Position numbers and translations under genes: made by a program | The notes under the pieces: model-generated | What the model was told of the DNA's origin: nothing | Database searches by the model: none | The model's input: the letters and a program-made list of their open reading frames with translations, nothing else | From: Escherichia coli | Lineage (GTDB): Bacteria; Pseudomonadota; Gammaproteobacteria; Enterobacterales; Enterobacteriaceae | DNA length: 64,000 bases | Strand: one strand, 5' to 3' | NCBI RefSeq assembly: GCF_009931435.1 | Contig: NZ_CP043414.1 | Part shown: positions 1-64,000 of the stretch, piece by piece | Numbering within the stretch: position 1 is the stretch's first letter | Layout: each line of letters starts with the position of its first letter

Positions 1-799
1 CCAGCACCGCCAGTACCGCCGAGGCGCGAGCCAGCTGCTGGTTAAGCATTTTTTGCAGATGCGGTTGCCCGGCTTCATTTGGCCCAGGGGTATCCAGTAA
101 CGTCAACTGACCGGGATAACTCTCCAGCCCCGCCAGATGGACAAACTCCACTTCAATCACGGGAATATGCTCAATGGCGGCGTAAGCAGAAAAAGGAAAA
201 TCGACGTCCAGCGCCTTCGCCAGTCGCACCAAATCATTCAAACTTTTCAGACAATGAAAAATAGGCTGGGCACCCAGATAATATTTTTCGAAAGCGACGC
301 CATTTTCGATCCGCTGCATAAGCGCACGCATATCTTTATCTATTTCCAGCACATCGGTCAGATGCTTAATATCGCAGTCACGCAGGCGCTGTTGTAATTG
401 TTGAATTAAACAGTCGATTGGCGCGACATGTGAAAAATGCAGTACCGGTTCTTTTTGCCCGGGCGTATGACGAATAAGCGTCGGCAGCGCAGTCATTGGG
501 CGATTGCGATTAGGCAGAACCTCCGTACCAACAATGGCATTAATGGTGGTTGATTTCCCTGCTTTCATAGTACCGACAATCGCCAGCACCATTTCCAGTC
601 GGGAAATTTTACGCAACTCATTATTCAGCATCGCGTGACGTTCGGCGATATTAGGCTGACTCCAGGGTAAAGCCAGTTGTGGCGCATCGTCTCCGGGTAC
701 AGAGAGAGGCATTTTTTCCAGTAACTGCAACTGTTGGCGAGAAAGCTGTAACAGGCGTTCAGCCTCCTGACTTAACTCATACAGGGTCTGTGTGTACAT
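1..799 (-). CDS. crfC: Dynamin-like GTPase CrfC (YjdA), N-terminal part; the gene continues beyond the window start
   Basis: Uninterrupted minus-strand frame from ATG (complement of 797-799) to position 1. My translation begins MYTQTLYELSQEAERLLQLSRQQLQ and contains the P-loop GTMKAGKSTT. Absent from the ORF track because no stop lies in the window. Divergent from phnA. Confidence 0.75.
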   Translation of the reverse strand, partial: MYTQTLYELSQEAERLLQLSRQQLQLLEKMPLSVPGDDAPQLALPWSQPNIAERHAMLNNELRKISRLEMVLAIVGTMKAGKSTTINAIVGTEVLPNRNRPMTALPTLIRHTPGQKEPVLHFSHVAPIDCLIQQLQQRLRDCDIKHLTDVLEIDKDMRALMQRIENGVAFEKYYLGAQPIFHCLKSLNDLVRLAKALDVDFPFSAYAAIEHIPVIEVEFVHLAGLESYPGQLTLLDTPGPNEAGQPHLQKMLNQQLARASAVLAVL

Positions 800-1200
800 A
801 GAAAATTTTTCCTTAAAGCAAATTTTATTACTTTTATTTAGCCAGATTGTTTTTGAGTTCTGTTTTCGGCTTTTATAATTACTGCAAGAAATAATTTTAT
901 ATTTAGAGTGTTGTTTTTTATTAGAATAAATAACGTCTTCCGATACGTTTAAAACGTCAGAAAGATAAAAATATCATTTGAATTAAAAAAAGAACAAGTA
1001 GAGCATTAACCTTATCTTAAATAATAAATGGAGGCAAAAAGATTATTTTCTTTTTGCGTTTCCTTTCAAATGAAAACGATCGTCGTCTAAAATCAGCAGT
1101 ACCCCCGACAAACTCAGGGATTTTGTGTATAATTGCGGCCTTTTTCGGCAATCTGCCGTTTTTTGGCGCTTTTGCCCTGCTGACTTTTGAGGAAATCCAC

Positions 1201-1536
1201 ATGTCATTACCACACTGCCCAAAATGCAACTCCGAATACACCTACGAAGATAACGGCATGTACATCTGCCCGGAATGTGCCTACGAATGGAACGACGTAG
1301 AACCTGCACAGGAAAGCGACGAGCTGATCGTTAAAGATGCTAACGGCAATCTGCTGGCTGACGGCGACAGCGTTACCATCATTAAAGATCTGAAGGTGAA
1401 AGGTAGCTCTTCGATGCTGAAGATCGGTACCAAAGTGAAAAACATTCGCCTGGTTGAAGGCGACCACAACATCGATTGCAAAATCGACGGTTTTGGTCCG
1501 ATGAAACTGAAATCTGAGTTTGTGAAAAAGAACTGA
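1201..1536 (+). CDS. phnA: PhnA (YjdM), zinc-ribbon protein, 111 aa
   Basis: ORF track 1054..1536; first ATG at 1201 gives [30 protein letters not shown] with two CxxC pairs, matching the PhnA family. Confidence 0.9.
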
Positions 1537-1564
1537 TTGTATTGCTCAATGTAATATTGGCACA

Positions 1565-1712
1565 TGATCGGTAGGCCGGATAAGGCGCTCGCGCCGCATC
1601 CGGCTACGGTGCCGACTGCCTGATGCGACGCTCGCGCGTCTTATCAGGCCTACAAATTCTCGCACCATCCGGCAACGGTGCCTAATGCGACGCTTACCGA
1701 GTCTTATCAGCC
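1565..1712. repeat. REP/BIME cluster (about three REP units) between phnA and phnB
   Basis: Repeated GCCGGATAAGGCGC / GCCTGATGCGACGC palindromic units in alternating orientation. Confidence 0.8.
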
Positions 1713-1775
1713 CCCGCTCATCTGTATAATTTTCGAACTACACTTAACTGGCTTCTCTTAACTGAGGTCACCATC

Positions 1776-2219
1776 ATGCCGTTAAGTCCCTACCTCTCTT
1801 TTGCTGGTAACTGTTCCGATGCGATTGCCTATTATCAACGCACGTTGGGCGCGGAACTGCTTTATAAAATCAGCTTCGGCGAAATGCCGAAATCAGCGCA
1901 GGACAGCGCCGAGAACTGCCCTTCCGGAATGCAATTTCCCGATACCGCCATCGCTCATGCCAACGTGCGCATTGCCGGAAGCGACATCATGATGAGCGAT
2001 GCCATACCGTCAGGAAAAGCCAGCTACTCCGGCTTTACGCTGGTACTCGATTCGCAACAGGTCGAAGAAGGAAAACGCTGGTTTGACAACCTTGCCGCTA
2101 ACGGAAAAATCGAAATGGCCTGGCAGGAAACTTTCTGGGCGCATGGCTTCGGCAAAGTCACCGATAAATTTGGCGTACCGTGGATGATTAATGTCGTCAA
2201 ACAACAACCAACGCACTAA
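1776..2219 (+). CDS. phnB: PhnB (YjdN), glyoxalase/bleomycin-resistance fold protein, 147 aa
   Basis: ORF track 1776..2219; translation matches the PhnB family. Confidence 0.85.
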   Translation: MPLSPYLSFAGNCSDAIAYYQRTLGAELLYKISFGEMPKSAQDSAENCPSGMQFPDTAIAHANVRIAGSDIMMSDAIPSGKASYSGFTLVLDSQQVEEGKRWFDNLAANGKIEMAWQETFWAHGFGKVTDKFGVPWMINVVKQQPTH

Positions 2220-2245
2220 CCCGCCGGGAGGCCCGCCCTCCCGCA

Positions 2246-2307
2246 CTGTCATCGAATTCCCGTTAACTCTTCATCTGTTAGTCACTTTTAGTTAACAAAA
2301 TCGTCAC
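2246..2307 (+). promoter_or_regulatory. Putative Pho box / PhoB-dependent promoter region of the phnC operon
   Basis: CTGTCAT at 2246-2252 and CTGTTAG-TCAC-TTTTAGT-TAAC-AAAATCG-TCAC at 2275-2307 resemble 7-bp PhoB half-sites with 4-bp spacers, 45-100 bp upstream of the phnC ATG. Exact site boundaries uncertain. Confidence 0.45.
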
Positions 2308-2351
2308 GATAATCCGCCACGATGGAGCCACTTTTTTAGGGAGGCTGCATC

Positions 2352-3140
2352 ATGCAAACGATTATCCGCGTCGAACAACTGAGCAAAACCTTCAATCAGC
2401 ATCAGGCGCTGCACGCGGTTGATCTGAACATTCATCACGGTGAAATGGTGGCTCTGCTTGGGCCGTCGGGTTCCGGCAAATCCACCCTTTTACGTCACTT
2501 AAGCGGCCTGATTGTCGGCGATAAAAAGCCAGAATGCCGCGTCGAACTGCTGGGCCGCACCGTCCAGCAAAATGGCCGCCTGGCCCGCGATATCCGCAAA
2601 AGCCGCGCCAACACCGGCTACATCTTCCAACAATTCAACCTGGTGAATCGCCTGAGCGTACTGGAGAACGTGCTGATTGGCGCGCTCGGCAGCACGCCGT
2701 TCTGGCGTACCTGTTTTAGCTGGTTCACCCGCGAGCAGAAACAGCGTGCGTTACAGGCACTGACTCGCGTTGGGATGGTGCACTTTGCCCATCAGCGCGT
2801 TTCCACGCTCTCCGGCGGCCAGCAGCAGCGTGTGGCGATAGCCCGTGCGCTGATGCAGCAGGCGAAGGTGATTCTGGCCGATGAACCCATCGCCTCGCTG
2901 GACCCGGAATCGGCCCGCATCGTGATGGATACCCTGCGCGACATCAACCAGAACGACGGCATCACCGTGGTGGTGACGCTGCATCAGGTGGATTACGCCC
3001 TGCGCTACTGCGAACGCATCGTCGCCCTGCGCCAGGGGCACGTCTTCTACGACGGCAGCAGCCAACAGTTTGATAACGAACGTTTTGACCATCTCTACCG
3101 CAGCATTAACCGCGTCGAAGAGAACGCGAAAGCTGCCTGA
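2352..3140 (+). CDS. phnC: Phosphonate ABC transporter ATP-binding protein, 262 aa
   Basis: ORF track; Walker [10 protein letters not shown] and ABC signature LSGGQQQR. Confidence 0.95.
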
Positions 3141-3164
3141 CATCCCCATCATTGAGGAAAACGA

Positions 3165-4181
3165 ATGAACGCTAAGATAATTGCCTCGCTGGCCTTCACC
3201 AGCATGTTCAGCCTCAGCACCCTGTTCAGCCCGGCACACGCCGAAGAGCAGGAAAAGGCGCTGAATTTCGGCATTATTTCAACGGAATCACAGCAAAACC
3301 TGAAACCGCAATGGACGCCTTTCCTGCAAGATATGGAGAAGAAACTGGGCGTAAAGGTCAACGCCTTCTTTGCTCCGGACTACGCGGGCATTATCCAGGG
3401 GATGCGCTTCAATAAAGTGGATATCGCCTGGTACGGCAATCTGTCGGCGATGGAAGCGGTGGATCGCGCCAACGGTCAGGTCTTCGCCCAGACGGTCGCG
3501 GCGGATGGATCGCCGGGTTACTGGAGCGTGTTGATCGTCAACAAAGACAGTCCGATCAACAACCTGAACGATCTGCTGGCGAAGCGTAAAGATCTCACCT
3601 TTGGCAATGGCGATCCTAACTCCACCTCTGGCTTCCTCGTCCCCGGCTACTACGTCTTCGCCAAAAACAATATCTCCGCCAGCGACTTCAAGCGCACCGT
3701 CAACGCCGGGCATGAAACCAACGCGCTGGCCGTCGCCAACAAGCAGGTGGATGTGGCGACCAACAACACCGAGAACCTCGACAAGCTGAAAACCTCCGCA
3801 CCGGAGAAGCTCAAAGAACTGAAGGTGATCTGGAAATCGCCGCTGATCCCAGGCGATCCGATCGTCTGGCGCAAAAATCTTTCCGAAACCACCAAAGACA
3901 AGATCTACGACTTCTTTATGAACTACGGCAAAACGCCGGAAGAGAAAGCGGTGCTGGAGCGCCTGGGCTGGGCCCCGTTCCGCGCCTCCAGCGACCTGCA
4001 ACTGGTGCCAATTCGCCAGCTCGCGCTGTTTAAAGAGATGCAGGGCGTGAAAGGCAATAAGGGACTGAATGAGCAGGACAAGCTGGCAAAAACCACCGCC
4101 ATTCAGGCGCAACTGGATGATTTGGACCGCCTGAACAACGCGTTAAGCGCAATGAGTTCGGTGAGTAAAGCGGTGCAGTAA
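3165..4181 (+). CDS. phnD: Periplasmic phosphonate-binding protein, 338 aa
   Basis: ORF track; signal-peptide-like N-terminus ending AHA; fits the PhnD family and operon position. Confidence 0.95.
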   Translation: MNAKIIASLAFTSMFSLSTLFSPAHAEEQEKALNFGIISTESQQNLKPQWTPFLQDMEKKLGVKVNAFFAPDYAGIIQGMRFNKVDIAWYGNLSAMEAVDRANGQVFAQTVAADGSPGYWSVLIVNKDSPINNLNDLLAKRKDLTFGNGDPNSTSGFLVPGYYVFAKNNISASDFKRTVNAGHETNALAVANKQVDVATNNTENLDKLKTSAPEKLKELKVIWKSPLIPGDPIVWRKNLSETTKDKIYDFFMNYGKTPEEKAVLERLGWAPFRASSDLQLVPIRQLALFKEMQGVKGNKGLNEQDKLAKTTAIQAQLDDLDRLNNALSAMSSVSKAVQ

Positions 4182-4195
4182 TGTGCTCGATCGGT

Positions 4196-4294
4196 CCCCT
4201 CTCCCTTGAGGGAGAGGGTTAGGGTGAGGGGGGAAATACGCACGCTGATGCCCTCACCCCGGCCCTCTCCTACAGGGAGAGGGAGAAAACATTA
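4196..4294. repeat. GC-rich inverted pair of boxC-like palindromic units in the phnD-phnE spacer
   Basis: CCCTCTCCC-TTGA-GGGAGAGGG-TTAGGGTGAGGGG followed by its near reverse complement GCCCTCACCCCGGCCCTCTCC-TACA-GGGAGAGGG. Confidence 0.7.
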
Positions 4295-4307
4295 AACGGA
4301 GCCAAAC

Positions 4308-5087
4308 ATGCAAACCATCACCATCGCCCCACCCAAGCGCAGCTGGTTCTCGATCTTCAGCTGGGCCGTTGTTCTCGCCGTACTGGTCGTCTCGTGGCAG
4401 GGCGCGGAAATGGCCCCGCTCACGCTGATTAAAGACGGCGGCAACATGGCGACGTTCGCCGCCGACTTCTTCCCGCCCGATTTCAGCCAGTGGCAGGATT
4501 ACCTCACCGAAATGGCCGTCACGCTGCAAATCGCCGTCTGGGGCACTGCGCTGGCAGTCGTTCTCTCCATCCCCTTCGGCCTGATGAGCGCCGAAAACCT
4601 GGTGCCGTGGTGGGTTTACCAGCCCGTTCGCCGCCTGATGGACGCCTGCCGCGCCATTAACGAGATGGTCTTCGCCATGCTGTTCGTGGTCGCCGTCGGT
4701 CTCGGTCCGTTCGCTGGCGTACTGGCGCTGTTTATCCACACCACCGGCGTGCTCTCCAAACTGCTTTCCGAAGCGGTAGAAGCAATTGAACCCGGCCCGG
4801 TGGAAGGTATTCGCGCCACTGGTGCCAACAAGCTCGAAGAGATCCTCTATGGCGTGCTGCCGCAGGTGATGCCGCTGCTGATCTCCTACTCCCTCTATCG
4901 CTTCGAATCCAACGTCCGTTCGGCCACCGTTGTTGGCATGGTCGGCGCTGGCGGGATCGGCGTCACGCTGTGGGAAGCGATTCGCGGTTTCCAGTTCCAG
5001 CAAACCTGCGCCCTGATGGTGCTGATTATCGTCACGGTCAGCCTGCTGGATTTCCTCTCTCAACGGTTGCGTAAGCACTTTATCTGA
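4308..5087 (+). CDS. phnE: Phosphonate ABC transporter permease, intact 259-aa frame
   Basis: Single uninterrupted ORF in the track (4308..5087); binding-protein-dependent permease features. Confidence 0.9.
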
Positions 5088-5107
5088 TAAGCGAGGCATT
5101 GATAGCT

Positions 5108-5833
5108 ATGCACTTGTCTACACATCCGACCAGCTACCCAACACGCTATCAGGAGATAGCCGCAAAACTTGAGCAGGAGCTTCGTCAACACTACCGCTGC
5201 GGCGACTATCTTCCCGCCGAGCATCAACTGGCGGCACGCTTTGAGGTGAATCGCCACACCCTGCGCCGCGCCATCGACCAACTGGTGGAAAAAGGCTGGG
5301 TACAGCGCCGTCAGGGCGTCGGCGTGCTGGTGCTGATGCGCCCGTTCGATTACCCGCTCAACGCCCAGGCGCGTTTTAGCCAGAACCTGCTGGATCAGGG
5401 TAGCCATCCCACCAGCGAAAAACTGCTGTCGGTGCTGCGCCCGGCCTCCGGCCACGTCGCTGACGCGCTGGGGATAACCGAGGGCGAGAACGTTATCCAC
5501 CTGCGCACCCTGCGTCGGGTCAACGGCGTCGCACTCTGTTTAATCGACCACTACTTTGCGGACCTCACTCTCTGGCCGACGCTGCAACGCTTCGACAGCG
5601 GCTCGCTGCACGATTTTTTGCACGAGCAAACGGGAATTGCGCTGCGCCGCAGCCAGACGCGGATCAGCGCCCGCCGCGCCCAGGCCAAAGAGTGCCAGCG
5701 TCTTGAAATTCCGAATATGTCGCCGCTGCTGTGCGTGCGCACCCTTAACCACCGTGACGGTGAAAGCAGCCCGGCGGAGTACTCCGTCAGCCTGACGCGC
5801 GCCGACATGATTGAATTCACCATGGAGCACTGA
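5108..5833 (+). CDS. phnF: GntR-family transcriptional regulator of the phn operon, 241 aa
   Basis: ORF track 5099..5833 starts at TTG; first ATG at 5108 gives MHLSTHPTSYPTRYQEIAAKLEQELR with a GntR-type HTH. Confidence 0.9.
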   Translation: MHLSTHPTSYPTRYQEIAAKLEQELRQHYRCGDYLPAEHQLAARFEVNRHTLRRAIDQLVEKGWVQRRQGVGVLVLMRPFDYPLNAQARFSQNLLDQGSHPTSEKLLSVLRPASGHVADALGITEGENVIHLRTLRRVNGVALCLIDHYFADLTLWPTLQRFDSGSLHDFLHEQTGIALRRSQTRISARRAQAKECQRLEIPNMSPLLCVRTLNHRDGESSPAEYSVSLTRADMIEFTMEH

Positions 5834-6286
5834 ATGCACGCAGATACCGCGACCCGCCAGCACTGGATGTCCGTGCTGGCGCACAGCCAACCGGCTGAAC
5901 TGGCTAACCGCCTTAAAGCGCTAAACATCACCGCCGACTATGACATGATCCGCGCCGCCGAAACCGGCCTGGTACAGATTCAGGCGCGAATGGGTGGCAC
6001 CGGCGAACGCTTTTTTGCTGGCGACGCTACGCTCACCCGCGCCGCTGTACGCCTTACTGACGGCACGCTCGGCTACAGCTGGGTGCTGGGGCGCGACAAA
6101 CAGCACGCCGAACGCTGCGCGCTGATTGACGCGCTGATGCAGCAATCTCGCCACTTTCAAAACTTATCAGAAACCCTTATTGCCCCGCTGGACGCTGACC
6201 GTATGGCACGCATTGCCGCACGCCAGGCCGAAGTGAACGCCAGTCGGGTCGACTTCTTTACGATGGTTCGCGGAGACAACGCATGA
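5834..6286 (+). CDS. phnG: C-P lyase core complex subunit PhnG, 150 aa
   Basis: ORF track; operon position; start immediately after the phnF stop. Confidence 0.9.
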
Positions 6287-6867
6287 CCCTGGAAACCGCT
6301 TTTATGCTTCCCGTGCAGGATGCCCAGCACAGTTTTCGTCGCCTGTTAAAGGCCATGAGCGAGCCGGGCGTGATTGTCGCCCTGCATCAACTCAAACGCG
6401 GCTGGCAGCCGCTGAATATCGCCACCACCAGCGTGCTGCTGACGCTGGCCGATAACGACACGCCGGTGTGGCTTTCTGCGCCATTAAGTAACGATATCGT
6501 CAGCCAGAGCCTGCGTTTTCATACCAACGCGCCGCTGGTCAATCAGCCGGAACAGGCGACCTTCGCAGTGACGGATGAGGCGATTGCCAGCGAGCAGCTC
6601 AACGCCCTTTCCATCGGCACCGCCGTTGCGCCGGAAGCCGGTGCGACGTTGATTTTACAGGTCACCAGCCTGAGCGGCGGACGCATGCTGCGCCTCACCG
6701 GCGCGGGTATTGCCGAAGAACGGATGATCGCCCCGCAACTGCCGGAGTGCATTCTGCACGAACTCACCGAGCGCCCGCACCCGTTCCCGCTCGGCATCGA
6801 CCTGATCCTGACCTGCGGCGAGCGCCTGCTGGCTATCCCGCGAACCACTCATGTGGAGGTGTGCTGA
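6283..6867 (+). CDS. phnH: C-P lyase core complex subunit PhnH, 194 aa
   Basis: ORF track; ATGA overlap with the phnG stop. Confidence 0.9.
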
Positions 6868-7931
6868 TGTACGTTGCCGTGAAAGGGGGCGAAAAGGCGA
6901 TCGACGCCGCCCACGCCCTGCAAGAGAGCCGACGCCGGGGCGATACTGATTTGCCTGAACTGAGCGTCGCCCAGATTGAACAGCAGCTTAATCTCGCGGT
7001 GGATCGCGTGATGACCGAAGGCGGCATTGCCGACCGTGAACTGGCGGCACTAGCGCTGAAACAGGCCAGCGGCGATAACGTTGAAGCGATTTTCCTGTTG
7101 CGCGCCTACCGCACGACGCTGGCAAAGCTGGCGGTGAGCGAGCCGCTCGACACCACCGAGATGCGGCTCGAACGCCGTATTTCGGCGGTTTATAAAGACA
7201 TTCCCGGCGGCCAGTTGCTTGGCCCGACCTACGACTACACCCATCGCCTGCTCGATTTCACCCTGCTGGCGAATGGCGAAGCGCCGACGCTGACCACCGC
7301 CGACAGCGAGCAAGCCCCATCGCCGCACGTTTTCAGCCTGCTGGCGCGTCAGGGGCTGGCGAAGTTTGAAGAGGATAGCGGCGCACAGCCGGACGACATC
7401 ACCCGCACGCCGCCGGTTTACCCCTGCTCACGTTCTTCCCGTTTGCAGCAGCTCATGCGCGGAGACGAAGGCTATTTGCTGGCGCTGGCCTACTCCACCC
7501 AGCGTGGTTACGGACGCAATCACCCGTTCGCAGGCGAAATCCGCAGTGGCTATATCGACGTGTCTATTGTGCCGGAAGAGCTGGGATTTGCGGTGAACAT
7601 CGGCGAACTGCTGATGACCGAGTGTGAAATGGTCAACGGTTTTATCGACCCGCCGGATGAGCCGCCGCACTTCACGCGCGGCTACGGGCTGGTGTTCGGC
7701 ATGAGCGAGCGCAAAGCGATGGCAATGGCGCTGGTTGACCGCGCTCTACAAGCCCCGGAGTACGGCGAGCACGCGACAGGCCCGGCGCAGGATGAAGAGT
7801 TCGTGCTGGCGCATGCCGACAACGTCGAAGCCGCAGGCTTTGTCTCGCACCTCAAACTCCCGCACTACGTCGATTTCCAGGCCGAACTGGAGCTACTCAA
7901 ACGTCTGCAACAGGAGCAGAACCATGGCTAA
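6867..7931 (+). CDS. phnI: C-P lyase core complex subunit PhnI, 354 aa
   Basis: ORF track frame 6747..7931; I place the start at ATG 6867 ([18 protein letters not shown]), overlapping the phnH stop by one base (TGATG). Confidence 0.9.
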   Translation: MYVAVKGGEKAIDAAHALQESRRRGDTDLPELSVAQIEQQLNLAVDRVMTEGGIADRELAALALKQASGDNVEAIFLLRAYRTTLAKLAVSEPLDTTEMRLERRISAVYKDIPGGQLLGPTYDYTHRLLDFTLLANGEAPTLTTADSEQAPSPHVFSLLARQGLAKFEEDSGAQPDDITRTPPVYPCSRSSRLQQLMRGDEGYLLALAYSTQRGYGRNHPFAGEIRSGYIDVSIVPEELGFAVNIGELLMTECEMVNGFIDPPDEPPHFTRGYGLVFGMSERKAMAMALVDRALQAPEYGEHATGPAQDEEFVLAHADNVEAAGFVSHLKLPHYVDFQAELELLKRLQQEQNHG

Positions 7932-8769
7932 TCTGAGCGGCTACAACTTTGCCTACCTCGACGAGCAGACCAAACGTATGATCCGCCGCGCCATCTTAAA
8001 AGCGGTGGCGATCCCCGGTTATCAGGTGCCGTTTGGCGGGCGCGAGATGCCGATGCCATACGGCTGGGGAACTGGTGGTATCCAGCTTACCGCCAGCGTG
8101 ATTGGCGAAAGCGACGTGTTGAAGGTGATTGACCAGGGCGCGGATGACACCACCAACGCCGTATCAATTCGCAACTTTTTCAAGCGCGTGACCGGGGTAA
8201 ACACCACTGAACGTACGGATGATGCGACGCTTATCCAGACGCGCCACCGCATCCCCGAAACGCCGCTGACCGAAGATCAGATCATTATTTTCCAGGTGCC
8301 GATCCCCGAACCGCTGCGCTTTATCGAGCCGCGCGAAACGGAGACCCGCACTATGCACGCGCTGGAGGAGTACGGCGTGATGCAGGTGAAACTGTATGAA
8401 GATATCGCCCGCTTCGGTCATATCGCCACCACCTACGCCTATCCGGTGAAGGTGAACGGACGCTACGTAATGGACCCATCGCCGATCCCGAAATTTGATA
8501 ACCCGAAAATGGACATGATGCCCGCCCTGCAACTGTTTGGCGCGGGGCGCGAGAAGCGTATTTATGCGGTGCCGCCGTTTACCCGCGTGGAAAGCCTCGA
8601 TTTCGACGATCATCCGTTCACCGTTCAGCAGTGGGATGAACCCTGCGCCATCTGCGGATCGACCCACAGCTATCTCGATGAAGTGGTGCTGGATGACGCC
8701 GGAAACCGCATGTTTGTCTGTTCCGATACCGATTATTGCCGCCAACAGAGCGAGGCGAAAAGCCAATGA
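7924..8769 (+). CDS. phnJ: C-P bond-cleaving enzyme PhnJ, 281 aa
   Basis: ORF track frame 7735..8769; start at ATG 7924 (MANLSGYNFAYLDEQTKRMIRRAILKAV); C-terminal cysteine cluster CAICGS..C..C. Confidence 0.9.
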   Translation: MANLSGYNFAYLDEQTKRMIRRAILKAVAIPGYQVPFGGREMPMPYGWGTGGIQLTASVIGESDVLKVIDQGADDTTNAVSIRNFFKRVTGVNTTERTDDATLIQTRHRIPETPLTEDQIIIFQVPIPEPLRFIEPRETETRTMHALEEYGVMQVKLYEDIARFGHIATTYAYPVKVNGRYVMDPSPIPKFDNPKMDMMPALQLFGAGREKRIYAVPPFTRVESLDFDDHPFTVQQWDEPCAICGSTHSYLDEVVLDDAGNRMFVCSDTDYCRQQSEAKSQ

Positions 8770-9524
8770 ATCAACCGTTACTTTCGGTCAATAACCTGAC
8801 CCACCTCTACGCACCGGGCAAAGGCTTCAGCGACGTTTCTTTTGATTTATGGCCGGGGGAAGTGCTGGGCATCGTCGGGGAATCCGGTTCCGGGAAGACC
8901 ACGCTGCTGAAATCAATCTCCGCGCGCCTGACGCCGCAGCAGGGGGAGATTCGCTATGAAAACCGTTCCCTCTATGGCATGAGCGAAGCCGACCGCCGCC
9001 GTTTACTGCGCACCGAATGGGGCGTGGTACATCAGCATCCGCTCGACGGCCTGCGTCGCCAGGTCTCGGCAGGCGGCAATATCGGCGAACGGCTGATGGC
9101 GACCGGGGCGCGTCATTACGGCGATATTCGCGCCACCGCGCAGAAGTGGCTGGAAGAGGTGGAGATTCCCGCCAACCGGATCGACGACCTGCCGACCACT
9201 TTTTCCGGCGGTATGCAGCAGCGTTTGCAGATTGCCCGCAACCTGGTGACGCATCCGAAGCTGGTGTTTATGGATGAACCGACCGGCGGGCTGGATGTAT
9301 CAGTGCAAGCGCGCCTGCTCGATCTGCTGCGCGGTCTGGTGGTGGAGCTGAACCTGGCGGTGGTGATTGTCACCCACGATCTGGGCGTCGCCCGCCTGCT
9401 GGCGGACCGTTTGCTGGTGATGAAGCAAGGGCAAGTGGTGGAGAGTGGGTTAACCGACCGCGTGCTCGACGACCCGCATCACCCGTATACCCAGCTGCTG
9501 GTGTCATCGGTTTTGCAGAATTGA
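8766..9524 (+). CDS. phnK: ABC-type ATPase PhnK, 252 aa
   Basis: ORF track frame 8736..9524; start at ATG 8766 (MNQPLLSVNNLTHLY); Walker A GESGSGKTT. Confidence 0.9.
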   Translation: MNQPLLSVNNLTHLYAPGKGFSDVSFDLWPGEVLGIVGESGSGKTTLLKSISARLTPQQGEIRYENRSLYGMSEADRRRLLRTEWGVVHQHPLDGLRRQVSAGGNIGERLMATGARHYGDIRATAQKWLEEVEIPANRIDDLPTTFSGGMQQRLQIARNLVTHPKLVFMDEPTGGLDVSVQARLLDLLRGLVVELNLAVVIVTHDLGVARLLADRLLVMKQGQVVESGLTDRVLDDPHHPYTQLLVSSVLQN

Positions 9525-9529
9525 GCCTT

Positions 9530-9690
9530 GCTTGTGTCGGGTGGCGCTGCGCTTACCCGACCTACGGTACATGTAGGCCGGATAAGGCGTAGCCGCCATC
9601 CGGCTTATCAGGCCTACAAAACCATCGTAATACATTGATATTGATTCATTTGTAGGCCGGATAAGGCGCAGCCGCCATCCGGCAAAAACA
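9530..9690. repeat. REP/BIME cluster inside the phn operon, between phnK and phnL
   Basis: GTAGGCCGGATAAGGCG(T/C)AGCCGCCATCCGGC units in inverted orientation. Confidence 0.8.
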
Positions 9691-9703
9691 CGAAGAGGCC
9701 AAA

Positions 9704-10384
9704 ATGATCCGCGTCGAAAACGTCAGTAAAACCTTCATCCTGCACCAACAAAACGGCGTGCGCCTGCCCGTCTTACAACGCGCCTCGCTCACCGTCAACG
9801 CGGGCGAATGCGTGGTGCTCCACGGCCATTCCGGCAGCGGCAAATCAACCCTGCTGCGCTCGCTGTACGCTAACTATCTGCCCGACGAAGGGCAAATTCA
9901 GATCAAACATGGTGACGAGTGGGTAGACCTGGTCACCGCGCCAGCGCGCAAAGTGGTGGAAATCCGCAAAACCACCGTCGGCTGGGTGAGCCAGTTTCTG
10001 CGGGTCATCCCGCGTATTTCGGCGCTGGAAGTGGTAATGCAGCCGCTGCTCGATACCGGCGTTCCGCGTGAAGCCTGCGCCGCTAAAGCCGCCCGTCTGC
10101 TCACCCGCCTGAACGTGCCGGAACGTCTGTGGCACCTGGCGCCATCGACCTTCTCCGGCGGCGAACAGCAGCGCGTCAACATCGCGCGCGGCTTTATCGT
10201 CGATTACCCCATTCTGCTGCTCGACGAACCTACTGCCTCGCTGGACGCCAAAAACAGCGCCGCGGTGGTGGAACTGATCCGCGAAGCTAAAACCCGCGGC
10301 GCAGCCATCGTCGGCATCTTCCACGACGAAGCCGTACGCAATGACGTCGCCGACCGCCTCCACCCAATGGGAGCCTCTGCATGA
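9704..10384 (+). CDS. phnL: ABC-type ATPase PhnL, 226 aa
   Basis: ORF track; Walker [10 protein letters not shown]. Confidence 0.9.
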
Positions 10385-11517
10385 TTATCAATAACGTCAA
10401 ACTGGTGCTGGAAAACGAAGTGGTACACGGTTCGCTGGAGGTGCAGGACGGCGAAATTCGCGCCTTTGCCGAAAGCCAGAGCCGCCTGCCAGAAGCGATG
10501 GACGGCGAAGGTGGCTGGCTGCTGCCGGGGCTGATTGAGCTGCATACCGACAACCTCGATAAATTCTTCACTCCGCGCCCGAAAGTGGACTGGCCTGCCC
10601 ACTCAGCGATGAGCAGCCACGACGCGCTGATGGTGGCGAGCGGCATCACCACGGTGCTGGATGCCGTGGCGATTGGCGACGTGCGCGACGGCGGCGATCG
10701 GCTGGAGAATCTGGAGAAGATGATCAACGCCATCGAAGAGACGCAGAAACGCGGGGTCAACCGCGCCGAGCACCGTCTGCACCTGCGCTGTGAACTGCCG
10801 CATCACACTACGCTGCCGCTGTTTGAAAAACTGGTGCAGCGCGAGCCGGTCACGCTGGTGTCGCTGATGGACCACTCGCCGGGCCAGCGCCAGTTCGCCA
10901 ATCGCGAGAAGTATCGCGAATATTACCAGGGCAAATACTCGCTCACCGATGCGCAGATGCAGCAGTACGAAGAGGAACAACTGGCGCTTGCCGCACGCTG
11001 GTCGCAGCCGAATCGCGAAACCATCGCCGCAATATGCCGCGCGCGACAAATTGCCCTCGCCAGCCACGATGATGCTACGCACGAGCACGTTGCCGAATCC
11101 CACCAGCTTGGCAGCGTAATCGCCGAATTTCCCACCACGTTCGAAGCGGCGGAAGCTTCGCGCAAGCATGGCATGAATGTATTGATGGGCGCGCCGAATA
11201 TTGTGCGCGGCGGTTCGCACTCCGGCAACGTGGCGGCAAGCGAACTGGCACAGCTTGGCCTGCTGGATATCCTCTCTTCCGACTACTACCCCGCCAGCCT
11301 GCTCGATGCGGCATTTCGCGTCGCCGATGACGAGAGCAACCGCTTTACGCTGCCGCAGGCGGTGAAGCTGGTGACTAAAAATCCGGCGCAGGCGCTTAAT
11401 CTTCAGGATCGCGGGGTGATTGGCGAGGGCAAACGCGCCGACCTGGTGCTGGCGCATCGCAAGGGCAACCACATTCATATCGATCACGTCTGGCGTCAGG
11501 GTAAAAGGGTGTTCTGA
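10381..11517 (+). CDS. phnM: Amidohydrolase-family phosphonate metabolism enzyme PhnM, 378 aa
   Basis: ORF track; ATGA overlap with phnL; metal-dependent hydrolase family. Confidence 0.9.
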
Positions 11518-12074
11518 TGACGGGAAAACTGATTTGGTTAATGGGGGCCTCTGGCTCCGGAAAAGACAGTCTGTTGACGGAACTCCGCCAGCGGGAACAA
11601 ACTCAGCTACTGGTAGCGCATCGCTACATCACGCGCGCCGCCAGCGCCGGAAGTGAAAACCATATCGCCCTGAGCGAGCAGGAGTTTTTTACCCGCGCGG
11701 GGCAGAACCTTCTGGCCTTAAGCTGGCACGCCAACGGCCTGTATTATGGCATCGGCGTCGAGATTGACCTCTGGCTACACGCCGGATTCGACGTGGTGGT
11801 CAACGGCTCACGCGCGCATTTGCCGCAGGCGCGGGCGCGCTATCAATCGGCTCTGCTGCCTATCTGTTTACAGGTGTCACCGGAGATCCTGCGCCAGCGT
11901 CTGGAAAACCGTGGTCGTGAAAATGCCAGTGAAATTAACGCCCGGCTGGCGCGCGCTGCCCGCTATACTCCTCAGGATTGTCTTACGCTCAATAATGACG
12001 GCAGCCTGCGCCAGTCGGTCGACAAGCTGCTGACGCTGATTCATCAGAAGGAGAAACACCATGCCTGCTTGTGA
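11517..12074 (+). CDS. phnN: Ribose 1,5-bisphosphate phosphokinase PhnN, 185 aa
   Basis: ORF track; P-loop [14 protein letters not shown] overlap with phnM. Confidence 0.9.
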
Positions 12075-12495
12075 GCTTCGTCCGGCCACGCAGTACGACA
12101 CCGACGCGGTTTACGCGCTGATTTGTGAGCTAAAACAGGCGGAGTTTGACCACCATGCGTTTCGCGTGGGCTTTAACGCCAACCTGCGCGACCCGAACAT
12201 GCGCTACCATCTGGCGCTGCTGGAAGGCGAAGTTGTCGGCATGATCGGCCTGCATTTGCAGTTTCATCTGCATCATGTCAACTGGATCGGCGAAATTCAG
12301 GAACTGGTGGTGATGCCGCAGGCGCGCGGTCTGAACGTCGGCAGTAAATTACTGGCATGGGCCGAAGAAGAAGCCCGCCAGGCCGGGGCCGAAATGACCG
12401 AGCTTTCCACCAACGTCAAGCGCCACGACGCGCACCGTTTCTATCTGCGCGAAGGCTACGAGCAGAGCCACTTCCGCTTCACCAAGGCGCTGTAA
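12061..12495 (+). CDS. phnO: Aminoalkylphosphonate N-acetyltransferase PhnO (GNAT family), 144 aa
   Basis: ORF track; 14-nt overlap with the phnN 3' end. Confidence 0.9.
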
Positions 12496-12496
12496 C

Positions 12497-13255
12497 ATGA
12501 GCCTGACCCTCACACTTACTGGCACTGGCGGCGCACAGGGTGTTCCCGCATGGGGCTGTGAGTGCGCGGCCTGCGCCAGAGCGCGGCGCTCACCGCAGTA
12601 TCGCCGCCAGCCATGCAGCGGCGTCGTGAAGTTTAACGACGCGATCACCCTGATCGACGCCGGACTGCACGATCTCGCCGATCGCTGGTCGCCCGGATCG
12701 TTCCAGCAGTTTTTGCTGACGCACTACCATATGGATCACGTGCAGGGGCTGTTTCCGCTGCGCTGGGGCGTGGGCGATTCGATCCCGGTCTACGGCCCGC
12801 CGGATGAACAGGGCTGCGACGATCTGTTTAAACATCCGGGCCTGCTTGATTTCAGCCACACGGTGGAGCCATTTGTGATGTTTGATTTGCAGGGATTACA
12901 GGTCACGCCGCTGCCGCTCAACCATTCGAAACTCACTTTCGGCTATCTACTGGAAACGGCACATAGCCGGGTGGCGTGGCTGTCTGACACCGCAGGCCTG
13001 CCGGAAAAAACGGTGAAATTTTTATGCAATAATCAGCCACAGGTAATGGTGATTGATTGCTGCCACCCACCGCGCGCGAATTCGCCACGCAATCACTGTG
13101 ATTTAAACACCGTGCTGGCGCTGAATGAAGTTATCCGCTCGCCGTGCGTGGTTCTGACACATATCAGCCATCAGTTTGATGCGTGGCTGATGGAGAACAT
13201 ACTGCCGTCAGGGTTTGAGGCGGGGTTTGATGGGATGGAGATTGGGGTGGAGTGA
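12497..13255 (+). CDS. phnP: Metallo-beta-lactamase-fold phosphodiesterase PhnP, 252 aa
   Basis: ORF track; HxHxDH motif (HYHMDH). Confidence 0.9.
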
Positions 13256-13289
13256 TGGGTGAGGGGCGATGCCTGCTCTAAACTCAACA

Positions 13290-13598
13290 TCACCGCCCAT
13301 ACTCATCTTCCATTCTCCGCTCTTCATCTTCTAGCTGCCGACGCTCCTGATCCAGCTGGCGCTGGCGATCGTCCAGCTGCCTGCGGCGATCTTCATATTG
13401 TCTGCGCCGATCGTCGTTCACTTCACGCTGCCAGCCGTCGTCGCGCCAATCTTCATAGTCTCGCCCACGGTCAGGGTTATAAGCATCGTTAATCGCCTGC
13501 TGAATATTGCCAATGGTGTCGTCGATAATATCGGCCTGGGCCGGAACGGTGGACAGCGTGAGCAGGGTGAATAAAAGAAATAGCGGAAAACGTTTCAT
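13290..13598 (-). CDS. yjdP: Small secreted protein YjdP, 102 aa, with a highly charged R/D/E/Q-rich C-terminal half
   Basis: ORF track; signal-peptide-like N-terminus MKRFPLFLLFTLLTLSTVPAQA, then low-complexity RRRQ/DDRQR repeats. Confidence 0.7.
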   Translation of the reverse strand: MKRFPLFLLFTLLTLSTVPAQADIIDDTIGNIQQAINDAYNPDRGRDYEDWRDDGWQREVNDDRRRQYEDRRRQLDDRQRQLDQERRQLEDEERRMEDEYGR

Positions 13599-13666
13599 TA
13601 GCCAACCTCAAAAAGAAACTCTATCCACATTAGTCATTACTCATCCATGCAAGTAGTGGATGAATC

Positions 13667-13984
13667 TCAATTTTTCCGCTGCTCTATTGCCGTAATCGCC
13701 TCCACGCGTTGTTGATGACGACCGCCTTCGTACTGCGCGCCCAGCCACGCATCCACAATCATTTTTGCCAGTTCGAGGCCAACCACTCGTGAACCAAAAG
13801 CCAGTGCAACTTCACTGGCGTAATGCGGATAATCAGTGCGCTCTGACGACCTGGTTTCTTTATCAATCCCCTCACTCATTGACCATGAATAAAAGGCTGG
13901 CACAGCAACGCAGAATCCTGCGGTGCCAGCGACATGACCGCCCATTGCTCCGGTACGTTTTTTAATAAGAAACACCGGTTGCAT
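13667..13984 (-). pseudogene. rpiB: rpiB-derived remnant: chimeric 105-codon ORF whose C-terminal part matches ribose-5-phosphate isomerase B but which lacks the central third of the protein
   Basis: Translation contains SSERTDYPHYASEVALA joined directly to FGSRVVGLELAKMIVDAWLGAQYEGGRHQQRVEAITAIEQRKN (RpiB-like), preceded by ~40 residues that do not resemble the RpiB N-terminus as I recall it. Confidence 0.6.
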
Positions 13985-14236
13985 TGATTAATTGTGCTCA
14001 GTATTTGCCGAAGTACAATATATATAATAAATATATAAAACACCTCATATTATTTACAGAGATAATAAATTCGCGTACTTTTCCCTCTTCAGCACAAATG
14101 CCTAATAAAATGGCTCGTTCCGCTCACACTTCCACTTATTAAAATCGCAATTTCCCAATTATGATAACGCCAGCTTTAAATGACGTATTTTGCATGGATT
14201 ACATATTTACGACACAAATGATAAATGGAGATTTAT

Positions 14237-16222
14237 ATGAATAACTCTCGGTTATTCCGTTTGAGCAGGATTGTTATTGCGTTAACTGCCGCCAGCGGCA
14301 TGATGGTAAATACCGCTCACGCAACAGATGAAGCGAAAGCCGCCACTCAATATACCCAACAGGTTAATCAGAATTACGCCAAATCATTACCGTTTAGCGA
14401 TCGTCAGGATTTTGACGATGCCCAGCGCGGATTTATCGCCCCGCTGCTGGATGAAGGTATTCTGCGCGATGCGAATGGCAAAGTTTACTACCGCGCGAAT
14501 GATTACAAATTTGATATTAATGCCGCTGCGCCGGAAACCGTAAACCCCAGCCTGTGGCGTCAGTCGCAGATCAACGGCATTTCTGGTCTGTTCAAAGTCA
14601 CCGATAAAATGTATCAGGTGCGCGGCCAGGATATCTCTAACATTACATTCGTTGAGGGCGAGAAAGGCATTATTGTTATCGACCCACTGGTGACGCCGCC
14701 TGCCGCAAAAGCCGCACTTGACCTTTACTTCCAGCATCGTCCGCAAAAACCGATTGTTGCTGTTATTTACACCCACAGCCACGCCGACCATTATGGCGGT
14801 GTGAAAGGCATTATCTCTGAAGCGGATGTTAAATCTGGCAAAGTGCAGGTGATCGCTCCGGCAGGCTTTATGGACGAAGCCATCAGCGAAAACGTGCTGG
14901 CGGGTAACATCATGAGCCGCCGTGCGCTCTACTCTTACGGTCTGTTACTGCCGCACAACGCGCAAGGCAACGTGGGCAACGGCCTGGGCGTGACGCTGGC
15001 AACGGGCGACCCGAGCATTATTGCGCCAACCAAAACGATTGTCAGAACTGGCGAGAAGATGATTATCGACGGCCTGGAGTTTGACTTCCTGATGACTCCG
15101 GGTAGCGAAGCGCCAGCCGAAATGCACTTCTATATTCCGGCCCTGAAAGCCCTGTGTACCGCCGAAAACGCCACGCATACCCTGCACAACTTCTACACCC
15201 TGCGCGGCGCGAAAACCCGCGATACCAGCAAGTGGACAGAGTATCTGAACGAAACGCTGGATATGTGGGGTAACGACGCGGAAGTACTGTTTATGCCGCA
15301 CACCTGGCCGGTCTGGGGCAATAAGCATATCAATGATTATATTGGTAAATATCGCGATACTATCAAATACATTCACGACCAGACCCTGCACCTGGCGAAC
15401 CAGGGTTACACCATGAATGAAATTGGCGACATGATTAAGCTGCCACCTGCGCTTGCCAATAACTGGGCCAGCCGCGGCTATTACGGTTCTGTTAGCCACA
15501 ACGCCCGTGCAGTGTATAACTTCTATCTCGGCTATTATGACGGCAATCCAGCTAACCTACATCCGTACGGTCAGGTGGAGATGGGCAAACGTTACGTGAA
15601 AGCGCTGGGCGGTTCCGCCCGTGTCATCAACCTGGCGCAAGAAGCGAACAAGCAAGGGGATTACCGCTGGTCAGCAGAGTTGCTGAAACAGGTGATTGCC
15701 GCCAATCCGGGTGACCAGGTGGCGAAGAATCTGCAAGCGAATAACTTTGAACAGCTGGGCTATCAGGCCGAGTCCGCCACCTGGCGCGGTTTCTACCTGA
15801 CCGGCGCAAAAGAGCTGCGCGAAGGGGTGCATAAGTTCAGCCACGGCACCACGGGTTCTCCGGACACCCTTCGCGGGATGTCGGTCGAAATGCTGTTCGA
15901 CTTTATGGCCGTTCGCCTCGATAGCGCGAAAGCCGCAGGTAAGAATATCAGCCTGAACTTCAATATGAGCAACGGCGATAACCTCAACCTGACGCTGAAC
16001 GATAGCGTGCTTAACTACCGTAAAACGCTGCAACCTGAAGCCAACGCCTCTTTCTACATCAGCCGTGAAGATCTTCACGCCGTGCTGACCGGACAAGCCA
16101 AAATGGCGGATCTGGTAAAAGCGAAGAAAGCCAAAATTATTGGCAATGGCGCGAAACTGGAAGAAATTATTGCCTGTCTGGATAATTTCGATTTGTGGGT
16201 GAATATCGTAACCCCAAATTAA
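14237..16222 (+). CDS. yjcS: Metallo-beta-lactamase-fold alkyl/aryl-sulfatase family protein YjcS, 661 aa
   Basis: ORF track 14225..16222; start placed at ATG 14237 ([21 protein letters not shown], signal peptide); HSHADH motif. Confidence 0.85.
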
Positions 16223-16231
16223 TGCCACTCA

Positions 16232-16268
16232 CTTTTGGGGGCGCTTAAGCCCCCAAAAGTATTTATTT
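16232..16268 (+). terminator. Rho-independent terminator downstream of yjcS
   Basis: CTTTTGGGGGC-GCTTAA-GCCCCCAAAAG hairpin followed by a T-rich run. Confidence 0.7.
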
Positions 16269-16430
16269 TAAAAATACATACAACCAATTAATACATAAAA
16301 TATATAAGTTATGAATGCGGTGGCTGAATAAAGCTATTTTTATTCATCGAGAAAATAGCCATACTGACGCCTTCAATGGATATTGATATTCACTACAGAT
16401 ATTGTTCGCAGCAGACAGGATGTATTTAAT

Positions 16431-16706
16431 ATGCCAACAGTTCTCTCTCGCATGGCGATGCAACTCAAAAAAACAGCCTGGATAATTCCCGTCTTCATGG
16501 TTTCGGGATGCTCATTATCTCCGGCAATCCCGGTGATCGGCGCTTATTATCCCAGCTGGTTTTTCTGCGCCATTGCCAGCCTTATTTTGACGCTCATCAC
16601 GAGGCGAATTATTCAGCGGGCAAATATCAATCTGGCATTTGTCGGAATTATTTATACCGCCCTTTTTGCTCTCTACGCCATGCTGTTCTGGCTGGCATTT
16701 TTCTAA
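16431..16706 (+). CDS. ytcA: Small membrane lipoprotein YtcA, 91 aa
   Basis: ORF track frame 16383..16706; start at ATG 16431 (MPTVLSRMAMQLKKTAWIIPVFMVSGCS, lipobox). Confidence 0.75.
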   Translation: MPTVLSRMAMQLKKTAWIIPVFMVSGCSLSPAIPVIGAYYPSWFFCAIASLILTLITRRIIQRANINLAFVGIIYTALFALYAMLFWLAFF

Positions 16707-16724
16707 TCTATTTGAGACGCGCTC

Positions 16725-17756
16725 ATGGAAAGTACGCCGAAAAAAGCTCCTCGCAGTAAATTCCCTGCTCTGTTAGTGGTTGCGTTGGCGCTGGTTGCCC
16801 TTGTTTTCGTTATCTGGCGCGTAGACAGTGCGCCATCAACTAATGACGCCTACGCGTCAGCAGATACCATTGATGTGGTGCCGGAAGTCAGCGGTCGCAT
16901 TGTAGAACTGGCGGTCACCGACAACCAGGCGGTGAAACAGGGCGATTTGCTGTTCCGCATCGACTCGCGCCCGTACGAAGCCAATCTGGCGAAAGCCGAA
17001 GCCTCCCTCGCGGCGCTGGATAAGCAAATTATGCTCACCCAGCGTAGCGTTGACGCACAACAGTTTGGTGCCGACTCGGTTAATGCCACGGTAGAAAAAG
17101 CCCGTGCCGCCGCGAAACAGGCCAGTGATACATTACGCCGCACCGAGCCATTACTGAAAGAAGGTTTCGTCTCAGCGGAAGACGTTGACCGTGCAAGAAC
17201 GGCGCAGCGCGCCGCAGAAGCAGATCTTAATGCCGTATTGTTGCAGGCGCAGTCAGCCGCCAGCGCCGTCAGCGGCGTGGATGCGCTGGTGGCGCAACGT
17301 GCGGCAGTGGAAGCGGATATTGCGTTGACGAAACTGCATCTGGAAATGGCGACCGTTCGCGCGCCGTTTGATGGCCGAGTCATTTCCCTCAAAACCTCGG
17401 TTGGGCAATTTGCTTCTGCCATGCGCCCTATTTTCACCCTAATCGACACTCGTCACTGGTACGTGATCGCCAACTTCCGCGAAACCGATCTGAAAAATAT
17501 TCGCTCGGGTACACCCGCAACGATTCGCCTGATGAGCGACAGCGGCAAAACCTTCGAGGGTAAAGTGGATTCGATTGGCTACGGCGTGCTACCGGATGAC
17601 GGCGGTCTGGTGCTGGGCGGCCTGCCGAAAGTGTCTCGTTCTATTAACTGGGTCCGCGTTGCCCAGCGTTTTCCGGTCAAAATCATGGTTGAAAAACCTG
17701 ACCCGGAAATGTTCCGCATCGGCGCTTCGGCAGTCGCTAATCTTGAGCCGCAATAA
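16725..17756 (+). CDS. mdtN: Multidrug efflux membrane-fusion protein MdtN, 343 aa
   Basis: ORF track; HlyD/EmrA-type periplasmic adaptor features. Confidence 0.9.
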   Translation: MESTPKKAPRSKFPALLVVALALVALVFVIWRVDSAPSTNDAYASADTIDVVPEVSGRIVELAVTDNQAVKQGDLLFRIDSRPYEANLAKAEASLAALDKQIMLTQRSVDAQQFGADSVNATVEKARAAAKQASDTLRRTEPLLKEGFVSAEDVDRARTAQRAAEADLNAVLLQAQSAASAVSGVDALVAQRAAVEADIALTKLHLEMATVRAPFDGRVISLKTSVGQFASAMRPIFTLIDTRHWYVIANFRETDLKNIRSGTPATIRLMSDSGKTFEGKVDSIGYGVLPDDGGLVLGGLPKVSRSINWVRVAQRFPVKIMVEKPDPEMFRIGASAVANLEPQ

Positions 17757-19807
17757 TGAGCGCGCTCAACTCCCTGCCATTACCGGTGGTCAGGCTGCTG
17801 GCGTTCTTTCATGAAGAGTTAAGCGAGCGGCGACCAGGCCGCGTGCCGCAGACTATGCAACTCTGGGTAGGCTGCTTGCTGGTGATTCTGATCTCGATGA
17901 CTTTTGAGATCCCTTTTGTGGCGTTATCACTGGCAGTGCTGTTTTACGGTATTCAGTCGAACGCGTTTTACACCAAATTTGTCGCGATCTTGTTTGTGGT
18001 CGCCACGATGCTGGAAATCGCCAGCCTGTTTTTGATCTACAAATGGTCATATGGCGAACCGTTGATCCGATTGATCATTGCCGGACCGATCCTGATGGGC
18101 TGTATGTTTTTGATGCGCACCCATCGGTTGGGGCTGGTCTTTTTCGCCGTCGCCATTGTCGCTATTTACGGGCAAACCTTCCCCGCCATGCTCGACTATC
18201 CGGAAGTGGTCGTGCGCTTAACGCTGTGGTGTATCGTTGTCGGCCTCTACCCGACGTTATTGATGACGTTAATCGGCGTGCTGTGGTTTCCCAGCCGTGC
18301 TATCACGCAGATGCATCAGGTGCTTAATGATCGGCTTGATGATGCCATTAGCCACCTGACGGACAGCCTCGCACCGCTACCCGAAACGCGGATTGAAAGA
18401 GAGGCGCTGGCGCTGCAAAAACTCAATGTCTTTTGCCTCGCGGACGATGCCAACTGGCGAACTCAGAGCGCATGGTGGCAAAGCTGCGTGGCAACGGTAA
18501 CCTACATTTACTCGACGCTGAATCGCTACGATCCCACCTCTTTTGCTGATTCTCAGGCAATTATTGAATTTCGGCAAAAATTAGCCTCAGAAATCAACAA
18601 ACTGCAGCATGCCATTGCCGAAGGTCAGCGCTGGCAAAGCGACTGGCGGATCACTGAAAGTGAAGCGATGGCGGCACGGGAATGTAACCTGGAGAATATC
18701 TGCCAGACATTGTTGCAACTGGGTCAGATGGACCCAAATACGCCGCCAACGCCCGCCGCCAAACCGCCATCAATGGTCGCCGATGCTTTTACCAATCCAG
18801 ACTATATGCGCTACGCGGTAAAAACGCTGCTCGCCTGTTTGATCTGTTACACCTTCTACAGCGGCGTGGACTGGGAAGGCATTCACACCTGTATGCTGAC
18901 CTGCGTGATCGTCGCTAACCCCAATGTCGGTTCGTCGTACCAGAAGATGGTGTTGCGTTTTGGCGGGGCTTTTTCCGGCGCAATTCTGGCGCTGTTATTC
19001 ACGCTACTGGTCATGCCCTGGCTGGACAATATTGTCGAATTGCTATTTGTGCTGGCACCGATTTTCCTGTTAGGCGCATGGATTGCCACCAGCTCTGAAC
19101 GCTCTTCTTATATCGGCACACAGATGGTGGTCACCTTCGCGCTCGCCACGCTCGAAAACGTTTTTGGCCCGGTGTACGACCTGGTGGAAATTCGCGATCG
19201 CGCCCTGGGTATCATCATTGGTACCGTGGTGTCCGCGGTGATTTACACCTTTGTCTGGCCTGAAAGTGAAGCGCGCACACTGCCGCAAAAACTGGCTGGC
19301 GCGCTGGGTATGTTGAGTAAAGTAATGCGGATCCCACGCCAGCAGGAAGTCACGGCTCTGCGCACTTATCTGCAAATTCGTATAGGTCTGCATGCGGCGT
19401 TTAATGCCTGTGAAGAGATGTGCCAACGCGTGGCGCTGGAGCGTCAACTGGACAGCGAAGAACGCGCGTTACTGATTGAACGTTCGCAAACGGTTATTCG
19501 TCAGGGCCGCGATATTCTTCACGCCTGGGATGCAACCTGGAACTCGGCGCAGGCGCTGGATAACGCACTACAGCCGGACAGAGCAGGCCTGTTTGCCGAC
19601 GCACTGGAGAAATACGCCGCCGGCCTGGCAAGCGCATTCAGTCGTTCTCCTCAAATAACGCTTGAAGAAACACCCGCCTCGCAGGCCATTCTGCCGACCT
19701 TATTAAAACAGGAGCAACACGTCTGCCAGCTTTTCGCCCGCTTGCCAGACTGGACAGCCCCGGCATTAACGCCCGCCACGGAACAGGCACAAGGAGCCAC
19801 GCAATGA
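17756..19807 (+). CDS. mdtO: Multidrug efflux inner-membrane protein MdtO (aromatic acid exporter family), 683 aa
   Basis: ORF track; overlaps the mdtN stop. Confidence 0.9.
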   Translation: MSALNSLPLPVVRLLAFFHEELSERRPGRVPQTMQLWVGCLLVILISMTFEIPFVALSLAVLFYGIQSNAFYTKFVAILFVVATMLEIASLFLIYKWSYGEPLIRLIIAGPILMGCMFLMRTHRLGLVFFAVAIVAIYGQTFPAMLDYPEVVVRLTLWCIVVGLYPTLLMTLIGVLWFPSRAITQMHQVLNDRLDDAISHLTDSLAPLPETRIEREALALQKLNVFCLADDANWRTQSAWWQSCVATVTYIYSTLNRYDPTSFADSQAIIEFRQKLASEINKLQHAIAEGQRWQSDWRITESEAMAARECNLENICQTLLQLGQMDPNTPPTPAAKPPSMVADAFTNPDYMRYAVKTLLACLICYTFYSGVDWEGIHTCMLTCVIVANPNVGSSYQKMVLRFGGAFSGAILALLFTLLVMPWLDNIVELLFVLAPIFLLGAWIATSSERSSYIGTQMVVTFALATLENVFGPVYDLVEIRDRALGIIIGTVVSAVIYTFVWPESEARTLPQKLAGALGMLSKVMRIPRQQEVTALRTYLQIRIGLHAAFNACEEMCQRVALERQLDSEERALLIERSQTVIRQGRDILHAWDATWNSAQALDNALQPDRAGLFADALEKYAAGLASAFSRSPQITLEETPASQAILPTLLKQEQHVCQLFARLPDWTAPALTPATEQAQGATQ

Positions 19808-21270
19808 TCAATCGTCAACTTTCACGCCTGCTGTTGTGCAGCATTCTCGGCAGCACGACGCTGATTTCCGGCTGTGCCCTGGTACGTAAGGATTCTGCGC
19901 CTCATCAACAGCTCAAACCGGAACAAATCAAACTGGCCGATGATATTCATCTTGCCAGCTCCGGTTGGCCGCAGGCGCAGTGGTGGAAACAACTCAATGA
20001 CCCGCAGTTGGATGCTTTGATCCAACGGACGCTAAGTGGTTCACACACCCTCGCCGAAGCGAAACTGCGGGAAGAAAAAGCGCAGTCGCAGGCCGATTTG
20101 TTAGATGCCGGTTCACAATTACAGGTCGCAGCGTTAGGGATGCTCAACCGCCAACGTGTCTCGGCGAACGGCTTTTTAAGCCCTTATGCTATGGATGCGC
20201 CAGCACTGGGTATGGACGGGCCGTACTATACGGAAGCCACAGTCGGTTTGTTTGCCGGACTGGATCTTGATTTGTGGGGTGTGCATCGCTCAGCGGTTGC
20301 CGCCGCCATTGGCGCGCATAATGCAGCGCTGGCAGAAACCGCAGCAGTAGAGCTATCGCTGACCACGGGCGTAGCGCAGCTTTATTACAGTATGCAGGCC
20401 AGCTATCAGATGCTCGATCTGTTAGAACAAACTCGCGATGTGATTGATTACGCGGTGAAAGCGCACCAGAGCAAAGTGGCGCACGGCCTGGAAGCGCAAG
20501 TGCCTTTCCACGGCGCGCGGGCGCAGATTCTGGCGGTCGATAAACAAATTGCTGCCGTTAAAGGGCAAATCACCGAAACGCGAGAATCTCTGCGTGCATT
20601 GATTGGCGCAGGAGCCAGCGATATGCCGGAGATCAAAGCGGTGGCATTACCGCAAGTCCAGACCGGTATTCCGGCGACACTCTCTTATGAGTTGCTCGCC
20701 AGACGCCCGGATCTGCAAGCCATGCGTTGGTATGTTCAGGCGTCATTAGATCAGGTGGATTCCGCGCGGGCGCTGTTCTACCCGAGCTTTGATATCAAAG
20801 CATTTTTCGGCCTTGATGCCATCCACCTGGATACCTTATTCAAAAAAACCAGTCGCCAGTTCAATTTCATTCCTGGTCTGAAATTACCGCTGTTTGATGG
20901 TGGACGGTTGAATGCCAATCTCGAAGGCACGCGCGCCGCCAGCAACATGATGATTGAACGTTACAACCAGTCAGTACTGAATGCGGTGCGCGACGTTGCA
21001 GTCAACGGCACGCGTCTGCAAACGCTCAACGACGAGCGGGAGATGCAGGCAGAACGCGTAGAAGCAACGCGCTTCACCCAGCGCGCTGCCGACGCCGCCT
21101 ACCAACGAGGCTTAACCAGTCGCTTACAGGCCACCGAAGCCCAGTTGCCGGTGCTTGCCGAAGAGATGTCATTACTGATGCTGGACAGCCGCCGGGTGAT
21201 CCAAAGCATTCAGTTGATGAAATCGCTGGGTGGCGGGTATCAGGCGGCTCCCGTCGTCGAGAAAAAATAA
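19804..21270 (+). CDS. mdtP: Outer-membrane efflux factor MdtP (TolC/OprM family lipoprotein), 488 aa
   Basis: ORF track; lipobox LISGCA; 4-bp overlap with mdtO. Confidence 0.9.
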   Translation: MINRQLSRLLLCSILGSTTLISGCALVRKDSAPHQQLKPEQIKLADDIHLASSGWPQAQWWKQLNDPQLDALIQRTLSGSHTLAEAKLREEKAQSQADLLDAGSQLQVAALGMLNRQRVSANGFLSPYAMDAPALGMDGPYYTEATVGLFAGLDLDLWGVHRSAVAAAIGAHNAALAETAAVELSLTTGVAQLYYSMQASYQMLDLLEQTRDVIDYAVKAHQSKVAHGLEAQVPFHGARAQILAVDKQIAAVKGQITETRESLRALIGAGASDMPEIKAVALPQVQTGIPATLSYELLARRPDLQAMRWYVQASLDQVDSARALFYPSFDIKAFFGLDAIHLDTLFKKTSRQFNFIPGLKLPLFDGGRLNANLEGTRAASNMMIERYNQSVLNAVRDVAVNGTRLQTLNDEREMQAERVEATRFTQRAADAAYQRGLTSRLQATEAQLPVLAEEMSLLMLDSRRVIQSIQLMKSLGGGYQAAPVVEKK

Positions 21271-21299
21271 AATGTCAGCCGCGTGATGGCTGTCACGCG

Positions 21300-21345
21300 G
21301 TATTTCGTTTCGTCACGTCAAAACTGACGACAGCCTGTTTTTCGT
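21300..21345 (+). promoter_or_regulatory. Putative FhlA upstream activating sequence for fdhF
   Basis: Inverted repeats TCGTCACGTCAAAAC-TGACGACAG about 80-110 bp upstream of the sigma54 promoter; assigned by position and symmetry only. Confidence 0.35.
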
Positions 21346-21399
21346 CAGAGTTTTGAACAAATAGTGCCCGTAATATCAGGGAATGACCCCAAATAAAAT

Positions 21400-21416
21400 G
21401 TGGCATAAAAGATGCA
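21400..21416 (+). promoter_or_regulatory. Sigma54 (-24/-12) promoter of fdhF
   Basis: TGGCAT-N5-ATGCA at 21401-21416 matches TGGCAC-N5-TTGCA with exact GG-N10-GC spacing, about 50 bp upstream of the fdhF ATG. Confidence 0.75.
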
Positions 21417-21467
21417 TACTGTAGTCGAGAGCGCGTATGCGTGATTTGATTAACTGGAGCGAGACCG

Positions 21468-23615
21468 ATGAAAAAAGTCGTCACGGTTTGCCCCTATTGC
21501 GCATCAGGTTGCAAAATCAACCTGGTCGTCGATAACGGCAAAATCGTCCGGGCGGAGGCAGCGCAGGGCAAAACCAACCAGGGTACCCTGTGTCTGAAGG
21601 GGTATTATGGCTGGGATTTCATTAACGATACCCAGATCCTGACCCCGCGCCTGAAAACCCCCATGATTCGTCGCCAGCGTGGCGGCAAACTCGAACCTGT
21701 TTCCTGGGATGAGGCACTGAATTACGTTGCCGAGCGCCTGAGCGCCATCAAAGAGAAGTACGGTCCGGATGCCATCCAGACGACCGGCTCCTCGCGTGGT
21801 ACGGGTAACGAAACCAACTATGTAATGCAAAAATTTGCGCGCGCCGTTATTGGTACCAATAACGTTGATTGCTGCGCTCGTGTCTGACACGGCCCATCGG
21901 TTGCAGGTCTGCACCAATCGGTCGGTAATGGCGCAATGAGCAATGCTATTAACGAAATTGATAATACCGATTTAGTGTTCGTTTTCGGGTACAACCCGGC
22001 GGATTCCCACCCTATCGTGGCGAATCACGTAATTAACGCTAAACGTAACGGGGCGAAAATTATCGTCTGCGATCCGCGCAAAATTGAAACCGCGCGCATT
22101 GCTGACATGCACATTGCACTGAAAAACGGCTCGAATATCGCGCTGTTGAATGCAATGGGCCATGTCATTATTGAAGAAAATCTGTACGACAAAGCGTTCG
22201 TCGCTTCCCGTACAGAAGGCTTTGAAGAGTATCGTAAAATCGTTGAAGGCTACACGCCAGAGTCGGTTGAAGATATCACCGGCGTCAGCGCCAGTGAGAT
22301 TCGTCAGGCGGCGCGGATGTATGCCCAGGCGAAAAGCGCCGCCATCCTGTGGGGCATGGGTGTAACCCAGTTCTACCAGGGCGTGGAAACCGTGCGTTCT
22401 CTGACCAGCCTCGCGATGCTGACCGGTAACCTCGGTAAGCCGCATGCGGGTGTAAACCCGGTTCGTGGGCAAAACAACGTGCAGGGTGCCTGCGATATGG
22501 GCGCGCTGCCAGATACTTACCCTGGCTACCAGTACGTGAAAGATCCGGCTAACCGCGAGAAATTCGCCAAAGCCTGGGGTGTAGAGAGTCTGCCAGCACA
22601 TACCGGTTATCGCATCAGCGAGCTACCGCATCGCGCAGCGCATGGTGAAGTGCGTGCCGCGTACATTATGGGCGAAGATCCGCTACAAACTGACGCGGAG
22701 CTGTCGGCAGTACGTAAAGCCTTTGAAGATCTGGAACTGGTCATCGTTCAGGACATCTTTATGACCAAAACCGCGTCGGCGGCGGATGTCATTTTACCGT
22801 CAACGTCGTGGGGCGAGCATGAAGGCGTGTTTACTGCGGCTGACCGTGGCTTCCAGCGTTTCTTCAAAGCAGTTGAACCGAAATGGGATCTGAAAACGGA
22901 CTGGCAGATTATCAGTGAAATCGCCACCCGTATGGGTTATCCGATGCACTACAACAACACCCAGGAGATCTGGGATGAGTTGCGTCATCTGTGCCCGGAT
23001 TTCTACGGTGCGACTTACGAGAAAATGGGCGAACTGGGCTTCATTCAGTGGCCTTGTCGCGATACTTCAGATGCCGATCAGGGGACTTCTTATCTGTTTA
23101 AAGAGAAGTTTGATACTCCGAACGGTCTGGCGCAGTTCTTCACCTGCGACTGGGTAGCGCCAATCGACAAACTCACCGACGAGTATCCGATGGTACTGTC
23201 AACGGTGCGTGAAGTCGGTCACTACTCTTGCCGTTCGATGACCGGTAACTGTGCGGCACTGGCGGCGCTGGCTGATGAACCTGGCTACGCACAAATCAAT
23301 ACCGAAGACGCCAAACGTCTGGGTATTGAAGATGAGGCATTGGTTTGGGTGCACTCGCGTAAAGGCAAAATTATCACCCGTGCGCAGGTCAGCGATCGTC
23401 CGAACAAAGGGGCGATTTACATGACCTACCAGTGGTGGATTGGTGCCTGTAACGAGCTGGTTACCGAAAACTTAAGCCCGATTACGAAAACGCCGGAATA
23501 CAAATACTGCGCCGTGCGCGTCGAGCCGATCGCCGATCAGCGCGCCGCCGAGCAGTACGTGATTGACGAGTACAACAAGTTGAAAACTCGCCTGCGCGAA
23601 GCGGCACTGGCGTAA
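21468..23615 (+). CDS. fdhF: Formate dehydrogenase H (selenocysteine-containing molybdoenzyme), 715 aa including Sec at the in-frame TGA 21885-21887
   Basis: ORF track entries 21468..21887 and 21936..23615 are in the same frame, separated only by TGA and a short stretch; N-terminal CxxCxxGC motif; readthrough translation is continuous. Confidence 0.9.
21885..21930 (+). other. UGA-Sec codon plus SECIS hairpin (SelB-binding element) of fdhF
   Basis: TGA immediately followed by CACGGCCCATCGGTTGCAGGTCTGCACCAATCGGTCGGTAATGGCG, which can form the stem-loop expected for a bacterial SECIS. Confidence 0.8.
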
Positions 23616-23630
23616 TACAGTCCTTTCTAC

Positions 23631-23657
23631 AGCCTCCTTTCGGAGGCTGTTTTTTTA
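23631..23657 (+). terminator. Rho-independent terminator of fdhF
   Basis: AGCCTCC-TTTCG-GGAGGCT followed by TTTTTTT. Confidence 0.85.
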
Positions 23658-23708
23658 TCCATTCGAACTCTTTATACTGGTTACTCCCTACCCAATCGTA
23701 TTATCAAA

Positions 23709-24398
23709 ATGAAAAAAATTATCGCATTGATGTTGTTTTTGACATTCTTTGCCCACGCGAACGGCTCCGAGCCTGGCAGTCAGTATCTCAAGGCTGCAGA
23801 GGCTGGAGACCGACGCGCACAATATTTTCTTGCCGACAGCTGGTTTAGCTCCGGCGATTTGAGCAAAGCCGAATATTGGGCACAGAAAGCCGCCGACAGC
23901 GGTGATGCTGATGCCTGCGCGCTGTTGGCGCAGATCAAAATCACCAATCCGGTCAGTCTGGACTATCCACAAGCAAAAGTTCTTGCAGAGAAAGCGGCGC
24001 AAGCGGGCAGTAAAGAAGGTGAAGTAACGCTGGCGCATATTCTGGTAAATACGCAAGCGGGTAAACCGGATTATCCAAAGGCGATTTCGCTGTTAGAAAA
24101 CGCCTCGGAAGATCTGGAGAACGACTCTGCCGTCGATGCCCAAATGCTGCTTGGTTTGATTTACGCCAACGGCGTGGGCATTAAGGCCGACGATGACAAG
24201 GCAACCTGGTATTTCAAACGCAGCTCTGCGATTTCCCGAACCGGTTATTCCGAGTACTGGGCGGGAATGATGTTCTTAAATGGTGAAGAAGGTTTTATCG
24301 AGAAGAACAAACAGAAGGCGCTGCACTGGCTGAACCTGAGCTGTATGGAAGGGTTTGATACCGGGTGTGAAGAGTTTGAAAAATTAACTAACGGTTAA
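23709..24398 (+). CDS. yjcO: Sel1-repeat (TPR-like) periplasmic protein YjcO, 229 aa
   Basis: ORF track; signal peptide; repeated Sel1-like AxxWxxKAAxxG segments. Confidence 0.85.
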   Translation: MKKIIALMLFLTFFAHANGSEPGSQYLKAAEAGDRRAQYFLADSWFSSGDLSKAEYWAQKAADSGDADACALLAQIKITNPVSLDYPQAKVLAEKAAQAGSKEGEVTLAHILVNTQAGKPDYPKAISLLENASEDLENDSAVDAQMLLGLIYANGVGIKADDDKATWYFKRSSAISRTGYSEYWAGMMFLNGEEGFIEKNKQKALHWLNLSCMEGFDTGCEEFEKLTNG

Positions 24399-24450
24399 TG
24401 TAGGCCTGATAAGACGCGGCAAGCGTCGCATCAGGCATCCACACATTGCC
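24399..24450. repeat. REP element between yjcO and gltP
   Basis: TGTAGGCCTGATAAGACGCG...CGTCGCATCAGGC palindromic unit. Confidence 0.75.
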
Positions 24451-24476
24451 GGGTGTATGTCCCCGGCAATCCTCAA

Positions 24477-25790
24477 TTATTGATCCGCAGTTTTATCAAA
24501 TTTGCCCAGCACTTCGCGCTCATAAGCCAGCGCTTTCTTACGGTCAAATTTGTGTTCCCACTTGGCAATCACCAGCACCGCCAGCGCATTACCCACCACG
24601 TTCAGCGCAGTACGCGCCATGTCGAGGATACGGTCAACACCGGCAATAAACGCCAGACCTTCCAGCGGGATCCCTACGCTGCCCAGCGTTGCCAGCAACA
24701 CCACAAACGACACGCCCGGCACGCCAGCAATCCCTTTCGAGGTCACCATCAGCGTCAGCACCAGAATGATTTCCTGCCAGATGGACAGGTCAATGCCATA
24801 CAACTGCGCGATGAAAATAGCGGCAATACTTTGATACAGCGTCGAACCATCAAGGTTAAAAGAGTAACCGGTCGGCACCACGAAACTGGTGATCGACGCC
24901 GGTGCACCATAGGCTTCCATCTTCTCAATAATTCGCGGCAGCACGCTTTCAGAGCTGGCAGTGGAGTACGCCAGAATCAGCTCATCTTTCAGAATACGAA
25001 TCAGGATCCAGACGCTTAACCCACACAGGCGCGCCACAATTCCCAATACCACCAGCGCGAAGAACAGAATGGCGAAATGCACCAGCAGCACCAGTTTCGC
25101 CAGTGGCCACAGAGACGAGAAACCAAAGTTAGCCACCGTCACCGCAATCAGCGCAAACACACCCACCGGCGCATAACGCATCACCATATGAGTCACTTTA
25201 AACATGGTTTCAGAGATGGAGCGGAACACGGTCACCAGCGGTTCACGATGCGTCGCGGGCAGGGAGGAAAGCCCCAGACCAAACAGTACCGAGAAGAAGA
25301 TGATCGGTAACATTTCGCCTTTCGCCATCGACGCCACAATGTTCGTCGGCACCAGAGACAAAATCGTGCCCATAATACCGTGGGAACTGCTCTGTACCGC
25401 TTCTGTAGTGCTCTGATATTTCGAGATATCGACGGTTGCCAGCTGCGACATATCCACCCCGGCACCGGGCTGGAAGACGTTCGCCAGGGTGATCCCCAGA
25501 ATGATGGCGACAGTGGTGATCACCTCGAAATAGATAATGGTTTTCGCGCCAATACGCCCGAGCTGTTTGGCATCACCAACACCCGCAATACCCACCACCA
25601 GCGTGGAAATAACAATCGGCACAACAATCATTTTGATCAGATGGATGAAGATATCACCCGCCGGAGAGAGCAAATTGACGACCAGCCATTCGCGACTGTC
25701 GCTATGGTAGTGCAGGTAGCTTCCCAGGAGAATGCCCAGCACCATAGCAAACAGAATCTGCCAGGCCAGGCTGAATTTTATATTTTTCAT
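24477..25790 (-). CDS. gltP: Proton/glutamate-aspartate symporter GltP, 437 aa
   Basis: ORF track 24477..25913; start placed at ATG (complement 25788-25790) giving MKNIKFSLAWQILFAMVLGILLG. Confidence 0.9.
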   Translation of the reverse strand: MKNIKFSLAWQILFAMVLGILLGSYLHYHSDSREWLVVNLLSPAGDIFIHLIKMIVVPIVISTLVVGIAGVGDAKQLGRIGAKTIIYFEVITTVAIILGITLANVFQPGAGVDMSQLATVDISKYQSTTEAVQSSSHGIMGTILSLVPTNIVASMAKGEMLPIIFFSVLFGLGLSSLPATHREPLVTVFRSISETMFKVTHMVMRYAPVGVFALIAVTVANFGFSSLWPLAKLVLLVHFAILFFALVVLGIVARLCGLSVWILIRILKDELILAYSTASSESVLPRIIEKMEAYGAPASITSFVVPTGYSFNLDGSTLYQSIAAIFIAQLYGIDLSIWQEIILVLTLMVTSKGIAGVPGVSFVVLLATLGSVGIPLEGLAFIAGVDRILDMARTALNVVGNALAVLVIAKWEHKFDRKKALAYEREVLGKFDKTADQ

Positions 25791-26130
25791 CAGAATAACT
25801 TCCTCAATGGAGCGCCGTTCCCGTTCAGAAACGCGAGAACGTGACATACTGCCAGGGCATGAATTGTGTTGCGTTGGTTTGTAGATTTTTTTAACGCTTA
25901 TAATCAGTATCATTTGCGCGGTATGTTGCGCAACCCTTTAACAACAGAGCTTTTCGCTGCATTAATGCATAATAACGCGAGTTTATGGTAGGATTAATGA
26001 ATAACCATTTGTTATGGAAAGATTTTTATTTGTTTAATCTGCAATAATACTGATTGGTGATTATTTTTGGTATATGTTCATTCGATTGTTTTTTATGCAG
26101 CTCAATAACATAATCTTCATCACCAAATGA

Positions 26131-26727
26131 TTAATCTGATCTCCGCTGCAACAGTTTCGCCAAATTAATCGACTCGACCAGCTGTGTCCGGTTGATCCGG
26201 GGTGAGTTGAGATCCATCACTTTTTGCCATAGTTCGATGGCTTGCGCGTAATTCGCCTGCATAAACGCATCGGAAGCCAGCAGCATCAGAGCGGTGATTT
26301 CGTTAGAGTCCAGCGCGAGGGCTTTGTCGATCATTGCGCGAGTCTGGGCGGTCATATGCTGGCTGGCCTGGTAATAAAGCACCGTCGCCAGCGCCGCATA
26401 CAGTTCAGCGTTCTCACCACGTAATTGCAACGCCTGACGGTACGCCAGCAGCGAATTGCTGTAATCGTTTTGCCACAGATAATACTCGCCCAGTAACGCC
26501 CATTGTTCGCTGTTTTGTGGATTAGCGCGGATTTTATCCTGCAATGCCTGAAGCTGCGCTTCCGGGGTTTGCTGGCTGGCAAACTGATGTAGCGGATCGC
26601 GCTGACGCTGATACTCCGCACGCACCGCCTGCCATTTCTGGCTTAACAGATAACTGCCAACACAGAGAAATACCATCAATATCGTGAGTGTTGTCAGCAT
26701 CTTCACCGGTATTTGAGGCTGTTTCAT
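26131..26727 (-). CDS. nrfG: TPR-repeat heme lyase accessory protein NrfG, 198 aa
   Basis: ORF track 26131..26793; start at internal ATG ([10 protein letters not shown]) abutting the nrfF stop. Confidence 0.85.
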
Positions 26728-27107
26728 CGCTTCGCCCTTACCCGCCAGAGGATCAAGGCCATCGCCAGTAACAACACCACTGGCAGCGCCCACAACACGA
26801 GCGTCTGACCGGTTAACGGTGGGTTATAGCGAACAAAATCTCCGTAACGTTCGGTCATCCAGCCAATGATTTCGACTTCACTTTTCCCCTCCGCCACCAT
26901 GCTGTAAACCTGATGGCGCATACTGACTGCCACCGGCGCATTGGATTCCAGTAAGTTCTGATTCTGGCACTGCGGGCAGCGTAACTGGCTGGCAATAGTT
27001 AACGCCTGTTCCTGTTGTTGCGGATTGGCGAATTGCCATGTGTCTACGACCTGAGCGCGCGCAAAACAGGTAAATAACAGCAGTAGCGTGAGAAGACCTT
27101 TATTCAT
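26724..27107 (-). CDS. nrfF: Cytochrome c-type biogenesis protein NrfF (CcmH-like), 127 aa
   Basis: ORF track; CxxC motif (LRCPQCQNQ). Confidence 0.9.
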
Positions 27108-28758
27108 CGCGCTTCCTTCCCCGCCATCCGCTTAACAATGCGCCCGCAATCATCAACAATCCTCCCCCCCAGATCCAGCGCACACCGCTTTGTACATACA
27201 AACGAAAAGCGTAACGATCCGCTCCGGTTTTCTCGCCCATGACCGCATACCAGTCATGGATGCCGTTCCAGCGAATTGCCGGTTCCATCATTTGCTGACG
27301 ACGTGCTTCGTAAAAACGCCGCTCCGGCGTCAGTTCACCAATGCGTTGCTGATGGTCAAACAGCGCCACTATCGCTTTTTCGCTGGTGTAATTACCTTTG
27401 GCTTGCAGATCGAGGCGCTCAAAACGGAAGGTATATCCTGCCAGAGTCACCTGCTGACCCGGCTGTAAATTCAGGCTGATCTCCTGACGGCTGACGCTTG
27501 AAACCACGATCCCCGCGGCAAATAACAGCACACCCGCATGCGCCAGCAGCGCCGGAAGCTGCACGCGTTTGCCAGAGACAAACGTCGTCAGCACAATCAC
27601 CACCAGCATCAACAGACCAAACGGTAACGTTGCGCGGTTAAAATATGGCGCACCAACGGAGAGGCGTCCCCAGCCCAGCAGGCCGTAAATCATCGGATAA
27701 AGCGTTCCCACCAGCACGATCAGTAGCACTGCGCAAAACAGCAACAGCGTAGCGAGGATTAACATTTCCCGCGATAACCCCGATAAACGCACCGCCGGGC
27801 CACCGTCCCGCGCTCGCCAGCCATACAGAGCCAGAGACGCAAGGCTAATCAACGCAAACAGGCTGAACAACGGCACGGCGCGGACGTTATCCAGTGCGAA
27901 CGCATGAACCGAAACCAGAATGCCAGAACGGACAATTAAGGTGCCCAGCAGCGACAGCATCAGAGTAACTATCGCCAGTAACAGCGACCAGTGGCGGAAA
28001 ATCCCCCGCTGGCGTGTCAGGGACAAACTGTGCAGCAGCGCAGTGGCAGAAAGCCAGGGTAATAAAGAGGCGTTTTCCACCGGATCCCAGAACCACCAAC
28101 CGCCCCAGCCCAGTTCGCAATAGGCCCACCAGGAACCAAGGATGATCCCCGCAGTTAATGCGCTCCAGCCAGGTAGTGCCCAATGCCAGCAAATTCGGGC
28201 GCTGACACAATCAAACTCGCCGCGCAGTAGACTCGCCAGCGCCACGCTCGCCGCTACCATCAAACCGCCATAGCCAAGGTAAAGCAGCGGTGGATGAAAG
28301 ATAAGACCGGGATGTTGCAGCATCGGATTGAGATCTCGGCCTTCGATTGCTGGCGGAAATATCCGCGCAAACGGATCGGACCACAGCACCACAAACAGCA
28401 ACAGTGCGGCGAGCATGAGAGATAAAACGGCTAATGTCAGCGGAAATAGCGGATCGGTTTGCTGCCGATAATGCCAGGCAAACAGCGCACTCCACGCGGA
28501 AAGGAGTAGCACCCAAAGTAGCAACGAACCTTCATGCCCTCCCCACACTGCCGCCAGTTTGAGTTCCCACGACAGCAGGCTGTAGCTATGTTGGGCGACA
28601 TAAATGACCGAGAAATCGCTGATGAGAAAACAATACGACAGTACGCCAAAAGCGATCAGCAGGAGCGCGAACTGTGCCAGAGTGCCGATGCAAGTGAGTC
28701 GCATCATGGCAGGCCAGCGCAACCGCACTCCCGCAAAGGTTGTCAACGGGGTCAACAC
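27100..28758 (-). CDS. nrfE: Heme lyase NrfE (CcmF-like), about 552 aa, probable GTG start
   Basis: ORF track 27100..28782 begins at a TTG; the GTG eight codons downstream (complement 28756-28758) gives VLTPLTTFAGVRLRW and the expected length. Start choice uncertain. Confidence 0.85.
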   Translation of the reverse strand: MLTPLTTFAGVRLRWPAMMRLTCIGTLAQFALLLIAFGVLSYCFLISDFSVIYVAQHSYSLLSWELKLAAVWGGHEGSLLLWVLLLSAWSALFAWHYRQQTDPLFPLTLAVLSLMLAALLLFVVLWSDPFARIFPPAIEGRDLNPMLQHPGLIFHPPLLYLGYGGLMVAASVALASLLRGEFDCVSARICWHWALPGWSALTAGIILGSWWAYCELGWGGWWFWDPVENASLLPWLSATALLHSLSLTRQRGIFRHWSLLLAIVTLMLSLLGTLIVRSGILVSVHAFALDNVRAVPLFSLFALISLASLALYGWRARDGGPAVRLSGLSREMLILATLLLFCAVLLIVLVGTLYPMIYGLLGWGRLSVGAPYFNRATLPFGLLMLVVIVLTTFVSGKRVQLPALLAHAGVLLFAAGIVVSSVSRQEISLNLQPGQQVTLAGYTFRFERLDLQAKGNYTSEKAIVALFDHQQRIGELTPERRFYEARRQQMMEPAIRWNGIHDWYAVMGEKTGADRYAFRLYVQSGVRWIWGGGLLMIAGALLSGWRGRKRDE

Positions 28759-28837
28759 GTTGACCCCAAGACTTAACAACAACGCCAGAAAACCGACTTC
28801 AGGAAGGAATACGTCCAGAAACCACCTCTTTTCTGGC

Positions 28838-29794
28838 TTACGCCACCGTTAACTGCCCGGCGTAGAGAATGAAAAAGCGCAGCATCAACACGCCGACCAG
28901 GCTGGCTCCACACGCCGCCAGCACGGCAGGAATGCCGGAACTACGATTCACCCACGGTTTGAGCAACATTGGCACAATCAGCCCCAGCCCGGCGACACCA
29001 AGCCAGAACCACCACGTCCAGAAACCACCGCCCAATGCTGCCACCAGCGCACGCACTTTGCCGTCATCGCCCAGCGCCAGTCCAACAAAAAACGCCACCA
29101 GCAGGAAGATTTCGCCCCATACCACAGGGATCTCCATACGGTGTACAAAGTGCGCTTCCGTGGAGTGCGGATTACTGCGCTGGCGTATCGCCATAGCGAT
29201 CAACGCCACCGCCGCACCGGACGAAATGCCGGAGAAGAGGAACAGCACCGGTAAAATCGGATTATTGAGGAACGGATATGATTTCAGCGCCGACAGCAGA
29301 AAGCCGGTATAAGCCCCCAGCAACACCGCCAGCACCAGCATTAGCGTTTCCAGTCCGCGGTGAACGGGCGTCAGCAGACTCAGAACCTTTTGTACGATCC
29401 CCAGCTTCGGCAACCAGCGTTGTTGCAGGGCAAGCAAATCATGTTCAAAGATTTTCGCCAGCCACAGCACCAGCACCACCATGTAGAGCTGAAACAGCAT
29501 CACCCCCATCGACATCACCGAGGTAAAACTGTAATGGAACATCAGCTTCCAGAAGGTCCACGGTCTTGTCAGGTGGAAGACGAGAATCAACAGACCGAGG
29601 ATCACCGCGCCAGGCCCGACAATCAGCGTGGTGCGCAACAACGTACTGTCTGCACCGCCCGCCTGCGGGTAGAAGCGACGTAACAGCACGGCCAGCGTCA
29701 CCAGACCGGCAGAAATACCAATCAAAAACAGGTAGATGGCAATCGGCCAGTCCCACACCAGCGATTCAAAATGAAATGCGGAAGTCTGCGTCAT
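28838..29794 (-). CDS. nrfD: Nitrite reductase membrane subunit NrfD, 318 aa
   Basis: ORF track; polytopic membrane protein; operon position. Confidence 0.9.
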   Translation of the reverse strand: MTQTSAFHFESLVWDWPIAIYLFLIGISAGLVTLAVLLRRFYPQAGGADSTLLRTTLIVGPGAVILGLLILVFHLTRPWTFWKLMFHYSFTSVMSMGVMLFQLYMVVLVLWLAKIFEHDLLALQQRWLPKLGIVQKVLSLLTPVHRGLETLMLVLAVLLGAYTGFLLSALKSYPFLNNPILPVLFLFSGISSGAAVALIAMAIRQRSNPHSTEAHFVHRMEIPVVWGEIFLLVAFFVGLALGDDGKVRALVAALGGGFWTWWFWLGVAGLGLIVPMLLKPWVNRSSGIPAVLAACGASLVGVLMLRFFILYAGQLTVA

Positions 29795-30462
29795 TGGCTC
29801 ACCTCCCCGTATTTAAACGGTACGCGGTACAGCTTCGGTTTGGTTCCCAGCGCCAGCTTGTAGCGGTAAGTGGGCTTCTGGCGTAGCAGTTGCGAAATCT
29901 CACTGTTGGGATCGTCCAGATTGCCAAACGTCAGCGCCTTCGTCGGGCAAGCCTCAACGCACGCAGGCAGCTTACCGGCCTGCAAATTGGTCTTACGGCA
30001 GAAATCGCATTTGTCCGCCGTCTTCGTGACCGGATGGATAAAGCGCACGCGGTACGGACAGGCGGCGATGCAGTACTGACAACCGACGCAGAGATCTGGG
30101 TTAACATCGACAATCCCGCTGGCAGCATCGCGAAAAGACGCACCCGTTGGGCAGACGTCAACGCACGGTGCATGGTCGCAGTGCTGGCAAGACTTACGAA
30201 AGAAGCGATATTTCACATCAGGAAATTCGCCCTGCGGCTCGCTACGAATAATTGTCAGGCGCGAGACGCCTTCCGGCACCTTGTTCACTTCCCGACAAGC
30301 ATCCATACAGGCAGTACAGCCGATGCATAACGACTCGTCATGCACCATGCCGTAACGCACCCCATTGATATTCAACGTTTTCGCCACCACGCGTCCTGCG
30401 GTGCCGCTGACGGCTGCCAGCACGCCGACGCCGGTGAGAAACTGGCGACGAGACCAGGTCAT
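29791..30462 (-). CDS. nrfC: Fe-S subunit NrfC (4Fe-4S ferredoxin-type), 223 aa
   Basis: ORF track; multiple CxxCxxCxxxCP motifs; Tat-like N-terminus (RRQFLTG). Confidence 0.9.
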
Positions 30463-31025
30463 GGCTGCTCCTTAAGCAACGGAACAGACGCCGGGTTAAA
30501 GTTCGGATTGGTGCGCTGATCGCTGTGGCAATCGACGCAAATCTTAATCCGTCCTTTGTCACTTAACGTCTGCATCGTATCTTGCTGTGGATGCAGGGAA
30601 TGGCAGCTGGCGCACGCCACTTTGGTTACGTGGACATCGTGCGGCCAGAACGCTTTTTGCAACTGTTCCGGCAGATGGCAGGACATACAGACGCTGTTCT
30701 GCTCTCCAACCTTGTACATCGGCTCGTTAAAGCGCATCACATCTTTCACCCCTTCGCGGTGTTGCGGTGATGGCTGGCCGTGACAGTTGGTGCAGGTGAC
30801 CGGCAGTTTGTTATTCGGGTTGATAACGGAAGCATGTTTGCCATGCATACCTTCGGTATCTGGTTTATGACAGTCCAGACAGGCGGCATCCGGGTTACGC
30901 TGCTGGGTAACTTCGTAGCGATCACCAGATGCCTGCGACGCAGGGGTAGCGGTAATTCCGTTCAGGCTCCACAACAGGCCCGACGCCAGCACCCCGGCAG
31001 TTAATAACGAACGTAATACGCTCAT
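30459..31025 (-). CDS. nrfB: Pentaheme cytochrome c NrfB, 188 aa
   Basis: ORF track 30459..31031 starts at GTG; ATG two codons in gives [16 protein letters not shown]; five CxxCH motifs. Confidence 0.9.
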
Positions 31026-31070
31026 ATTCACTCCATTGTGTTTTCCGCCCCTTGCGAGGCGGAACGGGGG

Positions 31071-34858
<3,788 letters not shown>

Positions 34859-34865
34859 CTCTCAA

Positions 34866-34990
34866 TTACCGGATGCGATCCGGGCAACAAGTCGGAAACG
34901 ATTTGTAGGCCTGATAAGACGCGACAGCGTCGCATCAGGCATTGATTGCCGGATGCGGCGTATAACGCCTTATCCAGCCTACATTCGGCG
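34866..34990. repeat. REP/BIME cluster between acs and yjcH
   Basis: CCGGATGCGATCCGGGC and TGTAGGCCTGATAAGACGCG...CGTCGCATCAGGC units. Confidence 0.75.
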
Positions 34991-35070
34991 AGGGTTACCT
35001 GGGCGTTAACCCGCTCCCATAAGGGCGCGGGAATTAAAACAATCCCTACATTACCTCTGGAGAATCTGTG

Positions 35071-37031
<1,961 letters not shown>

Positions 37032-37209
37032 TCTCTCCCCTTCCCCGGTCGTCTGACCGGGGAATACTCTTCCTCTCCAATATGCATCATCTTTTCCCAT
37101 AATATTAAACAAATAAACTCATTAAAAAAATGAGCGATTTTTGACAGTCGTAGAAAATGATAATGCAGAGAATATGCCTTTTCTTTCTTGTTAATTATAA
37201 GGATATTTT

Positions 37210-38502
37210 ATGCGCTATAATGGTTTAAATAATATGTTTTTCCCTCTTTGCCTGATTAACGATAACCACCCTGTCACAAGTCCATCACATACAAAGAAAA
37301 CAGAATCAGATAATTATAGCAAACATCATAAAGACACGTTAATTGACAATAAAGCCCTCTCTCTTTTCAAAATGGATGATCATGAAAAAGTGATAGGCTT
37401 GATTCAGAAAATGAAAAGAACTTATGATACTTTACCATCAGGAAAAATCACTAAAGAAACGGACAGGAAAATTCATAAATATTTTATAGATATAGCTTTA
37501 TACGCAAGTAATAAATATGACGATAGAATTACGAGAAGAGTTTACCTTAATAAAGATAAGGAAGTGTCAATTAAGGTAGTGTATTTTATAAATAATGTCA
37601 CTGTCCATAATAATACTATCGAAATCCCACAGACAGTAAATGGTGGTTACGATTTTTCACACCTTAGCCTGAAAGGTATCAGGATTAAAGATGAAGATTT
37701 ATCCAATTCGGATTTTGCAGGTTGCAGACTACAAAATGCTATTTTCCAGGGCTGTAATATGTATCAAACGAATTTTAATTTTGCCATAATGGAAAAAATA
37801 ATTTTTGATAATTGTATTCTCGATGACTCAAATTTCGCTCAGATAAAAATGACTGACGGAACTCTAAATGCATGCTCCGCTATGCATGTTGAATTCTTCA
37901 ATGCAACAATGATTAGAGCTAAAATTAAAAATACCTTCCTTGACTATTCAAATTTTTATATGGCGTACATGGCTGAGGTGAATCTTTATAAAGTAATAGC
38001 GCCATATGTTAATTTATTTAGAGCCGACCTTAGTTTCTCTAAACTCGATTTAATTAACTTTGAACATGCTAATCTTTCTCGCGTCAACCTGAACAAAGCA
38101 ACCCTCCAGAATATAAACTTAATTAATAGCAAACTCTTTTTTACGCGGCTGACAAATACGTTCCTCGAAATGGTTATATGTACCGATTCTAATATGGCTA
38201 ATGCTAATTTTAATAATGCCAATTTAAGCAATTGCCATTTCAACTGTTCTATTTTAACAAAAGCCTGGATGTTTAATACCCGTTTCTATCGGGTTAATTT
38301 CGATGAGGCTATCGTCCAGGGAATGGGCATATCCATTCTCCGTGGGGAGGATAATATTCCCATTAATAGTGATATCCTGATAACACTACAGCAACTCTTT
38401 GAAGAGGATTGTGCCACTCATACTGGCATGTCACAAACTGAGCATAATATTCAGGAAGTGTCTATGAATACCACTGAAGATACTATGCAATACGCAGATT
38501 GA
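37210..38502 (+). CDS. yjcF: Pentapeptide-repeat protein YjcF, 430 aa, markedly AT-rich gene
   Basis: ORF track; translation rich in N/I/K/F with tandem pentapeptide-like repeats (ANLSRVNLNKATLQNINLINSKLFF, ANANFNNANLSNCHFN). Confidence 0.8.
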   Translation: MRYNGLNNMFFPLCLINDNHPVTSPSHTKKTESDNYSKHHKDTLIDNKALSLFKMDDHEKVIGLIQKMKRTYDTLPSGKITKETDRKIHKYFIDIALYASNKYDDRITRRVYLNKDKEVSIKVVYFINNVTVHNNTIEIPQTVNGGYDFSHLSLKGIRIKDEDLSNSDFAGCRLQNAIFQGCNMYQTNFNFAIMEKIIFDNCILDDSNFAQIKMTDGTLNACSAMHVEFFNATMIRAKIKNTFLDYSNFYMAYMAEVNLYKVIAPYVNLFRADLSFSKLDLINFEHANLSRVNLNKATLQNINLINSKLFFTRLTNTFLEMVICTDSNMANANFNNANLSNCHFNCSILTKAWMFNTRFYRVNFDEAIVQGMGISILRGEDNIPINSDILITLQQLFEEDCATHTGMSQTEHNIQEVSMNTTEDTMQYAD

Positions 38503-38591
38503 GATTAAGCCGAAGAATAGCCAATGAATTGACTTTAAAAGAGAGATACTCACGGACTTCTGACTTATTTATTTTAGAATCATGAATGTTA

Positions 38592-48885: not shown

Positions 48886-49914
48886 ATGAGCCTGGAAAGC
48901 GAAGAAAAAGACCAAACAGAAAAAAAGCTGATCACCATGCGTGACGTGGCGAATGCTGCCGGGGTGAGTATTTCTACCGTTTCGCGTATCCTGGATGAAA
49001 GATTACCGCCATCTAAAAGCGCTTCTGCCGAAAAAGTACGCCAGGTCGCACGCGAATTGGGCTATCGTCGGGATTATGTTGCCTCCAGTCTCCGTCGCGG
49101 CGGCACCGGGACACTTGGTGTATTAGTTCCACGCCTGACTGATGCAGTTACTGCAATGTTGTTTGAAGAAATCGCTAAAGCAGCGTCGCATCGTGGTTAC
49201 TTCGCAGTGGTCGCGACTTGTGGAGACGATCCCCAGCAAGAGCGAGAATCTGTAGAATCACTTCTCGACAGGCGGGTCGACGGCTTGATTATGTCAACCT
49301 GTCGCCTCGGCGATCCCCTACCGCAAACTTTGCGTGAAAGGGATATTCCCCATGTGCTCGCCCTGCGTACTGATGGTGTTAGCCCATCATCCATCGGCGA
49401 TGATGAACTGGGTGGTTACCTTGCTACTCGCCATCTTATTGATTTAGGACATAAAAACATCGGTTTGATAGGTGGCCCGGATTTTGCCTCAAATGCGCTT
49501 AATCGCCGTAAAGGTTTTGAAAAGGCAATGCGCGAAGCCGGACTAACTATACAGCCGCAATGGTGCTGTTCATCAGACTTTAACATCCAGTCGGGAGAAG
49601 AAGCAGGGATGAAACTCCTCAGAACGACTCCTGCTCCAACCGCTATTTTTGCGGTAAATGACGAAATAGCGATTGGTGTGGTTGCTGCCGCTCACCATTT
49701 GGGGATAACAATCGGCCAAGAGTTGTCGTTAGTGGGTTATAACGACATTCCTCTGGTCAGCCGACTTCCTGTGGCGCTCACTTCCGTAAGAACGCCGCTA
49801 GAGCATATCGCCAGTAATGCTGTGGACATGTTGATTAATGCCGACAGTGGCCGCTCTTTGCGTACAACCATACCGACTTTAATACCAAGAAAATCAACGA
49901 GTTCACCCAAGTAA
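48886..49914 (+). CDS. LacI-family transcriptional regulator (accessory locus gene 3), 342 aa
   Basis: ORF track; N-terminal HTH ITMRDVANAAGVSISTVSRIL; periplasmic-binding-protein-like effector domain; GGGAG ribosome-binding site 6 nt upstream. Confidence 0.85.
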   Translation: MSLESEEKDQTEKKLITMRDVANAAGVSISTVSRILDERLPPSKSASAEKVRQVARELGYRRDYVASSLRRGGTGTLGVLVPRLTDAVTAMLFEEIAKAASHRGYFAVVATCGDDPQQERESVESLLDRRVDGLIMSTCRLGDPLPQTLRERDIPHVLALRTDGVSPSSIGDDELGGYLATRHLIDLGHKNIGLIGGPDFASNALNRRKGFEKAMREAGLTIQPQWCCSSDFNIQSGEEAGMKLLRTTPAPTAIFAVNDEIAIGVVAAAHHLGITIGQELSLVGYNDIPLVSRLPVALTSVRTPLEHIASNAVDMLINADSGRSLRTTIPTLIPRKSTSSPK

Positions 49915-49923
49915 AGCCTGTCT

Positions 49924-49962
49924 TTCATTTGCTGCAAAACCCGGGGTTTTGCAGCAAATGAA
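49924..49962. terminator. Near-perfect 19-bp palindrome 10 bp downstream of the LacI-family gene stop (terminator-like hairpin, no clear T-tract)
   Basis: TTCATTTGCTGCAAAACCC-g-GGGTTTTGCAGCAAATGAA. Confidence 0.45.
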
Positions 49963-50067
49963 GAACATTAAAATTCTTATATTCCTTCCCTGATTTTGTG
50001 ATCCCTGCTGCATTTTTCAACAACTGTTGATTGACAACCTCATTCATCAGGTTCAAATTCAATCTTG

Positions 50068-50093
50068 TGAAAACGATTGCAAGAACGTTTTCA
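50068..50093. promoter_or_regulatory. Second copy of candidate operator TGAAAACG-N10-CGTTTTCA, 58 bp upstream of the DapA-family gene
   Basis: Exact 8-bp inverted repeats with a 10-bp spacer, identical in arms and spacing to 48567-48592. Confidence 0.5.
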
Positions 50094-50150
50094 TTTCGTT
50101 TCTTGCATTGTCCACATAATAAAAAAGACTAAATTATTAAGGAGATAGTC

Positions 50151-51080
50151 ATGATCAATATAGATCTCAGAGGTTTGACCCCGGCACCGGTTACCCCTTT
50201 CAATCGTGATGGTAGTATTGATTTTGATGCTATCCAGCGTCTGGGAAGCTGGCTGGGTAGTATTGACGGCGTTAAAGGGTTAGTTGTACTTGGTCATGCT
50301 GGTGAAGGTACTTTCCTGACACAAGATGAACAGGCCGCTGTGATCCGTGCTTTCGTAAAATCCGTAGATGGCAAGCTGCCTATCATTGCCGGTATCACCG
50401 GTGAAGGGACTGACGTCGCTGCTAAAGAAGCCAAACGTGCCGTGGAAGCTGGTGCTTCAGCAGGCCTGTTATATCCTTCTCATGGATGGTTGCGTTTCGG
50501 CTACCAGGACGGCGCACCACAAGATCGCTACCGCGTTGTCTATGAAGAAAGCGGCCTGCCCTTGATCCTGTTTCAGTATCCTGATGTGACTAAAGCAACC
50601 TATAATCTGCAAACACTGCTGGATATTTCCGCACAACCCGGTGTTTTTGCTATGAAAAATGGTGTACGCAATATGCGTCGTTGGGATACAGAGATCCCGG
50701 TTATCCGCCGCGAGCGTCCGGAATTACAGATCCTCAGTTGCCATGATGAATATCTGGTACACACTGCTTTTGACGTAGATGGTTTCCTTGTCGGCTATGG
50801 CAATATTGCGCCAGAACCGCTCATCGAGATGATCAAAGCAGGTAAAGCTGGCGATTATAAAAAAGCACGCGCGATACATGACCGTCTGCTGCCAGTAACG
50901 AAGTGCGTATATCATCGCGGTTCCCATATGGAAGGAACCGTCGCCCTGAAACACGCGCTGGTTGCTCGCGGTATTCTCGAACATGCTACTGTTCGTTCAC
51001 CGCTATTACCGCTGGAGCATGGTGCCGAAGAAGAAATTCATGCTGCTATGCGTGCAGCTGACCTGCCGCGCGTTAAATAA
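50151..51080 (+). CDS. DapA/NAL-family class I aldolase or dehydratase (dihydrodipicolinate synthase-like) (accessory locus gene 4), 309 aa
   Basis: ORF track; strong AAGGAG ribosome-binding site; family-typical Tyr (LFQYPDVT) and Schiff-base Lys context (FAMKNG). Confidence 0.75.
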   Translation: MINIDLRGLTPAPVTPFNRDGSIDFDAIQRLGSWLGSIDGVKGLVVLGHAGEGTFLTQDEQAAVIRAFVKSVDGKLPIIAGITGEGTDVAAKEAKRAVEAGASAGLLYPSHGWLRFGYQDGAPQDRYRVVYEESGLPLILFQYPDVTKATYNLQTLLDISAQPGVFAMKNGVRNMRRWDTEIPVIRRERPELQILSCHDEYLVHTAFDVDGFLVGYGNIAPEPLIEMIKAGKAGDYKKARAIHDRLLPVTKCVYHRGSHMEGTVALKHALVARGILEHATVRSPLLPLEHGAEEEIHAAMRAADLPRVK

Positions 51081-51351
51081 CTCCGGCAACAGAAAAGAAA
51101 GCAGTATTCTAAATCACTACTCCTGATGGTTATTGCTTTCTTTCACTTAATGCCACATTAACGACGACAGCCACCTTTACATACAATCATAAGGTGGCTC
51201 ATTCTCTTCATCAGCCTATTGTCGCGCCGGGCTATTTTGAATAACTCAGATGTAATAATGATGAGATTGTTAGAATCCAGGCCATAGTACAACGTCTCAG
51301 AAGCCAGAAGGTAAGTAATGCCCTGATCATGGCATGAATTGAAGGAACATC

Positions 51352-52233
51352 ATGAAACTGCTCAGTTTTTCTGTAGATAACGAAGAAAAGTATGGTGCCA
51401 TCGTATCCGATGGAATTATTGACTTGCATAAATTATTTCCCGAACTTCCCGACCTGAAATCATACGTTGCCAGTCAACATTCATTAGACATCGCTTTGTT
51501 TGCAGGTAAAAAAGCCGATTACCATCAGGGCGAAGTGACTTTTCTGCCCGTAATTACTCGACCAAATAAAATCATCTGCGCAGGTATGAACTACCGGGAA
51601 AAATGTGCAGAATTTAATGAAAAAGGTGGCGATCCGACGCTATTTATCCGTTTTGCTGATACTCAGACGGGCCACCGTTGTGGGTTAATAAAACCGACCC
51701 TGAGTAATGAATTTGATTATGAAGGCGAACTGGCGGTAATTATAGGTCGCCAGGGTTCTCACATTCCTGCTGATGAAGCATTTAACTATATTGCCGGGTA
51801 TAGCTGTTATATGGATGGTTCCGTTCGTGACTGGCAGCACAGCTGGTTTACTGCCGGTAAAAATTGGCCTGCAACAGGTGGATTCGGGCCATGGATGGTT
51901 ACGCCAGATGAAATTCCTGACCCTCAAAATCTGAATATTATCACCCGTCTTAACGGCAAGGAAGTGCAGAATGATAATACACATAGCATGCTGCACTCTA
52001 TTAAGGATTTGATTGCCTATATCAGTACTTTCACCACCTTATCGCCCGGTGACGTGATATTAACAGGCTCTCCGGGTGGGGTCGGTAAAAAACGCTCTCC
52101 ACCGCTCTTCTTGTGGCCTGGTGATATTGTTGAAGTTGAGATTTCAAGAATTGGTTGCCTGATAAATCACATTATAAGCGACAACGAAGAGTATCCGGTC
52201 ACTTTACAATCAGAACTCGATAACGCCTGCTGA
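51352..52233 (+). CDS. Fumarylacetoacetate hydrolase (FAH)-family enzyme (hydratase/hydrolase/decarboxylase type) (accessory locus gene 5), 293 aa
   Basis: ORF track; FAH-fold motifs DYEGELAVIIG and ITRLNGKEVQ...GDVILTGSPGG. Confidence 0.75.
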   Translation: MKLLSFSVDNEEKYGAIVSDGIIDLHKLFPELPDLKSYVASQHSLDIALFAGKKADYHQGEVTFLPVITRPNKIICAGMNYREKCAEFNEKGGDPTLFIRFADTQTGHRCGLIKPTLSNEFDYEGELAVIIGRQGSHIPADEAFNYIAGYSCYMDGSVRDWQHSWFTAGKNWPATGGFGPWMVTPDEIPDPQNLNIITRLNGKEVQNDNTHSMLHSIKDLIAYISTFTTLSPGDVILTGSPGGVGKKRSPPLFLWPGDIVEVEISRIGCLINHIISDNEEYPVTLQSELDNAC

Positions 52234-52323
52234 TTATAAAGTTAACGAAAAATTCGGATAGATAGCCTGGCACTTTAGAAATTAACATTAAGTGGTAGGC
52301 AATCCTTTCAAGGAGTATGCGTG

Positions 52324-53610
52324 ATGATCATGCTGCAATTTATTATCGTTTTATTTTTCCTGTTTTTAGGAATGCGTATTGGCGGCATTGGTGTCGGATT
52401 TGCTGGTGGGGCAGGTGTCATCGCCTTGTGCGCCCTTGGTGCAACACCCGGCGATTTACCGATGCTGGTGATCGTTTTTATTATGGTTGTCATCATTGCA
52501 ATTGCTGCAATGCAAGAAGCGGGTGGGATTGACTATCTGGTTGGTTTAACCGAAAAAATGCTTCGCCGCTACCCTCGCCTGCTGGTAATAACTGCACCTC
52601 TGTCTACATGGCTATTAACCATGATGGCCAGTACCGGTCAGGTGTCATTTGCCTGTATGCCGGTTATTGTGGGTGTCGCGAAGGAAAATCAACTTCGTCC
52701 CACCCGGGCGTTGGCGCTTTCGGTTACCGCTTCATTGTTAGGTATTGTTGCCTCGCCTATCTCTGCCGCCGTTATTTTCTTTTCAGGCATCCTGGAAAAA
52801 AATCACCAGGGATGGGGATATTTGCAACTCATTGCCGTTTCTATACCGGCTACTTTATTAGCGTTGATTTGTACTTCGCTTTTTTACCTGTTCTGGGACA
52901 AACTTCGCCAGAATGATCAATTACCCGTACATATGGCTGTAACGAAAAAATCTCTGTCTGCGCCTGTGGTACAGGGAGCTCGTCGCTCAGTACTAATATT
53001 TATTTTTGGCCTAGTTGTAGTACTTTTTTACGCCCTCATTGCCAGTCCGAAAACAGGCGTTATCATACATCCCGTTTTAAATAGTGGACAGGTCCGTATT
53101 TCAGTAATGATGGCTGTAGCACTCGCCATTGTTATGTTTTGCCGGGTAAATGTGAATAACATTCCTGCGACATCAGTTTTTAAAACAGGGATGACGTCAT
53201 GCATCTGTATTTTAGGTGTCGCCTGGCTCGGTTCTACATTCATGGATAGTAACCAGGTGTGGTTTCAAAGCATGATTTCCGGATATTTATTAGATTCACC
53301 ATTGTTGCTGGCAATTATTATTATGCTGGCGTCATGTTTTCTATATTCTCAGGCGGCCTCCACCAAAATACTTTTTCCTATTGCATTAAGTATGGGTATC
53401 GCCCCTGCCACTCTGGTCGCCTGCTTTCCAGCAACGGCTTCTCTTTTTATTTTACCTAACTACCCCACATTATTAGCCGCCGTGACTCTTGATGATACGG
53501 GGTCAACGAAATTAGGAAATCGAATAATCGATCATCCGTTTATTGTTCCTGGTTTAATGGCAACCGTGTTATCGATACTCTTCGCCGCGGGATTCGCATT
53601 GTTTATTTAA
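52324..53610 (+). CDS. DcuA/DcuB-family anaerobic C4-dicarboxylate transporter paralog (accessory locus gene 6), about 428 aa
   Basis: ORF track 52321..53610 (GTG); ATG at 52324; blocks resembling DcuA throughout (GGIGVGFAGG, ASPISAAVIF, KTGMTSCICILGVAWLG, LLYSQAASTK, FILPNYPTLLAAVTLDDTGSTKLGNRIIDHPFIVPG). Confidence 0.8.
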   Translation: MIMLQFIIVLFFLFLGMRIGGIGVGFAGGAGVIALCALGATPGDLPMLVIVFIMVVIIAIAAMQEAGGIDYLVGLTEKMLRRYPRLLVITAPLSTWLLTMMASTGQVSFACMPVIVGVAKENQLRPTRALALSVTASLLGIVASPISAAVIFFSGILEKNHQGWGYLQLIAVSIPATLLALICTSLFYLFWDKLRQNDQLPVHMAVTKKSLSAPVVQGARRSVLIFIFGLVVVLFYALIASPKTGVIIHPVLNSGQVRISVMMAVALAIVMFCRVNVNNIPATSVFKTGMTSCICILGVAWLGSTFMDSNQVWFQSMISGYLLDSPLLLAIIIMLASCFLYSQAASTKILFPIALSMGIAPATLVACFPATASLFILPNYPTLLAAVTLDDTGSTKLGNRIIDHPFIVPGLMATVLSILFAAGFALFI

Positions 53611-53691
53611 AATGTATATGGCAGGAGTCAATATCATCAGACTCATAGTTCACATAAAACAAACTGCAGCATCATCAACATCACTCAGGTA

Positions 53692-53736
53692 TTAAAAATC
53701 CCCAACCAGCCTGTTGGGGATAAATATGTATTTTTC
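53692..53736. terminator. Bidirectional terminator between the convergent Dcu-like gene and ssb
   Basis: TCCCCAAC-cagcct-GTTGGGGA hairpin flanked by A-run (upstream) and T-run (downstream). Confidence 0.65.
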
Positions 53737-53822
53737 AATGTCCCGAGTAGCTACCGGGCAGATATCAATCTGAGGCTGTGGCTAACGCACACTGGCGGTA
53801 ACCACCTGAACCAAAAGAAATC

Positions 53823-54359
53823 TTAGAACGGAATGTCGTCATCAAAATCCATCGGCGGCTCATTAGACGGTGCTGCCGGAGCAGACTGCTGCGGGCGAGA
53901 CTGCGCGCCGCCGCTGAACTGATTGCCGCCCTGCGGCTGCTGAGGCTGACCCCAACCGCCCTGCGGCTGACCACCACCGATATTGCCACCTGCAGGAGCG
54001 CCACCACCCTGACGACCACCCAGCATCTGCATGGTGCCGCCAACGTTTACCACAACTTCAGTGGTGTAGCGATCTTGACCGGATTGATCGGTCCATTTGC
54101 GGGTACGCAGCTGACCTTCGATATAAACCTGAGAACCTTTACGCAGATATTCGCTGGCCACTTCTGCCAGTTTGCCGAACAGCACAACGCGGTGCCATTC
54201 AGTCTGCTCTTTCATCTCGCCGGTCGCTTTATCACGCCAGGATTCGGAAGTAGCCAGCGTAATGTTGGCAACTGCGCCACCATTTGGCATGTAGCGTACT
54301 TCCGGGTCCTGACCCAGATTACCAACGAGAATAACCTTGTTTACGCCTCTGCTGGCCAT
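53823..54359 (-). CDS. ssb: Single-stranded DNA-binding protein, 178 aa
   Basis: ORF track; OB-fold N-terminus; Gly/Gln-rich linker; acidic tail DFDDDIPF. Confidence 0.95.
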
Positions 54360-54510
54360 GTTCGTGTCTCCTGAAAAAAAATCGTTCTGAATAAGTGTAA
54401 ACGCGCGATTGTACCATTACCAATAGCGCTTTTACTATGTTGTGACCTCGGTTCAGGGAAACAAACCTGGCCAGACATTGTTACACAACACTCCGGGTAA
54501 TGCATTCCAA

Positions 54511-54530
54511 TACTGTATATTCATTCAGGT
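54511..54530. promoter_or_regulatory. LexA (SOS) box shared by divergent ssb and uvrA promoters
   Basis: TACTGTATATTCATTCAGGT fits CTGT-N8-ACAG-like SOS box in the ssb-uvrA spacer. Confidence 0.8.
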
Positions 54531-54613
54531 CAATTTGTGTCATAATTAACCGTTTGTGATCGCCGGTAGCACCATGCCACCGGGCAAAAAAGCGTTTAAT
54601 CCGGGAAAGGTGA

Positions 54614-57436
54614 ATGGATAAGATCGAAGTTCGGGGCGCCCGCACCCATAATCTCAAAAACATCAACCTCGTTATCCCCCGCGACAAGCTCATTGTCGTG
54701 ACCGGGCTTTCGGGTTCTGGCAAATCCTCGCTCGCTTTCGACACCTTATATGCCGAAGGGCAGCGCCGTTACGTTGAATCCCTTTCCGCCTACGCGCGGC
54801 AGTTTCTGTCACTGATGGAAAAGCCGGACGTCGATCATATTGAAGGGCTTTCTCCTGCCATCTCGATTGAGCAGAAATCGACGTCTCATAACCCGCGTTC
54901 TACGGTGGGGACAATCACCGAAATCCACGACTATTTGCGTTTGTTGTTCGCCCGCGTCGGTGAGCCGCGCTGCCCGGACCACGATGTACCGCTGGCGGCG
55001 CAAACCGTCAGCCAGATGGTGGATAACGTGCTGTCGCAGCCGGAAGGCAAGCGTCTGATGCTGCTCGCGCCAATCATTAAAGAGCGCAAAGGCGAACACA
55101 CCAAAACGCTGGAGAACCTGGCAAGCCAGGGTTACATCCGTGCTCGTATTGATGGCGAAGTCTGCGATCTTTCCGATCCGCCGAAACTGGAACTGCAAAA
55201 GAAACATACCATTGAAGTGGTGGTTGATCGCTTCAAGGTGCGTGACGATCTCACCCAACGTCTGGCAGAGTCGTTTGAAACCGCGCTGGAGCTTTCCGGT
55301 GGTACCGCGGTAGTTGCCGATATGGACGATCCAAAAGCGGAAGAGCTGCTATTTTCCGCCAACTTCGCCTGCCCAATTTGCGGCTACAGTATGCGTGAAC
55401 TGGAACCACGCCTGTTTTCGTTTAACAACCCGGCGGGTGCCTGCCCGACCTGTGACGGCCTTGGCGTACAGCAATATTTCGATCCTGATCGCGTGATCCA
55501 AAACCCGGAACTGTCGCTGGCTGGCGGTGCGATCCGAGGCTGGGATCGCCGCAACTTCTATTATTTCCAGATGCTGAAATCGCTGGCAGATCACTATAAG
55601 TTCGACGTCGAAGCGCCGTGGGGCAGCCTTAGCGCGAACGTGCATAAAGTGGTGCTGTACGGTTCAGGCAAAGAAAACATTGAATTCAAATACATGAACG
55701 ATCGCGGCGATACCTCCATTCGTCGTCATCCGTTTGAAGGCGTGCTGCACAATATGGAGCGCCGTTATAAAGAGACGGAATCCAGTGCGGTACGCGAAGA
55801 ATTAGCCAAGTTTATCAGCAATCGCCCGTGCGCCAGCTGCGAAGGAACGCGTCTGCGTCGGGAAGCGCGCCATGTGTATGTCGAGAATACGCCGCTGCCT
55901 GCTATCTCCGACATGAGCATCGGTCATGCGATGGAATTCTTCAACAATCTCAAACTCGCAGGTCAACGAGCGAAGATTGCGGAAAAAATTCTTAAGGAGA
56001 TTGGCGATCGCCTGAAATTCCTCGTTAACGTCGGCCTGAATTACCTGACACTTTCCCGCTCGGCAGAAACGCTTTCTGGCGGTGAAGCCCAGCGTATCCG
56101 TCTGGCGAGCCAGATTGGTGCGGGCCTGGTTGGCGTGATGTACGTGCTGGATGAGCCGTCTATCGGCCTGCACCAGCGCGATAACGAGCGCCTGCTGGGT
56201 ACGCTTATCCATCTGCGCGATCTCGGTAATACCGTGATTGTGGTGGAGCACGACGAAGACGCGATTCGCGCCGCTGACCATGTGATCGACATTGGCCCGG
56301 GCGCAGGTGTACACGGCGGTGAAGTAGTCGCGGAAGGTCCCCTGGAAGCGATTATGGCGGTGCCTGAGTCGTTAACCGGGCAGTACATGAGCGGCAAACG
56401 CAAGATTGAAGTGCCGAAGAAACGCGTTCCGGCGAATCCGGAAAAAGTGCTGAAGCTGACAGGCGCACGTGGTAATAACCTGAAAGACGTGACGCTGACG
56501 CTGCCAGTCGGTCTGTTTACCTGCATCACAGGGGTTTCAGGTTCCGGTAAATCGACGCTGATTAACGACACACTGTTCCCGATTGCCCAACGCCAGTTGA
56601 ATGGTGCGACCATCGCCGAACCGGCACCTTATCGCGATATTCAGGGGCTGGAGCATTTCGATAAAGTGATCGATATCGACCAAAGCCCAATTGGTCGTAC
56701 TCCGCGTTCTAACCCGGCGACTTATACTGGCGTGTTTACGCCTGTACGTGAACTGTTTGCGGGCGTACCGGAATCCCGTGCGCGTGGTTATACGCCAGGA
56801 CGTTTCAGCTTTAACGTCCGTGGCGGACGCTGCGAAGCCTGTCAGGGCGACGGCGTGATCAAAGTGGAGATGCACTTCCTGCCGGACATTTACGTACCGT
56901 GCGACCAGTGCAAAGGTAAACGCTATAACCGTGAAACGCTGGAGATTAAGTACAAAGGCAAAACCATCCACGAAGTGCTGGATATGACCATCGAAGAGGC
57001 GCGTGAGTTCTTTGATGCGGTGCCAGCTCTGGCGCGTAAGCTGCAAACGTTGATGGACGTTGGCCTGACGTACATTCGCCTCGGGCAGTCCGCAACCACG
57101 CTTTCTGGTGGTGAAGCCCAGCGCGTGAAGCTGGCGCGTGAGCTGTCAAAACGCGGCACCGGGCAGACACTGTATATTCTCGACGAGCCGACCACCGGTC
57201 TGCACTTCGCCGATATTCAGCAACTGCTCGACGTACTGCATAAACTGCGCGATCAGGGCAATACCATCGTGGTGATTGAGCACAATCTCGACGTGATCAA
57301 AACCGCTGACTGGATTGTCGACCTGGGACCGGAAGGCGGCAGTGGCGGCGGCGAGATCCTCGTCTCCGGTACACCAGAAACCGTCGCGGAGTGCGCAGCA
57401 TCACACACGGCACGCTTCCTTAAGCCGATGCTGTAA
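54614..57436 (+). CDS. uvrA: Excinuclease ABC subunit A, 940 aa
   Basis: ORF track; two ABC ATPase modules ([18 protein letters not shown]) and zinc-finger cysteine pairs. Confidence 0.95.
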
Positions 57437-57440
57437 TCGC

Positions 57441-57470
57441 AAAGGCCGCTTTCTGAGCGGCCTTTTCCTT
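57441..57470. terminator. Bidirectional terminator between convergent uvrA and yjbR
   Basis: AAAGGCCGCT-TTCTGA-GCGGCCTTTT hairpin with T-rich tail. Confidence 0.75.
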
Positions 57471-57827
57471 TCAGAGTTGCACCAGCAATTTACGTTTTTC
57501 TTCCGGCAGTAAATTCACCGCCTGCTGATAAGACGCATCCACCAGATAATAGATTTGCGAATCTGGCAGCGAACCGTCGAGATACACGGTGCTCCAGTGC
57601 GCTTTATTCAGATGGCGGCTTGGACGCACATCGCTGTGCTGCTGACGTAGCAGCTCCGCCAGCTCCGGGCTGGTTTTCAGCGAAACAGCTGGGCGATTTT
57701 CTACTTCTTTCACCATCGCAAACAGTACATCTTCCACTTTGATCTGCGTCGCTTTCCAGTCGTTATGCACGCTCTGTTCTGCGCCTGGTTTTGCCATGCA
57801 ATATTGTAGCAACTCCGAAATGGTCAT
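57471..57827 (-). CDS. yjbR: YjbR (MmcQ/YjbR family, DNA-mimic-like protein), 118 aa
   Basis: ORF track. Confidence 0.8.
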   Translation of the reverse strand: MTISELLQYCMAKPGAEQSVHNDWKATQIKVEDVLFAMVKEVENRPAVSLKTSPELAELLRQQHSDVRPSRHLNKAHWSTVYLDGSLPDSQIYYLVDASYQQAVNLLPEEKRKLLVQL

Positions 57828-57830
57828 TTT

Positions 57831-58247
57831 TTACTCCCCTTGTAGTGTCGCGATGATGCGACGCGATCCGCCGTGGATGCGATGTTCCCCCAGCCAGATG
57901 CCTTGCCAGGTGCCGGTCTGAATACGCCCTTTATGCACCGGCAATACAAGCGATGTTCCCAGCATTGAGGATTTGATATGAGAAGGCATATCGTCTGCTC
58001 CCTCATAGTCATGCTCATAATTTCCGTTATCGGGAACGGTGCGGAGGAAAAAACGCTCCATGTCGTGGCGTACGGTGGGATCGCAGTTCTCATTAAGTGT
58101 CAGAGAGGCGGAGGTATGTTGCAGCAACAGATGCAGTAAACCGATGTTAACGCGCGGCATATCAGCCAGCTGATGCAGTATTTCATCCGTTACCAGATGA
58201 AATCCACGAGATTTGGCGCTAAGCGTGAGCGTCTTTTGATACCACAT
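57831..58247 (-). CDS. yjbQ: YjbQ (UPF0047 family), 138 aa
   Basis: ORF track. Confidence 0.8.
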
Positions 58248-58357
58248 GTGCTGCTCCTTGATAAAACTCTCTTAATCAGTTTGCAGCAAGACAGCGAAAG
58301 GATAAAGGTGTGATTAAAAAAACAGCATTCGGGAGAGTGTCACGCTCTCCCGCTCTG

Positions 58358-59092
<735 letters not shown>

Positions 59093-59117
59093 CTATTGAA
59101 ACGTTTTATTATGAGAT

Positions 59118-64000: not shown

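What the first reader, a model, noticed from the sequence alone, without database searches (positions are those of the whole stretch)
49924..49962. Near-perfect 19-bp palindrome immediately after the LacI-family regulator gene
TTCATTTGCTGCAAAACCC-g-GGGTTTTGCAGCAAATGAA lies 10 bp after the regulator stop codon. The stem is much longer and more perfect than typical intrinsic terminators and has no clear trailing T-tract. It could insulate the regulator from the downstream operon, or be a protein-binding palindrome.
Basis: seen in the sequence. Interest (0 to 1): 0.3.

Follow-up and report, generated by a model that had tools for sequence, protein, structure and literature searches.

The report
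Transcript-end hairpin after a regulator gene
The long perfect palindrome just after the LacI-family regulator gene is most likely an ordinary RNA hairpin marking and protecting the end of that gene's transcript, unusual only in being so long and so perfect.

Summary
Arms 49924-49942 and 49944-49962 are a perfect 19+1+19 inverted repeat starting 9 nt after the regulator's TAA. It is the longest palindrome in the window and folds far better than shuffles (z about -6.5).

The window is an E. coli chromosome with a rare 6-gene sugar-acid-type island, present in 12 of 5426 complete genomes. The palindrome occurs only at this locus, with no copy in plasmids or viral contigs and no Rfam match.

About 40 orthologous loci were recovered. 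Nearly all have a hairpin starting 8-18 nt after the regulator stop, but with different sequences.
- The closest lineages share the stem base GCTGCA...TGCAGC and show compensatory changes (92% of cells paired against 23-50% in slid controls).
- G·U pairs favour the + strand RNA.
- One lineage has a canonical terminator with a T8 tail.

The window hairpin has no U tract, and the next 80 nt are C-rich and G-poor (C/G 2.3, top 1%). This fits the known U-less protective stem-loops at Rho-dependent transcript ends. A weak intrinsic terminator is the main rival.

It is not a LacI-type operator. The real operators and a CRP-like site lie downstream and are conserved in sequence.

Verdict: ordinary, low interest.

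The parts
49924..49942 (+). Left arm of the perfect palindrome (TTCATTTGCTGCAAAACCC); 5' half of the RNA stem
49943..49943 (+). Central unpaired G. In the fold the loop is 3 nt (49942-49944), which gives 18 contiguous pairs.
49944..49962 (+). Right arm of the palindrome (GGGTTTTGCAGCAAATGAA); 3' half of the RNA stem
49919..49967 (+). Extended hairpin: three further pairs (TGT/ACA) beyond a 1x1 mismatch, about 22 pairs in all
48886..49914 (+). LacI-family regulator gene (342 aa) whose transcript the hairpin is proposed to end; stop TAA at 49912-49914
49963..50047 (+). Untranslated C-rich, G-poor stretch after the hairpin (about 24% C, 10-11% G; C/G 2.1-2.4). Candidate Rho-loading (rut-like) region by composition only.
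   Evidence: compared with PMC6061677
49997..50012 (+). CRP-like site TGTGA-N6-CTGCA, conserved as TGTGA-N6-nnGCA in all orthologues. Its centre is about 29 bp upstream of the -35 centre, which is class-I-like spacing (inference).
50031..50036 (+). Conserved TTGACA (-35-like) of the downstream operon promoter. The -10 is weak and the scan does not call it.
50068..50093 (+). Tandem LacI-type operator boxes (TGAAAACGATTGCA and CAAGAACGTTTTCA), almost invariant across orthologues
48567..48592 (-). Second copy of the same tandem operator in the divergent MFS-transporter/regulator promoter region
   Evidence: a second pattern match about 1.5 kb away in several loci
50151..51080 (+). First gene of the downstream operon (dihydrodipicolinate-synthase-family enzyme)

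Best explanation
The palindrome is transcribed as the 3' end of the regulator mRNA and acts as RNA on the + strand. It forms an 18-22 bp hairpin 9 nt after the stop codon. It has no U tract and is followed by an untranslated C-rich, G-poor stretch. So the most likely sequence of events is that Rho terminates regulator transcription in the spacer 49963-50050, and 3'-to-5' exonucleases trim the RNA back to the hairpin. The hairpin then gives a defined, protected 3' end. The net effect is that regulator transcription does not read into the CRP/repressor-controlled promoter of the downstream catabolic operon. What is shown: the structure, its uniqueness, its structural conservation in orthologues, the + strand bias and the downstream composition. 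What is inferred: transcription through it, Rho dependence, exonuclease protection and insulation. The extreme length and perfection are specific to the window lineage and are probably not needed for the conserved role, since orthologues manage with 9-17 pairs.
For: 1. Position and stability: -29.6 kcal/mol, z -6.5 to -6.8, 9 nt after the stop.
2. Among 42 orthologous regulator-to-operon spacers (36 distinct), each lineage has a hairpin starting 8-18 nt after the stop, but with different sequence. 8 of 12 lineage representatives have z of -2.8 or lower.
3. The 82-86% lineages share the stem base GCTGCA...TGCAGC with the window, so the hairpins are homologous. On alignment A2, 92% of cells pair against 23-50% with slid partners. 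7 of 13 pairs changed on both sides, and 0 of 500 shuffles reach the covariation score.
4. The + strand RNA folds better than the - strand in 21 of 28 distinct orthologous hairpins (mean 3.6 kcal/mol), with 52 G·U pairs that would be A·C on the other strand.
5. There is no U tract.
6. The 80 nt after the hairpin have C/G of about 2.3, in the top 1% of all 80-nt windows of the 64 kb.
7. Across lineages, U-less hairpins go with C/G 1.6-2.4, while hairpins with a U tail go with C/G 0.8-0.95. Pantoea, which has a second hairpin plus a U-rich tail, is also near 1.0, and L019 has neither a U tail nor high C/G. Spearman rho is -0.52 on non-independent sequences.
8. Dar and Sorek 2018 (PMC6061677) describe exactly this class in E. 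coli. Rho-dependent transcripts end just after stable stem-loops that lack a U-rich tail. Downstream C is enriched over G, and the stem-loops protect against PNPase and RNase II.
9. The downstream operon has its own conserved promoter elements, so a transcript boundary here makes sense.
Against: 1. There is no transcript, 3'-end or Rho-dependence data for this accessory island. The C-over-G composition is only a loose correlate of rut sites, and part of that stretch is the AT-rich promoter region of the next operon.
2. The window palindrome itself is perfect, so it carries no strand information. The - strand fold is as stable.
3. Three of 12 lineage representatives (L004, L044, L019) have hairpins that are not individually significant (z -0.8 to -1.6).
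4. The orthologous sequences are related, so the shuffle counts and the rank correlation overstate the number of independent events.
5. A C49940A variant that removes the top pairs (-29.6 to -23.8 kcal/mol) occurs in 2 genomes and 1 metagenome contig without compensation. The upper stem is therefore not under tight constraint.
6. After the extended stem the tail TTAAAATTCTTATATT is moderately U-rich, so some intrinsic termination is not excluded.
Confidence: 0.5

Rival explanations
1. It is a weak or partial Rho-independent (intrinsic) terminator. The long hairpin forms in the exit channel and releases a fraction of polymerases in the moderately U-rich tail, with no need for Rho.
For: Same position and structural-conservation evidence as above. 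Other lineages have terminator-like architecture at this position. L022 has CATTTATCTC-cgcca-GAGATAAATG followed by GCTTTTTTTT (T-score 5.2). The 78-80% clade, which includes the second E. coli island version L002, has a 13-17 bp hairpin followed by (G)AATTTTGTAT. After the extended stem the window tail TTAAAATTCTTA holds 6 T in 12.
Against: The U tract next to the stem is missing. GAACATTA follows the perfect stem and TTAAAA follows the extended stem. The consensus scan does not call it and the T-tail score is 2.0. The closest orthologous hairpins (L025, L034, L004, L009) also lack any U tail. So the U-less state is conserved in this branch rather than being a recent loss.
Confidence: 0.25
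2. It is a double-stranded DNA binding site for a dimeric protein: the adjacent LacI-family regulator or another factor.
For: The DNA has perfect two-fold symmetry. The inner part TGCAAAAC...GTTTTGCA loosely resembles the operator half-sites TGAAAAC/TGCAATC.
Against: 1. The generic LacI-type box TGNAANCGNTTNCA matches perfectly only at 48579-48592 and 50068-50081, not in the palindrome.
2. The palindrome is symmetric about a single base and would place such half-sites 5 bp too far apart.
3. Its sequence is not conserved in orthologous loci, whereas the operators and the CRP-like site are almost invariant.
4. What is conserved is pairing, including G·U pairs that mean nothing in duplex DNA.
5. 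There is no other copy in the window, in E. coli genomes, in plasmids or in viral contigs. Arms of 19 perfect bp are far longer than any usual operator.
Confidence: 0.04
3. It is an RNase III processing site. The roughly 22-bp duplex is cut, uncoupling or destabilising the regulator mRNA, as in retroregulation by lambda sib.
For: In the window lineage the stem reaches about 22 pairs with one 1x1 mismatch. By general knowledge that is about the two helical turns RNase III needs.
Against: Orthologous hairpins have only 9-17 pairs, so the conserved role cannot depend on RNase III length. The C49940A variant and the AT-rich, breathing outer stem are tolerated. There is no direct evidence of cleavage.
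Confidence: 0.05
4. It is a member of a repeated or mobile palindromic element (REP/BIME, MITE, abutted IS ends) or a recombination site.
For: It is a long perfect palindrome inside a horizontally acquired island.
Against: It is single-copy. One locus per genome in the 12 of 5426 complete E. coli genomes that have it (the two 'places' per genome are read as the two strands of the same site). It has no other copy in the window, none in 72,556 plasmids, and the core has no match in viral contigs. It sits at the position of a homologous hairpin in orthologues, so it was not inserted. No transposase or integrase lies next to it.
Confidence: 0.02

Closest known systems
[quoted passage not shown]
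   Same: A stable stem-loop lies just downstream of a gene. It has no U-rich tail and no upstream A tract, and C exceeds G in the downstream sequence (paper text).
   Different: The stem is 18-22 bp. The paper reports stem lengths like those of ordinary terminators, so this one is much longer. Rho dependence and the 3' end are not measured here.
Intrinsic (Rho-independent) terminators
   Same: A hairpin lies a few nt after a stop codon, on the coding strand, before an independently promoted operon. Orthologous loci have true terminator-like versions at the same place.
   Different: There is no U tract adjacent to the stem. The stem is longer, and only 8 of its 22 pairs are G-C.
LacI/GalR-family operators
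   Same: Palindromic DNA next to a LacI-family gene, with a faint half-site resemblance (TGCAAAAC).
   Different: The symmetry and spacing are wrong, there is no match to the family box, and the sequence is not conserved. The real operators are at 50068-50093 and 48567-48592.
REP/BIME extragenic palindromes
   Same: An intergenic palindrome between two co-oriented genes. By general knowledge, REP hairpins also stabilise upstream mRNA.
   Different: It is single-copy and unrelated in sequence to any repeated family in 5426 E. coli genomes.

Membership tests
Intrinsic (Rho-independent) terminator | Stable stem-loop on the transcribed strand downstream of a gene | tested here: met
   -29.6 kcal/mol, z -6.5, starts 9 nt after the TAA
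Intrinsic (Rho-independent) terminator | U-rich tract immediately 3' of the stem (the scan requires at least 5 T in 8) | tested here: not met
   GAACATTA after the perfect stem and TTAAAATT after the extended stem. Not called by the scan. T-tail score 2.0 against 5.2 for orthologue L022.
Intrinsic (Rho-independent) terminator | Factor-independent release of RNA polymerase at the site | not testable with these tools
   Needs in vitro transcription or in vivo 3'-end mapping
Rho-dependent transcript-end protective stem-loop (Dar and Sorek 2018) | Stable stem-loop at the transcript end without a U-rich tail or upstream A tract | tested here: met
   The upstream flank AGCCTGTCT is not A-rich.
Rho-dependent transcript-end protective stem-loop (Dar and Sorek 2018) | C-over-G enrichment in the sequence just downstream (rut-like) | tested here: met
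   C 19, G 8 in 49968-50047 (C/G about 2.3), in the top 1% of 80-nt windows in the 64 kb
Rho-dependent transcript-end protective stem-loop (Dar and Sorek 2018) | Rho-dependent (bicyclomycin-sensitive) termination, with the steady-state 3' end at the base of the stem and exonuclease trimming | not testable with these tools
   No expression data for this island
LacI/GalR-family operator | Even-symmetric box of TGnAAnCGnTTnCA type with a central CG | tested here: not met
   With up to 1 mismatch the pattern hits 48579-48592 and 50068-50081 perfectly and does not hit 49924-49962. The palindrome is symmetric about a single G.
LacI/GalR-family operator | Sequence conservation in orthologous regulatory regions | tested here: not met
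   The palindrome sequence is replaced by other hairpins in all diverged orthologues, while the operator is nearly invariant
REP/BIME or MITE-type repeated palindromes | Many copies per genome | tested here: not met
   One locus per genome in 12 of 5426 E. coli genomes; none in plasmids or viral contigs
RNase III substrate | About 20 bp or more of near-continuous dsRNA | tested here: inconclusive
   About 22 pairs in the window but only 9-17 in orthologues. Cleavage is not testable.
Any curated RNA family (Rfam 15) | Match to a covariance model | tested here: not met
   0 matches at E up to 1 in 48400-50300

The most novel reading that the evidence does not exclude
The window-lineage extension from an ancestral stem of about 10 bp to a perfect 19-bp palindrome may not be neutral. 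It could create a new property, either an RNase III-cleavable duplex or a cruciform or protein-bound DNA element. That property would actively tune how much regulator is made, or how tightly the regulator gene is uncoupled from the operon, in this recently transferred island.
Probability: 0.06. Interest if true: 0.35.

Novelty: new member of a known kind. Interest (0 to 1): 0.12.

Why it matters
It matters little beyond annotation. It marks the 3' boundary of the regulator transcript in a rare E. coli accessory island of unknown substrate: a porin, an MFS transporter, a LacI-family regulator, a DapA-family enzyme, an FAH-family enzyme and a Dcu-type transporter.

The set of orthologues is a small, clean natural example of turnover at one transcript end. 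Some lineages have a U-tailed, terminator-like hairpin and others a U-less hairpin followed by C-rich sequence. If confirmed by 3'-end mapping, it would illustrate interchange between intrinsic and Rho-dependent solutions at a single site. It also shows that a 19-bp perfect stem can arise from a stem of about 10 bp.

Tried and rejected
- **Other copies of the palindrome.** None in the window with up to 3 mismatches. Only the locus itself in 5426 E. coli genomes. None in plasmids and no exact core in viral contigs. The repeat-element idea is rejected.
- **Rfam.** An E-value scan of 48400-50300 gave nothing.
- **Promoter and terminator scan.** It does not call the palindrome as a terminator, and finds no + strand promoter in or next to it. 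The only nearby promoter-like site (- strand, 50020-49993) is a 9-of-12 match, and the total number of sites found was no higher than in shuffles. It was not pursued.
- **Terminator for a - strand transcript.** The tail on that strand (AGACAGGCTTTACTTGG) is not U-rich, and orthologue G·U pairs favour the + strand. Rejected.
- **LacI-type operator.** Rejected by the pattern scan and by the lack of conservation.
- **Genome-contig scan with the regulator protein.** It gave only two true orthologues, Raoultella terrigena and Pantoea allii. The operator-pattern scan of metagenome contigs was far more productive, with 38 loci.
- **Resemblance to Tn3-family inverted-repeat ends (GGGGTTT...).** The GGGG ends abut instead of facing outward, and there is no second copy or transposase. 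This came from memory only and was not tested further.

Full report
**1. The observation**

The sequence at 49924-49962 is TTCATTTGCTGCAAAACCC-g-GGGTTTTGCAGCAAATGAA.
- The two 19-nt arms are perfectly complementary around one central G. The 19-mer is found once on each strand and nowhere else in the window, even with 3 mismatches (0.02 expected).
- The upstream ORF 48886-49914 (342 aa) ends with TAA at 49912-49914, 9 nt before the palindrome.
- The complementarity continues imperfectly to 49919-49967. This is the longest and most perfect short-range inverted repeat in the 64 kb.
- As RNA the + strand folds to -29.6 kcal/mol (z -6.5 over 86 nt, -6.8 over 62 nt). The - strand folds to -32.1 kcal/mol.
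- No T tract follows on either strand, and the terminator scan does not call the site.

The repeat is perfect rather than near-perfect.

**2. Context**

The ORF is a LacI-family regulator. Downstream on the same strand lie a dihydrodipicolinate-synthase-family gene (50151-51080), a fumarylacetoacetate-hydrolase-family gene (51352-52233) and a Dcu-type C4-dicarboxylate transporter gene (52321-53610). Upstream and divergent lie an MFS transporter gene and a carbohydrate porin gene.

The window is an E. coli chromosome. These six genes form an accessory island between yjcB and ssb, present at 99% identity or more in only 12 of 5426 complete genomes. Three further genomes carry a version about 75% identical inside a different island, next to IS3 remnants.

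**3. Is it a repeated element?**

No. In E. coli genomes the 51-nt query matches only this locus. I read the two 'places' per genome as the two strands of the palindrome. There is no match in 72,556 plasmids, no exact core in viral contigs and no Rfam family.

**4. Comparative evidence**

A protein-based scan of reference genomes gave two orthologous loci, Raoultella terrigena (86%) and Pantoea allii (84%). The operator-like sequence GTGAAAACGATTGCANNAACGNTTNCA upstream of the operon is conserved, and scanning metagenome contigs with it gave 38 loci, nearly all orthologous. I extracted 42 regulator-to-operon spacers, of which 36 are distinct.

Three things stand out.

(a) The downstream part of the spacer is conserved in sequence. 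It holds a CRP-like TGTGA-N6-nnGCA, a TTGAC(A/G) -35-like hexamer and the tandem LacI-type boxes.

(b) The part just after the stop codon is not conserved in sequence. Even so, each lineage has a hairpin starting 8-18 nt after the stop. Of 12 lineage representatives, 8 have z of -2.8 or lower and three are individually weak.

(c) The window clade (12 genomes and 3 metagenome contigs) always has the palindrome. Two genomes and one contig carry C49940A, which opens the top of the stem (-23.8 against -29.6 kcal/mol) without a compensating change.

**5. Homology and covariation**

The 82-86% lineages share the stem base GCTGCA...TGCAGC with the window, and a plain MAFFT alignment puts the hairpins in the same columns. 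Counting a 13-pair core on that alignment gives:
- 92% of cells form standard pairs, against 23-50% when the partners are slid by 1-3 columns.
- 7 of 13 pairs have changes on both sides.
- No shuffle out of 500 reaches the observed covariation score.

The 78-80% clade keeps its own hairpin of 13-17 pairs. So pairing is what is maintained, not sequence.

The polarity is informative. Orthologous hairpins contain 52 G·U pairs on the + strand, and the + strand RNA folds better than the - strand in 21 of 28 distinct sequences (mean 3.6 kcal/mol). This points to an RNA made in the direction of the regulator gene. It argues against a duplex-DNA site and against a - strand RNA.

**6. Which mechanism?**

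One lineage (L022) has a canonical intrinsic terminator at this position: a 10-12 bp stem followed by GCTTTTTTTT. The 78-80% clade has a hairpin followed by AATTTTGTAT. This supports a transcript-end role for the position.

The window hairpin and its closest homologues (L025, L034, L004, L009) have no U tail. In the window, the 80 nt after the hairpin are 24% C and 10% G. That gives C/G of about 2.3, in the top 1% of all 80-nt windows of the 64 kb.

Across lineages the two features go together:
- U-less hairpins have C/G of 1.6-2.4 downstream.
- U-tailed hairpins have 0.8-0.95.
- Pantoea adds a second hairpin with a U-rich tail and sits near 1.0.
- L019 is an exception, with neither a U tail nor a high C/G.

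The sequences are related, so this is a pattern and not a statistical test.

The pattern matches what Dar and Sorek (2018, PMC6061677) mapped in E. coli. Rho-dependent transcripts have precise steady-state 3' ends just after stable stem-loops that lack a U-rich tail. Downstream C is mildly enriched over G, and the stem-loops protect against PNPase and RNase II.

I therefore favour Rho-dependent termination in the spacer with the hairpin as a protective 3' end (confidence about 0.5). Weak intrinsic termination is the main rival (about 0.25). Both give the same biological outcome: the regulator transcript ends before the separately controlled operon promoter.

**7. Protein-binding alternative**

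The generic LacI-type box TGNAANCGNTTNCA matches perfectly only twice in the 64 kb, at 50068-50081 and 48579-48592. These sit in the two promoter regions of the island, and there is no match in the palindrome. The palindrome is symmetric about a single base, its sequence is not conserved and it has no second copy. I rate this alternative at about 0.04.

**8. Length and perfection**

Orthologues work with 9-17 pairs that include G·U pairs. Only the window lineage has 18 contiguous Watson-Crick pairs, or about 22 with the extension. That is long enough in principle for RNase III (general knowledge), but the conserved role cannot depend on it. The uncompensated C49940A variant suggests weak constraint on the upper stem. 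The simplest reading is a lineage-specific elaboration of an ancestral stem of about 10 bp, possibly by hairpin-templated correction. That last point is inference and was not tested.

**9. Verdict**

This is a real, statistically striking feature, but it belongs to a well-known kind: the transcript-end hairpin of a regulator gene. It is a new member of that kind. It has some value as an example of turnover between U-tailed and U-less ends at one orthologous site. Interest is 0.12.

Noticed in passing
L005 5088-5107; L002 7005-7015 and 7080-7090; L004 5082-5095; also L032, L009 (sequences): Orthologous spacers carry a sequence-conserved inverted repeat CTGCGATC / GATCGCAG holding GATC (Dam) sites. 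The halves are adjacent in Pantoea (TCTGCGATC-tg-GATCGCAGA). L032 has GAGATCccGATCTC and L009 has GGGATCccGATCGC. In the 78-80% clade the halves lie about 65 nt apart around the terminator hairpin. The window clade lacks it, and its stop-to-CRP-like spacer is shorter (80 nt against 86-112). It may be a second RNA helix or a protein or Dam-sensitive site.
   Followed up: no
window 45300-45540 (3' part of yjcB): In the island-carrying genomes this part of yjcB is only about 85% identical to yjcB in the other 5404 or so E. coli genomes. Homology stops exactly at the end of yjcB. The island and a diverged yjcB allele seem to have arrived together by recombination from a related species.
   Followed up: partly
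window 48567-48592 and 50068-50093: The same tandem LacI-type operator (TGAAAACGATTGCA + nAAGAACGTTTTCA type) sits in both promoter regions of the island. The regulator therefore probably controls the transporter/porin genes (and perhaps itself) as well as the catabolic operon (paired matches about 1.5 kb apart in L018, L025, L027, L030, L038).
   Followed up: partly
window 49997-50012 with 50031-50036: A conserved CRP-like half-palindrome TGTGA-N6-nnGCA has its centre about 29 bp upstream of the centre of a TTGACA hexamer, and the -10 is poor. This looks like a class-I CRP-dependent promoter for the operon. It is inference from spacing only.
   Followed up: no
L002 (NZ_CM132251.1 3780861-3795041): Three E. 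coli genomes carry a copy of the same six-gene cluster, about 75% identical, at another chromosomal place. It is flanked by IS3 remnants and GTPase-family, WYL-domain and YfjS/YafY-family lipoprotein genes, so the cluster has been acquired independently at least twice.
   Followed up: partly
window 45595-53610: The island has lower G+C (about 44-49%) than the flanking uvrA side (52-56%). Its gene set (porin, MFS transporter, DapA-family enzyme, FAH-family hydrolase, Dcu-type transporter) suggests catabolism of an unidentified sugar acid or keto-deoxy acid. No family reached an equivalog cut-off, except the Dcu gene, which passed the subfamily cut-off.
   Followed up: no
window 53698-53720 and 45547-45581: Ordinary terminator-like hairpins lie at the island edges. 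CCCCAAC-cagcct-GTTGGGG with an A/T-rich tail follows the Dcu gene. TTTGTGCAGGA...TTCTGCACAAA lies between the convergent yjcB and porin genes. Their stems are 7-11 bp, which shows how unusual the 19-bp stem is.
   Followed up: no

What the first reader, a model, noticed from the sequence alone, without database searches (positions are those of the whole stretch)
51081..51351. 271-bp untranslated gap with a hairpin inside the predicted DapA-like/FAH-like/Dcu-like operon
The DapA-like and FAH-like genes are separated by an unusually long spacer containing AGCCACCTT-(14 nt)-AAGGTGGCT. This could be an internal terminator/attenuator, an RNA-processing site or an internal promoter, meaning the enzymes and the Dcu carrier may be differentially expressed.
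Basis: seen in the sequence. Interest (0 to 1): 0.3.

Follow-up and report, generated by a model that had tools for sequence, protein, structure and literature searches.

The report
Gene-loss gap keeping two RNA hairpins
The long gap between two genes of a rare E. coli sugar-acid operon is most likely what was left when a transporter gene was lost. It still carries two inherited RNA hairpins of the ordinary kind that tune how much of each gene in an operon is expressed.

Summary
The gap is 51081-51351 (271 bp).

The window is E. coli. The LacI-DHDPS-FAH-Dcu island lies between yjcB and ssb in 12 of 5426 complete genomes.

**Why the gap is long.** All nearest relatives carry a second MFS transporter gene (MFS2) between DHDPS and FAH. 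E. coli nests inside that clade, so MFS2 was lost in its lineage.

**What the gap contains:**
A hairpin directly after the DHDPS stop is present in every lineage.
It recurs 87-106 nt after the stop in five other lineages, with a covarying closing pair.
- About 150 nt of orphan sequence.

**What it is not.** Neither hairpin looks like a canonical terminator in E. coli. There is no Rfam match, and the element is single-copy. The LacI-type operator sits only upstream of DHDPS and of the MFS1/LacI genes, never in a spacer.

**Best reading.** This is a deletion scar that keeps intra-operon stem-loops acting as an mRNA 3'-end barrier or leaky attenuator. An internal promoter remains possible. The finding is ordinary and of low interest.

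The parts
50151..51080 (+). DHDPS/DapA-family gene (309 aa), the upstream cistron
   Evidence: ORF. RefSeq annotates it as a 'dihydrodipicolinate synthase family protein'. All NCBIfam matches fall below the equivalog cut-offs. It is 91-95% aa identical to the ingroup loci L002-L008 and L082-L134 (84% in the Serratia and Symbiopectobacterium outgroups).
51081..51351 (+). 271-bp untranslated spacer between the DHDPS and FAH genes
   Evidence: Single copy and unannotated in 12 of 5426 E. coli genomes at 99.3-99.6% identity. No match in plasmids. No Rfam family.
51094..51143 (+). Hairpin H1: arms 51094-51106 / 51131-51143, an A-tract / stem / U-tract (TTTCTTTC) architecture that starts 13 nt after the stop codon
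   Evidence: -15.6 kcal/mol; z = -4.5. It is homologous to the AGCAGYATTC...ATGCTGCT hairpin of R. terrigena, K. pneumoniae, Dickeya and K. indica. A hairpin at this position is present in all 16 lineages examined and in the outgroups.
51144..51168 (+). Unstructured C-rich, G-poor linker between H1 and H2. It is part of a C/G = 2.1-2.75 tract covered by the 78-nt windows that start at 51101-51151 (through about 51228).
   Evidence: These values are in the top 5% of 78-nt windows across the operon. The tract is compatible with Rho loading on untranslated RNA; that is inference only.
51169..51199 (+).
   Evidence: The same GCCAC(C)/(G)GTGGC stem lies 87-106 nt after the DHDPS stop in L087, L122, Dickeya, K. 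indica and L086. 83% of cells are paired, and the closing pair is UA x3 / AU / CG. It is not a dispersed repeat.
51200..51335 (+). Orphan 3' half of the spacer: no detectable homologue, no coding remnant, little structure
   Evidence: The only variable site among E. coli copies is 51326.
51251..51276 (+). Two extended -10-like motifs: TGTAATAAT (51251-51259) and TGTTAGAAT (51268-51276). They are candidates for an internal promoter.
   Evidence: At least one such motif occurs in 8% of shuffles. The window-wide density is 0.14 per kb on this strand. No good -35 element accompanies them, and they are not conserved because the region has no homologue.
51318..51335 (+). Near-palindrome ATGCCCTGATCATGGCAT just upstream of the FAH Shine-Dalgarno sequence. 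It contains the only SNP in the spacer (51326).
   Evidence: Sequence; SNP. Its function is unknown.
51341..51354 (+). FAH ribosome-binding site GAAGGA (51341-51346) and ATG (51352)
   Evidence: Read from the sequence. RBS regions of the same general kind ((A)AGGTG-type) precede FAH in all relatives.
51352..52233 (+). FAH-family gene (293 aa), the downstream cistron
50068..50081 (+). LacI-type operator TGAAAACGATTGCA, 83 nt upstream of the DHDPS ATG. A second exact copy lies at 48579-48592 on the - strand, in the MFS1/LacI intergenic region.
   Evidence: exactly two copies in 64 kb, and none in the spacer at 3 mismatches or fewer; the copy upstream of DHDPS matches the LacI-type pattern TGNAANCGNTTNCA at -80 to -86 in 12 of 12 loci and is the exact 14-mer in 11 of them (TGAAATCGATTGCA in L086). 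No site is present in any DHDPS-downstream spacer.

Best explanation
The 271-bp gap is what remains of the ancestral intergenic region downstream of the DHDPS gene. In the E. coli island's lineage, a second MFS transporter gene (MFS2) that once lay between DHDPS and FAH was lost.

The 5' half of the gap keeps two inherited stem-loops, H1 at 51094-51143 and H2 at 51169-51199. The 3' half is orphan sequence that ends in the FAH ribosome-binding site.

How it most likely works:
1. Transcription starts at the LacI-controlled promoter upstream of DHDPS and runs through the gap into FAH and Dcu.
2. In the RNA, H1 and H2 do not terminate efficiently.
3. Instead they act in cis as a barrier to 3'->5' exonucleases after endonucleolytic cleavage downstream, and perhaps as a leaky attenuator. 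The untranslated C-rich tract could add Rho-dependent polarity.
4. The result is that the DHDPS segment of the mRNA is more abundant or longer-lived than the FAH-Dcu segment.

Shown: the anatomy, the conservation of both hairpins, the loss of MFS2, and the absence of an operator in the gap. Inferred: read-through, and the stabiliser or attenuator role.
For: **Gene loss**
- Every locus of the nearest clade has DHDPS - spacer of 222-265 bp - MFS2 (464-465 aa) - 60-100 bp - FAH - Dcu. This covers R. terrigena, K. indica, Dickeya, K. pneumoniae, L086, L087, L122 and L112.
- E. coli groups with these loci in 290/300 bootstraps. The seven MFS2-bearing lineages exclude E. coli in only 8/300. Single-gene trees agree.
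- L090, in the sister clade, also has MFS2.
- Deletion scars are documented in relatives. L117 keeps MFS2 residues 443-463 (E = 3e-8) in a spacer of about 280 bp. L134, L132 and L121 keep FAH residues 221-242 (E = 5e-8) between DHDPS and Dcu.

**Hairpins are inherited and maintained**
- H1 aligns with the R. terrigena, K. pneumoniae, Dickeya and K. indica hairpins.
- The first 75 nt after the stop fold at z of about -4 in 11 of 16 lineages, although the stem sequences differ between groups. A terminator-like hairpin also follows DHDPS in the Serratia and Symbiopectobacterium outgroups, where the next gene is different.
- H2 recurs at the same distance from the stop in five other lineages, with compensatory changes at the closing pair and loops of variable length.

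**Single transcription unit**
- The operator is present upstream of DHDPS in 12/12 loci and is absent from every spacer.
- In the K. oxytoca-type loci the whole spacer is about 143 bp and is filled by hairpins up to the FAH RBS. Little room is left for a promoter.

**Known mechanism of this kind**
- Protective 3' structures between cistrons, including consecutive ones, reshape operon stoichiometry in E. coli (PMC5927463, read).
Against: - There are no expression data for this rare island, so the RNA role is inference.
- E. coli shows no recognisable MFS2 remnant (best E about 1). Profile searches do not detect the spacer. The deletion is therefore inferred from phylogeny rather than seen.
- Covariation support for H2 is modest: 6 sequences, 29/500 shuffles reach the observed score, and 4 of 10 pairs are invariant. 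Both arms are conserved in sequence, which could instead mean sequence-specific recognition.
- E. coli's H1 has a weakened GC core compared with relatives. It may be decaying.
- Two extended -10-like motifs in the 3' half leave room for an internal promoter.
Confidence: 0.5

Rival explanations
1. Inert relic. The gap is a deletion scar, and H1 and H2 are leftovers of the ancestral DHDPS-MFS2 spacer that no longer affect expression in E. coli.
For: - E. coli's H1 has lost part of its GC core relative to orthologues.
- H2 has no U-tract.
- The 3' half has no homologue.
- All E. coli copies are near-identical, so there is no within-species evidence of selection.
- The conserved MFS2 leader block of relatives has gone.
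Against: - Both stems are still intact and stable (z = -4.5 and -3.2), in a lineage whose proteins have diverged 5-27% from their nearest relatives.
- H1-type hairpins survive every rearrangement seen downstream of DHDPS, including two independent deletions.
Confidence: 0.22
2. Internal promoter. FAH-Dcu is transcribed mainly from a promoter in the 3' half of the gap, with H1 and H2 ending the DHDPS transcript. That would make two units.
For: - Two extended -10-like motifs lie on the + strand at 51251-51259 and 51268-51276, against a window density of 0.14 per kb.
- In some relatives, H1 or H2 scores like a true terminator: L086 H1 +4.9, K. indica H1 -4.2, L090 H2 -2.5, against +0.8 for the control. 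This would imply a downstream promoter there.
Against: - The motifs have no -35 element, and at least one such motif occurs in 8% of shuffles.
- There is no LacI-type operator in the gap, so pathway genes would escape the pathway's regulator.
- K. oxytoca-type spacers leave little room for a promoter.
- The general promoter scan is at chance level.
Confidence: 0.18
3. Efficient Rho-independent terminator. H2, alone or with H1, stops most transcription after DHDPS.
For: H2 is a stable GC-containing stem followed by a pyrimidine-rich tail. The orthologous second hairpins in L088, L089 and L090 are followed by T-runs.
Against: - In E. coli the loop is 13 nt and the tail CATTCTCT has 4 U in 8.
- The score is -59 for H2 and -37 for the H1 core, against +0.8 for the ssb terminator.
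- The terminator scan finds nothing in the gap.
Confidence: 0.05
4. The inverted repeat is a DNA binding site for a dimeric regulator, or the gap encodes a small RNA or small protein.
For: Both arms of H2 are conserved in sequence (TAAGGTGGC in 4 of 6 lineages, TAAGGTG in 5 of 6), not only in pairing. Small ORFs exist in the gap: 22 aa on the + strand, and 44 and 65 aa on the - strand.
Against: - The distance between the conserved cores varies from 15 to 23 nt among lineages. That fits an RNA loop and does not fit a fixed-geometry DNA site.
- No start codon is consistently placed after the SD-like arm (sequences).
- The small ORFs lie in sequence with no homologue.
- There is no Rfam hit, no promoter-like site on the - strand in the gap, and no extended -10 motif on the - strand.
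Confidence: 0.05

Closest known systems
Intercistronic protective 3' stem-loops that cause differential decay within operons (the malE-malF type; the genome-wide set of Dar & Sorek 2018, PMC5927463)
   Same: Stable stem-loops lie directly downstream of the 5' cistron of a catabolic or transport operon. There are two consecutive hairpins. They are conserved in orthologous operons of other Enterobacterales. They have no efficient terminator features. The downstream genes include membrane transporters.
   Different: - The malE-malF element is a multi-copy REP sequence. H1 and H2 are single-copy and locus-specific.
- Most structures in the 2018 survey lie inside coding sequence, whereas these lie in a long untranslated gap.
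- No 3' ends or half-lives have been measured here.
Leaky intra-operon Rho-independent terminators (attenuators)
   Same: H1 has the A-tract / stem / U-tract layout. In K. indica and L086 the orthologous hairpin scores like the bona fide ssb terminator. Second hairpins followed by T-runs occur in L088, L089 and L090.
   Different: In E. coli the H1 core is weak (-5.2 kcal/mol), and H2 has a 13-nt loop and no U-run. Both score far below the control.
Gene-deletion scars in accessory operons
   Same: E. coli nests phylogenetically among MFS2-bearing loci. The gap (271 bp) is similar in size to the proven scar in L117 (about 280 bp). A second proven scar in this operon family involves FAH, in L134-type loci.
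   Different: No coding remnant can be recognised in E. coli, so the deletion end-points cannot be mapped.

Membership tests
Rho-independent (intrinsic) terminator | GC-rich stem of about 5-14 bp with a short loop (3-8 nt) | tested here: not met
   H2 has a 9-bp stem with 5 G-C pairs, but its loop is 13 nt. H1 has a loop of 24 nt and only 3 G-C pairs in 13. The scan with a loop of 3-8 nt finds no site in the gap.
Rho-independent (intrinsic) terminator | A U-tract immediately 3' of the stem | tested here: not met
   The H2 tail CATTCTCT has 4 U in 8, a tail score of 0.96 and d = -59. The H1 core is followed by TTTCTTTC, but its stem is only -5.2 kcal/mol (d = -37). The control ssb terminator scores d = +0.8. 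The scoring formula was recalled from memory, so the threshold is approximate.
Protective intercistronic 3' stem-loop (differential operon decay) | A stable RNA structure directly downstream of the stabilised cistron, inside a polycistronic unit | tested here: met
   H1 begins 13 nt after the stop and H2 begins 88 nt after it. They fold at -15.6 and -13.6 kcal/mol, with z = -4.5 and -3.2. All genes are on the same strand, with a single operator-bearing promoter region upstream.
Protective intercistronic 3' stem-loop (differential operon decay) | Conservation of the structure in orthologous operons | tested here: met
   An H1-type hairpin is present in all 16 lineages. H2 is present in 6 lineages with one covarying pair.
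Protective intercistronic 3' stem-loop (differential operon decay) | Mapped RNA 3' ends at the structure, and a longer half-life for the upstream segment | not testable with these tools
   This needs Term-seq or rifampicin-decay RNA-seq in a strain that carries the island.
REP / other dispersed intergenic repeat | Many copies per genome with a shared consensus | tested here: not met
   There is one place per genome in the 12 genomes that have it, and none elsewhere, by blastn with 11-nt words. There is one match in the 64-kb window at 3 mismatches or fewer. The core motif occurs at about chance level outside this locus in 1.45 Mb of related loci. No match in plasmids.
Any curated RNA family (Rfam 15) | A covariance-model match | tested here: not met
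   No match at E <= 1 in window 48000-54500. No match in the spacers of five related loci.
LacI-family operator / regulated internal promoter | A copy of the regulon's operator (TGAAAACGATTGCA-like, TGNAANCGNTTNCA) in the gap | tested here: not met
   No copy at 3 mismatches or fewer in 51081-51351. None in any DHDPS-downstream spacer of 12 loci.
Gene-deletion scar | The lineage nests among relatives that carry the gene at that position | tested here: met
   Bootstrap 290/300 for the clade of E. coli plus seven MFS2-bearing lineages. Only 8/300 place E. coli outside those seven.
Gene-deletion scar | A recognisable remnant of the lost coding sequence | tested here: not met
   tblastn of 8 MFS2 proteins against the gap gives a best E of about 1. 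The same test on L117 gives E = 3e-8. nhmmer with the spacer-MFS2-spacer profile finds nothing.

The most novel reading that the evidence does not exclude
H1 and H2 may be parts of a previously undescribed cis-regulatory RNA specific to this LacI/DHDPS/MFS/FAH/Dcu sugar-acid operon family. In the MFS2-bearing relatives, the strongly conserved leader (TCAGACGACA-CTCTGTATATCCGG - covarying hairpin - CCGGTCATTCAGGAAGG) would belong to the same element. The element could be, for example, a ligand- or protein-responsive attenuator that sets transporter expression. E. coli would retain a truncated version after losing its target gene.
Probability: 0.12. Interest if true: 0.45.

Novelty: new member of a known kind. 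Interest (0 to 1): 0.15.

Why it matters
The finding matters little beyond annotation. It explains an odd 271-bp hole in a rare accessory operon of E. coli as a gene-loss scar. It also shows that the region downstream of the DHDPS gene is a hot spot of gene gain and loss across Enterobacterales, with at least five gene orders, while a stem-loop after the DHDPS stop is always kept. If the hairpins set the enzyme-to-transporter mRNA ratio, this would be one more example of differential operon decay or attenuation. The substrate of the pathway is still unknown, and that is probably the more interesting open question at this locus.

Tried and rejected
- **Rfam.** Permissive-threshold searches on the window region and on five related loci found nothing in any spacer.
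- **Profile searches.** An nhmmer profile of the relatives' DHDPS-MFS2 spacers against the whole window gave no hit in the gap. A profile of spacer+MFS2+spacer against the gap alone gave no hit either. MAFFT misaligns the hairpins, so these profiles are insensitive. They do not support sequence homology of the 3' half.
- **By-eye alignment of the 3' half.** I aligned 51200-51320 to the MFS2 leader of relatives (TCAGAT..., ATCCAGG..., CAGAAGGTAAGTAATG as a relic RBS plus ATG). This was rejected as unsupported: z = -0.9 to 2.1, against z = 6-41 among the relatives themselves.
- **MFS2 coding remnant in the gap.** None was found.
- **Leader peptide after the SD-like arm of H2.** No start codon is consistently placed in the six lineages (sequences).
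- **Promoter-like hit TTAACG-18-TACAAT at 51158-51187.** The scan as a whole is at chance level, and the -10 is not conserved in orthologous loops.
- **Dispersed repeat or mobile-element origin.** The element is single-copy.
- **Automated hairpin enumeration by maximal span.** It merged neighbouring structures and gave uninformative terminator scores. It was replaced by hand-defined compact hairpins.
- **First bootstrap run.** It timed out and was redone with a fast distance method.
- **Literature search for the operon's function.** It returned nothing relevant.
- **E. coli population variation.** Twelve genomes and three metagenome contigs carry essentially one allele, with only one SNP in the gap. 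There is no within-species signal.

Full report
**What is there.** The window is E. coli chromosome. The region 45.4-53.7 kb is an accessory island inserted between yjcB and ssb. Its genes are a carbohydrate porin (-), an MFS transporter MFS1 (-), a LacI-family regulator (+), a DHDPS-family protein (+), an FAH-family protein (+) and a Dcu-family transporter (+). The island is present in 12 of 5426 complete E. coli genomes at 99.8% identity or more.

The DHDPS ORF ends at 51080 and the FAH ORF starts at 51352, so the gap is 271 bp. It is 9/9 complementary, and the loop is 13 nt rather than 14. A perfect inverted repeat this long appears in 2.45% of dinucleotide shuffles of the gap.

H1 has 13 bp with one G-T and begins 13 nt after the stop codon. 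The first 75 nt of the gap fold at z = -4.5 and the next 75 nt at z = -3.2. The whole gap is unremarkable (z = -1.4) because its 3' half is unstructured.

**Regulatory frame.** The 14-mer TGAAAACGATTGCA is a typical LacI-family operator. It occurs exactly twice in the 64-kb window: 83 nt upstream of the DHDPS ATG, and in the MFS1/LacI intergenic region. In 12 related loci from different genera, a site matching the LacI-type pattern TGNAANCGNTTNCA lies 80-86 nt upstream of DHDPS. It is the exact 14-mer in 11 of them and TGAAATCGATTGCA in L086. A matching site is also present in the MFS1/LacI region of 11 of the 12 loci, but never in any spacer downstream of DHDPS. The gap therefore carries no copy of the regulon's operator. 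This argues for co-transcription of DHDPS, FAH and Dcu from the promoter upstream of DHDPS; that step is inference.

**Why the gap is long.** I collected loci through four routes:
- a species-representative genome scan with the FAH protein;
- a protein homology search;
- contig look-ups;
- a metagenome scan with the operator pattern.

Together these gave about 50 loci of this operon family. The nearest relatives of the E. coli genes are R. terrigena, K. indica, Dickeya, K. pneumoniae and the metagenomic loci L086, L087, L112 and L122. Their FAH is 73-77% identical to the E. coli protein and their DHDPS is 94-95% identical. All have the order DHDPS - spacer of 226-265 bp - a second MFS gene (MFS2, 464 aa) - 75-100 bp - FAH - Dcu.

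On a concatenated LacI+DHDPS+FAH alignment rooted with Serratia and Symbiopectobacterium, E. coli groups with seven of these lineages in 290/300 bootstraps. It falls outside them in only 8/300, and single-gene trees agree. L090, in the sister clade, also has MFS2. The parsimonious reading is that MFS2 was lost in the E. coli island's lineage.

Such losses are directly visible elsewhere in the family:
- L117, a K. pneumoniae-like locus, has a spacer of about 280 bp that still encodes MFS2 residues 443-463 (E = 3e-8).
- L134, L132 and L121 have a DHDPS-Dcu spacer that still encodes FAH residues 221-242 (E = 5e-8).

In E. coli no coding remnant can be recognised. The 3' half of the gap, 51200-51335, is not significantly similar to the conserved MFS2 leader of relatives. 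The deletion is therefore inferred from phylogeny, not seen.

**The hairpins are inherited.** H1 aligns with the AGCAGYATTC...ATGCTGCT hairpins of R. terrigena, K. pneumoniae, Dickeya, K. indica and L086. It shares with K. indica the A-tract / stem / TTTCTT layout, but its GC core is weaker in E. coli.

More generally, a strong hairpin follows the DHDPS stop in every lineage, whatever gene comes next (MFS2, FAH, Dcu or unknown). The stem sequences are group-specific, and z is about -4 in 11 of 16 lineages. The same holds in the outgroups, where LacI follows DHDPS.

H2 has a GCCAC(C)/(G)GTGGC stem and occurs 87-106 nt after the stop in E. coli, L087, L122, Dickeya, K. indica and L086. Of the pair cells, 83% are paired. 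The closing pair is U-A in three lineages, A-U in one and C-G in one. Shuffle support is modest (29/500) with only six sequences. The distance between the conserved cores varies from 15 to 23 nt. That fits an RNA loop better than a DNA site for a dimeric protein. The exact-core motif is not a dispersed repeat: there are 11 hits in 1.45 Mb, of which 7 are this locus, against about 1.5 expected by chance. It is single-copy in E. coli genomes and absent from plasmids. No Rfam family matches the gap or the orthologous spacers.

**What the hairpins probably do.** I scored compact hairpins with a d'Aubenton-Carafa-type terminator score. The formula was recalled from memory, so it is used only relative to a control.

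| Hairpin | Score |
|---|---|
| ssb terminator in this window (control) | +0.8 |
| L086 H1 | +4.9 |
| K. indica H1 | -4.2 |
| L090 H2 | -2.5 |
| L088 H2 | -14 |
| E. coli H1 core | -37 |
| E. coli H2 | -59 |

The elements look terminator-like in some relatives, but not in E. coli. In the K. oxytoca-type loci the whole spacer is about 143 bp and is filled with hairpins up to the FAH RBS, so read-through must occur there.

Taken together with the absence of an operator in the gap, the most likely role in E. coli is that of intercistronic stem-loops. Such structures block 3'->5' exonucleases after downstream cleavage, or attenuate weakly, and so give more DHDPS mRNA than FAH-Dcu mRNA. This is the known mechanism of the malE-malF type and of the structures surveyed by Dar & Sorek (PMC5927463).

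The 78-nt windows starting at 51101-51151, which reach to about 51228, are C-rich and G-poor (C/G 2.1-2.75, top 5% of windows in the operon). This tract is untranslated, so some Rho-dependent polarity is conceivable. All of this is inference, because no expression data exist for the island.

**Rivals.**
- **Inert relic.** The hairpins may no longer do anything. E. coli's H1 is weakened, and there is no within-species variation to test selection.
- **Internal promoter.** Two extended -10-like motifs (TGTAATAAT at 51251-51259 and TGTTAGAAT at 51268-51276) lie in the orphan half. At least one such motif is expected in 8% of shuffles. They could give a LacI-independent internal promoter. There is no -35 element, no operator and no conservation.
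- **Efficient terminator, DNA-binding site, small RNA or small ORF.** These readings are poorly supported.

**Verdict.** It missed the main cause of the gap's length, which is loss of a transporter gene, and it missed the more conserved hairpin H1. This is a new instance of known, ordinary phenomena and deserves low interest.

Noticed in passing
window 49919-49967: A 24-nt-arm inverted repeat (TGTCTTTCATTTGCTGCAAAACCC G GGGTTTTGCAGCAAATGAAGAACA, 92% complementary, 1 nt between the arms) begins 5 nt after the LacI-family gene's stop. It is probably the terminator or insulator between that gene and the promoter upstream of DHDPS.
   Followed up: no
window 48568-48596 and 50068-50093: LacI-type operator TGAAAACGATTGCA, exact at 48579-48592 (-) and 50068-50081 (+). 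Each copy is embedded in a larger TGAAAACG-N10-CGTTTTCA repeat, which suggests two overlapping sites. The copy upstream of DHDPS is the exact 14-mer in 11 of 12 loci from different genera, with a conserved TTGAC motif about 31 nt upstream. The inducer and substrate of the pathway are unknown, and all NCBIfam matches of the enzymes fall below equivalog cut-offs.
   Followed up: partly
L082 3416-3508; L002 4441-4533; L087 2920-3012; L122 4681-4773 (-): In relatives that keep MFS2, the roughly 90 nt upstream of its ATG are strongly conserved: TCAGACGACA-CTCTGTATATCCGG - hairpin - CCGGTCATTCAGGAAGGTATACC. Of the 9 pairs RNAalifold predicts for the leader (6 of them in the hairpin), 4 show compensatory changes, and there is no Rfam match. 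This is a candidate structured leader or regulatory element. It is absent from E. coli.
   Followed up: partly
L117 (first ~300 nt after the DHDPS stop); L134, L132 and L121 (DHDPS-Dcu spacer): These are independent deletion scars in the same operon family. L117 keeps MFS2 residues 443-463 with an in-frame stop. L134, L132 and L121 keep FAH residues 221-242. At least five gene orders follow DHDPS: MFS2, FAH with 143, 194 or 271-bp gaps, Dcu directly, and unknown.
   Followed up: yes
window 51318-51335: Near-palindrome ATGCCCTGATCATGGCAT just upstream of the FAH Shine-Dalgarno sequence. Position 51326 is the only variable site found in the gap. In the one copy compared base by base (metagenome contig L105) it is G, while this window has A, which creates a GATC.
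   Followed up: no
window 51199-51213 versus L005 / L133 / L101 spacers: A 15-nt exact match, TCATTCTCTTCATCA, between the sequence just after H2 in E. coli and the loop of the second hairpin in K. grimontii-type spacers (local alignment P about 0.005). In those loci a TCACC...GGTGA hairpin sequesters the FAH Shine-Dalgarno sequence and resembles H2. The evolutionary relation between H2 and an ancestral RBS hairpin is unresolved.
   Followed up: partly
window 53698-53721 (- strand): A canonical terminator hairpin, ATCCCCAACAGGCTGGTTGGGGAT followed by TTTTAA, lies downstream of ssb at the right-hand edge of the island. It was used as the positive control for terminator scoring.
   Followed up: partly
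window ~45400-53700; L001: The island (porin, MFS, LacI-family, DHDPS, FAH, Dcu) sits between yjcB and ssb, is present in only 12 of 5426 complete E. coli genomes, and is essentially clonal. Its FAH has no relative above 77% identity in a 5.8-billion-protein collection, so the donor lineage is unsampled. In Dickeya the same cluster lies next to a tRNA gene (L082 7527-7597).
   Followed up: partly

Follow-up and report, generated by a model that had tools for sequence, protein, structure and literature searches.

A canonical ssb-uvrA control region with one LexA operator beside a catabolic cluster at Escherichia coli integration hotspot #39

The 254 bp that separate the divergent ssb and uvrA genes in the stretch of Escherichia coli DNA analysed here (64,000 nucleotides in all, referred to below as the window) very probably represent the canonical control region of the two genes with its one LexA operator. 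On the other side of ssb, the short spacer towards yjcB has in all likelihood been replaced by a catabolic cluster at integration hotspot #39, and a hairpin linked to this island would terminate ssb ( Table 1 ). Nothing in this arrangement is new in kind. The SOS box is the K-12 operator, which is conserved in essentially every E. coli genome.

Table 1. Coordinates of the features discussed, in positions of the window unless a locus is named.
Feature	Position	Strand	Remarks
yjcB	45258-45539		island-linked distinct allele
Accessory catabolic cluster, 8,283 bp	45540..53822	.	between the yjcB and ssb stop codons
Dcu-family (anaerobic C4-dicarboxylate transporter family) gene	52324..53610	+	convergent with ssb; NCBIfam NF006927, 1.6e-135
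Island-linked spacer, 212 bp	53611..53822	.	whole ssb 3' UTR; no homology to the K-12 yjcB-ssb spacer
Predicted intrinsic terminator hairpin for ssb	53698..53721	-	AUCCCCAAC-AGGCUG-GUUGGGGAU then UUUUAAUA
ssb, 178 aa	53823..54359	-	stop codon TAA; ORF list
CCGTTCT	53825..53831	-	last two ssb codons plus first base of the stop; core common to attL and attR of the GInt-type element
Divergent ssb-uvrA intergenic control region, 254 bp	54360..54613	.	between ssb ATG (54359, -) and uvrA ATG (54614)
Putative distal ssb promoter (P1)	54504..54533	-	-35 TTGACC (54533-54528), 18-nt spacer, -10 TGGAAT (54509-54504); inferred, read from sequence
LexA operator (SOS box) TACTGTATATTCATTCAGGT	54511..54530	.	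20/20 identical to the K-12 uvrA/ssb LexA box
Putative uvrA promoter	54518..54546	+	-35 TATTCA (54518-54523), 17-nt spacer, extended -10 TGT-CATAAT (54538-54546); inferred, read from sequence
uvrA, 940 aa	54614..57436	+	ORF list
GInt-type junction loci	L017 29540-29640 (MS20657); L016 12270-12300; L021 7500-7540		

The genes on both sides of the control region are those of E. coli K-12. The SSB protein is 100% identical to its K-12 counterpart and is matched by the NCBIfam SSB subfamily model at 2e-108, and UvrA shows 99.9% amino acid identity despite only about 96.5% identity of the uvrA nucleotide sequence. The ssb gene ends in TAA, in place of the TGA of K-12. The control region itself is 99% identical to that of K-12, from which it differs by a single nucleotide polymorphism (C>A at 54455) and by the length of one A-run beside the ssb ribosome-binding site (A7>A8, the sole length difference), the box and all DNA up to 50 bp from it being identical. 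An Rfam search of positions 53000-55000 (E <= 1) recovered no family, so that neither the control region nor the ssb 3' UTR has a known sRNA or leader. By these comparisons 54360-54613 reads as the canonical divergent ssb-uvrA promoter region, the biology of which is already known.

The first-pass annotation had placed a LexA-type box between ssb and uvrA, and its coordinates and sequence proved exact, with all 20 positions shared with K-12. The CTG-N10-CAG core of the box (CTGTATATTCATTCAG, 54513-54528) lies in an imperfect palindrome of the 16-20 bp kind. To score the site, an approximate symmetrised position weight matrix (PWM) was prepared from 28 known E. coli sites, the uvrA/ssb box being left out. 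With this matrix the box obtained 20.6 bits and a heterology index (HI) of about 6.7, close to the published HI of 6.98 for the E. coli uvrA/ssb box (PMC9505508). It ranks mid-range among the 28 known sites, and its HI falls within the range of validated sites, well below about 12-13. A score below the LexA threshold, which the first-pass annotation had named as the outcome that would count against its proposal, was thus not obtained.

The box is also the top LexA site of the 64-kb window, the runner-up reaching 12.0 bits, and the best scores in 30 shuffled sequences had a mean of 12.0 +/- 2.7 bits and did not exceed 18.8. No second LexA-like box was detected with the PWM within the 254-bp intergenic region, in agreement with the proposal of a single box shared by the two genes. 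Conservation is nearly complete: the 80-bp core around the box occurs in 5,425 of 5,426 complete E. coli genomes, and in 4,337 of these it is 100% identical. On the basis of palindrome, score and identity to K-12, 54511-54530 is taken to be an E. coli-type LexA operator, at which binding is predicted. The runner-up (AATTGTTGAATTAAACAGTC, 396-415; 12.0 bits, HI about 12.4) scores no better than shuffled sequence and probably reflects chance. Two simpler searches were of little use. A perfect LexA palindrome with up to 3 mismatches returned no match, because the real box differs from the palindrome at 5 positions, and the pattern CTGT-N9-CAG, with 3 matches against 5.5 expected, is no rarer than chance and uninformative alone. 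The lexA gene is located outside the window (in strain SCU-301, about 16 kb beyond the uvrA start).

That the SOS box is shared was described in the first-pass annotation as well known, and it has indeed been published: the ssb promoters have a single SOS box, located between the divergently transcribed ssb and uvrA genes (PMC9505508), and in Salmonella one box is common to the divergent pair, with an HI of 6.99 for both genes (PMC8072944). For ssb, the statement that one site governs both genes goes too far. Read by eye, the box overlaps the putative uvrA -35 hexamer together with part of its spacer and, on the ssb strand, fills the spacer of the putative TTGACC-18-TGGAAT pair; a sigma-70 consensus scan of 53400-54800 at a threshold of 9 of 12 positions called no promoter. 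The putative P1 hexamers are consistent with the report that the distal ssb promoter alone is LexA-repressible (PMC9505508). Bound at 54511-54530, one LexA dimer would occupy both the uvrA -35 hexamer and the entire spacer of the opposite-facing P1, and with its site so placed LexA would be expected to repress both uvrA and P1 in unstressed cells. RecA-stimulated cleavage of LexA would then release the two promoters together, with uvrA rising several-fold and ssb modestly, since most ssb mRNA would derive from the two proximal, LexA-independent promoters.

Published measurements bear on both halves of this model. Induction of uvrA is about 4-fold; ssb has three promoters, of which LexA is able to repress only one, and its basal expression is LexA-independent (PMC9505508). 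The part of the earlier proposal according to which one repressor site governs both genes therefore stands for the shared box, as published, and must be restricted for ssb to one promoter of three. A stronger restriction would have the box act, in effect, as an operator of uvrA only, without meaningful SOS regulation of ssb. A distance of 151 nt separates the box from the ssb start codon downstream of it, the two proximal ssb promoters are LexA-independent, wild-type and lexA3 cells in normal growth express ssb equally, and ssb induction has long been disputed, several older radioimmunoassay, fusion and microarray studies having seen none (PMC9505508). Also, Salmonella cells that are ON for ssb without damage are so independently of LexA (PMC8072944). 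Nevertheless, this reading is considered unlikely: SOS-dependent induction of ssb has been recorded by RT-qPCR after UV or gamma irradiation and a constitutive-SOS mutant overexpresses the gene (PMC9505508), Salmonella ssb was induced 9.6-fold in an SOS screen (PMC8072944), and a promoter-like pair, TTGACC-18-TGGAAT, brackets the box on the ssb strand. Regulation of uvrA and of one ssb promoter from the same operator is the preferred reading.

Beyond the 3' end of ssb the resemblance to K-12 stops. When positions 53300-54700 were compared by megablast with the 5,426 complete E. coli genomes, nearly all matched, and in all but six of them the matches began at query position 519-526, which corresponds to the ssb stop codon (53823-53825), where homology to K-12 ends. 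The convergent yjcB and ssb genes of K-12 are separated by a spacer of 98 bp. This spacer is absent from the window and the 8,283-bp cluster occupies its place, with both edges at stop codons. The first-pass annotation had the accessory locus ending some 200 bp beyond ssb. This holds for its last gene, which ends 212 bp away (53610), but not for the locus as a whole, as non-K-12 DNA extends up to the ssb stop codon itself.

The cluster encodes an OprB-type porin (-), an MFS transporter (-), a LacI regulator (+), a DHDPS-family aldolase/dehydratase (+), a fumarylacetoacetate-hydrolase (FAH)-family enzyme (+) as the fifth of the six genes, and the Dcu-family transporter (+). The two enzymes (DHDPS-family and FAH-family) stayed below the curated cut-off of every family model. 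The cassette looks like an uncharacterised sugar-acid catabolic pathway, and as judged from gene content and boundaries the yjcB-ssb spacer appears to have been replaced by a rare 8.3-kb catabolic cluster of the sugar-acid type. The gene set is conserved in Klebsiella, Raoultella, Pantoea, Citrobacter and other genera as orthologous cassettes with 64-94% amino acid identity, none of which has ssb within 10 kb. The nearest relatives of the Dcu-family protein outside E. coli have at most 83% amino acid identity, leaving a gap between 99% and 83%, and no donor was found.

The distribution of the cluster within E. coli supports its description as accessory. It is present in 12 of 5,426 complete genomes at 99.8-99.9% identity, and the uninterrupted K-12-type junction, that is, the empty site, in 4,956. 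The flanks behave differently. The ssb-uvrA core DNA (53823-57436) has no match above 98.6% in the 5,426 genomes, and this segment is about 96.5-96.7% identical to K-12, UTI89 and the island-bearing SCU-301, the flank of the island-bearing strains being about 96.7% identical to that of the window. Since no genome matches the flank above 98.6%, the lineage of the window appears to be absent from the complete RefSeq genomes; its island nevertheless shares 99.9% identity with the island of the 12 strains. An island so much more uniform than its flanks indicates a probable recent lateral spread. The term foreign used in the first-pass annotation thus seems a fair description of the cluster, because the cassette never adjoins ssb in other genera and the island is uniform across diverged flanks.

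In principle the cluster could instead be ancestral to Escherichia at yjcB-ssb, with the 98-bp spacer of K-12 arising by deletion. Both of its boundaries fall exactly at stop codons, as would those of diverged intergenic DNA between conserved genes. However, retention of an intact K-12-type spacer in 4,956 of 5,426 genomes against 12 with the cluster, an identity of 99.8-99.9% between strains against about 96.7% for the ssb-uvrA flank (and at most 98.6% in any complete genome), and the location of the Klebsiella, Raoultella, Pantoea and Citrobacter orthologues, which never adjoin ssb, make this history highly improbable, and lateral acquisition remains the favoured account.

The interval yjcB-ssb has been catalogued as E. 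coli integration hotspot #39, where the recorded occupants are GInt elements with AVAST and a Detocs/dGTPase island (PMC10121019; PMC11728103). The cluster agrees with an island at this hotspot, being accessory DNA that most genomes lack and that is flanked by the core genes yjcB and ssb. Mobility genes and flanking direct repeats are lacking: there is no integrase, transposase or recombinase gene or pseudogene among its six genes, and no CCGTTCT repeat at the yjcB junction.

Occupants with recombination machinery of their own were recovered from other strains. A GInt-type element of about 12 kb with multiple integrases lies directly after ssb in MS20657, 18AR0845 and 2 HS-C. This three-integrase element inserts at CCGTTCT in the last ssb codons. 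It encodes a tyrosine recombinase (Pfam Phage_integrase) along with a second annotated integrase and two further proteins, one of 675 aa and one small, after which come Avs4 and AbiGi. At the ssb side, attL reads ...CCGTTCTAG-AGTTAAC, and attR keeps CCGTTCTAA plus the island spacer in MS20657 and CCGTTCTGA plus a K-12-type spacer in 18AR0845. Both ends hold CCGTTCT, from which the element appears to recombine within this motif, rebuilding the end of ssb with a stop codon of its own: TGA or TAA is exchanged for TAG, and the element brings its own ssb terminator (CCCCUG-uuaauu-CAGGGG-U6). Most of the interrupted genomes sampled break right after TCAGAACGG. A fourth filler of yjcB-ssb, in strain 23CRST011 (L024 20041-20988), consists of 950 bp of AT-rich DNA with one hypothetical gene of 158 aa; its ends coincide exactly with the stop codons of yjcB and ssb, and ssb ends there in TAA and encodes a different SSB allele (WP_021578210.1). 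All three stop codons (TGA, TAA, TAG) thus occur at the E. coli ssb end, depending on the occupant of the site.

These elements raise the question of whether the catabolic cluster is itself the remnant of an integrative element that entered at CCGTTCT, brought TAA and an ssb terminator with it and later lost its recombinases along with the old spacer. The GInt-type element integrates at exactly that motif, replaces the stop codon (by TAG) and supplies a canonical terminator; the hairpin of the island is likewise oriented for ssb; and the 23CRST011 filler, too, begins at the ssb stop codon (TAA). In ssb itself, linkage to the island is confined to nt 513 and the stop codon. Against such an origin stand the lack of any recombinase gene or pseudogene in the cluster, the missing CCGTTCT repeat at the yjcB end, and the fact that TGA>TAA is a single transition. 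The yjcB gene provides a further argument. Its island-linked allele shows 0 mismatches among most of the island strains and about 12% nucleotide divergence from K-12, UTI89 and CT282, and MS20657 is recombinant within the gene. This suggests that the island travels with yjcB by homologous recombination, and import from a diverged relative fits such an allele better than integration does. Descent from a decayed element is accordingly regarded as doubtful, and the cluster may have arrived by homologous recombination together with the diverged yjcB.

Some further variation was observed in the neighbourhood. Between the convergent yjcB and porin genes (45548-45581) there is a hairpin with a 14-bp stem (-21.2 kcal/mol) and no U-tract on either strand, standing where K-12 has the canonical yjcB terminator (GAAGCCTCC...T6). 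The genes actP and yjcE enclose a gene for a 430-aa pentapeptide-repeat protein (yjcF/espX5, 37210-38502), which K-12-like strains have and the island-bearing SCU-301 lacks, and which so constitutes another presence/absence polymorphism. Also near uvrA, the interval tyrB-aphA varies, with only 337 bp in the window and, in MS20657 (L017 10465-23858), a cluster of about 13 kb with a second set of 2-oxoglutarate dehydrogenase and succinyl-CoA ligase, a DASS symporter and a sigma-54 two-component pair.

Since replacement begins at the ssb stop codon, the ssb mRNA would end in island-linked sequence. The 212-bp spacer that makes up its 3' UTR was found solely in the 12 island-bearing genomes, in one copy each and at 100% identity, and no homologue was found outside them; ten other species and the two closest metagenomic relatives likewise lack it behind their Dcu-family orthologue. 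The weak MAFFT matches that the spacers of K-12 and the window gave (about 53% identity over 38 nt) were considered as a trace of old homology and discarded, being indistinguishable from an alignment artefact. The spacer has one hairpin of note, with a 9-bp stem (5 GC pairs) and a 6-nt loop, starting 101 nt after the ssb stop codon. Its folding energy is -14.6 kcal/mol on the minus and -14.5 kcal/mol on the plus strand (z about -3.5 to -3.6), and as the 12 spacer copies are identical, covariation lends it no support. On the ssb strand the stem is followed by UUUUAAUA (U5), and on the island strand by AAAUAUGUA (given also as AAATATGTATTTTTC), with just 3 U in the first 9 nt. A terminator scan requiring at least 5 T in 8 bases called the hairpin on the minus strand only, and this was the sole terminator-like site between the Dcu-family gene and ssb. 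For ssb, then, the elements of a Rho-independent terminator are in place downstream of the stop codon, namely a GC-rich stem-loop and a U-tract; a U-tract on both strands, as in a bidirectional terminator, is not seen. The hairpin would accordingly serve as the intrinsic terminator of ssb.

The first-pass annotation had gone further and held that ssb 3' processing and termination now share this hairpin with a foreign operon, which would make 53698-53721 a true bidirectional terminator ending both the ssb and the DHDPS-FAH-Dcu transcripts. The hairpin does exist and ssb does end in accessory DNA. Moreover, it is the only strong hairpin of the 212-bp spacer, its folding energy is practically the same on both strands, and convergent bacterial genes often share one hairpin, K-12 ssb and yjcB included. 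A fully bidirectional role is possible, but less probable than one polarised towards ssb, given the 3 U in the first 9 nt of the plus-strand tail and the lack of a plus-strand call by the scan. A C-rich, G-poor stretch just after the Dcu-family stop (53631-53708; C 22, G 6) looks more like a Rho entry site, a function that it could serve, speculatively. Transcripts of the Dcu-family gene would probably be ended weakly at the hairpin, or by Rho.

The comparison of the ssb 3' UTR and terminator with strains lacking the locus, which the first-pass annotation had proposed, revealed in K-12 an unrelated spacer of mirrored T-tract polarity: there is a single GC-rich hairpin with a T6 tract on the yjcB side and no terminator called in the ssb direction. 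The island-linked hairpin would therefore appear a better canonical terminator for ssb than that of K-12, and a poor one for the last gene of the island. Nor is such sharing a novelty for ssb. As K-12 ssb already converges on yjcB across one hairpin, the sharing of a convergent hairpin seems to be ancestral for ssb and to predate the island.

With a spacer that is a good terminator only for ssb, the DHDPS-FAH-Dcu genes could, when induced, send antisense read-through across ssb towards the SOS promoter region, coupling a nutrient signal to the expression of ssb and uvrA in the rare island-bearing strains. A related idea is that CCGTTCT serves generally as an attachment site and that each occupant rewrites the ssb stop codon and terminator. 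Such extensions are put forward as distinctly unlikely conjecture. What can be said is that ssb, an essential and highly expressed gene, borders a recombination hotspot, has at least four different sequences downstream of it in E. coli, and receives its stop codon, 3' UTR and terminator from whichever sequence occupies the site. If the identity of the 3' UTR does affect ssb mRNA stability or antisense exposure, SSB dosage could differ between strains.

Among known systems, the uvrA/ssb LexA box of K-12 (Brandsma et al. 1983, 1985; Fernandez de Henestrosa et al. 2000, cited in PMC9505508) has the identical 20-bp operator at the same position between the divergent genes, with spacing equal within one base and identical flanking promoter sequence; the two regions differ at the polymorphism at 54455 and by one extra A, and by nothing in or around the box. 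The ssb-uvrA region of Salmonella enterica (PMC8072944), another genus, compared here through its published description, also has a single box for the divergent genes, and its ssb has high LexA-independent basal expression. At the other end of ssb, the convergent yjcB/ssb terminator hairpin of K-12 (GAAGCCUCC-auaac-GGAGGCUUC) is likewise a single GC-rich hairpin that separates ssb from a gene converging on it, but it is unrelated in sequence to that of the window and its T-tract faces yjcB, whereas that of the window faces ssb.

Salmonella pathogenicity island SPI-4 is reported to lie between ssb and soxSR; a paper search for SPI-4 with ssb and soxSR gave no match. Like the present cluster, SPI-4 would be a large accessory island that follows directly on ssb, in this case in a related genus, and it differs from the cluster in cargo (an adhesin and a type I secretion system) as well as in size and genus. 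Within E. coli, the published hotspot #39 (PMC10121019; PMC11728103) has the same flanking core genes, is empty in most genomes (4,956 of 5,426 here) and contains varied accessory DNA in the rest. Its published occupants are defence islands with recombinases, in contrast to the catabolic cargo of the window, which has no mobility gene and has replaced the whole spacer at both stop codons.
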